The translations under genes and the position numbers were made by a program. The notes under the pieces are model-generated. The model saw only the letters and a list, made by a program, of their open reading frames with translations, was not told the DNA's origin and made no database searches. From Vitrella brassicaformis CCMP3155 (lineage: Eukaryota > Protista > Chromerida), in NCBI GenBank assembly GCA_001179505.1, contig CDMY01000389.1, forward strand, positions 1-64,000: a stretch of DNA of 64,000 bases, read 5' to 3'. Positions 1 to 64,000 of the stretch are shown here, in pieces. Every line of letters begins with the position of its first letter. Within the stretch, counting starts at the first letter, position 1.

Positions 1-399
1 GCTCGAGAGCAGCCGGGAGGGCGATGATTGTCACAATCCTCTGGCTGCGGAGGATGTGTTGGCTGTGGGCGAGCTGTATGACATGCTCAAGACGGGCCAG
101 GGGCTGAGGCCACTCGCGAACCGACTCAAACAGGTGGGTGGCAGACCACAGGCAGCGTCCATCTAGCGAGGTGATGCATTTGTGTGTGTGTGTTTCGTGT
201 ATGTTGTCAGGAGAGGTTCACAGGTGTGTCGCTGGGTCACGTGTTGGACTCGCGCCTGCAGCCGGATGAGCAGAGGTGGCTGCGGTCGCTCTTCCGGATC
301 GACCCATCGCGGCCCAATGCTGAGTTGGCGGAGCCTCTGATGCTGAGCAAGGACGTCTGGAGGCTGCTCTCCTTCCTATACGACGGCGGGGGAGACTGA
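1..399 (+). CDS. 3' end (last two exons) of an RS-rich/KH-like family gene; paralog of the genes at 43977 and 51053
   Basis: 1-243 is identical by eye to 47044-47286, and 1-399 aligns with ~53885-54286. Intron ~133-210 (cag|gtgggt ... gttgtcag). Last exon reads ERFTGVSLGHVL...FLYDGGGD*. Confidence 0.7.
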
Positions 400-754
400 G
401 TTGGCTGAGAGGGGATGCAATTGCCGCATGTTACGTGCAAGTGTCGACCTTCGCATGTATGGTGTGACTAGCTATGCTGTTCGCGTGTGCCGACATGTAC
501 GGTACGATGTGTCGCAAGTGGGTGGGGACAGATGGCCAAAAAGATTGGCCCGTGTTGACGTATGGTACAGGATGCATTGTGCTTCGATCTGCGCCTCACA
601 TGAATGTCATGGATACGTACATGCAATACTGACGAACACAGTTCGATCCTCGAGGTCAGTTCGATCCTCGAGCTTAGCTTGCAGCTGGTTGTCAGCTTGA
701 GGTCGCTTCGTGATCGTCGTGATGTATTGATCATATCAGCAGTGGGCAGACACA

Positions 755-2473
755 ATGGAGGAGACCGATCAATCACCGAACAAGAGGCTGCGGCTGTACT
801 CCCTCGCTTCATACGTCATCTGGCTCATCACTGGCGGCATCTACATCTGGCACTACGGCAGAGTCAAGCGGGCGCCGCTGCCCCATGCCGGCGTCAGAGC
901 TCTCAAGGCACGCATCGACCACTTCCTCAGCGGCCCTGGACTGCCCGCCCAGATCTCTATCTTCCCGGCTTGCGATGATGCAGTCACCATGGCGCGTGGA
1001 CTTGCCGAGGCGCTGAGAGATCATGTCAGCAAGAACGGCACACGGCGAGTGCCGCCGTTGGTGATTGGTGACGTCGCTGCAGCTGTGTCGGGTGAATGCA
1101 TGAGCCATAAGGAGGCGCTGGAAGATGCGAGTGGTCATGACGATGCGCTATGGACACAGTCGGGGGCGGACTCTCTGGTGGCTAACTACTCGGTGCTGGT
1201 TCGCATCGCATCAGGGGAAGAGGAGCAGCTGCCGGCACTTTACCTGACGCCGGGGACATCCTGCATCGTCACTCTTCCTCAGGGATTTATCAACAGCCCG
1301 CAGTGGAAGGGCGTCACCGACACGCTTCTGGCAGCATGGTTCACGACGGTTGGAGAGCCATCTATCCCCTTATCTGCGTCCTACACGCTGGCCTTCTGGA
1401 CGACGACCGACAGCCCGCAACGCATACGGTGGCCGGGCAGCTTCCACGAGAGTGTGCTGCGGCCTTACCTTAGCCCCTTCCTCTCGCGGCTGTCCACATG
1501 CTACTGGCTGGAGATGCAGGCGCAGACCATCTATCACGCATCGCTGGGAGAGCAGCCGAAGCCTCAAAGGGAGAAAGGCACGACAAGGGAGAGAGTGGTG
1601 GCCTTCAACGACCTCTCCCGGTTCCTGGCTGCGGCCAATGACTGGACGACCGACGCCGTGCTGACGAGGGGCACACACAAGCCGCCCGTCATCCTCAACC
1701 TGGCGTCGATGAAGCCCTCGGGGGCCCCTGTGGTCGTCCTGACCCAGTCGGGCGAGCCGCACACGGCCTTCAGTGTGCCGGGCTGGGGCGTCATGGCCAT
1801 CATGAGCCACCCTGTCCCTGATGACCAGCTGTCACGCAACGCAACATGGCGCCGACAAGTGGCTCGCAGTGGATATGAGCTGACGGATACCGATGCGCGT
1901 GAGACGGCCGGCCTGTGGCTGAGCCACTTTCGGAAATGGCTGGGGTTTCCGAATGTGACTAACACGACCACCCCCATCAACATCGACCACCACTCGCCAC
2001 CACTGGCCAAGGCGTCGATGGCCGCCCCATCCACTAACGGTATAGCCACGTGGGAGCTGCTGGCTCTCGCCAACACCCTTTTGCAGCTCTTTTTGCGCGA
2101 AATCAGCGAGAACCTGACGGCGGTCGAGTCGCTCATTAGCAGCCTGCCCGACCTGACAGTCGAGCAGCGCATCGCAGAAAGCATCAATCACATCCTGCGG
2201 ATGGCCACAGACGCTCTGAATGCCATCGAGAGGGGCGAGAGGGACCTGGGTCGGCTGCTGGGGGGGATTCGGAGCGGGTATCAGGATAGCGTGGAGACTC
2301 TCCATGACGACTCTATGATGGCCGACCTCTACTTCAGCCCCGAGTTCAAATTTGCGGTTTACTTGCCGATGCTGGTGCCGATTGCAGTGCCTGTGCTGCT
2401 GACGGCCGGCAAGGAGCTCATGACGTGGCGGAGGGAGAGGGCAGAGAAGACGACCAAGGTGAAACCCGAATGA
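755..2473 (+). CDS. PIGS: GPI transamidase subunit PIG-S (Gpi17), single exon, 572 aa
   Basis: N-terminal TM after a short basic segment (LRLYSLASYVIWLITGGIYIW) and a large luminal domain. The C-terminus YFSPEFKFAVYLPMLVPIAVPVLLTAGKELMTWRRER resembles the PIG-S YF..EHKYAVY.PL TM signature. Confidence 0.85.
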   Translation: MEETDQSPNKRLRLYSLASYVIWLITGGIYIWHYGRVKRAPLPHAGVRALKARIDHFLSGPGLPAQISIFPACDDAVTMARGLAEALRDHVSKNGTRRVPPLVIGDVAAAVSGECMSHKEALEDASGHDDALWTQSGADSLVANYSVLVRIASGEEEQLPALYLTPGTSCIVTLPQGFINSPQWKGVTDTLLAAWFTTVGEPSIPLSASYTLAFWTTTDSPQRIRWPGSFHESVLRPYLSPFLSRLSTCYWLEMQAQTIYHASLGEQPKPQREKGTTRERVVAFNDLSRFLAAANDWTTDAVLTRGTHKPPVILNLASMKPSGAPVVVLTQSGEPHTAFSVPGWGVMAIMSHPVPDDQLSRNATWRRQVARSGYELTDTDARETAGLWLSHFRKWLGFPNVTNTTTPINIDHHSPPLAKASMAAPSTNGIATWELLALANTLLQLFLREISENLTAVESLISSLPDLTVEQRIAESINHILRMATDALNAIERGERDLGRLLGGIRSGYQDSVETLHDDSMMADLYFSPEFKFAVYLPMLVPIAVPVLLTAGKELMTWRRERAEKTTKVKPE

Positions 2474-2994
2474 ACGTGCGATGATGGGTGGCTGCTGTTG
2501 CTCTCTGTGTGTCGGTGAGGTAGTGGTGTGTGTAGTACTGTGTACATATGTTGCTTGCCGTTTTCGACTCATCCTAGCAGATACATATATATTTGCGTCG
2601 AGAGGCCACCTATTTCCATCATATACTTCAATCAATTGTCTGACGGATGGGATGGATGCATGGCATCAGCTGACCGATTCAATTGGTGGTGGTAGCCCGA
2701 CAGATTGAATGACACTCTGAGTGCACACATTTCTGTCCATCCTTTACCCTCGATCACCCCAGCATACAAATCAAGACAGCCAATCACTGACACCTAAGGC
2801 CGCGGTAAGCATCCAGTGAAAATCTGACGAGAAATAAGGCATGCACATGTGATCAAGTGGGTGGCTCGACTATCGCGCCACCGCAAATTGAATCACCATC
2901 TGATGAAAGAGACACAAGAGAGGCCAGACACAGGCACAATCCACCTCGGACGATGAGTGAGCGGCTTGCGTGCGACACCTGTTTCTTACCTATG

Positions 2995-5840
2995 TCAAGA
3001 GCCGCGAGCGGATCCATCGCGGCGCTCAACACACATGGCGGCCTCTCCGAGATCCTGATAGGTGTTATCGTGGAAGCTGAGCTTGTACGGGCCGCCACTG
3101 AGGTTGAGTGCCGCCTGCTCAGCCAGGAAACGCTGCTGGAAGTGCCCGCTAAGACCGGTGACTGTGATTCTCTTGTGACCCTATCATTCATCAAAAAAGG
3201 CAACATGTATACACTCAGGTGTGTAGGTCTGTCTGTCTGTCTGTTGTGCGGGTCACCTTGAGCTCATCATTAAAAGAGATCACCGTGGCCATCACGTGAT
3301 TGTAAAATGTGTCCGACTTGTCACTTGCGACACCGCCTGAAAATGAAGAATACAAACGGTTGTGTCAGTCAGGCATCCCGATTTCCGATTACCTTGAATG
3401 TCGATGGAGACCTCCTCGATCGGCGGCAGCTTGTGGTTGCCCCCTCGTCCCCACAAGCATGGGCTCTGGCCAAATTCATCCTTGAGAGGTGCTATAAACA
3501 CCTTGGCATTGAGACCTATGCGTACTGACAGGCTCCTCTCCCTCCCCCTGCTGCTCATCGCCGCATGCACGCTCTCAAGAAACCGCCACACCTCACCAGC
3601 CGTCACCTGGATTGGGTTGTAGGCCTCTCCCGCGTCTCCTATTTCGATGCGTGACAGGTTTGGCATATGAGAGGCAATCTCCAGCACCCACTTCTTCTTG
3701 TCGCTATCCGCAAGAAGAGCACCGTCACCATGAAACAGGGCGGAAGGGTCGTCCCGTAGCCGCAGAGTGCGGGCGGCAGGGAATGTGTCGTCGGTGATAG
3801 TGGCGAGTTCCGTCGGCCCATGTCTATAGTTGTAGAACAGCTTGTCGGCGATCTTGGCGACTTTGCCGATGATCTTTTGGACGGTCGGGCTGCTTCTACG
3901 GCTCTGCGAGAGGAGCTCCACGTCGAACTCTTCAAAGCTGCCATCGATGTAAGTCCGAAAAATCTGCTTCGCCACCGCATCGGGATGTGCAACAGCATCA
4001 CTGACGAAACAGAGTAAAGCACGATATGTACTGTCTTGTCTCTCTACATTCTTTGTCTGATTGTCTTACATGAGCTGTGCAGTCCTCTCGCACCGCTCCA
4101 TAGACTCGGCATTGCTCTTCATCGACCCCAGGTTGACCTCAAGCTCGCGAACAGACCTCTTGACACCCCTCGCCACCATCACCTCACGCAGTCTGTCGAT
4201 GTCGGCGGGGTCGCTCTCATCTATCCGGACGCATCGCAGTGTGCGAAGCGCCGCCAGCGACTGCCCGTCGGTGGGCAGTGCACTCAGCGCATTGGCCACG
4301 CCGGCGCTCCGTCCACCGATGTGGACGCACTCGACGGCCTTGCAGTCCGCCAGCCACGACCTCTCGCCCTCCAGCCCACAGGATCGAGTGGACAGCGTCC
4401 TGACGGCGGGTGTGTGCCAGTTGCGGCCCACACGTGCGTCCAGACATGAGTTGCTGTTGTCGATCGTCGTGAGCGCGGGCAGTTGGACGGGAGCAGAGGG
4501 GGCGGGCGGCAGATCAGATGAGGGAGGAGGGTACGGGATGTGGACGCCGATATCGAGCTGGACGTCCTCGAATGACAGCTTCTCCAGCGTGCCGTCATCC
4601 GCCAACTGGCCGTGGCCATCATCATCAGATGCCGCAGCTGCCCCCTCCCCTCCTGCCCTCTCTATTCTCTTCTTGGCTGCAATGGCCGCTCGGCCGATGG
4701 CGTGACCCTCGATGAGACTCGTCCAGGTCCCGCGACACCACTTTAGCGCAGGGCGCCATCCGAAAAGAGGTCCCCAATACTCTTCTGGGTTGCGGTGCTT
4801 GATCTCTCGGATATTGGTCGATCTCTTGCCCCACTTGTGTGCCACGTCGAGTGGCATGGTCTCCCACATGTGCCGCGCCTTTTTGTCCTCACAGTCGATG
4901 GCCAGGTGGGTGTAGTTGGCGGCCGACTGATGGAAGAGGGGCGTGCCGAGGGGGCGCCAGAGGGGCGTCAGCTCCCAGGGATGCAGGTGGCCAAAGACGT
5001 TGGCCAACACGTCGTGGGACAATCGACGACGGGCCTGAAGTGACAAAGAAGGAGGACGCGTTCATTTCTATTTGGCTCTTACCGGGCTTTGGTTGATGGC
5101 CGCATTGCCGCTCTTCTTGATCAGACGATACGATGGGCCAGTCCTCACAGCCGCCTGCAATACGACAACACGACAACAGTGACGGAAAATGCGGATCCAT
5201 GCGCACATAGTGACACGCGGCCATCCATTCGTCTCACCTCAGGCTGAGCCTTTGCCTGGACCGAGCCCGCCGCAGCTGCCTGAATACTCGGTGCGGGCAC
5301 GTCTGCAGCATTGGTGAGGCTGGGGTCTCCCTGCGGGAGCTGTGCCGCGAGGGTGTTGAGTAGCCCCAGCTGAGAACCGAACGCCAAGCCCGCGGGGGAC
5401 GCAGCCTGTGAATGAACGAACGGAAAGGGGGCCATGTGCACAAGGTAGGTAGGTAAAGGGCCCTTTCCAGGTGCCTATCAGTCAGTCAGTGAATGAGTGC
5501 CTACCTGAGCGGCGATGCTCGCGGGGTCTTGACCCAGGAGGCTTGACAACGTATCCCTTACAGCACGCGCATTCGCGACAAACTGAACGGACGAAATGAA
5601 ACACGCACCACACGAGAAATCAAAAAGTAGGGTGGTGCGTGTTTGTGCTTGTGTTGCCGTTTGCCTCGCTTTCATCATCATCGCGCCTTCCGTACCTCAT
5701 TGACGTCCATGGCGAATCAGTGTGTGCATGACGGAAAACAGCGAAAAAACACGAATCTTGGGACAGATAGTTTTTGAAAAGCTCGCACGCTGTCCGATCG
5801 GACATTGCGTGAAACCGCTCTCTGTCCGATCGAACTCATC
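2995..5840 (-). CDS. Lineage-specific F-box-like/degenerate-LRR family protein, copy A (multi-exon; 5' end approximate)
   Basis: Exon ORFs 4066-5046 (RRRLSHDVLANVFGHLHPWELTPL, F-box-like; then LPALTTID/LRTLRCV LRR-like units) and 3292-3975, with a final exon ending ...CVERRDGSARGS* at 2995. Colinear with copy B. Confidence 0.6.
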
Positions 5841-6448
5841 GCACACCTCTTAGTGTGGAGTTCGCTTTGATTCATATGTATCTGCATCAATGGACCAGCT
5901 CTCGTCAATTTGTCGTCGCCACATTGCGTGCATGCATACAAATATTGGATAGTGTAAGTCTTTTCGACTTGCTCGCTACTCAATTGTACAGCTAGCTATG
6001 GTTAACGCAGTATAGAGGCAACATGTACATATGTATGTATACCACACACATACATAGACCAGCAGGCTTGTACGGTGCGATACGTACAGCTCACAAGACC
6101 AGTCAAACAATTTGTCGCCATGATCATCAATCAGTACTTACAATTCAGCCCCATCTCATGCACGCAGCAAGCCATCCAGACCGCCATGAAAGCACTCACG
6201 TCAGTGTCATCCAGCCAGCCATTAATTTGCACAGATAAGCACGTGGCCGTCTTCATGTCAGTCACTTATCTGTCTCTATCTACGCCGCAGAAAGTCTCCA
6301 GATGTCGTCTGCCCTGTGTGACGTCACGCGAACATGTGTATCGGCACGCGATGACGATCTGACAGACCGCAGCACACACATGCAGACAGGTGTTCGACGC
6401 ACGTCGGGCGGCAGGTGCGCGGACACACGAGGCGCATTTCTGACCTGT

Positions 6449-9030
6449 CTACGCAGAGTCGCGAGTGGAGGCATCACGGCGCTCGACACACATGGAGCCG
6501 TTGCGGGTATTGAGGCTGAGCTTGTACGGGCCGCCACTAAGGTTGAGGGACGCCTGCTCAGCCAGGAAACGTTGTTGAAACTGAGTGTTCAGGCGCTCCA
6601 CTGTGGTCCTCTGGTGGCCCTGGAGTGCCACACACACATCGCCACACACATCGCCTGGCACTTTTGTGAGAGTGGTGTGGCTTGGTTTGGCGTGTGGCAA
6701 ACCTCGAGTTCATCGTTAAAAGAGGTCACAGTAGCCATGACATGCTTGTAGAATGTGTCGGCGTCGCCATCATCCACATCACCTGACACACACACACACG
6801 CACACACACACACGCACATATGCGTTGCACTGACACACCGGTCTGTCTCTTCTCGCCTCCCCCTCCCCTCACCATCAATAAGGATACGGAAGTTTTGGAT
6901 CGCCGGCAAGGCATTGCTGCCGCCGCGCCCCCACAGACAGGGGCTTTCGAGGTTCTGCAGGGGTGCTATCAATGCCGCGGCCGGCAGGTGCATCCTCAGC
7001 GTCAGCGTCCTCCCCCTCCCCTGGCTGACCAGCGCCGTCTGCAGCAGCTCGAGGAAGTCCAGCACCTCAACAAAAAGTGCGTCTTCTGTCTCGATGCACG
7101 ACAGGCTGGGCATGTTGGAGGCGATCTCGACCGCCCGCTTCTTCTTGGCCTCATTGACGAGGGCATGCTGCCGCAGCTGCAGGGTGTGGGCGGCGGGGAA
7201 TGTGTCGTCGGTGATGGCCACAGGATGCGCCTCGTCATGCCCGCTGTAGGACACCTTGCCGGCCGTCTTGGTGAATTCATCCATGATCCCCTGCATGGTG
7301 CGAGTCCCGCTGCCGCGGCGCGAGAGGAGCTCCACGGCGATAACTCCATGCCTGCCACTGTCGCACGCAATAAACGCATCGGGTTGCGCAACAGCGTCAC
7401 TGCAGAAAAGCACCACAAGACGAGCAGAGCACATGTGATGTACCCCACGTCTACTCTGACCCCTTCTCCTTCTCATGTGTCCTTACACGAGTTGTGCGGC
7501 CTTCTGCAATCTCTCCCAGTTCTCGTCTGTGTTGCTCAGAAAAACACCCACGTCGATCTTGAGCTGGCGAATGGACCGGCTGGCGCCCCTTGCCACCATC
7601 ATCTCACGCAGCCTGTCGACGTCGGCGGGCCTGTCATACTTTACGGTGAGGCATCGCAGGGTGTGAAGGGCCGACAGCGACTGTCCGTCGGCAGGCAGTG
7701 CACTCAGCATGCCGGCCGGCACGCCCTCGATCCATGCGTTGATGTCGAGCACTTCGACACCCACACAGTCGGCCAGCCATGACCTCGCGCCGCCCACCTC
7801 TTCTTCACCAATGCTGCCTCGGATGGTGAGGGTCTTGACAGCGCGTGTGTGCCACTGGCGGCCCACACGTGCCGACAGGCAATCGTCACTGGGGATGCTG
7901 TCGATCGTCGTGAGCGCGGGCAGGTGAATCGGGGCGGTAGGGGCGGGGGGCAGATCAGATGAGGGCAGAGGGTCGGGGGTGGCGACGCTGTCATCGAGCT
8001 GGACGACCTCGAATGACAGCTTCTCCAGTGTGCCCCCATCCGCCAACTGGCCGTGGCCATCATCATCAGATGCCGCAGCTGCCCCCTCCCCTCCCGCCCT
8101 CTCTATTCTCTTCTTGGCTGCGATGGCCGCTCGGCCGATGGCGTGACCCTCGATGAGACTCGTCCAGGTCCCGCGACACCACTGCGTATCCGGCGCCACA
8201 ACGATGTCGTCGGTATACTCGGGGCAGCGAATTCTGATCTCTCGGATATTGGTCGACCTCTTTCCCCACTTGTGCGCCACGGCCAGCGGCATGGTCTCCC
8301 ACATCCGCCTCGCCGTGTCGTCCTCACAGTCCATGACCACTTGAGTGTAGTTGGCGGCCGACTGATAGAAGAGGGGCGTGCCGAGGCGGCGCCAGAGGGG
8401 CGTCAGCTCCCAGGGATGCAGGTGGCCGAAGATGTTGGCCAGCTCGTCGCGGGACAATCGACGACGGGCCTGAAAGTGAGACAGAGATACCAAAGTCAAG
8501 GTGTGAGGATGGTGTTGTCAGACCCATCCTTACCAGGTCCTCATCGGCCGGAGGGTTGCCGCTTCTGTGGATCAGACGGTACGATGGACCAGGCCCCACA
8601 GCCACCTGCCGAAGACAGAGCAAGAGCCACCCATGACACCACGACAACCACAGCAACTAAAAGGTGTATCCATGTGCAGACGATGACCACACACACACGG
8701 CTATCCTTCACCTTACCTGTGCCTCTGTGTGTGTCGAGCCCAACGCAGCAGCTGCCTCTGTGGTCGATGTCAGTGCATCTACAGCGCTGGTGAGGCTGGC
8801 AGCCCACTGTTCGAGCTGCGTGGTGACGGCGTCCGACTGCAAGGCCATGGGGCCCAGCTGATAGTGCAACAGCCATGCCGCGGGCGACGAGACCTGTCAG
8901 CGAAGATACACCACAGTGGATGGCCGGCCCTTCCGCATGCCTCTCGGTCAGTCAATAAGTGTTACCCACCTGTGCGGCGATGCTGGCGGGGTCTTCGTCG
9001 AGAAGGTGTGATAGACATTCGATGATCTGT
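6449..9030 (-). CDS. Lineage-specific F-box-like/degenerate-LRR family protein, copy B (tandem paralog; 5' end approximate)
   Basis: ORFs 7483-8499, 6589-7476 and 6449-6700 align with copy A. The segment WCRGTWTSLIEGHAIGRAAIAAKKRIERAGGEGAAAASDDDGHGQLAD is nearly identical at DNA level, and the exon order is the same. Confidence 0.6.
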
Positions 9031-9375
9031 CGGCAGGCAAACATACCATACCCAACAGACAGACAATCTTTTGTCGTGAGGAAAGGATAGAAAGGCGTTC
9101 CGGCCGGTCAGTCAGCGCACCTCATCTTGAATTGTCTGCTGGTACAGCAAGCTGTCCAGCACAGCCTGGGCATTCGTCAGAACCTGGGGGACTCAAGCAC
9201 AACGGACACACCGAGGACTCAAAGATGAAGCGCTCTTTCTCCTTCGCTCTCTTCTGCCCCTCGTGTGCCGGGCTGACCTGATTGACGTCCATGGCAAAAC
9301 AGAAACGTGTGCGGGCGACTCACAACAAAGTCGCTGACGGGCTGAAACGGCCGTGGACCGCTATTTCCTCCACGC

Positions 9376-9495
9376 GAGCTCGTTGAAAGTAGTTCACATC
9401 GCCGCCCAGTGCTTGTTTGACGAACTGAGCCTATCCCGCAGCACAGCAACAAGACCTCTACCACAACGAAAGACATAGCACAACGAAAGAGTGAC
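9376..9495 (-). repeat. Inverted, decayed copy of 11162-11283 (intron 3 end + exon 4 of the fusion gene); weaker similarity may extend to ~9290
   Basis: The reverse complement reads ...tgctatgtctttcgttgtggtagaggtcttgttgctgtgctgcgggataggctcagttcgtcaaacaagcactgggcggcgatg, versus 11183 cgctatgtctttcgttgtactgaaggtcttgttgctgtgctgcgggatcggctcagttcgtcaaacaagcactgggcagtgatg. Both translate GLVAVLRDRLSSSNKHWA; the copy then hits a TGA. Confidence 0.9.
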
Positions 9496-9543
9496 GACTG
9501 CCTGTGCCGAGAGAGTTTTCCGTCTTGGGGCGGGGCGTTCGGC

Positions 9544-12500
9544 ATGGACAACATGGGGCTTCACGTGGAGAGGTTCAAGCACAAGATCGTCAGAGATCTC
9601 GCCTGGGTCATTCATTCCCAGCCTCTCATCTCAGATGGACTCGAAGATCTGCCGGCCCTCTCCCTTTCCGACCTTCTCGACGCTTCATCCACCCTGCAAT
9701 GGCTCGAGAAGCTCGACAGTGACCCATCCGAGTTGCTCGACTTCCTCGTGCGCAAGCACATCAGGCGCCTGGGGTTTCTGTATCAGTCGCTTCTGGAGTT
9801 TGTGTTTGTCCGCTGTCCCTCACTGGGCTGCGAGGCGGTGCTCTGTCAGCAGCAGATTGAAGACTCTGAGGAGAGGGGCCGCGTGATCGGGCAGATCAAG
9901 CACGTCATGTGCCTCAATCGAGGGCAGGGCAAGCAGGCCTGGCATGTGGAAAGTGCTATCAAGTTTTATGTCGACTCACGGCTCCTGGACGAGGCGGCAG
10001 ATGAGAGGACGGGACTGGCCTCGTTTTCTGCAGAGGAGAATGAGAGGCGCTCTTTGCTGCATTTCGTTGGTCCCTTCCTTCATGAGAGCCTCGCGTGGCG
10101 CCTTGTGGAGATGAACAGGAAGCTGGAGCTCTGCCGGGCGTCATCGGCCATTCAGGAGGACCTCAAGGTGAGCGTGTCATGCATGATACAAATCGGCAGA
10201 TGAAGCACACGTGTATCCCTTTGTGAATGGTTGTATGTATCGGCAGGGCCGTCTTGGTGCGTCGGAGGTGTCGTCCGTGACCTTCATCAAAGGTTACCTC
10301 TTCTACCGCCTGTATAAGCACACCGACTCTTGCGGCGGGCCCTCCCTCTGCAACCCTCATCACAACAGGGGCTGGTGGTGCCTCGACACAGCCGAGCTCG
10401 CCCATTGGGCAGATGGGCCATTCCAGTGGGCCATCCTACCCAAGATGCACTGGATGTCGCCGGTGGTGGCCATCTCAGCGCCCGATCCCCACCGCGTTTA
10501 TGTCGAAGGCGTGGCTGCGCTGCGGATCCCCGAGCTGACGTGTATGGATTTCGGTGCCCTGATGGCCGAGCTTTCGCGTCTGCGGACGGATGCGCCCTCC
10601 ACGCCTCATCTGGTGGCACAGCTGCGCGAGAGGGAGGGCGGAATATGGGTGGAGGAGTCGCGTGGGTTCCTGTTACCCAGCGATTGGGACCCGTCGACGC
10701 TATGCAACTCACTCCAGCCAATGGGTAGGCAGGCTTCTGAAATTAAGAGAGCCGAGAGAGATGGACTGGACCCCCATTGATTGATTTGTTTCCTGCTGTG
10801 CTGTGCCTCTGCCTGGCTGTCTGGGGTGTTGAGGTCTCCGTAACAAGCACGAGAAGCCCGACAACTGGTCCTACCGCTCGCTGCCTCAGCCTGAAGGACC
10901 TGAAGGACCTTCTCTCATGCCTCAAGGCAGCAGCGCCAGCCATCCATCCCCCATGTCGATAGGGCGGCTCTTCAACTGCCCGTCTGAGAGCCAGAAGCGG
11001 ACCCCTGTGTTGCGGGACGCGGCTGAGGATGAGAGTGAGGGCGAGTACCCGCTGTCCGAGTCTCCGCGACCTGGTTCAATGCCACTGCATGACCTGCTGG
11101 TCACAGCTGCGGGTGAGGGAGAAGGACCACCCTCTTGGCACAGGCAGTCGTCACTTCCAGGGTGCACTCTGTCTTGCGTTGCGCTATGTCTTTCGTTGTA
11201 CTGAAGGTCTTGTTGCTGTGCTGCGGGATCGGCTCAGTTCGTCAAACAAGCACTGGGCAGTGATGAACGTCTTCAACGAACTCAAAAATGCGACGGTAGG
11301 CCCGTTATGGGTTCTGTCATGTGGCAAGAGGAAGGATTTCTGTCATGGGTTCTGTTTCTGCCACCAGATCCACCTCTTCCACCGTCTTGCGTCGGCACCG
11401 TCGTCTGTTGTTGGAGGGCTCGCCACCACACCGACACTGATGGTCCTCGACGGCCTGGCAATCATTGGGGGCATCTCAGACGACCCTCTCGTAGGCGGTG
11501 TCCCTCACCACCCAATGGCCAGCGACGGTGAAGCCCTGGTGCGCCCGATCGGCCATCTCCTTCTCGATGCCTTGGCGAGGGCACTGCGGCACTCACGCAC
11601 ACCTAGCCCGAAGGTCAGTGGAGCTGGCGCAGCTGCAGAGGACAACAACCGCCGGAGGGGCGACGGGAGGGAGCCAGCGATGACGTCAGAAGAGAGGGAA
11701 AGGGCTGTGGCCGTTCTAGGCCAGCTGCTGAGTATGATTGTCCGCGGCGAGGGCCCTCCAGCCGGCAGGATGTGCGTCAAGCTGGTCATCAAGGCATGCC
11801 GTCTCTTCGGCCTACAGCCAGCGTCTCACAACGTCCCTACGCCGTCCTCCCATCACGCAGTCGGCACCCTCACCGACATGGCTTCCTTCGTCGACCGATA
11901 TCTGGATCAGACGGAGGTCTTGATTCAACCCCAGCTGAAGGCCAAGGAGAGGAGGGCTGGTGCGGTGCAGCGCACCATCACCGAGATGACCAGTGAGAGC
12001 GACGTGGTCGTGTTCGGCGATGACCGCAGCGACGGCGATGCGAGGGAGCGGAGGCACAGCAACACGTCGGCGAGTCAGCTGGGCGTGCAGGCCGCGAGTG
12101 GAGGCCGCGTCGCTAGTGGCCATCTGCCCGTCCGGGACGCCCTCGAGGTGAGCAGGGACTGAATGAATCACCCGCTACCTATCAGGTTATTTTCTCCCTT
12201 TTCGGTCAGGTGCTCAGCTTCTTCAGCTGTCGCCTTGACGATTCTCGTGCCGAGCGGGCGGTTCCACTGTTCGTGGCCCACGCCATCAACCACTACGCCG
12301 AGTTGGTGGATGCAACGTCGTCCTCTCTGCAGCACAGCATCTCCCCACATGGGCATCGAGCCGACGATGTGAGGCTCTACCTGACAGCTGCCCCTGCCGA
12401 CGACCCGGCTCATGACGTCAGCAAAGGCGCCCAGACGATATCGATGCCCCTGGTGGATCGCCTCGTCGCCGACTCCTGGCGCAAGAATCACATCAAGGTG

Positions 12501-14275
12501 GCGAGACGGATTGCCGCGAGATATGGCGCGTCGCTCGACTCGATGGGTCCTCCGCCCCCACACACGGGGCGGGTCAAGAGGAAGAACCAGACATCGGTCC
12601 GCGGCCTGTGCGAGGGCCTGCCTGGGTGCGTCATCGATGCCGAGCGGCAGATGGTGTGGCTCGACACGAGGGAGGGCTTGCGACAGCTATGGGCGACGTT
12701 GCAAGAGATGACGGCGTCATTTGGCGAGAGCCCCGCGCCGGTGGGGCTAGACTGTGAGTGGCATCCCCGCAATCGGCTGGGGGAGAGGAGGAGCCCTGTC
12801 AGCCTTATGCAGGTTGCCCTGCCCTGCAGCCGTGTGTTTCTGGTGGATGTCTTGACTCTGCGGACCACCGAGAGGGCCATGTTGGGGGAGGTGATTGAGT
12901 GGCTGATGCGGAAGTGTGTCGTCGTCGGTTTCTCTGTTAGTGGAGATCTCGACAGGCTCGCACAGTCGCTCGATGGCGTTTTTGTGAAGGAGGTCCCTCG
13001 CGTCGTCGATCTGCAGCGCATCTTCAGCTCCCCACACGCGCCTCTGCTGTCCCAGCCTTCAGCCCCTATCTCTGACCCCTCCCCTCCCACATGGTTCGCC
13101 CACCTTAGCAAGAGCCTCCAGCAGCCCTTTTTCGGTCTCGACACCATGTGTGCCCTGTACCTCCACCAGCGGCTCGACAAGGCCTACCAGCGGAGCTCGT
13201 GGGAAGATCGGCCACTCACCGACGCCCAGAAGGCCTACGCCGCTCTGGACGCCATAGTGCTCCTGAAGATTGCGGCGCGAGTCTTCCCTCTCCGAGACGG
13301 CTTCCTTCGCGATGACTCTGTGGCCCTCGACGAGCAGCTGCAGCGGGTGGACATCACCCGATTCTGGTTTGCTTATCGCGCGAGAGCGGCACATGTGCAG
13401 CCGACGGGCAGTGGGTCGAGTGAGACGGGGAGGGGCTATGTGTCGGATGAGGCGTACGATGACGACACATGCGAGCAGAGCGAATCGGACGCAAAGACAG
13501 CGGAGAGCATTGCTCGGCTGCTGCCCTATGACGTCAGCAGCTTCGCCTACTCGCCCGACCATCTGCATGGGCTGCGGACGCCCGCTGACGTGAGGAGGGC
13601 TCTGGACGATCTCGGCCTGGCCGCCACCCCGCTGCTCAAGATCGACCGGGTGTTTGACGGGCCGAGTGGCGATGGTGTGGCATCAGTGGTGCCGGCGGCC
13701 TCATACACAATGGTCAAGACAGTCGCCTTTGTGGCAGAGGCGGACGGCAGTGGGGATGGCGACGAGGAGCGGCGTGTGGTCGGGGCGTGTGTGTGCGTGT
13801 TGCCGCTGCATCGGAGGGCCGACAAGGCGGCACTTGGGTGTCTGGAGGTGTGGCGTGACCGCGTGGCGGATGGGTCTGGTGATCACGGGGCGCCGCTGTC
13901 AGTCCGCTTGGCTAGGTCAGGAGGCAGGCAGCGATGGGCAATGGCACTTTGAGTCACACATCTCTATGCTTTGTGTTCTCAGTGAGGGCGAGTTGTACAC
14001 AGTCTGTGGGTATCCCCGGGGCGCGCTCGGCCCGCTGGCTCTCTGCGATCCGACCGGTCTGTCAAGCGGAGGAGAACCAGACCAAACCACATATTCAATG
14101 TCTTTCCTTGTCGTTCATTCGTGCAGCGTTTGTGGTGGTGGACGCTTCGCTGATGAGTGACGATGTGGACCTGCTGTTAGGGGGCGGGGCGAGGGATGTA
14201 GTGTACCCAATGAAGGCCGCCACACTCGTGCGGGTCACGGGTACGGCTGTCACGGCGGTCGCCGTCGATGAGTGA
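9544..14275 (+). CDS. Predicted single 8-exon gene (~1392 aa): DUF1853 domain + helical linker + Mut-7/EXD3-like DEDDy 3'-5' exonuclease + YbaK/ProX aminoacyl-tRNA deacylase domain
   Basis: Exons 9544-10167, 10247-10724, 10834-11112, 11207-11295, 11368-12147, 12210-13915, 13983-14056, 14127-14275. All introns are GT-AG, 62-109 nt and phase-compatible; total 4179 nt with no internal stop. DUF1853 motifs: VRDLAW, RLGFLYQSL, HVESAIKFY, FVGP, KGYLFY, RGWW, LPKMHWMSP, SRGFLLP. ExoI GLDCEW, ExoII GFSVSGDL, ExoIII YAALDA. YbaK-like VKTVAF, RLASEGELYTVCGYPRGALGP, VVVDASL, LLLGGG. The individual domains are more certain than the fusion. Confidence 0.75.
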
Positions 14276-14556
14276 CTGGATGAGTGATGAGTAGTGAGTG
14301 AGTGGCTGAGTGTGGGTGTCACTGCGTGTGTGTGTTGATAGAGTACTGGCTGAGGTCTGGCCTGTCTGGGTAGTCAGTCATTGGTGTGAAGTGGTGTCCC
14401 GTTGACGGGAGGGGACAGAACTGACGCAGATCTCACCCCTGCAAATGTGGTGGGTGTCTGCGATTTACTTACAAATACTTATAGAGAAATAAATGCACTC
14501 AATGGCGGACGCATCAGAGCAAACATCCGCATCTCTCCCTCCCTCTTATGGCTCCC

Positions 14557-17138
14557 TCACCGGCCGCCGATGCCGGCCTCTCTCTCTTGCCACAGCTTCA
14601 GTGCCTTCTCATTGGCCGGCACCGACACACGATAGTCATCTAATTGTGTCTCCAGCCCACGCAGTGCATGACCGTGCAGCAGCGTCAGCTCGTCCCGCTC
14701 AGCCTCCAGCCTGCTGCTGCTCTCCTCATCCACACCACCATCGACACCCACGGGCTGAGGTGCTTCTGATTCCTGCCCCTCTGCCACATCGGTGCGTCTG
14801 TATGGTCTCTTCTCGTAGTGCATTATGAGAGCCTCGGCGTGGCAGAGGGCGTTCTGGAAAGCCTCGCACATGGCGGTGCTTGATGCGAGCAGGTTCCTCA
14901 GCACGGCGGCCTGGTTGGCACTGCACAGCAGCTGACACCACACACACACATAGAGAGAGAGAGCGAGGAGGTGGGCGACCGCATATGGGAACCATATTTG
15001 GCACCTTTTCATTGATGTGTGTGATGTCTCCCTCCAGCTCCTGTTTCTCCATCTCCAGCCTTAAAGCACCAATGGCCAACAACACATATCACATCATACG
15101 CCTACATGGCGAGACGGCAAAGGCCTGCCTTCTCTTGCATCTGACCTGCCTACCTGTTACTTGTGGCCAGCTGTGCCTGGTATCTGTCTGTCAGGTCGTT
15201 GAGCTGCTGTGCCAAATCCTGCTTGGCTTCGATGAGCTTCTGGTTCTTGTCGACGTAGTCATACATTCTCTTCTTGCTGGTCTGCAGCAGACTCTCGGCA
15301 TCCTTCAACGCCCTCTTGTCGCCCATGTCAAAATTAACACCGCTACCCTGTCAGGCAATATGACAGCAACACTCGTGTGTGTCCCTCTCCTCTCCCTCCC
15401 CATCTCTGTGTGTATTTAGGCTTACAGGCGAGACATCGTACTTGACTGTCGATGTGAGCCCCAGGACCTCTTCCCTGCCGTGGTCGAGATGCAGGAACGA
15501 CAGCGACCGCAGCTCCTCTGTCTCCGCGCCAGCCTGTGTTGTCACGCCGATCCGCCTCCCCCCATACACCACCAAGGCACCCATGTGCTGATCGAATGTC
15601 GTCCTGGCATACAGCCGGCGGGGCAGCGGGGGTATGCCACCGATAAAGGGCGTCACCCATATCCTGGCCTTGTCGTCCAGATTGAGCAAAAAGACCGTAC
15701 CGACAAACCTGGTGGTGGTGTCTTTGCTGCCGGGCTGGTACGTCTCGCCGCCCCACAGGACGATCTGCGGCTGTGGCGTGCGCATGACGGCCATCGTGTG
15801 GCCGAACATCGGGCCGGGTGGGGTGCCTGCCGCTTCAACAGGCTCCCATCTGGCACTGCAAATACACACAGACACACACCGGCAGAGACATAGAAAGAAG
15901 ATCTTTGAACGCATTTCCGCTTGCTTACTTACGTGTTGCAGTCATATCTGTGGAGGTCGTCGAGGGGCATGTCATTGGTTTCCCCTCCATAAAGGTAGAG
16001 GTATTGGCCACAACCCACCATAGCCCCGCTGTGCCGGGCACACGGACATATCCGGGAGGAGGGAGCAGGAAACGATGGCGACGGTGCAACGGCTCCGCTC
16101 TGCATGCATGTACCGATCCATGGCAGGAAAGAGAAACGCATTGCGCCTATGGATTGTTCTTCTGCAGTCACTCACCCTGAGTTTTGTCCAGTAGATTTCA
16201 GTCACTTCCTTGCCCGACGCCCTCTTTTCGCGCAGAGAGTCGGTGAGTGAGGGCAGCACACTCAGCCCCCACATGTCGCCAAACACCCAGCCTTCAGGCA
16301 TGCCCCTACCACCGAACAGCCATCCCACATTCATGTGCCTAGCCGACATAAACAGAGAGACGGAGACACAAAGCGATAAATGTGTGGCTGCCGGTCCGGC
16401 CTTTGTGTCTTTTGCGTTTGGACATACCTACCATGTGTGCAGGGCGCTTTCTCTTGGCTCGGGGCAGACGCCATTGCGAAAGAAGGGAAACACGCGGTGC
16501 CAATGCATTCGGGACAGATCCAATACAAAAGTCTGATCCATCCAGCCAGCCAGCCAGCCAGCCATCCATCCAACATCAAGGAAGCCGCCAAGTGCTGCAT
16601 GCACTGTCCTTGCAATGCTTCCTACTTGGCTGGTGCTCTGCCGCATCTCATCCTGTCCCCTGAAGGCACAGACAGCACTCGCGTGCATAGAATACATGAG
16701 CCACCCGCACAGCCGTGCAATAGTCGCACTGACCCGAAGACGACCATGTAATTGCCAATTTTGCCGCCCTGCTTGGCGGACGTGAGTGAGCACACCCAGC
16801 TGGCATGATGGGCCGTCGGCTTCGGCAGCTCTCCGTTGCAACTGGCAAGGCCCCACGTCCATCTTGGGCCGACGGTGGCTGTTGTGTCGGTGAGCCTCTC
16901 GACGGTGTAGACGGCATTGTCCTTGCCCTTTGCAGTGAGGCCGCCATACAGCACCAGGGAGGGCGAAGCTGTGTCCGCTGACGGATTCCAGTGAAGAGAA
17001 CATCCTGAACAAGGTACGCAACAATCCGTGCACTCAAACGGAATGTCAGGTCAATGCATGGGGCAGCTGACCGGAGCGAACAGGTGGGGGGTTGCCCCGC
17101 GAGACGTCAATGGAGGTCCAACACAGACTCTGAGCCAT
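14557..17138 (-). CDS. Kelch-repeat protein with C-terminal coiled coil (multi-exon)
   Basis: Repeated kelch units: GNPPPVRSG, LVLYGG, PKPTAHHAS, WLFGG...FGDMWGL, ARHSGAMV...LYLYGGE...LDDLHRY, GPMFGHTMA...IVLWGGE, LVVYGG. The C-terminal exons are helical and acidic. ATG at 17138 is inferred. Confidence 0.8.
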
Positions 17139-17728
17139 CAAAACTTGTCGAGAACCGAAGACAGGCGAAAAATCTCGACGAGCGATCATCCTGATCGCTG
17201 TTTAAGGAAAGGCCGGCGACAGCCGGTGCCTGGTGTTCCTTCATCTCCCTCGAGCCCTGCCTTCAAGTTCAAGCCCATCGCCGAAGGCCAAGTGCATTTC
17301 GCTATTGTGGTATTTCATTTCAAGCACAGCATCTGACACAGACGACATGGACTTTCGTCATTGCCCAGCTCCTTCAGTCATACAAGACTATGCCATGCCT
17401 GCCCTTGGATCTTCCGGCGCTGCTCCGCCTTGCTACGCCTTGCTCACAAGACGGGCACACTCGCTGTATGAGATATACCTCATCCCCAATCTACTACCCA
17501 GCCTGCAATGTGAGATTATTCGCACATTGTCAGCCCTCAACGTGAAGGTGCCTTCCGGCAATCGACCCTTTAAGCTTCCCTTCGAGAAAGCGCCTCCGTT
17601 GGGTCAGAATCGAGATCTGAAAGTCATTTAGAGGTTCCTTCCTGACCTACCACAATATTCGTCCACTCTCTTCTCGATCAACGTGGCGTTCGAGAATGGG
17701 ATTTTGACAGCGTGTGTTGTGTTGACAG

Positions 17729-19610
17729 GGGTTTGAGGAGCGTCTCGACGCGTATCTGTCCGAGTACGTCATTGGCGTCAGGAACTGCGAGGAGTGGATC
17801 ACCTATGGCACCGAGGACAAGGAGCGTCTCAAGGCCGGCCTGATGCAGCTGCGGGTCAAGGAGCGGCGGGTTCGACTGTTGGACCACTTCTTCAGGCAGT
17901 GGAGTCTGGCCCTCTGTGAGCTGGACGACGACGGACGCCGAGCCGCTCTGTACGTTGAGAGACACACCCAATGGAGACACACCCATGACATGTGCCTGCG
18001 TGTGTCAGTGGGGAGGGTGGCTTCCTGTATGTCTTCCTTTTCCTCATCACCAAGGGGGCGTACACTGGTACTGCCATCCGGCATGGCCCGTCGTTCGACA
18101 GATAAGGTGTATCGATAGGGTAGAGGAAACACACACCCGCTCACTCGACAACATGGGTGTGTCTCGCACAGGGTCCAAGAGCACAAGAGAGGCATCCTCA
18201 ACACCATGGAGCACCTCATTCGCGGCACACCCCTCAGCGCCACTGCCAAGGAAAAGGCAACGACGTAATTGTCGAACAGCAATCGATGTCTACGACCACA
18301 CCACACCTGCCGTTTTCGTGGAATACATACAGCTATGCTGAGTGTCTGGCCGGAGTCGACTGGGAGTTGAGCATCCCCACGGCCGCCCGTGTCACAGGTA
18401 ATCCCGCCTACAGGAAAAGTCCACGGAGCAGCCCCGCATGCGCCTTAACAATTGGGTGTTGTGTCACCTATGTCTTTTCAGAGGACACATCGTGGGATGA
18501 CATGGCCTCCCAGATCGGGTGGAGGGAGTGGACAGCAACGACGTCTGCCGCCAAGGGCAAGTGGCGGGTGAAGTCTCGCAGCCTCAACGCATTTGTTGAC
18601 GTCGACATACACAAACTCAATAATCGTCTACATGGTGAGTCTGTCTGCGTCAAGAGGCCACGTCAGGTCTTCATTTACCCCTCTGGGTGTGTGCATGGGT
18701 GTCGGTTCCAGGCAACATCGGCCGAGGGACCACCAAGTCCTTCATCCATGAGGTGTTCGACGACCCTGACAAGACACTCTGGGACATGCTCATGTCGAGT
18801 GTGGCCCGTTTGGCACGTACGCCACACACGGGCGTGGCACCCCTCTCCATCATGACCATGAACCACCAGCCCTCCCTGTGTGTGTAGGGAAAGGCGTCTT
18901 CATCAAACCATACACCATCATGGAGCTGACACGCGACAAGGACAGCTGGACGATGGAGGAGGCAAGGGTACGAGTATGGCTCATGCGCGCATTGCAGCAG
19001 TGTATGTGCATGAAACGCCTACAGTTGGAGTGTGGCGCGCGACTTCATCGCCACCCGTTTTACGAGAAGCTCCCTGAGAAGGGCCATCCAGGCTTCCCGT
19101 GGCGCTGGCGGAAAAAAAAGAAAACGAAAAAAAAAAGGTCGCGCACGCACTGCAGATGTGCACATCGAGATGCTGTCTCCATTGTCGTTGCAGGGGCTCT
19201 GTGCGCAGGTCGTGAGGGACGTCGCCCAGAAGGCCGAGCTCGTCCGTCAAGGAGAGGGGGAGGTCGTGGGTGCCACTCCGTCGGTTTGCCACGATCGATG
19301 ACGTGACGCAACACTGCATTCAGCAGACGGAGGACTGGGTCAGTCGCAAACTCATCCCGGCAGCACCGGTAGAAAAATCAGGGAGGGAACGATGCACATC
19401 CCCCTGCATCGATGACACGGTGTGATGGTGCCAGATGACCAAGAAGGAGGCCGGCCGTCAGCTCCAGGCCAAGCATGCGGAGGAGTTCTCGCTGCCCATG
19501 GGCTTCTTCGAGCAGGCCAGCGGCAGTCTCTGCCTGCGGTTCGACAAGGCAGCACCACAGCACCCCGATGGCGTCACACCCTTCAAAAGAGTTGCGGAGG
19601 TGAGCATCCC
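17729..19610 (+). CDS. Uncharacterised multi-exon protein, possibly the N-terminal part of the downstream kinase; apparent frameshift near 19240-19260
   Basis: Exon-like segments GFEERLDAYLSEYVIG..., GNIGRGTTKSFIHEVFDD..., GKGVFIKPYTIMELTRD..., RLHRHPFYEKLP, ATIDDVTQHCIQQ..., QMTKKEAGRQLQAKHAEEF..., bounded by GT-AG sites. No family recognised. Confidence 0.45.
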
Positions 19611-19977
19611 CTAATGGAAACACGTGATTGCCCTCATTGGTCGCCAACCTCTCTATGTCTGTGTATGGTCTCTGTCAGAGAGTCCATAAGCTTGAGGGGC
19701 GTCCAGCCCCCCCTTCCAAAGGCCGTATCACCTCTGCATCGTGGGGGTTACTCTACGACATCGCATTACAAGAAGGTGGGTTCATGATGGATGGTTTGAT
19801 GGTGCGTGTGATCATGTCTGTTGCCACAGCGTCATATGGCCGTGGAATCCGGCCAGCGCGCGCGCGGTTGCGACGAAGGTGTCCGCGCAGCGCGGGGGAG
19901 CAGCGGTGGAGGTGGGCATTGGAGCCGGAGTATGTGGAATGGCGTAGACGGCGTACTGAGCATGGCTACTATATTGA

Positions 19978-21400
19978 TTGCCTATCATATTGATTGCCTG
20001 CCTACTTGCCGCCCCACGCCCGGCAGACCTCGTCAGAGAGGCTATCGAGGCGCTGCGGGGGTGGATTTTGGAGCGCCGGGAGGCCATCATGGCGCGGCCA
20101 CTGGCGGAGGAGGAGGAAGAGGCGGATGAGTTCGTGGAGGAGGTTTGGCAGGAGCTGGACCCCATGGCGCGGCTGCTGCGGCGAGCGGAGGAGCTGGACA
20201 ACCAAGGGCCGCGCCAGGGCACGTCAGCTGGGGAGAGGCCGGTGTTTTTGAAGCAAATCCACCCAACGTAAGCTCTCATTTGTATGACAACAATCATGAG
20301 TTTCTCTATGTTCATTCCTTGCATGTCTCACCATTTTCACAGCTGGATTGGGTGGACCGGTTGGCGGTAGGATGCGGGACCTACGGCGTGGTAAACAGAG
20401 AGAGAGGAGCTCCTACATGCACTTTGCTGTGTGGAATCCAATGCTTGTACCAGGTGGAGGAAGGGCTACTTCGACAGACAACCAGAGTAGCCATAAAGTC
20501 GGTGTGGGACTCGCTGCAGGAGGGTAAGCGGCTCACTCCAACATGCCTTGAATGCATCTCCTTCGTTGGCTGTCTGTTTGATTGCAGGAATTGCGCCGAC
20601 AGATTGGGAAGTCATGAATTTTGAGAGGGAAACTCGTGCATTTAAAGGTCAGCGTCTTCAACAAGACCCCACTGATTGCCGTCCTCATTTCTTACATTGC
20701 TGTCGCTTCGTAGCTTTCTTGAGTACAGAAACATTTTGAAGTGTCTCGGGGTGTGCCGGTATGGGGGCAATGCTGAGGCGAGAGACGCCACACTGAGAGG
20801 TCCTCGCCATTGTCTGGTGCTCGAATACATCGATGGAGGTCAGCAAAAGGACATAGACTGCTCTGTCAGAAGACCTCCACGTGTTCATATGTGCTTCTTG
20901 CAGACACATTGTCCAATTACCTAAGGGCACAGCCGGCGGCGGGGCGGAGATTTATATCGGCAGAGCATCTTGTACGCAACGGAGATATCAATCCCGTCAT
21001 TTGGCCCGGCGGCATTGACGTGTTGATTTGGTGTGTGCAGGTCAATGCAGTCGGTCCCTTGGATTTATTCACAGAGACATCAAACCAAACGTAAGCACAA
21101 CTGAAGCACCACTTTGTCTTGAATTGTTCTGTCTCTTTTGTCTGGCAGAATTTCTGGTGCGGGGAGATAATTTGCAGCTGAAATTGGCGGATTTCGGAAC
21201 GTGCATTAGACTTTCGGTATGTGTTCATTACAGCTGCCAACACGACATTTCGTTCCTCTACATGTGCGGCCCGGCGCGTGTCATGTGTCGAGGATGGCTA
21301 CGCGCTGCCCCCTGAGATGGCGGAAATTGCTGTTTACATTTTATATCCGTTCGTGATCACCTCTGCTACCACTACCACCGCAGCTGCCGCTTTGCCGCTT
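19978..21400 (+). CDS. Protein kinase (Ser/Thr or TKL-like), many small exons, C-lobe apparently short; boundaries approximate
   Basis: Gly loop AVGCGTYGVV, VAIK, FERE (alpha-C Glu), NILKCLGV, LVLEY, FIHRDIKPN, LKLADFGT, GYALPPEM. Confidence 0.75.
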
Positions 21401-21684
21401 TACTATTTCAGAGTCGTGATATCAGTACTGATGGGCTTGAGATGGGGTGTGAGGTGGCTAGTTTTGTTTTCCTGCTTGAGGTGTTTTTGCGCGTGCATGT
21501 AAGACACACTCCAGCCTGGCATGCTGGTTTGCATCGAAGTATTGAAGAAATCCATTCACTTCCTCCTGCGAGCTTGTCAAATCTCTCCCCTACGACCTTG
21601 CTCGTCGTTGCCAAGATCTGTCCCACCCTCGAGCGCAGGCTTATTGGCGAAGCGACCAGCCACTTTGTGCGCCTCTCCACAACG

Positions 21685-23849
21685 ATGCAGTTCATCGTGT
21701 TGACAATTGCAGCAACGGCATGGCTGCTTGCAGCTCTCGCTCCCACCCGTGTTGATGGCGCATCTGCCCTCAGCAACCTGCTGGCACCCCTGCCCTCCTC
21801 ATCCCGCTTAGGAGCCATCCTCAGAGCCTCTGCCCGCGCAGACAGCGGTCTCGCCAGTGATCTTCTCGGGTCATCTATCCGGCCCTCCTCTCTTGGCGCG
21901 GATGAGCTCAGCGTCGGTGCATTCGGCAAGGGAAGCCATGTGGTGTGTCTGACGGGCAGCGGAGCCAAGAGGGGGGCAGCGGTCGACGCATATGAGGCCA
22001 CTCAGCTGCTGCTGGCATGCGACTTCATCGTCCTGACCATCCCCTATGCGTCCCTGTGCACCGGCACCGCGAGTGACGACATCCAGCTGCTGCAGGGGCT
22101 GACTGAGAGCCTGCTGGCCATGCCGACCAAGCCGGCGAGCAAGAGGAGGCTGCTGGTGGTGGTGACTGGCTTCGACGGCACCGACGCGGAGAGGCAGGAA
22201 AGCCAAGCGGTGCTCTACAAGGACATGAAGGCTCTCTTTGACACCCCGCCGCCGTCAGCCCGGGTGAAGGCGGGTGAGAGTCCTTCTTTTGGGGACTATT
22301 TCGACAGCGACGTGTTCTTCCTCCCGCCCGCCAAGCTCGAGCAGAACGCATACGCAACGAAGGCGAGCAAGGAGAGATCTGACATATTGATGATACGCGT
22401 GTGGGAATTAATGGGTGCGTGTCTGCTGATGGGTTCTTCCTGGCAGGTGAAGCAGCTGTCTGCGAAGATCGATGAGGCTCTTTCGTCTGCGGGCGGCCCA
22501 CCTTCCCTCAGTGTCCTGCAGCAGCGGCTGGCACGCCCGCCGCCGTCAGCAGTTCCGAGGCGGGCAGCTGCCATGCTGTCCAGCGACAGTGAAGTTCTGG
22601 CAGCATACGAAACGGAGAGGATCAAAGAACGACTATACGCAAAGTGAGGCAAAGAAACCGAACCACCGCGACCCTTAAGCTATGTGCACACTCTCTCCCC
22701 GCGTCCGTGTGCGTGTGTGTGTGTGTTGTGTAGGTTTGTGGACGATGTGTCGAAGCAGTCGCGATCGTTCCATCGGGGCTTCGACAGTGGGTTCCCCTCC
22801 CTGTGCGACAACCTCATCCAGGCGGCCCTCAACAGCTACGACGCCGCCACCAAGGACTACAGCCCCACAGCTGCAAGGCTCAAAAACAGGCAGGCCTTCA
22901 TCAAACTCATGCTCAACGGTACGCACACACACACAGACACGCAGAGTCAGGGGCGGTGCGGTATCAGACACCACGCCCATCCCTCGCCATATCCTCTTCG
23001 TTCAGATTTGGTCGAGAAGTATGAGGCTCAGCTGCGGGCGCTGATGGGTCTGACGGTGGATCGGTTCCGCCAGGGCTTGAGCAAGACGCGCATCGGCCCT
23101 GGCGTGGTGCGTGCGCTAGAGGGGGCGCAGAGGGACGCACTGGCCTTCTTCACAAGCAACGCACACCGCCTCAAACCAAGAAGTGCCGGCAACGCATGGA
23201 GCGAAGCCGCCCAGAGGTCATCACATCTCACTCTCACCTACACCACCGATGGATGGGTGTTGCTGCTTTCTGGTGGATCATTTGTGCTGTGGTGTGGTGT
23301 GGTGTGTTGTTGAGTCAGGCATGATCTGCAGTCGATTCTGAGGGACCAGGCGTCGAGTGTGGTTGAGCTGGCCCGGGCGCAGGGTGCCCTGGCGGTGGGG
23401 GGCGCCAGGCGGAAGCCAATCGCCCTCTCCTTGCACTACCTCTCACCAACCGCATTCGGACTATCCGACTTCAGGTACACACCTGGACGCACTGCACGCA
23501 CAGACAGGCAGCAGAGGCAAAACTGGCGTGCGTGTGTGAGCGTGTGTGTCAGGCGTGACATCACGTTGGGTACGGGCAGTGGGAGCGAGTTGGGTTTCAC
23601 CAAGAGGCGGGCGGGCGTCATGTCGACATCGGCTGACCCTAGGGGAGACAAAGACACACAAATGTGAGCAACCGGGGGCGCACAGAAAACGAGAATCACT
23701 CGGCAACCCATTGGCCCATTTCTCTATGGGGGTGTGTGTGTGTGTGCATGTGTGTCAGCTTGGTGCCGAATGACGTGAGTCCGGACATATCTGCGCTGTC
23801 TGAGTCGATGGTCTACGACGGGCGGGTGTCCGCCAAGGGCAAGAGATGA
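21685..23849 (+). CDS. Signal-peptide-bearing Sey1/RHD3-like (degenerate dynamin-like GTPase) protein, multi-exon
   Basis: Hydrophobic leader MQFIVLTIAATAWLLAALA followed by a Ser/Ala-rich segment. Sey1-like blocks RRLLVVVTGFD, FGDYFDSDVFFLPPAKLEQNAY and helical bundle LIQAALNSYDAAT. Ends ...GRVSAKGKR*. Family assignment is by recalled resemblance only. Confidence 0.45.
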
Positions 23850-24338
23850 CGTCTGTGCACACGTGGGTGGGCGGATGGATGGATGCGTGTGTGACGATGG
23901 GTGTCAATCAATCAACGACGTGCTGTGCTGTGCTGTGGGTGGCGCGGTTGGCACCAACTCAATCGAGGTTTATAGGTAGGTAGGTGATGGTGATGGACAA
24001 AACGACCTGTGACTTGTGACATATCTTCCAATACGTATCTATCCTTCATCGTGTTTACTTCCTTCCATACAAACACGCACGCATCGCATTATATGTTTCA
24101 ACAAGACACTTGCGCCCCTCCCACCCTCCCTGCCGTCACCGTCCGTCCGCCTCTCGTGTGCCCCTGGCCAATCGCGATCCACAGTTGCGAGCTTTTGGTT
24201 TGCGATGCGTCCCTTTCCCGGTTTCCTATGCCACCGGCGTCGCCTGTAGCTTCCTGAGCCTAGATCTCCCTGTCGAAGCGAGCGAGACGAACGGACAGGC
24301 GACTCGTTTTGTCTGACCATCTATCTGTCTGTGGCGCG

Positions 24339-27300
24339 ATGGTTGGGAGCGACAGGCACCACGACGTGCAGCATGATCTGCGGAACCGACCGCACGGCGA
24401 CAGGTGAGCTGACTGAGTGCGATCGTGGACCAACGTCACATGTTAAGCATAGGCGATCTGTCCTGTCTGTCGGTCTCTCTGTCATCTGTCTGTCTGTCTG
24501 CCTTGTGTGTGCAGGAAGGGCAGCACATCGACCTTTACGGTTTTGGATGAGGACAGTTTTGGGATTGTGGTTGGCCGGGCCGGCTCACATCGAACCAAAG
24601 TGGAGAAGTTCTTTGGCGTCAGCCTCGAGGTGCGTCACGATCAGAGGGGCGAGGCAGGCCACTCTCTCTCTCTCTCCCTCTACCTCACACACGCGCCTGT
24701 CTGTCTGTCTGTCTGTCTGTCTGTCATGCCTGTGTGGCCAGATGGAGAATTACCCCAAGAAGGGCATGCGCGTGTCGGGCCCGTCGTCGGCAGTGGGCCA
24801 GGCCAACCTGTACCTCAATTACCTCATCAGGTCACAGCGCAGAGACGCCACAAGACACCAGGGCGAACTCGAAGCTGTCATCACCGAACTCGGAGTCGAT
24901 CCTGGTCAGCATAAGCCACACACACACAAACACAACCACATGGACGGATGGATGGATGTGCGCAGAAGTGACATTGGTGACGATGCGTCTGGGGACCAAC
25001 CGGCGTGTGGGTGCTCACTTTGCCGGGCTTGAGAGCGAGTTCCACGTCATGACGCTGCGCTTCTCCGAGCGGCCGGGAGAGACCCACTCTCGCAAGGAGG
25101 AGGCCAAACACGACTTCCTTGTGCTGTTCGGACCAAAGTGAGGGAGCCATCGTCCCAGCCTCCCACACAGCATCGCACACCATCCAACGCTCACACGCAT
25201 TTCTTGTCTTCTTGTGCTCTGCAGGGAGGCTCGTCGTGCGGCCGAGAGTCGCGTCAAAGGGTTGCTGGAGAGTCTGCAGGGGGGTAGGCTGCCGAGCAGC
25301 ACAGATGCCCTGCCGCACACGCCCACGTCAGCATCGTCGTCCACCGACATGGCGGAGGGGTTCGATGTCGAAAACTGGCGACTGGGGGCAGCCAAACTGG
25401 CGCTGCTGGCCGACTGGCACGACAAGATCAAACTCGCCTCGGGCTGCTCCATGGTCACCGAAATCGGCAAAGAGACTCTGTATGTCGCCGGTGAGTGAGT
25501 AGAGAGGGAGGGAGGCAGGAAGGCATAGGGTAAGGGTGTATGTGTATATGTATATGTGTGTGTGTTGTGTGTCAGGTTCTCGTGTGGCTCGTCGTTTAGC
25601 CAAGATCTACACGGAGGCCCTGCTACAGTTCTTCAGCCAACACGCCGTCACTAACCAAAAGTGAGTGAGTGAGTGAGTGACGGCTTACTAAGCCAAGAAG
25701 TCAGCACACCAGCCTCCCTAAGGTCAAACTTGTTGCATTCGCCGGTTCTCGCCTTGTGTCCTGTCCTTTGTCAGGGAGGTTGAGAGTGCTTCGTTTCACT
25801 GCAGCGACACGGCCGAGGCGACTGGCAAGATGGATGAAATCGAAACCGCCACGGGCTGCGCCATCGCCGTCAACACACCTGGGTGGGTGAACGAGGCAGT
25901 GATCGAGGCTGTGTGTCTGCACTGCATGTCTGTGTGGTGTGTGTCCTGACTGACAGGGACAACCGTTTTGAGTGTCTGGCGTTCGGCGGCAACATCAAGG
26001 AGGCCAGGCGGCTGCTGCAGGACTACGCCTCCACACACGCCGCCATCCCCACACCAGCACCATCACACCCACCTCCCACACAGCAGCAACAACAACAACA
26101 CCAGCAGCAGCAACAGCAACAGCAGCAGCAGCAACGGCAGCAGCAAGAGGAGAAGCAGGAGCTCTCGACCCCGCCACCGCTCCCTCCTCCACCGGCCGCA
26201 GCCGCACCAGGACTGGCATCCTCACCGTCCGCCTCATCAAGTTCATCTCCCTTTCAGCTCAACCATTCCTCCCACAACAACGCCGGCCCATCTCGCCCAC
26301 AGATCAAGACGGACAGCACGTCCAGCGCGGCGTTCTTCACACCCTCCCCGATGTTTTCGCCATCGTCGTGCGGGTCGTCGCCTCTGCCCAATGCCGCTGT
26401 GGATAACAACGGCCATCAGGACAACAACGGCGTGGGGCTCCATGTCGCTCTCAATGGGCCGGTGCCAACGTCTATACCAAGGTGTGTCGGGGGGTGGGCA
26501 AGCAGCCTGACACACAAGGGGTCGGGTGGTGGATGCGATGCGATGGATGCGATGCAGCGAGTCGTTTGAGTCGATGGGTGGCGATGTGCGTCTGCCGGTA
26601 TCGACCTTCAACCGGATGCAGATCAAGATCAAGCAGCTCGAGGCGTCCGTCAGAAACATGAGAGCCGAACTCGACGAGGAAAAGGCCAAACAGTAAGCCA
26701 ACACACACCTCCACACACACAGAGACCAGGTCTTTCGGTGCATTTGTCGGTATGCTGTGTGGTGTGGCTTACAGCCCCAATGACCACTGTAATGGCGACC
26801 CGCTGATAGGCACGTTCGGGGCTCAGTTTGCCGACCTCATGCGGCAGGTGAGACACAAAGCGCTCACAGGCAGACGGCATTTCGTGTCTCTATCCCCCCC
26901 TATGTGTGCCGTCGGTCTAATCTGCCTGTTATGTCAGAAGGAGGGAGCAGAGATGCGCATCAAGATGCTCGAGGAGGAGGTCGGACGATGCCGCGGGCAG
27001 GTCAACACCCTCAACAACCAGCTGCAACAGGTAGGCATGCAACCAACGCACAGACACACATAAAAAGAGACAGACAGACAGACAGACCGCTCTCTCTCTT
27101 TCCCTCCCTCCCTCCCTCGCCCTTCGATGTGATTCAGACGGCCCTGACGTCGGTGCCGTACGTGTCGCCCCACGAGCTGGGTCCGATATCCCCCGAGCAG
27201 ATCGCCCAGGTGCTGCCCCGCCCCGCCGCTTCCCAGCACGAGACAGAGGCCGTCCTGCGGATGGTGCAGAAGCGAGCCATCCCCTTCGCAGAGCACGAGA

Positions 27301-27503
27301 AGCTCCTCTTTCTCAGACACATCGAGTTCCTCGTCTATGTCCCCGGCATCCCCTGTGGCTCCTATCGCCGCGTGTGTTGGGAGGGCTGGGGGGGCGCCTT
27401 TGCGCAGCGGGGCCACGGGCTGGGTGGGATGCTGGGCTTCATGCACGAGGCGGCGCGGGCGTACGAGGAGTTCCTCGTTATGCAGGGGTATTCGTTTAAA
27501 TGA
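24339..27503 (+). CDS. KH-domain RNA-binding protein with polyQ/low-complexity region and coiled coil
   Basis: KH signature FGIVVGRAGSHRTKVEKFFGVSLE...MRVSGPSSAVGQA (GxxG loop) and a second KH-like unit (FLVLFGPK.ARRAAE). PolyQ at ~26083-26145; coiled coil IKQLEASVRNMRAELDEEK. The first exons splice in frame from ATG 24339. Confidence 0.7.
26083..26146 (+). repeat. CAG/CAA polyglutamine tract
   Basis: cagcagcaacaacaacaacaccagcagcagcaacagcaacagcagcagcagcaacggcagcagcaa, in frame within the KH gene. Confidence 0.9.
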
Positions 27504-28798
27504 ATGACGACTGACCACATGAATGACGTGAGCAAGGCAGGCTGGCTGTCTGGCAGCGTAGCATACATATAAAGGGTGAGGGGTGCATCGGTGGTTCGTT
27601 AGTACGTCTGTCTGTCTGTCTGTCTGTGATTAGCTCCTCCTCCCCTTTTCTCTCTGGCTGTGGTGTGCATATTGCGGGATAGACAGATGGATGTGACGGA
27701 CGGCAGTGGGTGGGGTCGGGTGGCGTGTGCGGCGTTGCCTAGATTCTTCCTTGTTGTTCTTGTCCTATTGGGCTGCTCGCACAGCACATGGCCTTGCATG
27801 GCCTGGCCGAGGGCTGGCTGCACATGAGTGAGTGAGCCTCGAGTGAGTGTATGCTCAGTATGTCTACTGCAGCTGCATCAGGAGTCGAGACTCCCACTCT
27901 CGTGCTGTCTCGACGCTTGGTGTTGCCATGGTTGAGCAGAGCACACAGTCGAGGAAGCATGCACCCAGGCTGGCCAGCTGGCATGTGGCGCGGGCGGGGC
28001 GGGGCGGGGCGGGGCGGGGCGGCTGTAGCCCTTCTTTCTTGTGACGTACGTCAACATATACCTACCGTATGTCCACACCCATCCATCCATCCATCCACCG
28101 TACTCCTACTCACCACATTCACACCCATACCATACACTTACCTTTCGTGCCACTGCGCACTCCCCCCCGACGACGCTGCCCCTTCCATCCATCCATCTCA
28201 TGCATGTGATGTGATGTGCGCAGCGAAGTCGTCTGTGCAGACAAGAAGAAACAATGGCGGCGGTGACTGACCTACTGGCAGGAGGGAGGATACAGACATG
28301 TGTGTGTAGTGGATGGATGGACGGTTGGGTGGAGGGGTGGGTGGGTGGGTGTCTAATTGAATACTTCTCCCCTTATGGATGGTCCTTACTGTGAATGAAT
28401 GTGTCACATTCGCCTCTGATCCACATCATGAAACACATCACACTCTTTGAACCGACCCATTGATTGCACCGCATCGCGTCACCAATCTGTCTGTCTGTCT
28501 GTCTGTCGGCACTCGTGTCTTGCGACGTCACCATCGTCCCCAATACCACCCGAGATATCTCTCTCGGGTGGCAACGCGAACGATGTGTACGTGCAAGACA
28601 CAACTACCGAATATGCAATTGTCAGCTTATTACAACTATGGGATGGCTTCTCAAGTCGCGCTCAGTCAGTGAAATCTCTCTGTCTGTTTGTGCCTCCCAA
28701 TACAGTGGTTGATTGAGGCAGCAACACTCTCACTCACTCAAGCACTCCATTACACAGACAACAAACACCAAACCAACACCCTCCCTCCCCCCATCACT

Positions 28799-31540
28799 TT
28801 ACACTACAGTGTCCTTCTTTGACTTCGACACGCCCGACTTGCTGTCCGCAGCACCAACATCATACCCATTCACACCACCAACACCACCACCAGCAGCAGC
28901 GCCGTCGGGCGGCGGGAAGGATGAAGGCGGCGATGGCGATGGAGACGGAGAGAGGGAGGGGGAGGGCTGCGGCCCATTATCATCGCCGCCCTTGTCCATC
29001 TTGGCCTGTGCGAAGGGGGGCAGTGCGGCCTCCTCTGGGGGTGTGGGGGCGTCGATGGCGTCGTCCGGCTGGGTGTTTGGGTTGCCCTCTATGTCGATGT
29101 CGAGCACCGGCGATGGCAGCCCCTCGCCACGCGATTGGAAGTAGCGGGCCATCTCCTGCCGCCGATCGGTATACGGCGAGGGAAAGAAATTCGGGAAGAA
29201 CCTGTGAGCCCCAAGCCAGCAGAAACACACAGCGGCACTGACTAGTGGGTGTGTGTTGGGTCTACTGGCCGGGCCGGCCGACCTTTGTATGAAAGAGAAG
29301 ACGAGTACATGGCCGACTGGCGAGAGGGGTATGATGAGTATGATGGTGAAGGGCACCAGGTTGAGCAGGTCGCGGCCTGTGCGGCGCAGCGCACTCACCT
29401 CGCGAGGCGACAACGTGTACCTACACGCACCGCAGCGCAGCGCAGCCACACACATCCCATCCCATCCCTCGATGGATGAGATCTTCCCTCTGTTTCTGTG
29501 GGAGTGAGTGAGTGAACTCACTGGTCGAATGCGGCGGCCTTGAACAGGCCGATGGCGTACTGTATGTCTGAGACGAGCAGCCTGGTGCCCAGCCAGTAGA
29601 AGGCGACGCCGTTCCTGATCTTGTCCGTCTGCTCCTCCAGGGAGGCCTTGATGGTGGCCCAGTCAAACCCACGCTGGAGGCCGGCCGCAAAGGGCTTGGG
29701 AGGGGGCAGCTCCAGACCTGATGGATGATGGACGGACGGATGGATGGATGGTTGGATGGGGGAGGGTGTGGTGTGGTGTGGTGTGGTGTGAGTGGGGGAC
29801 TGCACTTGACTTGCCTGCTCTGGCTTTGAGCTCCTTGACTTCCACAGACAGCACCGCCAGTGTGCCCTCGTCAGACAGAGATAGCGTGCCCGTCTGACAT
29901 GACATCAACACACCAACCAGACAACACACACGTTGATGCGATGCGATGCCTGCAGCCCTCATTCGGTCTCTTCTTTTGTGGTGTGAACCAAACCTGTATC
30001 CAGATCTTGAGGAGTCTGTTGAGTTTGCCCTCGAGCCTGAGGTACTCCCTGAGGAGCCCCTGGAACTGCACCGACACCGCCCCCATCTGCGCCGACCCCC
30101 CCATGCCCATCCCACCCACAGACGCTGACGGCCCCACCACCACATCCCTCCTCACGCCGCCGTCGTTGCTGTTGACATTGACATTGAGATTGACATTGTT
30201 GTTGCTGTTGGGTGTGTAAGAGGGTATAGTGATGTTCCTGCGGTCGAAAAGCAGCTCGAGGCGCTTGAGGTCGAGCTCGACCTGCTGGAACTTGAGCTGC
30301 CGCTTGAGGTCTTGGACCTGCCGGTCAGCCCGCGACAGCTCCCTCTCCACATCTGCACGCACACCCACGTCCTCACTGCTTGTCGAACGAATGTCCACCA
30401 ACACCTCTGAATGAACACACAGGCAGGGCAGGGCAGGCAAGAAGGATGCATCGCATTGATGGCGAACGGTGGTCTTGTCTTGTCCGGTTCAATCCGCACC
30501 TCTGAGCCTGGCCCGCTCTTTCCTCGCTTCAGGCAGCTCGTCCTCTGTCTGGGAAATGTACGCACGCAAATTCTGAATCGACGGACTCGCCTGAAAGCAA
30601 CACCACACACAGACCGATCAATAAATAAGCCACAACAGCTGCATGACATGGCATGACACCGGTCGGTTCCATCCAGTCGCCTCGCCTCGGCCCCACCCAC
30701 CTCAATTTGTTCTGCGAGTGAGAGTGCGGCCCGTCTGCCTTCGCCCTGTTCGTCCTCGAACCCCGGGGGTATGCCGTTCAAACGCTCCCATAGCTCCACC
30801 AGAAACCGCAGCGTGCCACGCCAGGAGCGATAGAACGCCTGACCTGTCGCTATCGCACGCTGATATGGGGACATACACACACGAAGATAGATCCACAGAT
30901 CAACAGACAGACAGACAGACAGACGGACGGGAGATGAGATGAGATGAGCAGGGAAGAGGGCAGCTTGCATGTCATGTGGTTCGGTTCGGTCCGTCCGCAC
31001 CTGCGTGACGTCCTCTGGCCTGAGGTCCTCCACATTGACCGCCCATTGCTCATCCACCGACACCGTCTCGTTACCATAAGGAGGAGAAGAAGCAGAAGCA
31101 GAAGTGGAAGCTGATGAAGATCTAGCACCACCACCACCAACAGCAGCAGATGCCCGCGGCTCGCTCTCTTTCTCCTTGGTGGATGTCGATGCAGATGACG
31201 GAGACGGCTTCTCACTAAAGAGCCCACCGACAAGACTCCTGTCCCCTCTCCGCAGCTGGTGGATGGACCGCCGCGCCCATGCAGGCGTCCTCACCACCAG
31301 GGGAGGGGTGCTGACGAATGCTGGTGGTGATGATGGCAGCTGCCGGTCCGGTCTGCATCTAGAGAGGATGAGTGACGACAGTGCGGGATGAATCAAGCAG
31401 CTGAGGAGAAGCAGAGGGAGGGAGTGGGCCACCGCACTAGCCTGTGGCTGTCCGTGTGGCTGTCGCCGGCGTCGTGGCGGCTGTTCTGTCCGCACAGCAG
31501 GACCGGGGTGAGAGGGGCGGCAGTTGGGGTGGAGATCCAT
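28799..31540 (-). CDS. LETM1-like protein of the plant/algal plastid-type family (5' end approximate)
   Basis: FYWLGTRLLVSDIQYA...[58 protein letters not shown] matches the LETM1 RBD-like core of plant LETM1-like proteins; upstream coiled coils. Confidence 0.8.
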
Positions 31541-31793
31541 CGATCAGCGAAATGCAGATGGCCTCACAGCTGTGTGTGCCAGACGCACTGCAATGCGCCT
31601 TGGGAGTGCTTACGATACCACAACCTCGCAGAGGAAACTGGAAGCTCGCAAAAAATTCGAATCCTTCTGGGAAAGAAACGCCTTATTGCGGACGCTTAGA
31701 GTGCTCACTGTGTTGGTAGAAAGGCTTTGGTGTTGGCTTGACAGGACGTGCCGTCGGTGCTGGGGGAGCTCGGCCGAGAGCCTGGAGGTCTCT

Positions 31794-32940
31794 ATGGCGC
31801 TTGGTGACCCCTCCGTGGCCATCCAGCCCACCATCTGGCGGACACTACACAACCGTAGGCACACTCACACACTCATCGCACACAGGGGAAAGCGGCCACA
31901 TGCATGAGAATCTGTGTGTGTGGTGTGCTGTGTGTGTGTGTGTGTAGGGTTCAACTTGGTGATTCTGCCGACGATACTGATACTGGCGGCGCGTGACCTT
32001 CTTCGATGGGAGTCTGACTACTACACGCAGCTGTTTGTGCTGCTGTACTTTGTGATAGACACTGCCTGGATCGGCCTCATGGGCTACAGGGTCGTCAAGG
32101 ACCCCCAGTCTATTATGGTCCACCACCTTGCCGCAATCGTACTCGTCGCGGGCAGCATGCTCAAGGAGTCTTGGAGGCCTTTCTGGAGCACCGGGGCCCT
32201 CATAGGTGCGGATGTGTTGTGTGTGGTGGGTTGCTGCTTCACTCGTCAGACTCCGTGTGTTGCCTGTCCTGTCGGCTCGTCTGTGTGTGCATCAGAAGTG
32301 AGCACCATTCTGTTGCTGACGCTGAGATCGGGCAGGGTGAGCAAACAGAACAGCTGGCGTGGCTGGCATGCCCTCCTTGATCCGGAAACACACGTCTGTC
32401 TGGTCTGAATGAGTGTGTGGTATGTGTAGGTATCTAACAAGCACTTGTCGTCGATGATCCACATGGCTTTTCTGGTGAGCTGGTTCCCACTAAGGTGGGG
32501 CGTGCCCCTCTACATCATGTACAGCTGCTGTAAGCACACTCTCACGCACACACACACACACACAAGGCATGTCAGGCAGTCAGTCTCCACGATTCTTCAT
32601 CCGTGTGTGTGTTGGTTCAACCGACCATTGGTTGGTTCTCTCTGCAGGGAGCAGCTTTCGGGCTGGTGAGGAGCCGATCTTCGGCATTGCTGCCATCTTT
32701 GCTGCGGCATGTGTACTGCTGCACATGCAGGTACGTACGTGCCATGGTCATGCACTCTCTGACAAATGACCAACCAACGCCTGAAACAACTAGGAACATA
32801 TCACTCATATTTGTGTTGTGTGTCCTTTCTTTCTCTCTTGACGTGTGGTGTCGTCTCACTCATATGGTGGATGATAGGTCAAGTGGAGTGCGAAGCTGAT
32901 GACGGGCCAGATAAGGACGATGGTCTCACACGGCCTCTGA
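31794..32940 (+). CDS. TLC (TRAM/LAG1/CLN8) domain membrane protein
   Basis: Multiple TMs with YFVIDT, IMVHHL, EVSTILL and FLVSWFPLRW motifs. Exon 1 MALGDPSV...HNR splices in frame; ends ...MVSHGL* at 32940. Confidence 0.75.
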
Positions 32941-34591
32941 CACCGTCTCACCCACACGCGTACCGGTGTGGCTGCCGATTTGCTTTTCTTCTCCTGCCCT
33001 CTACTATACTCACTCACTCACTCCCTCTCTGGCTGGCTGGCTGCCTGTCTGGTCTGCCCTGCCCCTTTCTTCAAGACAGACGACAGACCCTATCTTATCT
33101 ATGTAGACAGACGTACGAGGATGTGTCCAGTCCATGCGTGGAGCATCGACATCGGTCCATTCAGCGATGGAGTGACTCTTTCACCCAAAGCAGAGCAGAC
33201 GGCCTTTTGTTTTTTTTGGCATGCCTGGCTGTCACATCACCCACAAACAGGCGATATGATGTGGGCAGTGAGAGTGAACTTCCTTCCATCCACCGGTCAT
33301 GTCGGTCATGTATGTGATGTGATGTGCACGCCGGAGATGATTTCCTCACACGGCAGGGAGTCTCTCGGACGGCCGGGGGCGGGGCGTGGCGTGATTGGAT
33401 TCTCCAGTTTTCCTGCTCGCCCTTTCTTTCTCGAGCCATGACCGTGGGATGCATTGCAAACATGACATGGATCCATCAATGGATGGATGCATGGATGCCA
33501 TCCATCATGATCGATCAAAGACCCGCCAGGCTCACCAGCCCACACACACACTACACGTGCAGTGCAGAATCCACCCGTCCGTCCAGCGATTCATCAGCGA
33601 TTTTTGACGCGCTGCATGAGCTGAGAGGGACCGAATTGATTGATTGACCGACGACGGAGGGACGGAGGGAGGGTGAATGCGTGGATGATCGAGTGGTTTG
33701 CTCGGCTACGTCTGTTGTCCGCCTGTTGTGTGTGAGGGTTTTGTTTGATGCCTGTCTGGAGATTCTGGTCCGTCTGTCAGTCGGTCGGCTGGTTGTGCTG
33801 GCTGGTTGGTTGGTTGCATTTTTGTCCCGGTTCTTGTTCCCCACTGGCTTGCTGTCTTCCTGGCTTGCTTTCCTGTGTGTAATCCTTCCTGGCTTTCTTG
33901 CCCTGGCTGACTGGCTTGGTCTCCCCCAACGATCGATCGCGTGTGCAGCTGTGATAATGAGCAGAGAGAGAGGGAGAGAGAAAGAGAGAAAGAGAGCGGG
34001 CCGTTGTTTGTGTGGGTGTACAGTTGGGGGGCGTACCGTGAGCTGCGTGGGTAACGAACGCAGTTAGTTCTGTTTTCTCCTCCTCCCTCTCTCCCTCTCC
34101 CCTTTTCGGTGTGGTGTGGTGTGGTGTGCCGGCCGGCATGTAGCCGGCGCCTTTTTGTCTGCTGTCTGCCGGGCTGTCTGTCTGTCTGTCTGTTTCTTGG
34201 TTTGTCTGTCTGTCAATGCTCTCTCATGATTGAAGGACGGGGAGTGAGGGACGGGGCCCCTCAGCACACCGAAAGGAGCCCCTCATCTCTCCCATACATA
34301 CATACATACATACATACATAACATACGCAGACAGACAGACAGACAGAACGGTGTGTTGATCGCACGATGGATGACCAGTACTTGTGCTTCCTTGGTTGTC
34401 TTGGCGAGGGTGTGGGTAGGTGAGGTGGTGGGTGGATTGCAAGGACGAACACCACATCGACGTGACGTGGGTGTATTTGTATGTTGGTGTGTGTGGTGTG
34501 TGTTCAACGCGTTGGTGTGTGGTGTGATGCTGTCTCTCTGTATTACGACTCAGTGCTGCGCGTGTTGCCCTGCGGACTGCTTGCAGCATCA

Positions 34592-34631
34592 CCTTCTTCT
34601 TCTTCTTCTTCTTCTTCTTCTTCTTCTTCTT
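34592..34631. repeat. (CTT)n microsatellite
   Basis: About 13 tandem CTT units in intergenic DNA. Confidence 0.9.
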
Positions 34632-34785
34632 CATATTTAATGCCCTTGCCGTGTTCATTCGGAGCAGCCGGTCATGGTTAACCAGTCCACGCACAAAGTC
34701 ACAGGGTTTTCCATTGCAGGGTTTCCACGCAGGGTTTCCATGGGGGTTTCTCGCCTTCAAGAAATACAAGAGGAACAGAAGCGAA

Positions 34786-35717
34786 ATGGATAGCAAGGAC
34801 TCCGACGATGCGGACAGGTCCTGTGAGTCATCCAGCGGATCAGAGGACGCCAAGACCCAATCTGCCAAGGTGGCCAAGGAGGCTGATCCCGTCCTCCAGG
34901 ATCTCCGCGCCTGCCTGCCGGCCGGTACGTATGTGTTTTGACCGCACTGCACTGCACTGTATGCACCCGCACTCACCGCTCCTCCCCAATGGCCTGTCTG
35001 CCCGCCTGCCTGCACCCTGTCTGCCTGTAGGCTCTCGTACTGGGGTGGGATTCTCTTCCATTCGGCGTGCGGGCGTCCCCGTCAAGTACGTCACCACGCT
35101 AGGGGGCGCGCCTCGCGTCAGTCGCTCCTGCTCCGTCTACGGCGCCAAGGCGGCACTTCGCCAAGTCATCGAGGCGCGCAATCGGAAGGCCAGGGAGGCG
35201 GGCCTGCCTCTGCTGGAGGGGTATGAGCAAGTGCTCGAGAGGCACTTCCCATCGTCTGGGTCAGCAGATGACGATGAGGGGGCGGGGGAGAGTGCGGCGG
35301 GAGACCGGACAGATCAGCACCGAGTGGCCACCAACAAGAGGAAGAGCAAGGGTGCCGAGAGCGGTGCTGATGACGGTGCCGACGATGAGGCCGAGGACGG
35401 TGAGGACGGCATGCGGGCTGTGAAGAAGGCTAGGAAGGGGACCGGCAAACGATCTGGCCGTCTCAACGAGAGACAGCTGTATTTCTTGGCGGTCCACTTC
35501 CAGTCCTATCTGCAGCCGATACGGCAGCTCGCCAACCAGCAGGGTGTCAAGACATTCAGCATTCGGTGGCCTTCTGGCAAGAACACGCTGGTGTGCAAGC
35601 ATCCGGAAGAGAGAGTGCCTTACAAGGATGTAGAGCGAGGCGCAAAGGGCATCCAGGTCAGCCCGGATGAGGAGTGGGGGGGCAGATATGGATGACCGGA
35701 CTCTCATGTTCTCTCTA

Positions 35718-35750
<33 letters not shown>

Positions 35751-37114
35751 GTGTCTGTCTGTGCATCTTGTGTTGCGTCAGGAGTGTTTGCGTCGTGCGA
35801 TCGCCAAGCGCGTCAACTTGATGGGGCCTGACAACCGGCTCAAAGGATGGCAGGCGGCCCTGGAAGGCCCTCAGGTACACTTCGACCCTACGATCGACTA
35901 CAAAGTGCGTCAACCGAATTACTAGTAAATGCAGGAAGTGGATACACATCTATTAAGCTGTGATGGCGTGCGTGTGTGTGTGTGTGTGTGTGCAGGCCCT
36001 GTATGAGTCTCAGCGCACCAAGGACAGGGCCGCTGGACAAGAGCGAGCGAGTGCAGCGAGTGGACTCGACCCGACCGGCGTTGTGCGTGCATTGAGGCGA
36101 GTATGGGACCCTACAGGAAACAAGAACAGCTCCAACTTCGGCATCGGCGGCCGCAAGGACAGCAAGGATCCCCGCTTCGTCGCGAAGGTGGGCGAGAACC
36201 CTAGCAAGACCTTCTCGATCCGCGTGCACGGGCGCAAGACGGCGCTCATTATGGCTGTCAACGAGCGCAATCGCCAGGCGGCCGAGAACGGGGCCCTCTC
36301 GCCCATCGTTGGGTACGAGGGGGTGGCCGACTCATTCGAGCGGGGCGAGATTGGCGTGGCTATGGCAGCTGATGGGACGGGATCGGTGGCTCCTTCAGCC
36401 AAATCTGATGCCATCGAGTCATCCAACCTGGCCGACTCCAAGCAGCTGCGTGAGGCCGGGAGGCCGGTCTTGGACATGATGATGGAGGAGTCGTCGAGCG
36501 ACAGCGACAGCGATGACGACAGGGTCATTCCGATGAGGCGTGGGAGGGAGGGGGCGCGGGGGCTGTGGGGTGGGAGCGGCTTGGCTGACCATGACATTGT
36601 CGAGGCCGTGAGGAAGGTGCACGGCCTGGAGAAAGTCGCACTTAGGCTGCACAAGGTCAGTCGACACACATACACGTCGACACTTGTGATTGATTATGTC
36701 CGTCTCCCTCTCTATCAGGGCGAGGTGTCTGCTGGTCNNNNNNNNNNNNNNNNNNNNNNNNNNNNNNNNNNNNNNNNNNNNNNNNNNNNNNNNNNNNNNN
36801 NNNNNNNNNNNNNNNNNNNNNNNNNNNNNNNNNNNNNNNNNNNNNNNNNNNNNNNNNNNNNNNNNNNNNNNNNNNNNNNNNNNNNNNNNNNNNNNNNNNN
36901 NNNNNNNNNNNNNNNNNNNNNNNNNNNNNNNNNNNNNNNNNNNNNNNNNNNNNNNNNNNNNNNNNNNNNNNNNNNNNNNNNNNNNNNNNNNNNNNNNNNN
37001 NNNNNNNNNNNNNNNNNNNNNNNNNNNNNNNNNNNNNGGCCACGCCCGAAGCCAGACATCCTGGCGGCGCTGGCGGTGGCTTTAATGACGCGTCCCGATT
37101 TGTTTGCGAGCTGA
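34786..37114 (+). CDS. Protein with two to three degenerate ApiAP2-like domains, copy 1 (interrupted by N gap 36738-37037; true 3' end uncertain)
   Basis: GVGF...SRSCSVYGAKAALRQVIEARN, GVKTFSIRW...ECLRRAIAKR and RFVAKVGENPSKTFSIRVHGRKTALIMAVNERN resemble the ApiAP2 pattern K.FSV.K.G...A...A...R. Acidic linkers between them. Confidence 0.55.
36738..37037. other. Assembly gap (300 N)
   Basis: Run of N. Confidence 1.
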
Positions 37115-37241
37115 GCATGCTTTGACGGAAAAATTCTTACCCTTAACCACCCCCCATCAGGGAAAGCACGAACGAGGTCCGTGTAGGTTTTGCGTCATCC
37201 CAGGGGGGAATCCGTGTCGTTGATCTTTGCTGACTGCCGCG

Positions 37242-37946
37242 ATGAGTGAACTGGTTGAGGGCGGCTGCCTGTGCGGCACAGCGCTTCACGATCCGCATGA
37301 CTGACGCGGAGCCCATTCATCCGCCCACCCTCTGCTGCTGCCGTATGTGCCAGAAATGCCTCGGTAAGTTCCAATGCTCTCTCTTCACCCGTGCGCGATA
37401 CGTCTCGTCTGTGTGCCTCATTTTTTGGTGTGCTTTGTGTTGTGCAGGTGCTCCGGCGGGCCTGTTCATGTGCGTTGACCGTGAGAACTTCACTCTGACC
37501 AGCACCGCGGAAGTCAAGACGTGCGAGACCTGGCACACGACCTGTCGGAACGTCCGCATGTTCTGCAGCAAGTGCGGGGCGCACTTCGCGTTCGAGTCGC
37601 CCACGGATCTGCCAGGTGGGTGGGGTGTGGTGTGTCTGCCGCACGATGACAGACAGACAGGGAGGCACCTCTGCATCGATTGGCTCTGTCTGTGTGTGTG
37701 TGTGTGTCAGGTATGGTGACGGTAGCTGTGTGCTGTTTCGACGACCCGTCCAAGTATCCCCCCATTGAAGCCGTGTTCTGTGAGTCCAAGGTCGAGTGGT
37801 TCGACCTGGGCGGCGTCACCGGATACGACGTGTGGAGCCCCGGCCTCACCAGGGTGTTCGAAGACTACGCCGAGAAGATCAAGCACGCGGAGAAGATAAA
37901 GCAGGGGGAGGAGACCGCCTCGCGGAAATCCACCATGGATGAGTGA
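37242..37946 (+). CDS. GFA/CENP-V family Zn-binding protein, 3 exons, with an apparent frameshift at ~37278-37282 (pseudogene or sequence error)
   Basis: MSELVEGGCLCG, then in a shifted frame RFTI...LCCCRMCQK; RMFCSKCGAH; VAVCCFDDP...AVFCESKVEW. This is the canonical GFA Cys pattern. Confidence 0.8.
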
Positions 37947-39287
37947 GGGAGGGAGGGAGGCGCTTGTCATTCGCCTCTCCTGTCGTATGTATCGCGCAGG
38001 GGATGTATCGCGCAGGGGGCTTATTGTGTTGTGTCTGTTGTATTATCAGCTGGACGAAGTATGTCAACAGCATCCGTGCCTGTGTGATGGATGCATCGTT
38101 GCTTGTGGTGCTGGGAGCGAGATTTTTGTCCACTCAGCGTGAGCTCGTGGTTGCTGGGGCTGATCGACGACTATGGAGATGGTGTGGATGCTTGTGCTGC
38201 ATGTCGTAAGAGGGCTGCTGCGCATGTGTTGTTCGCCTGTGTGTTTCGTGTCTGTCGTATCGCTTGGGGGGCTTACTGACTGTTGCGTTGTATTGTATTG
38301 TGAGCTGGATGGGTGACGCAAGCAAAGCACCCGGAGTGATGTGTCATTGCTTACAAGTTGTGGTGACGGGAGCGAGATTTTTCACGCCGAGTGAGCGTGT
38401 TGTTTCTTTGCTGATCGACGACCGAGGGGCTGCGTGAAGAGGCTGCTCCGCATTGATGGTTGTGTGGTTTATCCATCAATTCTCATGGTGATGAGTTGGT
38501 GCCGACTGATGGTTTTTTTTTCCCCCTGCTGTTGGGTCCTGACGTGTGTGAGGGTGCGGGGCGATTGGGTGAGCATCGATCTAATCGAGGTGAGGTGTGC
38601 TTTGTTTGGGTCCCGATCGCCATGATGCAGTGCCGCACGAGGGCTTGTTGGTCGTGAGGTGAAGTGTCTGTCATCTCCTTCTCTGCGCGTGTTAAGTTGC
38701 TGTGTCACGTGGATGTGAGTGCATGTTGCGTGAAGAGAGGCACATGCTGGCGTGTGTGCACTGCATCGTTTTCTATCGATGCCTTTATGGACACTGGTCG
38801 GGGGATGGGGGCGAGACACTAGCTGGGTCCACCCATAGTGGGTGAATGAAGCAGAGAAATTGGCGCGCTTGACAAACGTTAAATGCTGTATCCGTTGTCA
38901 ACACTCACGTACCGATCAGTCTGATCACTGTCACTTCAGCTGTCACGATAGACACGACAGGCGGGCAGGTACCATTCTATCTAGGTCGGCAATGTACACA
39001 GCACCGTGGAAAATCTCACCCTTCCATCCGAGTGCCTCTCTGACACGGGCAAAGTCAAACTGGCACGTCGAGAAGAGACCTCTTGTTTGGACCATCGTAT
39101 GCACACAAGGAGGAAGATAAAACACCCAGGGCTCTCTCTCTCGACTTCGTTTGCATATGCCACCCACCCCGCCGGCTACATACTACCGAAAAACTCGGGT
39201 TGTCCTTCTCGTCTTAAACCCATTCAACAGAGCGCATGCGCTGCTGGCCCCATATACGCCCCCTCTCTCCATCCGATGTGTCTGCAG

Positions 39288-40052
39288 CTAGTTCTTGGTG
39301 GTGGTGCAGCTGCCCGGCTGGCTCTGTACGCCGTCCTTTTCCTTGGCCATGGCCGTAAGCTGCGTCGGGACGCCAAAACTCATGCCGCAACCGCAGCTTT
39401 TGTCGGCGTTAGGATTGTCGAACCTACACACACGGACAGACAGACAGACAGACAGACAGATACACACACAGACATATACATCACAAAAAGCGCTCCAGGC
39501 GGCGGCCTACCTGAATCCCCCGCCAATGAGGTCATCACAGTAGTCGAGCTGCATGCCGAATAGATAAAGCAGCGCCTTGGGATCGACGACGTACTTGAAT
39601 CCCTCATCTTCGTAGGCCTCCACGGTATCGCGCGGCCCGACATCGGAGGCATCGATGAGGTCCATCGTGTAGGAAAGGCCGCTGCAGCCGCCGCTCTTGA
39701 CTCCCATGCGTAGCACCAGATCCCCATCGCCATCCCTCTGCTTCTTGGCTCGGAGCTCGGCTATCCTCTCCAGTGCCTTTGGCGTGATATCGATTGCCCG
39801 ACGTGATGTCGAGGCGCCACTTGACCGCACTGCCCAGCACAAAGCAAACGTGCTTGCGTGTTGGATGCTCGTCCCACGACCTCTGTGGTGCCCACCTGCC
39901 AGTGCTCGTCTTAGCAACACAGGCCTCCGTGGTGCGTTGACGCTCGCAGGCGGAGCGACAAAGGCAGCGGATCCTCGCGATTGAAGAAAGCGCCTGGCTG
40001 CCTCACTTGGCAGCACCGCAGCAGCACCAAGGATGAGGAAGAGATTCCACAT
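39288..40052 (-). CDS. sufA: Plastid-targeted SufA/IscA (HesB-like) Fe-S cluster A-type carrier, 2 exons
   Basis: Signal peptide MWNLFLILGAAAVLPSEA plus an Arg/Ser/Ala-rich transit-like peptide. IDITPKAL, LRMGVKSGGCSGLSY, VVDPKALLYLFGMQLDY, GGGFR|FDNPNADKSCGCGMSF with all three Cys present. Confidence 0.92.
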
Positions 40053-41413
40053 TTTTCAATCTTCTCAAGTGGCGGCGATGGGCGCGTCTGTCGCTGTCGT
40101 CGTGGCGCCTCGACACGCGCCGAGACGGACCTATCCGTTGTGTTAGGGCGTGAACAGGTTTCGTGACGAGGATGGTTCGTTCGTTCGTTAACCTCTCGGG
40201 GAGTATGAGTTCCGAGTCTGAGAGCTCCCAACACGACGACGAGAACGAGAGCTCATTCAACGATACCGAGTCAGAGGGGAATTCCGAGAGCAGTGGCGAG
40301 GAAAGCAACAGCTCCTCCGAAGCATCCGGTGAGTCCAGCGCATCCAGTGAATCAGGTGATGACGACGATGACGACTCCAGCAGCCCCACAGAAGCGCGAC
40401 CCGAGATCAAGAAGCCAGTCAGCAGGAGATCAGACGCTATCCTCAGTGACTTGCGCTCGTGCCTTCCTCACGGTAACAAAACCACTCCACGCACACATCG
40501 CTCTGAATGAGCACTCGTTTGCCTCTGCTGCAGGGGCGCGTGGAGGCCTGGGCATCTATCCCAGACGGGACACATCGGGAAAGCCGAAGGCGTACCGTCT
40601 GGCACTGCCCGGCTGGTCCACTTTTTCCCGGGTGATCAAGAACCGGCGCTGAGGAAGCACTTCGACAAGTCATTGAGGAGCGTAACAGGCAGGCTAAGGA
40701 GAGGGGTCTGCCTCTACTGGTGGGATACGAGAAAGTGCTGAAGAGGCACTTTACTTCAGCCGGGCCAGCAGCCGAAGGAGAGGGGGAGGAGAAGAGAGGA
40801 AACGAGCAGCCACGGCGAGTGGCCACGAAAAGGAAGAGGAATGCTGAAAGTGCTGCCGCTGGCAATCATGCTGGTGAAGAGTTGGTGACATTGAAGAGAC
40901 GCGGCATGTGAAGAACGCCAGGAAGGGGACCGGCAAGCGATCAGAAAGTCTCAATGAGAGGCAGCTATCATCATGAAGTCTCAATGAGAGGCAGCTGTAT
41001 TTCTTGGCGGTCCACTTCCAGTCCTATCTGCAGCCGATACGGCAGCTCGCCAAACAGCAGGGTGTCAAGACATTCAGCATTCAGTGGATTTCTGCCAAGA
41101 ATACGCTGGTCTGCAAGTACCCGCTGGAGAAAGTGCCATACAAGGATGTGGAGAGAGGCACAAAGGGCATCCAGGTCAGCTCAGAGGACAAGAGGGTGGG
41201 CACATGCTAAGGAACGCACTCTCGTTTCTCTGTATCTCTCTCTTTCTGTGTCTGTATGTATGTATACATGTATCTGTTGTGTTATGTCAGAAATGTTTGC
41301 GTTGTGTGATTGCCAAGCGCGTCAACTTGATGGAGCCTGACAACCGGCTCAAAGGATGGCAGGCGGCCTTGGAAGGCCCACAAGTGCACTTCGACCCTAC
41401 GATCGACTACAAG

Positions 41414-43040
41414 GTGCGTCAACTCAGTAAGCAGTAGACAAAGGAAATACAAATCGAGTAAGCTGCGATGGTGTGTGTGTGTGTGTGTGTGCAGGCCCTG
41501 TATGAGGCTCAGCGGAACAAGGACAAGGCGGCCGGACAGGAGAATGCGAGTGCAGCGAGTGGACTTGATCCGACCGGCGTTGTGCGTGCATTGAGGCGAG
41601 TACGGGACCCTACAGGAAACAAGAACAGCTCCAACTTCGGCATCGGCGGCCAGAAGAACAGCAAGGATCCCCGCTTCCTCGTGAAGATGGGCGAGAACCC
41701 CAGGAAGACCTTCTCCATCCGCGTGCACGGGCGCAAGACGGCGCTCATTATGGCTGTCAACGAGCGCAATCGCCAGGCGGCCGAGAACGGGGCCCTCTCG
41801 CCCATCGTTGGGTACGAGGGGGTGGCCGACTCATTCGAGCGGGGCGAGATTGGCGTGGCTATGGCAGCTGATGGGACGGGATCGGTGGCTCCTTCAGCCA
41901 AATCTGATGCCATCGAGTCATCCAACCTGGCCGACTCCAAGCAGCTGCGTGAGGCCGGGAGGCCGGTCTTGGACATGATGATGGAGGAGTCGTCGAGCGA
42001 CAGCGACAGCGATGACGACAGGGTCATTCCGATGAGGCGTGGGAGGGAGGGGGCGCGGGGGCTGTGGGGTGGGAGCGGNNNNNNNNNNNNNNNNNNNNNN
42101 NNNNNNNNNNNNNNNNNNNNNNNNNNNNNNNNNNNNNNNNNNNNNNNNNNNNNNNNNNNNNNNNNNNNNNNNNNNNNNNNNNNNNNNNNNNNNNNNNNNN
42201 NNNNNNNNNNNNNNNNNNNNNNNNNNNNNNNNNNNNNNNNNNNNNNNNNNNNNNNNNNNNNNNNNNNNNNNNNNNNNNNNNNNNNNNNNNNNNNNNNNNN
42301 NNNNNNNNNNNNNNNNNNNNNNNNNNNNNNNNNNNNNNNNNNNNNNNNNNNNNNNNNNNNNNNNNNNNNNNNNNNNNNCGTCAACTCAGTAAGCAGTAGA
42401 CAAAGGAAATACAAATCGAGTAAGCTGCGATGGTGTGTGTGTGTGTGTGTGTGCAGGCCCTGTATGAGGCTCAGCGGAACAAGGACAAGGCGGCCGGACA
42501 GGAGAATGCGAGTGCAGCGAGTGGACTTGATCCGACCGGCGTTGTGCGTGCATTGAGGCGAGTACGGGACCCTACAGGAAACAAGAACAGCTCCAACTTC
42601 GGCATCGGCGGCCAGAAGAACAGCAAGGATCCCCGCTTCCTCGTGAAGATGGGCGAGAACCCCAGGAAGACCTTCTCCATCCGCGTGCACGGGCGCAAGA
42701 CGGCGCTCATTATGGCTGTCAACGAGCGCAATCGCCAGGCGGCCGAGAACGGGGCCCTCTCGCCCATCGTTGGGTACGAGGGGGTGGCCGACTCATTCGA
42801 GCGGGGCGAGATTGGCGTGGCTATGGCAGCTGATGGACCGGCATCGGTGGCTCCTTCAGCCAAATCTGATGCCATCGAGTCATCCAACCTGGCCGACTCC
42901 AAGCAGCTGCCTGAGCGGCGGGAGGGCGGGAGGCCGGTATTGGATATGATGAGAGAGGAGTCGTCGAGCGACAGCGACAGCGATGACGACAGGGTCATTC
43001 CGATGAGGCGTGGGAGGGAGGGGGCGCGGGGGCTGTGGGG
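41414..43040 (+). repeat. ~660-bp direct duplication (41414-42078 vs 42379-~43040) either side of an N gap
   Basis: Both start cgtcaactcagtaagcagtagacaaagg. The first ~470 bp look identical; the tail of the pre-gap copy matches copy 1 (36380-36580) instead. Confidence 0.85.
42079..42378. other. Assembly gap (300 N)
   Basis: Run of N. Confidence 1.
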
Positions 43041-43976
43041 TGGGAGCCGCTTGGCTGACCATGACATTGTCGAGGCCGTAAGGAAGGTGCGCGGCATGGA
43101 GAAAGTCGCACTCAGGCTGCACAAGGTCAGTCGACACACATATACGTCGACACTTGTGATTTACTCTGTCTGCCTTGCTCTCTATCAGGGCGAGGTGTCT
43201 GCTGGTCAGTTGCTTGAGACGCTTCAGGACGGCAGCCAAGCGCTCTCTCGACTGAACAACCTTATCTCCACCCAGCAGCTGCGCATTGGCCATGTGATAG
43301 ATGTATGTGCTGCTATCCGCGGTGTGCAAGGCGACCCTCTGCTGGCCTCTTACCGCGAGGATGAGAAGTGCAGGAAGCTGATTGAGCTGCAATCACCAGA
43401 CATGCTATACGATGGCCTCAGCGAGGACCCCAAACTACATCCGCTGGCCACTAGCCTGAAAGAGGTGAGCACAATGGCACACACACAGACACACGTGTCC
43501 GTGTATGTTTGTTGCGGTGTGTGAAGGAGCGTGTGTCTGGTGTTGGGCTGGTGAGGTTGATCCGCTTATGCAATCGTGTGCTGGAGAAGGAAGAAGAGCG
43601 CTTTCTTGAGAGTCTGATGATGTCCCAACCAGATGGCCTTCGGTTGCGCGTCTTCCAGTGGCATGTGCGGCTGATCCTCTTAGCGCTGACGAAGCATGGC
43701 ATATTGGAATCAGCGAAGTGACTTAGTCAGGAATATGTCACATCATCAGTTGTATAACTCGAGTTTGCAGAGGGACCTTAAGAGGCATGTCATTATTATA
43801 TCTGCTTTCTGGTGGATGCCCGTTCTTGTATGATTGCTGCATATCACAGCTGACTGCATCATATCACAGCTGACTGCATCTGATTCAGACAGCTTGTGAA
43901 CTCAGAGCCGGGGACGACACATGGGTTAGAGCGGTAACGGAACGCGAAACTCAACGCAAGCCCACCTGTAAAAAAG

Positions 43977-46900
43977 ATGTGGTTCGACCACCTGCGGCCT
44001 CGGACACCCCCTCGAACCTCGCGGCTTCCCTCCCGCAGTCCTCCCCCCCGACAGCCGGCCTCTCCTCCGCCTCCGCCATGGTGGCATGAGGCCTCTCGAG
44101 CTCCGTCGCGTTCGCCGCCTCCGTTCAGAAGCAGATCACGTTCACCGACACCATACAGACGAGGTTTGTGAGCGAGCGAGTGACTGAATGAATGAATGAA
44201 TGACTGCTACACTTTCGTTTCTGCGTTGATTGCCTGTCACGTGCCTGGCTTCTTCAGGTCGTTCGCCGCGGGAGAACAGCGTTCCGGATTCCATCCTCGA
44301 CCGCGAGTCTGACACACTGGCGGCGCTTGAGGAGATCTGTGGGGCAAGGATATCGATCAGACGAGACAGACGAGTCGGCCCTCCGCTTACGATAGATGGG
44401 CCGGCTCCCGGTAGGAGACTGGCGAATCGGCTCATTGAGCTGCTGTCGGAGAGAGAGAGGCGGCCGTTGGATGAGCCGCTCACGCTGCCTGAGAGGCGGC
44501 TTATGGCTATTCGTAATGATGATCGGGATTCCTTCTGCGTCGTGAGTGTGCCTGACGAGCCTGACTGCAAGTCAGTCATTCGAGGGAGAATCAAAGCGGC
44601 TGGCAAGAAACTGCTGGTGTTCTGCGTAGGTTCCAAAGGGCCCTTGCAGGTGGGTGGGTGGAAAGACATGGAAAACGCACACACATCACATCCCTGGTTT
44701 TCTCTTGCTGTGGGATCTATCGATCAGCCCAGTCCTCTCTTTAGCTGTCCTGATCGATGCGTACTTTTGGTCATCTTCGGAGAAAGGTAGGGGAACGAAC
44801 AGCACAGCGCCTGTTTTTTGCTTTAATCTCTGTGTGGCATGTGCAGTTTTGGGCGGCAGCGCTTTGCCTTGGACGTGATGCACGACGTGGAAGTCATTCG
44901 TCCTCATTCGTATCCTCGATGCTATGCGGATTATCGGCCTTGTGACTCTCCATTTCGCCAGCTGCCTCCTAGCAGCCCTGACGCGAGCAGCATTGACGCA
45001 GAGCAATGCTACGTGGGACGCGAGCATATCGGCCATATCATCAGTCGGCGATCCGTGTTCCAGTGTGTGACCGACTGCTGTGCAATGGTCGTGGGGAAGT
45101 CTGCTAACTCTGCAATCGTACTCGGTGCGAGCAGCAGATGCAAGTGCGTAGTATGTTACAGCCGAGTGCATGTGTGGATGATGTTTGTTTGCAGGTCCTC
45201 TATTTGCCAGGCGATGGTGCATGAAGCTAATCTGGGACAACACAAGGTCGTTCAAGTATTCTGTTGACATGAGGGCTCTGGACAGCTCAAATGAGTCTCT
45301 CTTCCCCCCCCTGACCAGCAGCGATTTGAGAGATAGGTATAAATAAATGGCCAACTAGGAATGGTGCAGTGTGTTTGTTTGTTTGTCTCTGTGTGTCGTC
45401 TGTGTAGGCGATGCGTTCTTCGACAAGACAAGGTGCTTTTCGTTGTCGCCGACGCAGTTGCTGCTGAGGCACAGAAGGTTATCCATTTACTCAAAAGGAG
45501 CAAAGCCCATACGTTGTCTTATTGGACGACCGAGTACGCACACGGAGAGGCAAAACACAGGAGGCGGCCTCTGTATTCTCACGTGTGCTGTCCCCCTAGG
45601 CTGCCTGGCCTGCTGTCAGAAGGTCGCCAGGTGCGGCTGGTCTTGGGCTGTGAGCCGAGGGATGCACAAACACTAGCGGGTCACTTACTAGACACACTGC
45701 CGAATGCCAAAGCCTTCTTGCTGCCGCCGAATCGGTAGGCTAAGGACGAAACATGGTGATGGCATCCATCTGTACTTCCTTTGCCGTTCATCTCTTTGTT
45801 TGGTAGGGATGATCTTCACTTTGATGAGGTGCCAAGGTGTGAGCTGACTTCACGGCCGGTCCGACTCAGTCCAGCAGCGCCGCCAACACATCAGGAGCGG
45901 CCAAACGACATCCCGAATTCTCATCGTCGGCCACAAGAGCCTGCGCTGTTTCCCAAGATGCCTGCTGCCGCCCCCACAAGAGCTGCCGAGCAGACCTCCA
46001 ACAACCAGGCGGTGCTGGCCGCAGACAAGGGCGGCGAAAAAGGTCAGCGATGGCCACCATGACAGAGGCATACGAACGCTCATTCATCATGGCCCTTGTC
46101 TCTCTGTGTGTATGCTGTGTGTGTAGGGTGTGACGCACCTGAGGCTCCAGCTGCTGTGGCGGCGGCAGAGGAAGCAGTGCTGCCGGCAGAACGGAAGGAT
46201 AAAGAGCGTGCAGCAGATCACCAGCCCCCGACGGCCCGTCCGGCTAACCACCCTGACGCCCCCAAGGCGTCTTTCACCCATTCGCCCATCACACCGGCCG
46301 CTGCCTCTGCTCCCCCTATTGCCCCGCAGCACCACCACCGCCCCTCCGGGCCCGGCCTTTCAAGCGCCCGCTCGCGTGAGTCAGAACATCCCAGCGAAGC
46401 CAAGTCCAGCAATGGCGCATACTTCGGCGGCTTCTTCGGCGACTCGCCCGATGATGAGAAGGACAGAGAGGACAACGACGATGAGTACTGGGCCCGTGCA
46501 AGACAGGCGCCCAAATCAGACGCCAGCGTGAGCGAGGAAGGGCAAGAGGGCGATGGAGACGAGCAGATGGGCAGCGGAGAGGCTGACGATGGCCGAGTGG
46601 CGTGGGATGCGATGACGGTCGACGACCTGCACTTCATTCTGTCGATCCACCCGTGCCCAGAGGTCAACAAGGTGGCTGACGCTCTCACCACGGGCATGGT
46701 AAGGGGGACAGACCGGGGAGAGAGAGAGGGATGACACACTGGCTGGATGTCTGTGTCTATTTATTTATCAGCAGACGAGCAAGGAGGGCTCATCGTCTTC
46801 GGCATCAAGCGGCAGTCTCTTATCCTCTTCTGACTGCAGCGGCTACACGCCCCAACACCTCCTCGACGATCTCGCCGGCCCCCTCCCTCTCGCACTCCAC

Positions 46901-47286
46901 CTGCGCCCCGCAGCCGACATGCGACACGCGCTTCTTCCCGTCATGCGCGTGGGCCCCATGATTGCCATCTATTTGACGCTGAGGCAGGTCCGTCGGCTGG
47001 CCGAGACGAGGGGCGGTGTCAGCCGCGGCGACATTGCGGAGGCGCTCGAGAGCAGCCGGGAGGGCGATGATTGTCACAATCCTCTGGCTGCGGAGGATGT
47101 GTTGGCTGTGGGCGAGCTGTATGACATGCTCAAGACGGGCCAGGGGCTGAGGCCACTCGCGAACCGACTCAAACAGGTGGGTGGCAGACCACAGGCAGCG
47201 TCCATCTAGCGAGGTGATGCATTTGTGTGTGTGTGTTTCGTGTATGTTGTCAGGAGAGGTTCACAGGTGTGTCGCTGGGTCACGTG
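43977..47286 (+). CDS. RS/Pro-rich protein with degenerate KH-like domains, copy 1 (3' end runs into gap)
   Basis: RSPPP/RSRSRSPTPY leader. ILDRESDTLAALEEICGARISI...LTIDGPAPGRRLANRLIELL is KH-like but lacks GxxG. The C-terminal ~1.1 kb aligns with 52990-54130. Confidence 0.55.
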
Positions 47287-47287
47287 C

Positions 47288-47587
47288 NNNNNNNNNNNNN
47301 NNNNNNNNNNNNNNNNNNNNNNNNNNNNNNNNNNNNNNNNNNNNNNNNNNNNNNNNNNNNNNNNNNNNNNNNNNNNNNNNNNNNNNNNNNNNNNNNNNNN
47401 NNNNNNNNNNNNNNNNNNNNNNNNNNNNNNNNNNNNNNNNNNNNNNNNNNNNNNNNNNNNNNNNNNNNNNNNNNNNNNNNNNNNNNNNNNNNNNNNNNNN
47501 NNNNNNNNNNNNNNNNNNNNNNNNNNNNNNNNNNNNNNNNNNNNNNNNNNNNNNNNNNNNNNNNNNNNNNNNNNNNNNNNNNNNNNN
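47288..47587. other. Assembly gap (300 N)
   Basis: Run of N. Confidence 1.
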
Positions 47588-49198
47588 CGGAGCAGGTACA
47601 GTTCAGCGCCAATCCAATAATGAGGGATTGGCACAGTCAAGAGCAATGGTGGAGAGCCGCCGTCGGTGTCTCTGTGTCTGATGTGGTGCAGGTACATCGA
47701 CGTAGTCCTACGCGGCACGGAGCAGGTACAGTTCAGCGCCAATCCAATAATGATGGGGGCGGTGGACAAGCGGCTAAGTTGGAGGAGGGGAGAAGGACCT
47801 GGCCATGGCACAGGCGCTGATTAGGTGGGGGATGCATCTGTGTGAGGAGGAGAGGGAGGCCATAGACACCATAATCAAGTGAAAAGAAACACACACGGCT
47901 TGCATCGGCCCTCTGCGAGCGGTCGATATCATACACGTGTCTGTTTACCTTTGTGTGTCTGTCCGCTGTTCCGTCGCAGACGTTGCCGGGCCTTCTTGTG
48001 ACGGCACGGAGGAGGTGGTGGGGCGGGTGCTGTATTGACAGTGTGAGGCGATGTACTTGAGCCACCATCGGTCTTTGAGAGAAGGTATGGGCATCGAAGA
48101 TGTGATACAGCTTCTTTGACCGATGTGACTGCCTGTGCTGCCATGTCTCTGTCTGTGATATCTGTTTTCAGCCGCAGTGCATCGCTGCCTTCATTTTATA
48201 TCCGTGGACATATCTTTTCTTCTGATCCCAGCCAGCATTGGGGCTCTTCGTTGACGCCAGCGTCGCAGCCACACAGGACGGCCTTAATTGAATTTCCGGC
48301 AAGCCAACCTCTGAGACGCTGGAGCACTTCATGAGGGACGATGTCGTGACCAGCGACACGTGGGACGAGGCAGACATCTGGGCCCTCGCCACCACTGCCA
48401 TGAAGGCCGTGTTCAACCAACAGAAATTTCTGCTCATCGACGCCCAGGAGGTACACGCAACACTGGGCAGCCACACAACTCGTGCAGCATCCGAAAGCAC
48501 GATGTGTATGGATTTCTTGAAAGGCGTGACAGCCTGACAAGCTGATGGCGTGGCAGCGGGAGCAAGAGGGGTGGGCGTCTGTGGTGAGTTGAGCTGGGGA
48601 TAGTGTGTGAGGAGACAGGAGGATTCCTTCGGTCATGTCTCTGTATGTGTCTCTAAGCAGGCTCATCCGATCGCTGTCTACATTTGATATTGGTGGACAT
48701 ATCATAGCCTTTCAACGCCCTCAACCACACGGCCTGCGTGACTACCGCCCGCGCCCAGTCTACTCAGGTCGAGTGAAGGAACAGGGGAGATGAAATGGGG
48801 AGGCTGTTGTGGTTTGTTCACCTTCCTCTCCTCTATGTCACGTGTGCAGGTATGGTCGCACCCCCATCGACCTGTAAGTACCCAGACAACCACCAGAGGC
48901 AGCAACAGAGGGCATCTGTTCGTGTGTTGATGTCTTCAGGATCGTCGACGTCGCTCGTCGGTGTCGCCTCTCCCCCGAAAGCGCCGTCCCGCCGCCCTCG
49001 TGTGCCAACGAGGGTGAGCTGGTGCGTGTGAGTGAGATGTACGGCGTCCTCGAGGCCATGTACCCCAACATCCTCGCCAAAGACGTCATGCAGTCCTCAT
49101 CATGACCGGCAAGAAACAACCTAAGATGACATGCCTCTTCAAGTGAGAACAGACAAACGAAGGGCATCACGCCATTCTCTATGCGTATGTGTGTGTCA

Positions 49199-50227
49199 GG
49201 AGTTCGCTGCACGGTTCGTCGTATGCCAGTCTGGTGCAGCGTGTGGTGGGGCGGCGCGGCCTCCTGTTCGTCATCAAGTGCGACAACACCGGCAAGGTGG
49301 CCATCGCTGGCGGTCGCGTGTGGCTGGGGTATGGCAAGGACGGCCCGACTGACGACCTTCTCACTGTCGTCAGTGGGTGTTGAAGAAGGAGCTGCCGGCC
49401 AGCAGGAAATTTGTGGGCAAGACCATCAGCAGCAAGGCCGCGAGCCTCTGTGGGGCTGAGACCCACAACTTCACCGCCCAGCGTGTGGAGGTCTTCCAGG
49501 TAAGTCAGCCAGGCATCAACCAGAGGCACACAAATGGCTGTAGACATCATGAGATTCTTCTTCTGGCTGTGTGCAGGTGTGGAGTGGGCTGCCGGTCGAC
49601 CCCATCGTGTCTTAGTCCGACATGCAAGCACACGTCGACGCGACTGGCATGACGGACGCAAAGCCAAAACTCCTCTACAAGTGAGCAACCGATGACAGGG
49701 AGGCTTATGGTAACTCGTGAGTGATATCCCTGTGGTGCTTTCGTGTCTATGTGTCAGGGGTGAGCGTGACGGCTGGGAGCCCGAGGCCGTGTTCAAGAAT
49801 GTGGGCGACGCCACCGACCTCCTGCTGCTCCTCAAAGACCCCAGCGGCCCCATCATCGCCTCCCACATCGAGGGCCCCCGACCCCACTGCAGAGGCGACG
49901 GCCCTAGCGACGACCCGCTGTGCTGTGTCGCTCTTCTCGGTGTGCGGCGCATTCGAGGAAGACGGTATCATCAAGATCGAGGTGCCCGAGGACAATCAGG
50001 ACGTGACGGTGGCGGGCACCAAGGGGGCGGTGATGAACAGGGACGGTGAGCCATGCGGCAAGGTGTGCATCGCCAATGGCCGCCTGTGGCCGGGGATCGG
50101 CTATCACGGCCACAGGGATGAGCTGCCGGCCGACAAAAAGTACATCGGGACCATCACCAACACGGGGAACGTCAGCTTGGCCTCATCGTCGACTTCACGG
50201 CTGCCGATATGGAGATCTACACACTGA
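49199..50227 (+). pseudogene. Two decayed TLDc-like domain fragments of an expanded lineage family
   Basis: SSLHGSSYASLVQRV...GLLFVIK...IAGGRVWLG...FTAQRVEVFQ and KLLYK...RDGWEPEAVFKNVGDATDLLLLL...IANGRLW. Internal deletions and frame changes are present. Confidence 0.5.
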
Positions 50228-50679
50228 AGGTCAGGGGAAGAGAAGGAAGACAGACACACACGATGAATGATCCGTCTCCCTGTGTGTGTGTTCAGCCGTC
50301 TGCTGGGTGGCAGTGGGTGAGTGCCGTCGCCTCCGTCATGATGAACTCACGACCGACGTGATGACTGTTGAGGGAGGCAGACAGGCAAACACCTGTGTGT
50401 GTGTATGTGAGACAGACCTGTCTGCGCTGCATTGACACGTCGCATGGCCGAGTGCTTCATCGCCGCCGCTGCATCCATTCATCCACATGTGTGTCTGTGT
50501 GGAAGCCGGCGACTCGTTTGTGTCTCTGGGTGTGCGCACAGAGTCTATCAGACCACTGGGGGTGGCGGGTGCATTTGAGCCATCGCAGAGGATTCTCTCT
50601 ATCGATGTGTGTGTGTTCATGTCTATAGCCAGCGGACCTCTGTGCGTGTGGTGTGTCGCGATGCTGTACAGACAACACC

Positions 50680-50848
50680 GCTCCGGCTGTGCAGCGGCGG
50701 TGTGCGGGACATCCGTGAGCAGCGATTCCTTGAGAGTCTGATGCTGTCCCAGCCAGATGGCCTTCGTGTGCGCGTCTTCCAGTGGCATGTGCGGCTGATC
50801 CTCTCAGCGCTGATGAAGCATGGCGTGTTGGAGCCGGCCAGGCAGTGA
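50680..50848 (+). pseudogene. Isolated last exon of the AP2-like family gene
   Basis: EQRFLESLMLSQPDGLRVRVFQWHVRLILSALMKHGVLEPARQ* aligns with 43600-43720; no matching upstream exons are seen. Confidence 0.7.
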
Positions 50849-50871
50849 GTTGGATAGGACGCAGACAGGCG

Positions 50872-50906
<35 letters not shown>

Positions 50907-51052
50907 GTGTGTGTGTGCGGTTGGGATGTCTGCATGTTGACGAGTGAGTGAGAACTACACTGAGTAGGTCTTTGTCGAAAGGTACGTGGGTGTGCATGCA
51001 GCATGGCAAATGTTTATTGTGCCACGGACAGACCACGGAATGAATCCGATCC

Positions 51053-54000
51053 ATGCGAGCTCGCGAGGCAGTGGGGAGGAAGATCTCAATGAGGAGGCAG
51101 GGGCAGAATGGCTCACGTCGACGTTCCCCTAGTCCTCTCTCCCCTCGATGGGTTCGTCGGGGGCGGTCACCGCCGCCCAGATCACCGCCGCCCAGATCAC
51201 CGCCGCCCAGACGGAGAGCATCTCGCTCACCGCCGCCCAGATCACCGCCGCCCAGACGGAGAGCATCTCGCTCACCGCCTCGGTTCACGAGCAGATCACG
51301 CTCAGGCAGACGGAGATCAAGATCACGATCACCGACACCATACGGACGAGGTATGGACAGCTGTCATGTCCACACAGACAGACAGACCAGGAACGTTCTT
51401 TTCTTGTTGTTTCTGCGCTGCTCGTGTGTGCGTCAGACCGTTCTCCCGCTCGAGAGAGGGAGCGCCGCAGGCTGCCAGTGGACAAGCCCATCGATGTGCC
51501 CTGGCTGGCCGAGATTCGTGACGAACACGCTGATCGGTTCACTGTGCTGTCGGTGCCATGGGACTGTCTGAGGAATATCGAGGGTATGCTGGAGAGGCCC
51601 AGCAGAGGGGTGCAGGCATTCTGTGTGGATCCGAAGGTCCCGCTGCAGGTGAGGAGGTGGAGATGGATGAGGCCCGGGGGGGCGCAACAATTGCGTGACT
51701 TGTGTTCGTTGCTTCCTTGTGTCAGCCTGGATCCAAGTTCCACGCGGAAGGCGCGCCTGGCCAAGTTGTCCTCTTTGCCATATTCGGGCAGAGGTAAGCA
51801 AGCCATTCATTCCACCGTGGCATCCGCCACAGCCATGGCCGCCCCGGCTCCCCGTCTGTGCATGTGTGTTGATGCAGTTTTGCGCGTCAGCTGTTCGCCC
51901 TGGAGGTGATGAGACAGGTGGAGAAAGTCCGGTGCGGCACCTACCCCCAGTACTCCGTCCCATACCGGCCTGTCGACAAACTGCCCGATCTCGACAGAGA
52001 GGAGGGCATCATCGAGGCAGAGCAGGACGACAGCAGCATCGCGCCACAGCAGTGCTTCGTCGGCAGTGACTATGTGGGCAACCTGCTCAAAGCGGCTAAG
52101 GTGTTCCAGGACGTTACCAACTGCGCCATCGTGGTGCTGGGGGACTCGGCCAGCAGCGTGGTCATACTTGGTGTGTGCACCCTGGTGCACACCGACCATT
52201 GATTGCTGAGTGTATGTGTGTGCGTGTGTGTGTGTGTGTGTGTGTTCGGCAGGGACTCCAATATCACGGGCATGGTGCATCAAGCTCCTGTGGGCCAATT
52301 GCAGGACGTTTAAGAGGGCATCGAAGGATGATGACACCAGTTTTCCGTCCATCAGAAGCGGCGATCTGAGAGACAGGTACAGAGCTGTGCATGGCCTCCA
52401 TCGATCAGGCAGCATCTGTGTGTGTCTGTGTGCCTGCCTTGCTTGCAGACGGTGTGTGCTCCGGCAGGGCCGTGCAGTGTTCGTCGTATCGGACCACAGG
52501 GATGTCGATCCGGACGAGATATTGGAGCACCTGAAAAGGAACAGGGCTGCACTGGTGTTTCGCTGGGACAACAAAGAAGGGTCGGCCACTCAGATAGACA
52601 GACAGGCAGGCAGAGAGACAGACATCCAGACAGGCCGACAGGCAGACGAAATGAAGGAGGGCGGCAAGGACTGGCGGCCGACCTCCGTTTTATGAATGTT
52701 CTGTCCTATTAGGTTGCCCCTGCTTGAAGAGGGTCGTCAGGTCCGTGTTGTGCTGGGCTGTAGGCCGTCCGACGCTGTCAACATGGCGCGTCACTTGTTG
52801 GACGCACTACCCAACGCGAGAGCCTTCCTCCTGCCGCCGAACCGGTGAGTTGCGCACATACGTTGTCTTAACTCGACATCCATCCATCTGGTTTTGTTCC
52901 TCAGCGATGATCTCCACTTTGAGCCCACGAATGACCTGGTCCCCCGCCCACCAACACAAGCTCCCCCCGGCCCCGCCCCCGCCCGGTCCCCTGCAGCAGA
53001 TCACCAGCCCCCGGTGGCCCGTCCGGCTAACCACCCTGACGCCCCCAAGGCGTCTTTCACCCATTCGCCCATCACACCGGCCGCTGCCTCTGCTCCCCCT
53101 ATTGCGCCCCAGCACCACCACCGCCCCTCCGGTCCCGGCCCTCCAAGCGCCCGCTCGCGTGACTCAGAGCATCCCCGCGAAGCCAAGTCCAGCAATGGCG
53201 CATACTTCGAGGGCTTCTTCGGCGACTCGCGCGAGGATGGGAAGGTCAAAGAGGAGAACGACGATGAGTACTTCGGCAACTCGCCCGAGGATGGGAAGGT
53301 CAAAGAGGAGAACGACGATGAGTTCTGGGCCCGTGCAAGACAGGCGCCCAAATCAGAAGCCGCCAGCATGGGCGAGGAAGGGCAAGAGGGGGATGGAGAC
53401 GAGCAGATGGACAGCGGGGAGGGTGACGATGGCCGAGTGGCGTGGGATGCGATGACGGTCGACGACCTGCACTTCATTCTGTCGAGCCACCCGTGCCTAG
53501 AGGTCAACAAGGTGGCTGACGCTCTCACCACGGGCAAAGTAAGGGGGACAGACCGAGGAGAGAGAGAGAGGGATGACACACTGGCTGGATGTCTGTGTCT
53601 ATTTGTCTATCAACAGACAAGCAAGGAGGGCTCATCGTCTTCGGCATCAAGCGGCAGTCTCTTATCCTCTTCTGACTGCAGCGGCTACACGCCCCAACAT
53701 CTCCTCGACGATCTCGCCGGCCCCCTCCCTCTCGCACTCCACCTGCGCCCCGCAGCCGACATGCGACACGCGCTTCTTCCCGTCACGCGCGTGGGCCCCA
53801 TGATTACCATCTATTTGACGCTGAGGCAGGTCCGTCGGCTGGCGGAGACGAGGGGCGGTGTCAGCCACGGCGACATTGCGGAGGTGCTCGAGAGCAGCCG
53901 GGAGGGCGATGATTGTCACAATCCTCTGGCTGCGGAGGATGTGTTGGCTGTGGGCGAGCTGTATGACATGCTCAAGACGGGCCAGGGGCTGGAGCCACTC

Positions 54001-54286
54001 GCGGAGCGACTCAAACAGGTGGGTGGCAGATCACAGGCAGCGTCCATCTAGCGAGGTGATGCATTTGTGTGTGTGTTTCTCGTGTGTATGTTGTCAGGAG
54101 AGGTTCACGAGTGTGTCGCTGGCTCACGTGTTGGACTCGCGCCTGCAGCCGGATGAGCAGAGGTGGCTGCGGTCGCTCTTCCGGATCGACCCATCGCGAC
54201 CCAATGCTGAGCTGGCGGAGCCTCTGATGCTGAGCAAGGACGTCTGGAGGCTGCTCTCCTTCCTATACGACGGCGGGGGAGACTGA
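51053..54286 (+). CDS. RS/Pro-rich protein with degenerate KH-like domains, copy 2
   Basis: RS-rich exon 1 and KH-like CFVGSDYVGNLLKAAKVFQDVTNCAIVVLG. Long exon 52894-54016 is paralogous to 46130-47176; last exon ends LYDGGGD*. Confidence 0.6.
51167..51279 (+). repeat. Modular 15-bp coding minisatellite (TCACCGCCGCCCAGA and CGGAGAGCATCTCGC units)
   Basis: Unit order A A A B A A B A'; encodes RSPPP and RRASR repeats. Confidence 0.85.
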
Positions 54287-55237
54287 CTGCTGTTGATGGG
54301 ATGGCTTGCAAGAGGGAAAATAGCCGTTGCATGTCAGCGTCGATAGCGCGGTGCGCCAAATGCATTTTTGCGTGTTGATTTATCGCATTCATGACGTCGT
54401 AGGTTAGGTGCGTACATGTATGTATTTGTCATCAGAAAGAAACAAGGACAGAGTAGGTTAGGCTCAATGGCTGGCTGTATGAGTGACTTCACGTCATGAC
54501 TCTTGTGTGGCATTTCATCGATTAGATTAGTGGTGACGGCAATCAGCTTCCAGATCTCAGAGGCAATATAATATTCGCAACATCTCGATATCTCTCACAC
54601 GCACAGGGTACACGGCAGAAGTCAGTCGAGTGGATGGCTACGAAAGGCAAGCTAGGAGACAGACATGTAGTGGATGAAAGACATTTAGAGGATTTGAAAT
54701 GTACGCTGCGACCCAAAAGCCTGCTCCTGTGTCTCCACCTATGCACCCATCGCCGCCTGCCCACCCACTCGCTCTCGGGCAGACTGAGAGGGCAGCCGAT
54801 GGCCTCGAGGTCCGTGGGGCACCTTCAGCATGTCCTTGCACCCCTACCCTGGCCGTCTTGTCAGCGTCAGATTCTCACTCTCGCCAGTCTTACGGGGTTT
54901 TCCTGCTCGCGCTGTCTCCTGCAGTCGCTGTCTTTTGTCTCCTCGCAGAAGGGCAGAATAGAATTGATGCGGTGGAAAGCGATGTTACAAGACCATTCAA
55001 ACATCAACATCCGCATGGCAATAAAGTTAGGATGCACTGACGACCCCCACCGGTCATTGCGTGTACACACACATACACAAATGCACTCCCCACACAAACC
55101 CTCATGCACCAACAGACAGGCCCTTTCTTTTGCAGAAAGGGCTCGGCTCAACTCGTATGGTTGTGTCTCCATCACATACAGCTAGTAGTCTACCTAGGGG
55201 TCTAGAAAGCCGGTTGGATGATCCATCTGAGAATGCA

Positions 55238-58200
55238 TCAAAACTCGAGAGAGATCAAAGTGTACACGTCAGCAAGATTCCCAACACTAGAGTCGAAGTA
55301 TTTGCCATTTGTCTCCTGCACCCATGGAACAGACAGACAGACAGACAGACAGTCAGAAGAATGCAGGAAACGTTGATGCAAGTGACGTCAGGAGATACGA
55401 TGGTCGATGGAAGGGGGAAAGAAAGAGGAAAACTCACCTCTGCGATTTGGCGAAGATATTCTGTGGCCTCTTCCCTCTGGGCTTCATTCATATTGCTGAG
55501 GTCGAAGCCGACCGTGTATATGTGTACCGCATCAGACGACTCCTGGTTCGGCAGGACGTTGTACACATCCTCCTTGCTAATGTGCCCAGCGTCCCTTGAG
55601 TCCACGCCGTCAGTCATGAGCACGATGTCCCAGGACTTGTCGAATGTGTCGCTGATATTGTTCCTCTTGTCATTGATGAGGTCGATGGCGTCCCTCGTGG
55701 CGTTGTATAAAGCCGTCGTTGACCCTGAATCATTGAACAGGACAGTGCATGGGGGTCCATTGGTGTGTGGTGCGCTCAACGTTTGCCCTGTGTCTGTATC
55801 GGCTCGCCAGGATCCTACCAATCAAGAGGTCATCGACCTCATTAAGAAGAGCTTGCCTCTTGTCTCTTATCAGCCCTGCAGTCGTAAGCCGATTAAGGCG
55901 CAATTCCCCCTCCCTCCCTTGCATGCGTGTCTCTCTCTGTGTACGCTGCTCATACCTGACTGCTGCTCAAGAAAAACCACCTCGAAGTTGAAGCGAATGA
56001 GATACAGCTTTGTGGAAACACACACCAGGCAAGCGCACTCAGTCGATGAACCTGTCAGCATTCTAGCTTGTGGCCTACCTCATCATGGTCCTGCATGGCG
56101 CCCAGAAAGTCACGCACGGCTGGCAGACAGGAGACAAGACACCAGCGCACGAATGCTGTGTGCGCAAAGTAAGTAACCTACCCTACCTGCTTTCATCTCA
56201 GCAGTCTTGGACCCAGTCATAGAACCGGAGACGTCTAGCACCAGCACCACCACGGCGGGCTTTTTGTTGGCCTTCCATGTGGTGATGACGGCGTCAATCA
56301 CGCTTGTGGTGGGGAAGGGCCTGACATCAAAAGCTTTCTGCTCATGCACGTGGCACGTCCGTCATATGAGAGGCTTACAGCTGAGGCGTCTGCTTGGCCG
56401 GTATCACACCATTCTCGAGCAGAAAGGGGGCCGTGCCTGCTCGACAGAGACACAAATGACATGGGCTGTCTGTTCAAAACGCCTTGATATCGATCGATCG
56501 ATCGATCGATCGATGACCTGCTGGGGATATTTCCCTCGTTGAATCCCACGCTCTGATGCCGTAGTCCAGCAAGCCATCAGCCCTGTCTGGTGGGTGTTGC
56601 AATCGTGCGAGGGAGGGAAGCATGCAATAGATACAACAATGCCAACTGTGGTATTTATTGGTGGCCAACCCACCCGAGTCAGTCGCATAAGCGATGAAAC
56701 TCTCGGCCGCTGCCACCTTTTGTGCGAGCACACTGGTGCGTGGATACCATCGACAGTTATGTGTCTCACCCACCTGTTCGGTGCTGGTCCACGATGCGCC
56801 GTCCTGATGCATCAACACATACGCAGCGGGCAGTCTGGATGATACATGTACCTTGGGCATGGGGCTGTGGATGGAGTGTGGCTTACGAGTATGCACAACG
56901 GGTGGTCCATGTAGTAGGTTCCGTCAGACGGGTAGATGAAGACAAAATCTGAACAATCAGTGGACAGACAGACAGACCCCCACTCGTACCACGCTGGCCG
57001 GTTGTTTGGTCGGCGTTTTGCTGGCTCACCATCGTTCCAAGCCGCTGCACGGCATTCGTGTTCCACACGCGTTCACAGACAAAGAGAAGACACCGCTGTC
57101 GCCTCCTGCCGCCAGCCAAGTCCGTGTCCGTGTGTCTCACCGACCTTTGGTGTTGTTGTTTTTGTTCCAATTTATCTGCAGCAAAGTCAGTCAGTGGAGG
57201 GACACACCGCTCAGTCAGAACGGACACAACACGAGCCATGGGAAGTCCGTCCATCTTTGGTCACTCGCTCACCACATTGGACTCATAATTCGCCACGGCA
57301 TGCAGATATCCCGGCCCATTCTGCACCATCCTGGTCCAGCCGCACACAAAAGCCATGGATTAATCCAGTCCTTCGAGGAAGCTCCTTGTATTGTACCTTG
57401 CCAGTATATCTGTGTCGATCTGTGCGATGAAGCAGGGACACATATATATGCAGAATTGTCTCCTTCAAGCGACCAATCGACTATCCATCGGCTGGGTACC
57501 TTCCCCATGTGGGTGACGCCCCTCGCAAGCGACCTGATGTCCTCAATAATTGCAGGATCTGTCAAGCCAGGGGCATAAGTCACATGTCTCGTGCGACTGT
57601 GTATCCTATCTTTTCTGCATCACCGTTCAGGTCATTTGCCTGCAGCACCTGATCGTCCCCCTTATATGCGTATATGGACGCCAGAAGGCTTAAGCGGCCG
57701 CTGTTGCTGCTCTCGGGGTGGCCGTGACCATACGCAAACCTGCCCCTGCCGGCCAGAGACTCGTTCACGGTCGCCCAGCCACTCTCGTTCTTGGCCAAAT
57801 CGGCGATCCGTCTCCAGCTTATGTCTGCATCAGGCCAACCCAGTGCCTCTGCAAACCTACACCCACACAGTGAGACAGGCAAACTGCTAACGCCCGTCAG
57901 TGGCATACGTGTCTCGGGCAGTTACTTGCGCCACATGGCTAAACCAAGCGGGCTGCCAAAAACAAGAGCACACATTGGATTGGATGAGGAGAGGAGACCG
58001 TGAATGGTATTTTTTCATTCCTTCTCCTGTGCATTCCATCCTCACTCACATGTTTGTTGTCGAGCTGCACTTGGTGCTGCGCACAAAGAAAAGAGACACC
58101 ACACACGTATCACTCGCACACGCCTAGCGGATGAATGCGCCACCCACCCACTCACTCACTCTATGTCAGTGACGAGGACTGAGCCCTCTTCGTTTTTTGA

Positions 58201-59240
58201 TCTCACCCACAGCCTGTTGGCGGGCGACCAGATCTGTGGCAGCAGCGACTGGTCCAGCGTGCTGCCCGTGTGGTGCACCGTCACCACCACCTGCTTGTTG
58301 TTGACCCTCATACTGGCGGCATTATAGTCATCCACCTGATTCCATCCAGCCAGCCAGCCAATCAATATCCGGCAGATGTGTCAGCATCTTCTTTCGTCGC
58401 ACCATTTGCTGCAGCCAGGGCTCTTTGGTGTTTGCTGACTGGATGACAAGGCTTGTTGTAGTGGGGGGGGCCTGGGTGGTGGTAGTGGTAGTGGTGGTGG
58501 TGGTGGTTGGCCTCCGCGTGGTGCTGCGGACAGACGAGGAGCTCGATGACGAGGATGAGCGGTTACCCAAAGCGGCACCAAGTATCCCGCCGATGAAGGC
58601 CACCATGATGGCCACAGAGAAGAGTGTGAAACACACAATCGCCGCTGGCTTGAGCTTCTGTCGCGACACACAGAAAAGCGCACCTGGCTGGCTGGCCCAT
58701 TCATGGTGTACAGAATATATCGCGTCCCTACCTTTCCGTCTGGCGTGAGTATGGTCCTTTTCCAGCAGTCAACGGCACTCTGCGCCCCACCAGGCGACCC
58801 AACCTGCACTGGTTGTGGCGGTGGCGGTTGGGGTGCGGCTGCGTAAGGGCCCTGGCCGTACACCTGCGGCTGAACGCCAACGGCATAGGGTGACTGGTAC
58901 GGCTGCACAAACAAATAGCATACAGACCACACAAATACACATGCATAAAGACAGATGAAAGGCGTATGTGGGGCTTGCAGGAAATGACCTGCGTCGCCTG
59001 GTATGGCCTTGCTGGTGGCCCAGGAGCGTAGGGCTGCACCTGAGGCTGACCGAACGGCTGCTGGAGTCCGGGCTGGGCAGGCTGCTGCTGCACGATGATG
59101 ACGGGCTGCTGCTGCACCGGCTGTGCGGCCTGTGTAGGCTTGCCATTGATGTTGGCGTGGCTGTCAAAGGACGGGGCTGCCCCTGTGGGTGAGTCATAAC
59201 CAGGAGGTGGACCCGAATAACGAGGTGGAGCTGACGCCAT
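55238..59240 (-). CDS. Bacterial-type extracellular solute-binding domain + von Willebrand factor A protein with a Pro/Gln-rich N-terminal tail and TM anchor (multi-exon)
   Basis: AEALGWP..ISW..IA.LA..GW, GHGHPESSNSG, MVQNGPGYLHAVANYE, FIYPSDGTYYMDHP, then KKPAVVVLVLDVSGSM (MIDAS), TALYNA, IVLMTDG, HIYTVGF, LRQIAE|ETNGKYF...VYTLISLEF*. TM segment IVCFTLFSVAIMVAFIGGILGAAL is followed by a Ser/Thr stalk. Confidence 0.8.
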
Positions 59241-60036
59241 TTCTTTAACAAGAAAGACGGAGAGACCCCCACCAGGCCCCCATGGCGATCGGCGTCTCTT
59301 CGGGATTTTCCTCATGGCGCTGGAAGGCCTCAGGGCTGGGAATGGTCTTAACCGCAAGGATGAGAGGAAATATGGTGGGGAAACGGAGACAAACCTGATT
59401 GTTGACGCCGGCTGGGTGGATGGATGGATGGATGGCGTGTATTCATTCATTCATTCGGCGTCCTCATGAAGACACTTGGCATTCATTTGGACGAGACTAG
59501 CATGTGCGTTTGACGGAGGAGGAGTTCTTTGAGCATGGTGGTGTGTCGACGAGCATTGCATTGACGCGATAAGTCAGTCCACGTTGTATATGCCCGACAC
59601 ACGCGTTGCCCAGCTCAACCAGCCCATGTATGTCAGCAGGAAAGAAAACTCCTCACGCGACGAGCGCCAAAACAGGCAGACATCTCATCCACACAAATTG
59701 CATCCACAGACACGGTCAGTGGCTTGGCTTCCTGTGCACGTGCAGTGTGCGGGCTAGTCGAGAAAGCTATCTCTCTGTAGTGCACAAGTGCGCCACTGTC
59801 ACACACGACATCATATGGTGTGAGTACCCTCGGCAGACCGACACGCAGACAGCCACTCCTTCAGCGCTATGGCAAGACTCATAAATACTACCATCCCATC
59901 CGTGTGGACACAGATGGATAAAAGAAACCCATAAATGGACGACTGCAGACAGGCAGGCAGGCAGGCAGGCACTCACCCACGAGAACACGCGACAAACAGA
60001 CGGACAGACCTCACAAATACTCGGTATCGACACTAG

Positions 60037-63000
60037 CTACGCAGGCAATTCAGCTGCCGACACGTTGCGACAGTCCAGTCTAAGCAACAAATACGCCACC
60101 AAGCGCTCCGCCCCGCGCTCCGCCCCGACAGCCATCAGCAAAGGAAGGGCGCGGGCATGGGCGCGGGAGCCCGGGCTGCGGCCACCGCTGGGTGCACTGG
60201 ATGGGCGATCACATAATGGATCTATCGGATGACACCCACACAGACACACAATGAGTGGTCTGCTCTGTTCATTGGGGCACTCCTTGCCATGTATATTTCT
60301 CACTCACTTGCGGCACCGCAGGGTGGGCAGCTTCCCCCTCAGCCTGGGCCCCCACGTCCGCCATATTGACGGGCTCGCCGGCGAAGGAGCCCCCCCAAGC
60401 ATCCTCCTGCAGGCAGGCAGGAAGGTAGACATCCGATAGACACGGCCGGTCATGTGGGTGCATTACTGGATTGAACGTCGTGACTCACCTCCCGGATCTC
60501 AGCCCAGGCTCCCTCCCCGATCTCCTTCCATCGGAAGGCCCGGTCGGCCGATGCGGGTGCTGCTGGGGGCGGCAGCTGCTGCGCCGACTGCTCATGCGGC
60601 AGCACGCAGGTCTGGCGGCGACGCAGGCGGCATGCCTTGGGCGGAGGGGGGATGGCGGGAATGGGCGGCGCCTCGTCATCGCTCATGGCTGGCGACACAC
60701 TCCGGGCGACGGACGAGCTCCCGTCCACGGTGGCGGCAGCTGCCATGATGGGGGTGGTGGGCGGCTGGGGGCTGGGTGGCGAGGGAGGCGTGGGCAACGC
60801 CTTCTCGGCCTTGTCGGCGAGCTGCTGGCGGAGCTGGCGGGTTAGCTGCCGCATATCGTTGATGCTCGCCTGCAGCCTAGTCACCTGCTGCTGCTGGGAG
60901 GCGACCTGAGGAAATCGGGAAGAGTCCTCTGATGATTGCATGTCGCTCGATGTGAGTGAGAGTCTCTTGTTACCTGTGTTCGAGAGGCCGCTTCGTTCAT
61001 GTGGGTCTCGATAAGGCGGCACACAAGCCTGCTCCACACCACACGACACGCATTCATGGCCGCGTGAGGGAGACCCCTCTCTCTGTGTATGTCGTTTGCT
61101 AAGGCACTCACTCACCACATCAGGCTTGTCAACACGACCACAGAACCCAAGATTGCGACCGTGCCCAGTGCCGCCATCGCCCCAACTCGTTTCCAGTAGG
61201 TCGTGTCGCCCTGGGCGGTCGGTGTTGCCGTGTGGTGGGGGTGGGGTGCGCCGTTGGTGGGTGTGGAGGGGCTGCTTGGGGTCTGTGCGGCACTGCCGGA
61301 GGGGAGGACGCCGCGTTCATGGAGACCCTGAACGAGAGAGCGCACCTCCGCCTCCAGCTTGCTGACGCGGCCCGTGAGCTCGTCACGTTGCTCTGTCAGG
61401 CTGGTCTTGACGTTGGCGCTGACGTCCTCTCCCCCGAACTCGTCATGATTGCGCAAAAGGCTGCCAGTGCTCCCCTTCTTGAGCTTCTTAGTAAAACGCG
61501 GCAGCCGGCCGAGACCTGCTGACCGCGGCGATTGCGGCGGGGGGCCGTCGGCGGGCCGACTGCCGAGCTGAAACCCACTGTCTGATGGGTCACCGGGCGG
61601 GTCGGGCGTGGGCTGGTGACCTGACACACACACACACAAAGGGAGAGAGGGAGAGAGAAGACGCATCAGTGTTCAGTGTGTCGTGGGTGAAGGTAGGTGG
61701 AGGTGGAGCCGCTGACACACTGAGGTGGGTGAGTAGATCACCATGGAGGTCAGAGCCGCTGAGTTGGTTTGGGTGCGGCCTCGAGCCCTTGACACAGTAC
61801 AGCAGCTCAGGCCTGTCAAGACACTGCGTCAGTGGCGACTGGAGCCTTCCGCACCATCCAGCAGTACGTTGACAGACCGCCTCAAACACACACATGTGTG
61901 TGGCGCAGGAGTCGAAACAGGGGTTCTTGAACACATTCAGGTTGCCTGACATGACACAACCCAGCCAGCCAGCCAGCCCACCAGACAGACAGATGCGGAC
62001 ATGACGTGGGGTACGCGGTGACAGACTTGTCCGTCCCGTCCCCCTCCCGCACACCGACCTGTGACAGCGTGTTCGTCGTGGAAGGGCAGAGACGTGGCGG
62101 TGTCGCAGCAGTCGTCCATGGCGGCGAGATGGTTCATGACCACATCTGCTATGGTGAAGATGCCGCTGTCGGCGCACCACTCGACCATGGTGCGCAGCTG
62201 GGTCTCGTTGCGTTGGATCTTCTTTTCTGAGACGAGCAGGTGGGTGACGGCCTCGTGTGAGTCGCGGAGGGCCTTGATCATGGCGGAGACGTCGTCCCAT
62301 ATCGGGAGGTACTTGTTGGGTATTCTGAGGTTGGTCAGGACCTTCTGGCTCAGTTCAAGGATGCTCTCGTCAGCCAACAGGTAACGGTGGAACGGACTGA
62401 TATCGGACGTTCTGCACGCACACACACACACACACACAGACACGGGTATGCGTCATGCCTGTGTTCGTCGGTGTGTGTCGAAAGATAGCCACCTGTGGTT
62501 GAGGAGCGGTGGGCGATTCGCAGCTCGATAGCATTCGAAACACGGGGGCCGCGAGATCGGGGCAGGTACACGCCTGACCAAACAAACGACACAAATGTGT
62601 GACCCCAGTCCCCATCCCCTCGCTGCCTCGCTGCCCAGACTCACCTTCTCTGAGCGTGAGTCGCTGTTGTGCGTCCCTGTGGGCCATCTCGGCCTTCGAA
62701 CTCTCAGCCCTCTCGTCCCCTTCCTGCGTACTATCTTCCTCCTCGTCGAGCTCATCATCGGTCACGCCATCAGCGTCATCGCCCTCGCCCGTCCCGTCCT
62801 CACGGCGCGCCATGAAAGCCAGGTGGTCCTGCCGCAGCCGGGCGGACAGGTGATGGTGAAGGTGCAGCAGCATGGTGCCCCACTGCATCATCGACAGCTC
62901 CACTGAGCGGGGCATCGGCAGGTCCGCAGGCACCACAGCCCGGCTCTCGGTCCGCATCAGATGCCACTCAGATACGGGTGCCGCTTCTGCTGTGCTGCCC

Positions 63001-64000
63001 AGGATGCCCGAGAGATCACTGTCACTGCTGCCTCCCTGCAGCTGCTGCTGCTGCTGCTGCTCATGTTCTCCTTCGTCACTTTCAACGTCGTCCTCGATGG
63101 TCAAAACGCCTTTCATTTCAGGGCAGCATTGGGCGCAGAGGTGCTCCAGCCCCTTGACAGCCTGGTTCCAATCCCACACCCCACTAGGGGACGGATCGAA
63201 CGACACATACTCAGACACAAGGTCGCGTGGCTCTGCTGCCGGTGCCGGTTCCATGAGGCCGCCAAGGGACAGAGGGGGCTGCTGTGGCTGTGGCTGGTTG
63301 TTGGCGTTGCGAGCGACGCTTCGTCGGTCCGCCACTTTGGTGGGTAGCATGTTGAGCCTCTGTCCCGCGACAACGGTGTCGAATATGTTGACAATGTAGA
63401 GACCCCACTCCCGCTGCAGACTGACAAAAGAGGGCGGACAGACAGACAGACAGACAGAGGACAACGACACAGAGATGTCGACTGGCCGTCTCCGTCTCTC
63501 TCTCTCTCTCTCTCTCTCCGTCTTCGTCTCTCTCACCGAATGACGATAGGGCTGGCGTTGTGCAGTACTTTGGTGACGGCCGGGTCCTCCACGACGTCCT
63601 TCAGCTCGCCCAGGACGCTCTCACGCACATCGTTGGAGCCAGCCAACAGACAGCCGAGGTCCAGCAGCAGGTGGGTCTCCTCAACCTCCCCCACACCATC
63701 GCCCCCATCGTTGCCGGCCGTGTGCAAGAAGGACAGGTGCAGCACCGACGTGCTGGGCACCCTGCACACATACACACACAGACACATACACACACACACA
63801 CACACACACGTGTAAGAATGGGATGGATGATGTCGGCAGCTTAGGCTGGCTCGCTGTTTTGTTGTCTGTCTTTCTTGCCTGGTGAGGCTGGTGGGGTGTG
63901 GGTGGAGAGTGACGGAGAGCCGACACACCTGACCTCCAGGAGAGATCCAGCTCCCTCTGCAGCAGACTGAACGAACAGCGGACGGACAGGTTTGTGAATG
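60037..64000 (-). CDS. Large uncharacterised multi-exon protein, 3' part (starts beyond window); one TM and coiled coils
   Basis: Exon ORFs 63533-63928, 62370-63536, 61937-62443, 61112-61666 and 60450-61118. TM VGAMAALGTVAILGSVVVLTSLMW; coiled coil LTEQRDELTGRVSKLEAEVRSL. Confidence 0.55.

Follow-up and report, generated by a model that had tools for sequence, protein, structure and literature searches.

Domains of the YbaK/ProX type are proofreaders of mischarged tRNA that occur either as stand-alone proteins or embedded in synthetases, and exonucleases of the Mut-7 type act in RNA silencing and small-RNA trimming. The defining domain of Mut-7 is Mut7-C, a PIN-like RNase. The closest described systems include YbaK/ProX trans-editing deacylases (YbaK of H. 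influenzae, 1dbx; ProX of T. thermophilus, 2cx5/2z0k; and APE2540 of A. pernix, 1wdv), the Mut-7 family (MUT-7 of C. elegans, Nibbler of Drosophila, 7jw2, and human EXD3) and bacterial DUF1853 proteins (COG3782), which are about 310 amino acids long and are predicted to be of the PD-(D/E)XK type (Laganeckas et al., 2010; PMC3045609). The same study described the EXXXK motif of DUF1853 and noted that eukaryotic DUF1853 sits within much longer proteins. Furthermore, Mut7 proteins of Saprolegnia and Aphanomyces bear an aminoacyl-tRNA editing domain, to which one sentence, without functional data, is devoted (Matelska et al., 2017; PMC5499597).

The locus at 9544-14275 of the window analyzed here (the whole stretch of 64,000 nucleotides from contig CDMY01000389.1 of Vitrella brassicaformis CCMP3155) brings these elements together in one predicted protein. 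As in the oomycete Mut7 proteins, an exonuclease and a tRNA_edit domain share one polypeptide. However, those proteins were described as exonuclease-tRNA_edit-Mut7-C, with DUF1853 unmentioned, whereas the Vitrella order is DUF1853-exonuclease-tRNA_edit without Mut7-C. With the Mut-7 family the protein shares an RNase D/WRN-type DEDDy 3'-5' exonuclease, but it lacks Mut7-C and has DUF1853 added at its N terminus and a YbaK-like domain at its C terminus. The YbaK/ProX deacylases named above are free-standing and bacterial DUF1853 is a stand-alone protein, while in Vitrella the former is the C-terminal domain of a large nuclease and the latter a module of a long protein. The initial annotation had considered this triple fusion hidden and its architecture undescribed. 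Neither claim is supported, since a protein with these domains is already in NCBI and UniProt, and both the fusion of exonuclease and tRNA-editing domains (PMC5499597) and the presence of eukaryotic DUF1853 in long proteins (PMC3045609) had been mentioned. The fusion is thus neither hidden nor unique to Vitrella.

Gene model and the choice between one gene and two

The joining of several open reading frames through seven GT-AG introns, as first proposed, was reproduced: eight exons give a 4179-nt coding sequence of 1392 amino acids in which the sole stop codon is terminal. All seven introns are GT..AG, with a G at exon position -1 throughout. This splice model equals the public annotation, in which the V. 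brassicaformis protein CEM08905.1 (A0A0G4F965; P0001, 1389 aa) has an identical gene model and starts at the second ATG (9553), three codons downstream of the 9544 start. For annotation purposes the Vitrella gene model is probably right. Residue numbers below follow P0001 (CEM08905.1).

9544-10167, + strand: exon 1, first half of DUF1853 (Pfam profile positions 1-157, E 3.8e-19)
10168-10246, + strand: intron 1, 79 nt, GT..AG, GC 0.47, coding signal absent
10247-10724, + strand: exon 2, second half of DUF1853 (Pfam positions 170-284, E 3e-15), family profile match
10725-10833, + strand: intron 2, 109 nt, G/GTAGGC..AG, predicted junction of DUF1853 with the remainder
10834-11112, + strand: exon 3, low-complexity linker, exon end collinear with Chromera
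11113-11206, + strand: intron 3, 94 nt, GT..AG
11207-11295, + strand: exon 4, largely within the right arm of an inverted repeat
11296-11367, + strand: intron 4, 72 nt, GT..AG
11368-12147, + strand: exon 5, middle region, helices RPIGHLLLDA and CVKLVIKACR conserved in the family
12148-12209, + strand: intron 5, 62 nt, GT..AG
12210-13915, + strand: exon 6, end of the middle region, whole DEDDy exonuclease and YbaK-like domain up to two thirds of its length
13916-13982, + strand: intron 6, 67 nt, spliced contig in RNA run X1
13983-14056, + strand: exon 7, RNA contig and exon model
14057-14126, + strand: intron 7, 70 nt, spliced contig in RNA run X1
14127-14275, + strand: exon 8 including the TGA stop codon, RNA contig and exon model
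14276-14442, + strand: 3' UTR, to the RNA contig end (X1 record 4 ends at 14442)

RNA coverage is limited to the 3' half of the gene (12276-14442) and confirms introns 13916-13982 and 14057-14126 only. Exon 6, which is one open frame (ORF 12210-13952), contains the contigs 12276-12594, 12889-13344 and 13328-13887, and the continuity of exonuclease and YbaK-like domain is visible in the RNA contigs. In the RNA runs searched across the 10724/10834 and 11112/11207 junctions, no contig was found anywhere in 9000-12151, so that introns 1-5, including both key junctions, are so far only predicted for Vitrella.

It is quite unlikely, but consistent with these junctions not being spanned by RNA in the runs searched, that Vitrella has two genes here. 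The first would be a two-exon DUF1853 protein ending at the TGA at 10778-10780, where the open reading frame ends when intron 2 is retained, and the second an exonuclease-YbaK gene starting from ATG 10917 or 11264; in that case, either the public and initial models join two genes in a chimera, or an ancestral fusion gene has split secondarily. This natural stop lies 18 codons past the proposed donor of intron 2, and the family profile cannot tell the two forms apart, giving equal scores to the spliced and the read-on sequence (100 vs 102 bits). A 145-nt inverted repeat that flanks the DUF1853 exons, new in this analysis, bears on the same question:

9385-9500, no strand assigned: left arm, 44-160 nt ahead of the start codon
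11135-11280, no strand assigned: right arm, 3' portion of intron 3 plus the bulk of exon 4

The right arm is about 90% complementary to the left one, and the duplex of both arms is predicted at -199 kcal/mol versus -57 +/- 6 for shuffles. The right arm copies sequence from just upstream of the gene start, lies directly before ATG 11264 and could bear promoter or UTR function. However, only 137 nt separate TGA 10780 from ATG 10917, and codon usage argues for splicing: the read-on past 10724 to TGA 10778 looks non-coding (-0.77 log-odds per codon), whereas exons 3 and 4 are coding-like in the model frame (+0.26 and +0.64, with +0.28 for exon 5), all three being negative in both alternative frames. 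Moreover, the Chromera velia protein Cvel_22497 is collinear over the exon 3/4/5 junctions (E 6e-6), the exon 4 stretch VTAAGLVAVL...HLFHRL aligning to VTGTGLVCRL...TFVRL of Chromera with a score reached by 5 of 1000 shuffles. The fused order also exists elsewhere in uninterrupted ORFs (P0153, P0155 and P0157; L002, L003 and L004), independently of splicing models. Because of the codon usage of the linker exons, the Chromera collinearity and the recurrence of the domain order elsewhere, 9544-14275 is very probably a real, single 8-exon fusion gene.

Domains and their conserved residues

Pfam analysis of P0001 recovered DUF1853, DNA_pol_A_exo1 and tRNA_edit in the order initially stated, all three above the Pfam cut-off, tRNA_edit just. 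The features of these domains are as follows:

9898-9900, + strand: codon of Lys (K116) at the motif-II position, Asp in bacterial DUF1853 (alignment A3)
9949-9963, + strand: motif III E-x-x-x-K (E133...K137), kept (alignment A3)
12654-13274, + strand: DEDDy 3'-5' exonuclease (P0001 896-1102), Pfam PF01612 (DNA_pol_A_exo1), 9e-17
12750-12758, + strand: codons of exonuclease D928 and E930, GLDCEW motif
13611-14269, + strand: YbaK/ProX-like domain (P0001 about 1215-1388), interrupted by introns 6 and 7
13716-13718, + strand: codon of catalytic Lys K1250 (VKT) (alignment A4)

The DUF1853 match (PF08907; residues 14-347, 1e-36, 127 bits) is full-length, spanning profile positions 1-284 of 285, and a family profile matches exon 1 at 9568-10143 (E 4e-49). 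The bacterial H-x-E-x-x-x-K motif III is retained: in A3, H131 and E133 do not vary, and K137 hardly does. In contrast, motif II, which reads GE[YF]D[FL] in bacteria, is GQ[IL]K in all eukaryotic fusion members, its catalytic, metal-binding Asp being replaced by Lys, and the Glu of motif I (YFE) is changed to Ala or Gln. The predicted structure (pLDDT 92) gave VIA matches with Z 4-6.5 mostly to PD-(D/E)XK nucleases, which align to residues about 70-245, and Foldseek by itself gave weak matches; on this model, the module is predicted to have the PD-(D/E)XK core fold. The DUF1853 module of eukaryotes forms a distinct Asp-to-Lys subfamily, the Lys of every fusion member being new in this analysis. 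The initial annotation had pictured three activities in one polypeptide, with deacylation followed by trimming or cleavage. Because the motif-II Asp is replaced by Lys, cleavage by DUF1853 is doubtful, and the change argues against this part of the picture.

The middle region encoded by exon 5 is conserved with Chromera, Alexandrium and Aphanomyces, and a Pfam search of this exon matched no family. Between the Vitrella middle region and the N-terminal parts of relatives that bear Mut7-C, hhalign detected no homology (probability 0.1). The exonuclease that follows (61.8 bits vs a cut-off of 23.6) indeed keeps the full DEDDy set, D928 and E930 (GLDCEW), D993 (SGDL), Y1090 and D1094 (YAALD) being invariant across the family alignment A2. 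Its best PDB match is the Mut-7 homolog 7jw2 (2.2e-5), with WRN, RNase D and EXD2 near, and the exonuclease-domain tree does not resolve its placement. Mut7-C (PF01927), sought in P0001 by Pfam, was not found, and the transcript ends at 14442.

The Pfam tRNA_edit match (PF04073; residues 1311-1376, 7.7e-6) is marginal, its 26.4 bits lying just over the cut-off of 25.5, and relatives score 41-52 bits. The sequence of the YbaK-like domain also matches a solved structure (1wdv, E 1.3e-4), and its AlphaFold model (pLDDT 84.5) retrieves ProX and YbaK by Foldseek at probability 1.00 and TM 0.70-0.79; all 29 PDB matches at E<=1e-3 have the YbaK/ProX/ProRS-INS fold. The predicted structure thus confirms this fold. 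The Lys and the GXXXP loop singled out in the initial annotation are near-invariant in A4 (K1250 in VKT and G1329...P1333 in GALGP) and are kept, like the GGG motif, across 32 diverged YbaK-like domains. Fold, catalytic Lys, GXXXP and GGG are thus shared with the YbaK/ProX deacylases, but the Vitrella domain has its own insertion after the Lys strand. Matches to the NCBIfam YbaK equivalog models reach 30-50 bits against a cut-off of 153, and the domain is the equivalog of none of the bacterial deacylases.

A family in alveolates and stramenopiles

The Vitrella protein is best explained as a member of a conserved family, so far uncharacterised, that is found in alveolates and stramenopiles. The order of this family is DUF1853, a divergent and mostly helical middle region, a DEDDy exonuclease and a YbaK/ProX-fold domain, followed in some members, but not in Vitrella, by a terminal Mut7-C. 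At least 12 distinct protein clusters, from Chromera, Alexandrium, Breviolum, Aphanomyces and uncultured eukaryotes, have the order DUF1853-exonuclease-YbaK, three of them as uninterrupted ORFs, at least eight of the clusters with the triple layout being from uncultured eukaryotes, and the same layout was found in all three groups proposed for comparison (Chromera, dinoflagellates and stramenopiles). By Pfam, DUF1853, exonuclease and tRNA_edit were detected together in Chromera, Alexandrium and Breviolum, and DUF1853 and exonuclease in Aphanomyces and Effrenium. P0157 ends in an added Mut7-C domain, and an Atlas cluster of 74 members, oomycetes being the commonest, has exonuclease, tRNA_edit and Mut7-C. 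Cvel_22497 (A0A0G4GM29, 1933 aa) has the three domains in identical order, with collinear linker and middle region, and its match to the exonuclease exon (E 4e-17) is surpassed only by that of the Vitrella protein itself. It is about 25-37% identical to the Vitrella protein and, unlike it, contains many low-complexity insertions; its tRNA_edit match (24.0 bits) is slightly under the Pfam cut-off.

Possible functions

Overall, a single gene (CEM08905.1) with the family domain order that encodes an RNA 3'-end enzyme is the best explanation, and we consider it probable. Judged from the functions of its domains, the protein would be a 3'-end-directed RNA-processing or decay enzyme in which an aminoacylated or CCA-type 3' end would be recognised, and probably deacylated, by the YbaK-like pocket, enabling the exonuclease to trim it. 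The DUF1853 module would more likely be nucleic-acid-binding or a non-canonical nuclease than a standard Mg-dependent endonuclease.

Activity on DNA, in which the PD-(D/E)XK module and a WRN-like exonuclease would repair or process flaps or ends, is very unlikely. WRN and EXD2 are indeed among the nearest solved relatives of the exonuclease, and the structures that best match the DUF1853 model are those of DNA nucleases such as R2 RLE, FokI, FAN1 and Hjc, but the module lacks the motif-II Asp, and its constant partner is a domain of tRNA-editing fold, joined in some members by the Mut7-C RNase. A single gene without any link to tRNA is possible, if somewhat doubtful: the YbaK fold would be a non-catalytic binder of the 3'-terminal nucleotide or oligonucleotide, serving Mut-7/Nibbler-like 3'-end trimming in silencing. 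This agrees with a Mut-7 homolog being the best solved match of the exonuclease, with Mut7-C in one member, with equivalog matches far under the cut-off and with several solved YbaK-fold proteins (1vki, 3op6) that are deposited only as putative oligonucleotide-binding. However, the 32 diverged domains retain the catalytic Lys, GXXXP loop and GGG, whose loss would be expected in a domain that is only a scaffold.

The RNA 3'-end enzyme that we favor could, more specifically though rather improbably, be a machine of SAR protists dedicated to the surveillance or decay of charged tRNA or tRNA-like 3' ends, with DUF1853-exonuclease-YbaK(-Mut7-C) as its architecture. In such a machine, the aminoacyl group on the CCA end would be stripped or sensed by the YbaK-like domain, which would license Mut-7-type 3'-5' trimming, and the Asp-to-Lys DUF1853 would act as a structured-RNA clamp or metal-independent RNase. 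If true, this would connect the chemistry of aminoacyl-tRNA editing with RNA decay or the biogenesis of small RNAs. YbaK/ProX domains and Mut-7-type exonucleases have been fused repeatedly and in both orders across many protists, where a third and even a fourth nuclease-fold domain is often present, which suggests a pathway coupling the aminoacylation state of RNA 3' ends to degradation or processing. The family lends itself to tests in vitro, since clear catalytic residues are available for mutation in every domain, and its hosts are ecologically and economically important (dinoflagellate symbionts, oomycete pathogens and chromerid relatives of apicomplexans).

On the surveillance reading, the inverted repeat around the DUF1853 exons could add isoform or dsRNA-based self-regulation in Vitrella. 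Given the in-frame ATGs at 10917 and 11264 and the duplicated upstream segment 11135-11280, the exonuclease-YbaK part could also have a transcript of its own or an alternative one.

Gene model, domains and transcripts

The locus lies in GC-rich eukaryotic DNA with short introns, and its gene model could be rebuilt from the sequence as eight exons separated by seven GT..AG introns, each with a G preceding the donor.

Exons of the exonuclease gene, as rebuilt from the sequence
9544-10167, plus strand, exon 1
10247-10724, plus strand, exon 2
10834-11112, plus strand, exon 3
11207-11295, plus strand, exon 4
11368-12147, plus strand, exon 5
12210-13915, plus strand, exon 6
13983-14056, plus strand, exon 7
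14127-14275, plus strand, exon 8

Joined, they give 4179 nt encoding 1392 aa, with a single stop at the end. The initial annotation had proposed this stop-free model of eight exons, and it was reproduced; the fusion is not hidden as had been claimed, because a public Vitrella protein, P0001 (CEM08905.1, A0A0G4F965; 1389 aa), already produced by automatic annotation under the name '3'-5' exonuclease domain-containing protein', equals the rebuilt model minus the residues before the second ATG. An exhaustive protein search recovered it at 100% identity to the large-exon query. Pfam matches all three proposed domains on P0001, the last of them close to its cut-off.

Pfam domains of P0001 (residues)
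14-347, DUF1853, 1e-36
896-1102, DNA_pol_A_exo1, 9e-17
1311-1376, tRNA_edit, 26.4 bits (cut-off 25.5)

The DEDDy residues described as intact (D928, E930, D993, Y1090 and D1094) do not vary across the family alignment, and the solved exonuclease nearest by sequence is 7jw2, a Mut-7 homolog; WRN, RNase D and EXD2 come next. The C-terminal region resembles APE2540, a YbaK-like protein (1wdv, E 1.3e-4), and an AlphaFold model of this domain, built on 32 homologous domains (pLDDT 84.5), matches the ProX and YbaK trans-editing enzymes with a probability of 1.00 and TM of 0.70-0.79. Both of its previously noted signatures, the lysine of the VKT motif (K1250) and the GXXXP loop, are conserved among homologous domains, as is a GGG motif. 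No bacterial deacylase equivalog in NCBIfam matched the YbaK-like domain above its cut-off.

A single uninterrupted exon encodes the exonuclease domain and the YbaK domain up to two thirds of its length, and the exonuclease-YbaK fusion in Vitrella is therefore solid. Assembled RNA contigs from X1, the only RNA run with the locus, span 12276-14442 and lack the introns 13916-13982 and 14057-14126. No RNA contig covered 9000-12151, and a second search with 9544-11295 found no matching RNA run. The whole stretch is reproduced in contigs of DNA runs; an apparent joint from 9298 to 13562 in two of these runs (X2 and X3) was traced to 21-23-nt matches of another contig and does not represent a rearrangement.

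Recurrence of the architecture and the probable unity of the Vitrella gene

On whether DUF1853 belongs to the same gene, the recurrence of the architecture in other organisms is the decisive result. Among the 150 best matches to the exonuclease exon, surveyed with local HMMs and Pfam, the order DUF1853, exonuclease, YbaK-like domain was found in Chromera velia (Cvel_22497), Breviolum minutum, several uncultured eukaryotes and Alexandrium monilatum (A0A7S4QV86, known from UniRef alone and probably derived from a transcriptome). Other relatives carry the exonuclease followed by YbaK, YbaK followed by the exonuclease (13) or exonuclease, YbaK and Mut7-C (9). Effrenium voratum has DUF1853 and the exonuclease. 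A search with the DUF1853 part, restricted to long proteins, gave DUF1853-exonuclease proteins in Aphanomyces stellatus and A. astaci and, in metagenomes and Logan assemblies, proteins in which Pfam also recognizes tRNA_edit. The architecture, with or without tRNA_edit, thus occurs in all three groups in which it had been proposed to look: Chromera, dinoflagellates (Alexandrium, Breviolum, Effrenium) and stramenopiles (Aphanomyces). Three relatives are uninterrupted ORFs, and their architecture is therefore independent of splicing models.

Relatives encoded by an uninterrupted ORF on their own contig
P0153, 948 aa
P0155, 1461 aa
P0157, 1754 aa, with Mut7-C at its end

One uncultured-eukaryote contig with a triple-order gene also carries POLO-box, HSP70 and rhomboid genes.

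In Vitrella itself, the possibility that DUF1853 forms a separate gene that was mis-merged with its neighbour draws on the stop codon that this part has of its own (TGA at 10778-10780, if donor 10724 is not spliced) and on the inverted repeat that flanks it, but the conservation of the DUF1853-exonuclease architecture in relatives and the codon usage of the region make this reading unlikely. Under a codon model whose training set was exons 1, 2 and 6, all three linker exons (3, 4 and 5) scored positively in the model frame (+0.26, +0.64 and +0.28 per codon), comparably to exons 7 and 8, which RNA confirms, and negatively in both alternative frames, whereas the 18 codons read on from donor 10724 to the TGA scored -0.77. 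Intron GC is lower. Moreover, the alignment with the Chromera velia protein is collinear over the DUF1853 domain, the linker and on into exon 5 (E 6e-6 for the sub-alignment of exons 3-5), and the score of the 54 residues across the exon 3/4/5 junctions was reached by 5 of 1000 shuffles. A family profile built without Vitrella does not discriminate at 10724 (100 bits spliced, 102 read-on) and left the Vitrella middle region undetected; hhalign found no homology between this region and the N-terminal regions of Mut7-C-bearing relatives. Taken together, codon usage, Chromera collinearity and the recurrent architecture favour fusion, and the locus is very probably one gene.

A quick tree of the exonuclease domain, used as a test for a single fusion origin, was largely unresolved. 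The YbaK/DEDDy pairing seems to exist in both orders, and the YbaK-like domain precedes the same exonuclease type in, e.g., P0095, P0012, P0041, P0004 and P0017. Two metagenome proteins have further modules: P0134 contains ankyrin repeats inserted within the DUF1853 region, and in P0011 a PG_binding_1 domain and a weak match to R3H separate DUF1853 from the exonuclease.

The fused DUF1853 module and candidate substrates

DUF1853, which only three papers were found to mention, was placed among the PD-(D/E)XK nucleases, with EXXXK as an unusual motif III, its eukaryotic members sitting in far longer proteins (Laganeckas et al., 2010; PMC3045609), and was entered under unknown function by Steczkiewicz et al. 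(2012). The domain had no match among PDB sequences; its predicted model (pLDDT 92.4) gave only weak matches in Foldseek, and the VIA matches (Z 4-6.5) were mostly to PD-(D/E)XK nucleases, over residues ~70-245. When the domains of 14 eukaryotic fusion proteins were aligned with 21 DUF1853 proteins that stand alone and are mostly bacterial, a consistent difference emerged. Bacterial members carry YFE..., GE[YF]D[FL] and HWExxVK, whereas all 14 fusion members replace the first Glu (of YFE) by Ala or Gln and read GQ[IL]K, with a Lys at the position of the metal-binding Asp, while keeping HxExxxK. On these replacements the fused module is classed as a distinct subfamily that is unlikely to act as a canonical Mg-dependent endonuclease, which tempers the 'cleave' step proposed initially.

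That a Mut-7/RNase D-type exonuclease is constantly paired with an apparently intact YbaK pocket points to substrates whose 3' ends are aminoacylated or of the CCA type. In the simplest reading, the YbaK-like domain would deacylate or recognize the RNA 3' end, after which the exonuclease would trim it 3'-5'. An enzyme that trims small RNAs, in which the YbaK-fold domain is a non-catalytic binder, is conceivable though doubtful, and a DNA-processing enzyme very unlikely. In some members the exonuclease/YbaK pairing is accompanied by a PIN-like Mut7-C RNase, and a 74-member ESM Atlas cluster, in which oomycetes are commonest, combines exonuclease, tRNA_edit and Mut7-C.

As to novelty, the claim of an undescribed architecture is not supported: its components are known, databases contain the protein and two pairings have been mentioned in passing. 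Matelska et al. (2017; PMC5499597) remark on an aminoacyl-tRNA editing domain in Mut7 proteins of Saprolegnia and Aphanomyces. What is uncharacterised is the triple (or quadruple) architecture, its alveolate and stramenopile distribution and the Asp-to-Lys DUF1853 subfamily. Literature searches for the Mut7-C+YbaK and PF04073+PF01612 combinations found no paper.

Inverted repeat and neighbouring genes

The DUF1853 exons lie between the arms of a 145-nt inverted repeat, of which the window has just these two copies; the arms show ~90% complementarity and differ by one 17-nt indel.

Arms of the inverted repeat
9385-9500, left arm, 44-160 nt before the start codon
11135-11280, right arm, from within intron 3 through most of exon 4

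Exon 4 seems to be coding, in collinear alignment with Chromera, so the upstream arm is probably the copy. If transcribed, both arms are predicted to form an RNA duplex of about -199 kcal/mol (-57 for shuffles). In the pre-mRNA the repeat could place exons 1-3 in a loop; alternatively, it could be the trace of an earlier rearrangement. It may serve alternative isoforms or dsRNA-based regulation, or have no role.

Upstream, the paralogous ORFs 4066-5046 and 7483-8499 (minus strand; 326 and 338 aa) have long near-identical stretches in common (…RRRLS.D.LAN.FGHLHPWELTPLW…), and the small ORFs beside them, 4889-5224 and 8324-8656, resemble each other, suggesting that a segment of ~3.4 kb was duplicated in tandem. 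A public model at 6449-9292 (714 aa, no Pfam match) merges one ORF copy with upstream exons. Downstream, a convergent gene at 14557-17189 (minus strand) encodes a Kelch/beta-propeller protein of 635 aa in the public annotation. The intergenic gap is very tight, the neighbour's RNA contig from run X8 starting at 14623, ~180 nt beyond position 14442, where the exonuclease transcript ends.

What the first reader, a model, noticed from the sequence alone, without database searches (positions are those of the whole stretch)
55238..59240. Bacterial solute-binding + vWA protein domesticated as an intron-rich type II membrane protein
Seen: motif order from AEALGWP through SNSG, GPGYLHA, YPSDGT..DHP, LDVSGSM and TDG to a terminal ...VY.LI..EF* follows the prokaryotic SBP-vWA architecture I recall mainly from Actinobacteria and Chloroflexi. 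Here it is split by about ten introns and preceded by a Pro/Gln/Tyr-rich cytosolic tail, one TM and a Thr-rich stalk. Inference: a horizontally acquired ligand-sensing or adhesion surface receptor. This is notable because apicomplexan adhesins such as TRAP/MIC2 use vWA domains, though with the opposite (type I) topology.
Basis: partly seen in the sequence, partly recalled or inferred. Interest (0 to 1): 0.7.

Follow-up and report, generated by a model that had tools for sequence, protein, structure and literature searches.

The report
Bacterial-type surface protein gene in Vitrella
The alga Vitrella expresses an intron-rich gene for a membrane-anchored surface protein of bacterial origin (a solute-binding domain joined to a vWA domain), but a few chytrid fungi, a foraminifer and unnamed environmental eukaryotes carry the same family, so it is a moderately interesting case of gene transfer and not unique to Vitrella.

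Summary
Window 59240-55238 (minus strand) is a real, expressed nuclear gene of Vitrella brassicaformis. One spliced 2513-nt RNA contig joins the N-terminal tail and TM exons to the SBP-vWA exons.

The protein has five parts in order:
- a Pro/Gln-rich cytosolic tail with two PPxY motifs
- one TM helix
- a Ser/Thr stalk
- a class-II solute-binding fold
- a vWA domain with an intact MIDAS

It scores 555 bits against a profile of non-Vitrella homologues. A 58%-identical paralogue lies on contig C738.

The family is overwhelmingly bacterial: at least 580 loci, with Chloroflexota/Anaerolineae closest. Vitrella is not a lone recipient, though. Its genes sit in a strongly supported (100/99) clade that appears to be eukaryote-only, with Sorites, chytrid fungi and intron-bearing environmental sequences. 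That clade is sister to an Anaerolineae-like subgroup. All full-length eukaryotic members share the long cytosolic tail. The N-terminal anchor itself is inherited from the bacterial proteins.

Bacterial origin is supported. A direct transfer specific to Vitrella is rejected (AU p 0.005). Kinship with TRAP/MIC2 is not supported. The ligand and function are still inferred. I rate it a new variant of a known kind, of moderate interest.

The parts
54981..59258 (-). Transcribed span seen as one spliced RNA contig (5'UTR at least 18 nt, 3'UTR about 257 nt)
   Evidence: X6 record 14, 2513 nt, laid from 59258 to 55000 with 19 nt more beyond. Record arithmetic.
55238..59240 (-). Coding region: 23 exons, 22 GT-AG introns, 2238 nt, 745 aa
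   Evidence: joints.
58989..59240 (-). Exon 1: start codon and the first part of the cytosolic Pro/Gln-rich tail, with PPxY motifs PPRY (aa 5-8) and PPGY (aa 12-15)
   Evidence: piece 58989-59258 of the RNA contig.
58732..58902 (-). Exon 2: rest of the tail, ending in the basic juxtamembrane stretch DCWKRTILTPDGK
   Evidence: RNA piece 58732-58902.
58403..58657 (-). Exon 3: TM helix (aa ~146-172, about 58645-58565), Ser/Thr stalk (aa 173-210, about 58564-58451) and the start of the SBP domain (LVIQSANTKEPWLQQM)
   Evidence: Kyte-Doolittle scan; composition; RNA piece 58400-58657.
58160..58335 (-). Exon 4: SBP lobe 1 (HHTGST..IWSPANRLW..)
   Evidence: RNA piece 58160-58332 fixes the donor at 58160.
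58050..58076 (-). Exon 5: 27-nt micro-exon (TKCSSTTNI) carrying the family's conserved Cys
   Evidence: The RNA contig's record positions fit only if this exon is included. The paralogue reads DNLCFSTTTIPLGL at the same place.
57926..57952 (-). Exon 6: 27-nt micro-exon (PLGLAMWR)
57624..57856 (-). Exon 7: AEALGWP ... HGHPESSNSG, the most family-specific block of the SBP domain; used as the search query
   Evidence: RNA piece 57624-57854.
57500..57558 (-). Exon 8
   Evidence: Joints 57558|57624 and 57419|57500.
57397..57419 (-). Exon 9: 23 nt (IDTDILA)
   Evidence: Joints.
57273..57330 (-). Exon 10: GPGYLHAVANYESNV
   Evidence: Joints 57329|57396 and 57175|57273.
57145..57175 (-). Exon 11: 31 nt
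57030..57044 (-). Exon 12: 15-nt micro-exon (AAWND), which I did not predict from the DNA
   Evidence: table 5c: 14 letters lie between 56949 and 57145. Located. The paralogue has SAWDD at this place.
56887..56948 (-). Exon 13: FVFIYPSDGTYYMDHPLCIL
56774..56803 (-). Exon 14: 30 nt
   Evidence: Joints.
56674..56716 (-). Exon 15
   Evidence: Joint 56586|56674 settles the junction that was ambiguous from the DNA alone.
56518..56586 (-). Exon 16
56379..56436 (-). Exon 17: linker between the SBP and vWA domains
56187..56320 (-). Exon 18: start of the vWA domain; MIDAS D559-x-S561-x-S563 at about 56235-56221
   Evidence: (weak VWA hits to this exon alone); RNA piece 56187-56319.
56079..56119 (-). 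Exon 19
55956..56007 (-). Exon 20
55819..55875 (-). Exon 21
55438..55724 (-). Exon 22: vWA core with MIDAS T628 and D663 (MTDG)
   Evidence: RNA piece 55437-55723 in X6 and X1.
55238..55315 (-). Exon 23: conserved family C-terminus ...NGKYF...VYTLISLEF and the stop codon
   Evidence: family consensus ends FLISSEF; RNA piece 55000-55314.

Best explanation
This is an expressed nuclear gene of the chromerid alga Vitrella brassicaformis. It encodes a 745-aa single-pass membrane protein with its N-terminus inside the cell and its C-terminus outside.

Shown:
- The gene has 23 exons and is fully spliced in RNA.
- The ectodomain (aa ~211-745) belongs to the bacterial 'substrate-binding and VWA domain-containing protein' family. 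It is a class-II, cluster-D-like periplasmic-binding fold packed against a vWA domain whose MIDAS residues (D559, S561, S563, T628, D663) are all kept.
- A second copy lies on contig C738.
- The Vitrella genes belong to a clade of eukaryote sequences (Sorites, chytrid fungi, intron-bearing environmental sequences). That clade nests inside bacterial diversity next to an Anaerolineae-like subgroup.

Inferred:
- One bacterium-to-eukaryote transfer of an already N-terminally anchored exoprotein was followed by gain of a long P/Y-rich cytosolic tail and of introns. In this copy a mucin-like stalk was also gained.
- The patchy distribution came about either by eukaryote-to-eukaryote transfer or by many losses.

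Likely function, also inferred: the protein sits in the plasma or endomembrane with the SBP-vWA module outside. The SBP cleft (conserved SANTKE, WSPAN, HPESSNSG, YPSDGT..DHP) would bind a small solute, possibly an oxyanion or amine as in its nearest structural neighbours. The MIDAS would bind a metal-coordinated acidic ligand. The PPxY motifs of the tail would connect the protein to WW-domain proteins such as Nedd4-type ligases, for sorting or turnover.
For: - Gene structure and expression: (one 2513-nt spliced contig in X6; spliced contigs in X1), with the model and record arithmetic.
- Organism: a 72.7-Mb genome in 1064 contigs.
- Family membership: exon 7 alone finds 217 representatives. 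The joined model scores 555 bits against an HMM of 51 non-Vitrella homologues and keeps 45 of 50 columns that are at least 90% conserved. The paralogue passes the Pfam cut-offs for SBP_bac_8, VWA and VWA_2.
- Fold: the AF2 model of the paralogue's ectodomain has pLDDT 90.9 and pTM 0.90. Foldseek matches its SBP half to sulfate-binding protein, PotF and AfuA, and its vWA half to ITIH and alpha2delta.
- Bacterial breadth: at least 580 loci in species genomes, with Anaerolineae the best matches.
- Eukaryote clade: 100/99 support under LG+C20+F+G4 PMSF, and 100/100 for its union with the Anaerolineae-like group. The AU test rejects Vitrella plus the bacterial subgroup as one clade (p 0.005).
- Eukaryotic nature of the relatives: chytrid genes carry introns and have eukaryotic neighbours. 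The P0015 and P0193 loci carry introns, and P0015 has an upstream tail/TM exon.
- Shared tail-plus-TM architecture in eukaryotes, against short N-termini in bacteria.
- PPxY motifs. WW domains in the genome.
Against: - No experiment or ligand is known for any member of the family, bacterial or eukaryotic, so the function is inferred from anatomy only.
- The structure model and the Pfam hits are for the paralogue (66% identical over the ectodomain), not for this protein.
- The eukaryote clade has long branches. In the 55-row quick tree that kept the longest rows, its backbone was unresolved.
- The AU group was named after I had seen the tree.
- Canonical PPxY motifs occur in both Vitrella copies and in Gonapodya JEL0774, but not in all eukaryotic members.
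- Membrane topology is predicted, not measured.
Confidence: 0.7

Rival explanations
1. Vitrella acquired the gene directly and recently from a Chloroflexota-like bacterium, independently of other eukaryotes.
For: By pairwise score, the best full-length hits of the paralogue are ~580-aa bacterial-type proteins (38-42% identity, E down to 1e-131). They rank ahead of the chytrid proteins at 30-35%. The best genome loci are Anaerolineae MAGs.
Against: The tree puts Vitrella inside a 100/99 clade of eukaryote sequences. Forcing Vitrella together with the bacterial subgroup costs 46.5 lnL units and is rejected (AU p 0.005). The long cytosolic tail ahead of the TM is shared with the other eukaryotic members. 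The higher pairwise identity to bacteria is explained by the chytrids' long branches.
Confidence: 0.1
2. The protein is a tethered solute-capture protein that hands a nutrient to a membrane transporter, as ABC and TRAP transporter SBPs do. On this reading it is neither a signalling receptor nor an adhesin.
For: The SBP half has a cluster-D transport-SBP fold: sulfate, polyamine and sugar-phosphate binders are its nearest structures. One Nowakowskiella homologue (P0037) is annotated as a fusion of SBP-vWA with a 12-TM MFS transporter.
Against: I saw no ABC permease or ATPase genes beside the two closest bacterial loci that I scanned. Bacterial members are instead found fused to a cytoplasmic Ser/Thr kinase (P0029) or a caspase-EACC1 module (P0183), which points to sensing. 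The invariant vWA partner has no role in classical solute transport. The MFS fusion may be a gene-model artefact.
Confidence: 0.2
3. It is a chromerid forerunner or relative of the apicomplexan vWA adhesins (TRAP/MIC2 family) used in gliding and invasion.
For: Both carry a MIDAS-bearing vWA domain on the cell surface. The family profile hits TRAP only weakly (E 1e-4).
Against: The profile hits ITIH (E 1e-19), bacterial vWA proteins and alpha2delta far better than TRAP. There is no thrombospondin repeat. The topology is opposite. The vWA domain is inseparable from the SBP domain across bacteria. No apicomplexan sequence appeared among the 40 hits whose names I looked up, the named hits of the word search, or in the eukaryote clade.
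Confidence: 0.03
4. The stretch is bacterial contamination, an assembly artefact or a dead pseudogene.
For: None beyond the bacterial affinity of the domains.
Against: There are 22 spliceosomal introns, a spliced transcript in two runs from different studies, and an unspliced DNA contig identical to the window. The frame is open throughout and 45 of 50 conserved family positions are kept. The base composition matches the flanks. A second intron-bearing copy lies elsewhere in the genome.
Confidence: 0.01

Closest known systems
Bacterial 'substrate-binding and VWA domain-containing protein' (for example Isosphaera pallida WP_168155930.1 / ADV63760.1 and the Anaerolineae MAG 'solute-binding protein' P0159; JGI labels these 'Ca-activated chloride channel family protein')
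   Same: Same domain order and motif set: S-x-NTKE, WSPA, AEALGWP, HPE-SNSG, GP-YLHA, YP-DGT..DHP, D-x-S-G-S-M, G-TAL, MTDG, and a C-terminal ISSEF. Both have an N-terminal membrane anchor with the module outside the cell. The paralogue is 38-42% identical over about 560 residues.
   Different: The Vitrella gene has 22 introns, a 141-aa Pro/Gln-rich cytosolic tail with PPxY motifs where bacteria have a 3-10-aa N-terminus, and a 38-aa Ser/Thr stalk. No function has been established for the bacterial proteins either.
Eukaryotic homologues: Gonapodya prolifera KXS22321.1 ('vWA-like protein'), Gonapodya sp. JEL0774 KAJ3337265.1, Nowakowskiella KAJ3119133.1, Cladochytrium replicatum, Sorites sp. 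MMETSP0191
   Same: They fall in the same 100/99 clade. Where the N-terminus is complete, they have the same layout: P/Y/N/S-rich cytosolic tail, one TM, then SBP-vWA. They carry introns and sit in eukaryotic gene neighbourhoods.
   Different: They are only 30-35% identical to Vitrella (Sorites 48% over exon 7). They have 3 to 12 introns, with at most one position each shared with Vitrella. One is fused to an MFS transporter. They belong to other supergroups (Fungi, Rhizaria).
Cluster-D periplasmic binding proteins: sulfate-binding protein Sbp (PDB 5um2, 1sbp), PotF/SpuD/SpuE, AfuA
   Same: The paralogue model shares their two-lobe class-II fold (target-normalised TM-score 0.6-0.7).
   Different: Sequence identity is 10-16%, and a family profile finds none of them by sequence. 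This protein is not part of an ABC importer and is permanently fused to a vWA domain.
vWA domains of ITIH1/ITIH4, the CaV alpha2delta subunits and CLCA
   Same: These are the best sequence and structure matches for the vWA half, and all have a MIDAS.
   Different: The resemblance covers this domain only. The protein has no CLCA metalloprotease domain, no Cache domains and no ITI heavy-chain regions. The database label 'Ca-activated chloride channel family protein' rests on the vWA domain alone.
Apicomplexan TRAP/MIC2 adhesins
   Same: Both present a MIDAS-bearing vWA domain on the cell surface.
   Different: TRAP/MIC2 proteins are type I, this one is type II. It has no TSR domain and no acidic Trp-containing tail, and the sequence similarity is weak (E 1e-4 against 1e-19 for ITIH). 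The evolutionary source is different.

Membership tests
SBP-vWA family ('substrate-binding and VWA domain-containing protein') | Full-length similarity to the family profile across both domains | tested here: met
   A local HMM of 51 non-Vitrella homologues scores the joined model at 555 bits, covering HMM positions 30-570 and residues 180-745. Exon 7 alone finds 217 representatives at E <= 1e-3.
SBP-vWA family ('substrate-binding and VWA domain-containing protein') | Conserved family positions and the terminal ...ISSEF motif | tested here: met
   45 of 50 columns that are at least 90% conserved are kept. The protein ends ...VYTLISLEF.
SBP-vWA family ('substrate-binding and VWA domain-containing protein') | Pfam SBP_bac_8/SBP_bac_11 plus VWA above the gathering scores | tested here: inconclusive
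   Met for the paralogue P0001 (SBP_bac_8 31.2 bits against a cut-off of 27; VWA 35.9 against 23.8; VWA_2 42.5 against 27). For the window's own protein only single exons could be scanned, and these gave sub-threshold VWA hits (E 0.005).
SBP-vWA family ('substrate-binding and VWA domain-containing protein') | N-terminal membrane anchor with the module outside the cytoplasm | tested here: inconclusive
   There is one hydrophobic segment at aa ~146-172, with a more positively charged N-side flank. The bacterial members have a TM at residues ~1-30. The topology is predicted only.
vWA domain with functional MIDAS | D-x-S-x-S ... T ... D metal-coordinating residues | tested here: met
   D559, S561, S563, T628 and D663 are all present and align with the invariant family columns.
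Class-II (cluster D) periplasmic binding protein fold | Two alpha/beta lobes joined by a hinge, with structural similarity to solved SBPs | tested here: met
   Shown for the paralogue's ectodomain model (pLDDT 90.9). Foldseek matches: 5um2 at E 4e-11 with target TM-score 0.69, then 1sbp, PotF and AfuA. The window protein is 66% identical over this region.
ABC/TRAP-transporter solute-binding proteins | Genetic or physical coupling to a cognate permease and ATPase | not tested
   Only two bacterial neighbourhoods were scanned (L010, L011), and neither showed a permease. Not examined in Vitrella.
TRAP/MIC2 adhesins | Type I topology, vWA plus thrombospondin type-1 repeat, acidic cytoplasmic tail with a terminal Trp | tested here: not met
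   The TM helix lies upstream of the ectodomain. There is no TSR-like segment anywhere in the 745 aa (the ectodomain is fully accounted for by SBP plus vWA). The tail is Pro/Gln-rich, not acidic. The profile hit to TRAP is weak.
CLCA ('Ca-activated chloride channel') family | N-terminal CLCA metalloprotease domain ahead of the vWA domain | tested here: not met
   The region upstream of the vWA domain is an SBP fold. The only match to CLCA is through the vWA domain (6pyo, E 7e-8).

The most novel reading that the evidence does not exclude
A single bacterial SBP-vWA exoprotein gene was captured by a eukaryote, fitted with a PPxY-bearing cytosolic tail, and then passed between distant eukaryotes (alveolate alga, foraminifer, chytrid fungi, others). 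On this reading it founded a previously unrecognised family of type II surface receptors. These would sense an extracellular small solute through a bacterial-type binding cleft and report it through ubiquitin-ligase-dependent endocytosis.
Probability: 0.15. Interest if true: 0.65.

Novelty: new variant of a known kind. Interest (0 to 1): 0.4.

Why it matters
It is a clean and well-documented example of a bacterial extracytoplasmic module becoming a normal eukaryotic gene. The gene now has 22 introns including 15- to 27-nt micro-exons, has been duplicated, is expressed, and is under constraint.

It also defines a small family, apparently eukaryote-only, spread over three supergroups, whose members share an added cytosolic tail. 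That pattern bears on how often genes move between eukaryotes after a first bacterial capture.

The two Vitrella copies differ at about half of their intron positions, so they give a dated substrate for studying intron gain and loss.

The gene does not illuminate the origin of apicomplexan adhesins. No function is known for the family in any organism, so the practical weight is modest until a ligand is found.

Tried and rejected
- Exon-by-exon Pfam and NCBIfam scans gave nothing above threshold, only weak VWA hits to exon 18. Single exons are too short.
- My first model left out the 27-nt exon 58076-58050 because I thought it broke the frame. It does not: 27 nt keeps the phase. The RNA contig's record positions require it. 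Likewise the 15-nt exon 57044-57030 was found only from the RNA.
- The alternative donor at 58207 and the alternative junction of exons 15/16 were rejected by the RNA joints.
- A PDB search with the family profile found only the vWA half. No solved SBP is detectable by sequence.
- Bacterial gene neighbourhood as a clue to function: an OmpR-type response regulator sits next to the two closest loci, but only in 9 of 80 loci overall, which is near background. I dropped this line.
- A 168-row FastTree and a 55-row quick tree that kept the longest branches (Nowakowskiella JEL0078 P0024, Chilomastix P0122, Cladochytrium P0050) left the eukaryote backbone unresolved. I left those rows out of the careful tree and name them in the full report.
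- Four paper searches found nothing on this family or its accession numbers.
- The word search with the paralogue did not return the window's own product.
- I did not run complex prediction, because no binding claim rests on it.
Full report
**What is there**

The finding lies on the minus strand. I built a splice model by hand from GT..AG sites and frame continuity. I then corrected it twice against RNA data.

The final model has 23 exons and 22 introns. All introns are GT-AG, 57-122 nt long, 1765 nt in total. The CDS is 2238 nt and encodes 745 aa, from the ATG at 59240 to a stop codon ending at 55238.

**Transcript evidence**

The look-up of sequencing runs listed six runs that hold the stretch. 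I laid four of them on window:55000-59500.

- Run X4 holds one unspliced contig identical to the window, so it is DNA.
- Run X6 holds a single 2513-nt contig that skips every listed intron of the model and runs from 59258 to about 54981.
- Run X1, from another study, holds spliced contigs of the 3' part.

The X6 contig settled two junctions that were ambiguous from DNA alone: the exon-4 donor at 58160 and the junction 56674|56586. It also revealed a 15-nt micro-exon (57044-57030, AAWND) that I had missed.

Checking the contig's record positions against cumulative exon lengths showed 27 further nucleotides between exons 4 and 6. These are the 27-nt exon 58076-58050 (TKCSSTTNI). It carries the family's conserved Cys, and the paralogue has the same segment. 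With both micro-exons included, every piece listed in table 8 fits to the base.

The tail and TM exons are therefore physically joined to the SBP-vWA exons in one RNA. All of these runs are kept as contigs, so they say nothing reliable about expression level or RNA ends.

**Handling of the spliced model**

The joined protein has no reference, so I did not send it to any database search, family scan, structure, atlas or complex tool.

- Searches used single exons by reference: exon 7 (window:57625-57855:-) and exon 22 (window:55438-55722:-).
- Full-length searches used the deposited paralogue P0001 as a proxy.
- The joined model was assembled only inside scripts, from window.fa by coordinates. 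It was used there for translation, local alignment, a local HMM score and the trees.
- The trees used the version that lacks the 9 residues of the 27-nt exon, which does not matter for topology.

**Organism and copies**

The genome has 72.7 Mb in 1064 contigs.

A search of the genome with exon 7 and with exon 22 finds exactly one other locus, on contig C738. Its product is in public databases as CEM31883.1 / A0A0G4GNN3: "unnamed protein product" and "VWFA domain-containing protein", Vitrella brassicaformis CCMP3155, on a contig of 284,789 nt, the same length as C738. It is 58% identical to the window protein overall and 66% identical over the ectodomain. It has the same tail, TM, SBP and vWA layout but no Ser/Thr stalk.

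**Anatomy of the protein**

- aa 1-141: 22% Pro and 17% Gln, with PPRY at 5-8 and PPGY at 12-15. This part ends in a basic juxtamembrane stretch.
- aa ~146-172: the only hydrophobic segment.
- aa 173-210: runs of Ser and Thr, consistent with a mucin-like stalk.
- aa ~211-530: the solute-binding-like domain.
- aa ~550-745: the vWA domain, with D559-x-S561-x-S563, T628 and D663 intact.

There are five N-x-S/T sequons in the ectodomain proper, plus one at N173 at the start of the stalk. The positive-inside rule, the sequons, the stalk and the orientation of the bacterial homologues all point to N-in/C-out. This topology is predicted, not shown.

**Family**

Single exons are too short for Pfam or NCBIfam. 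Exon 7 searched against 1.84 billion representatives gave 217 proteins at E <= 1e-3. Most are 550-650 aa long.

The paralogue and other hits pass the Pfam cut-offs for SBP_bac_8 or SBP_bac_11 together with VWA and VWA_2. NCBI's name for bacterial members is "substrate-binding and VWA domain-containing protein". JGI's label "Ca-activated chloride channel family protein" reflects only the vWA domain.

Nearly all of the best are Chloroflexota (Anaerolineae). Others are Planctomycetota, Pseudomonadota, Myxococcota and Acidobacteriota.

A profile of 51 non-Vitrella members scores the window's protein at 555 bits over both domains. The protein keeps 45 of the 50 most conserved columns.

**Fold**

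A family profile finds only vWA domains in the PDB: ITIH4 at 1e-19, ITIH1, ArnB, alpha2delta, CLCA, and TRAP at just 1e-4.

An AlphaFold model of the paralogue's ectodomain is confident (pLDDT 90.9, pTM 0.90), which suggests that the two domains form one rigid unit. Foldseek matches the N-terminal half to cluster-D binding proteins, with target-normalised TM-scores of 0.6-0.7: sulfate-binding protein 5um2 and 1sbp, the PotF/SpuD/SpuE polyamine receptors, and the sugar-phosphate binder AfuA. It matches the C-terminal half to the ITIH and alpha2delta vWA domains.

I could not inspect coordinates. The idea that the conserved SANTKE and HPESSNSG motifs form an oxyanion-type site at helix N-termini is my inference from what is known of Sbp, PstS and ModA. 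It is not a result.

**Where the gene came from**

Named eukaryotic hits are few:

- Sorites sp. (MMETSP0191)
- the chytrids Nowakowskiella (two strains), Cladochytrium replicatum (two genes), Gonapodya prolifera and Gonapodya sp. JEL0774
- a Chilomastix cuspidata transcript, on a long branch and unverified

The chytrid genes are genuinely genomic. They have 3 and 12 introns and neighbours such as dynactin p22 and cytochrome b5.

By pairwise score, the paralogue's best full-length matches are bacterial-type ~580-aa proteins (38-42% identity), ahead of the chytrids at 30-35%. The trees say otherwise:

- A 96-row quick tree (LG+G4) put all eukaryotes in one clade with SH-aLRT 99.
- A 55-row mixture-model quick tree that kept very long rows left the backbone unresolved.
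- For the careful tree I left out seven long-branch rows: Chilomastix P0122, Cladochytrium P0050, P0041, P0194, P0177, P0196 and P0183. The resulting 48-row tree (LG+C20+F+G4 PMSF) gives 100/99 for a clade of the eight named eukaryote rows plus four unnamed sequences. It gives 100/100 for the union of that clade with an Anaerolineae-like subgroup (L010, P0151-P0159, P0004).

Three of the four unnamed members look eukaryotic on inspection:

- P0011 is a 35%-GC, 1989-nt single-ORF contig with an A-rich 3' end.
- The P0015 locus has an upstream tail/TM exon and a SANTKQ exon, with introns between them.
- P0193 is split from its vWA half by a short GT..AG intron.

An AU test rejects a tree that holds the Vitrella pair together with the bacterial subgroup (delta lnL 46.5, p 0.005). 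The caveat is that I named the group after seeing the tree.

There is independent support from architecture. Every eukaryotic member with a complete N-terminus has a 20-140-aa P/Y/N/S-rich tail ahead of the TM. Bacterial members have 3-10 residues there, or a cytoplasmic Ser/Thr kinase (P0029), or a caspase-EACC1 module (P0183).

The most economical reading is one capture from an Anaerolineae-like donor by some eukaryote. The gene then either moved between eukaryotes or was lost many times. Nothing closer to Vitrella than its own paralogue turned up in libraries that include EukProt. This is limited by the fact that I could look up names for only 30 of the 150 listed hits.

**Introns**

The two Vitrella copies share about 11-12 intron positions. 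The rest are private to one copy. That alignment used the version of the model without the 27-nt exon, and the paralogue's annotation is unverified.

One Vitrella position coincides in place and phase with Gonapodya JEL0774 (after HPLCIL, phase 0). One coincides with Nowakowskiella (phase 1, after NNNTK). By my own rough count, about 0.15 and 0.04 coincidences would be expected by chance. This is suggestive, but parallel insertion at proto-splice sites cannot be excluded.

**Mechanism**

Shown: the anatomy, the conservation and the expression described above.

Inferred: a surface-exposed two-domain binder, held away from the membrane on a glycosylated stalk. The SBP cleft would take a small solute and the MIDAS a metal-bridged acidic ligand. 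Bacterial fusions to kinase and caspase modules argue that the ectodomain is used as a sensor.

The two PPxY motifs in this copy, two PPPY in the paralogue and PPKY in Gonapodya JEL0774 suggest recruitment of WW-domain proteins. The genome has at least 24 WW-domain matches.

A transport-feeding role is the main functional rival. The Nowakowskiella SBP-vWA-MFS fusion hints at it.

Gene neighbourhood in bacteria gave no usable signal.

**Comparison and novelty**

The protein is a member of the bacterial SBP-vWA family by every test I could run. It is not a member of the TRAP/MIC2, CLCA or ABC-importer SBP families.

I found no paper on the family, on these accession numbers, or on this transfer. 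The paralogue is deposited only with generic names.

The eukaryotic branch, with its added tail, stalk and introns and its patchy spread over alveolates, Rhizaria and fungi, appears undescribed. I rate it a new variant of a known kind. It would interest people who study gene transfer and intron evolution. It would not surprise a specialist, and it opens no long-standing question.

Noticed in passing
window 57030-57044, 57397-57419, 57926-57952, 58050-58076 (minus strand): Four micro-exons of 15, 23, 27 and 27 nt in one gene, all used in the RNA contig. The 15-nt exon could not be predicted from the DNA. I also wrongly rejected the 27-nt exon 58076-58050 at first. Gene models in this genome probably miss such exons often.
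   Followed up: yes
G000:C738 about 142384-146127 (L006 4384-8127): The paralogue (CEM31883.1, 714 aa) shares only about half of its roughly 19 intron positions with the window gene. It lacks the Ser/Thr stalk and has an internally duplicated tail (PPPYAPEWSADDAKQVNVTVQPVSNPHVYGQPLTMDPG, twice). Its annotated first residue is not an ATG in the DNA that I mapped.
   Followed up: partly
(word search with P0001): The window's own product did not appear among the hits, although it is 58% identical to the query. The gene may be unannotated, or annotated with a very different length, in the public protein set.
   Followed up: no
P0037 (Nowakowskiella sp. JEL0407, 1091 aa): This protein is annotated as one product: tail, TM, SBP-vWA and then a roughly 12-TM MFS transporter. 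It is either a real receptor-transporter fusion or two merged gene models.
   Followed up: no
P0029 (848 aa, Logan) and P0183 (884 aa, Streptomyces sp.): These bacterial members have a cytoplasmic Ser/Thr kinase domain, or a caspase of the EACC1-associated type, ahead of the TM and the SBP-vWA module. The module therefore serves as the outer part of different signalling proteins.
   Followed up: partly
L007-L086 (bacterial loci): 107 ORFs of at least 350 aa matched the family in 80 loci, so about a third of the loci carry two copies, apparently in tandem (matches about 2.7-3 kb long).
   Followed up: no
P0122 (Chilomastix cuspidata, EukProt transcript, 847 aa): A metamonad transcript hits exon 7 (E 9e-6) but sits on a very long branch. 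It may be a divergent homologue or bacterial contamination of the transcriptome.
   Followed up: no
window 56957-56977 and 58141-58161: Contigs of X6 (depth 285) and X4 match only 21 letters at each of these two places, with 154 other letters in between. This is probably a short repeat shared with another locus, not an alternative splice form.
   Followed up: no
window 56480-56515; 55322-55363; 59418-59436: Tetranucleotide microsatellites lie inside introns and the upstream flank: (GATC)n in the intron 56437-56517, (GACA)n in the last intron and (GGAT)n upstream of the gene.
   Followed up: no
window about 59315 (minus strand): An in-frame ATG 75 nt upstream of the start at 59240 (giving MRKIPKRRRSPWGPGGGLSVFLVKE-MASAPP) has no stop between. 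The RNA contig begins at 59258, downstream of it, so I kept 59240 as the start. The true 5' end is not established by contigs.
   Followed up: partly
window 55061-56176 (plus strand): A 371-aa open frame runs antisense to exons 18-23. It has no support and is most likely a by-product of the base composition.
   Followed up: no
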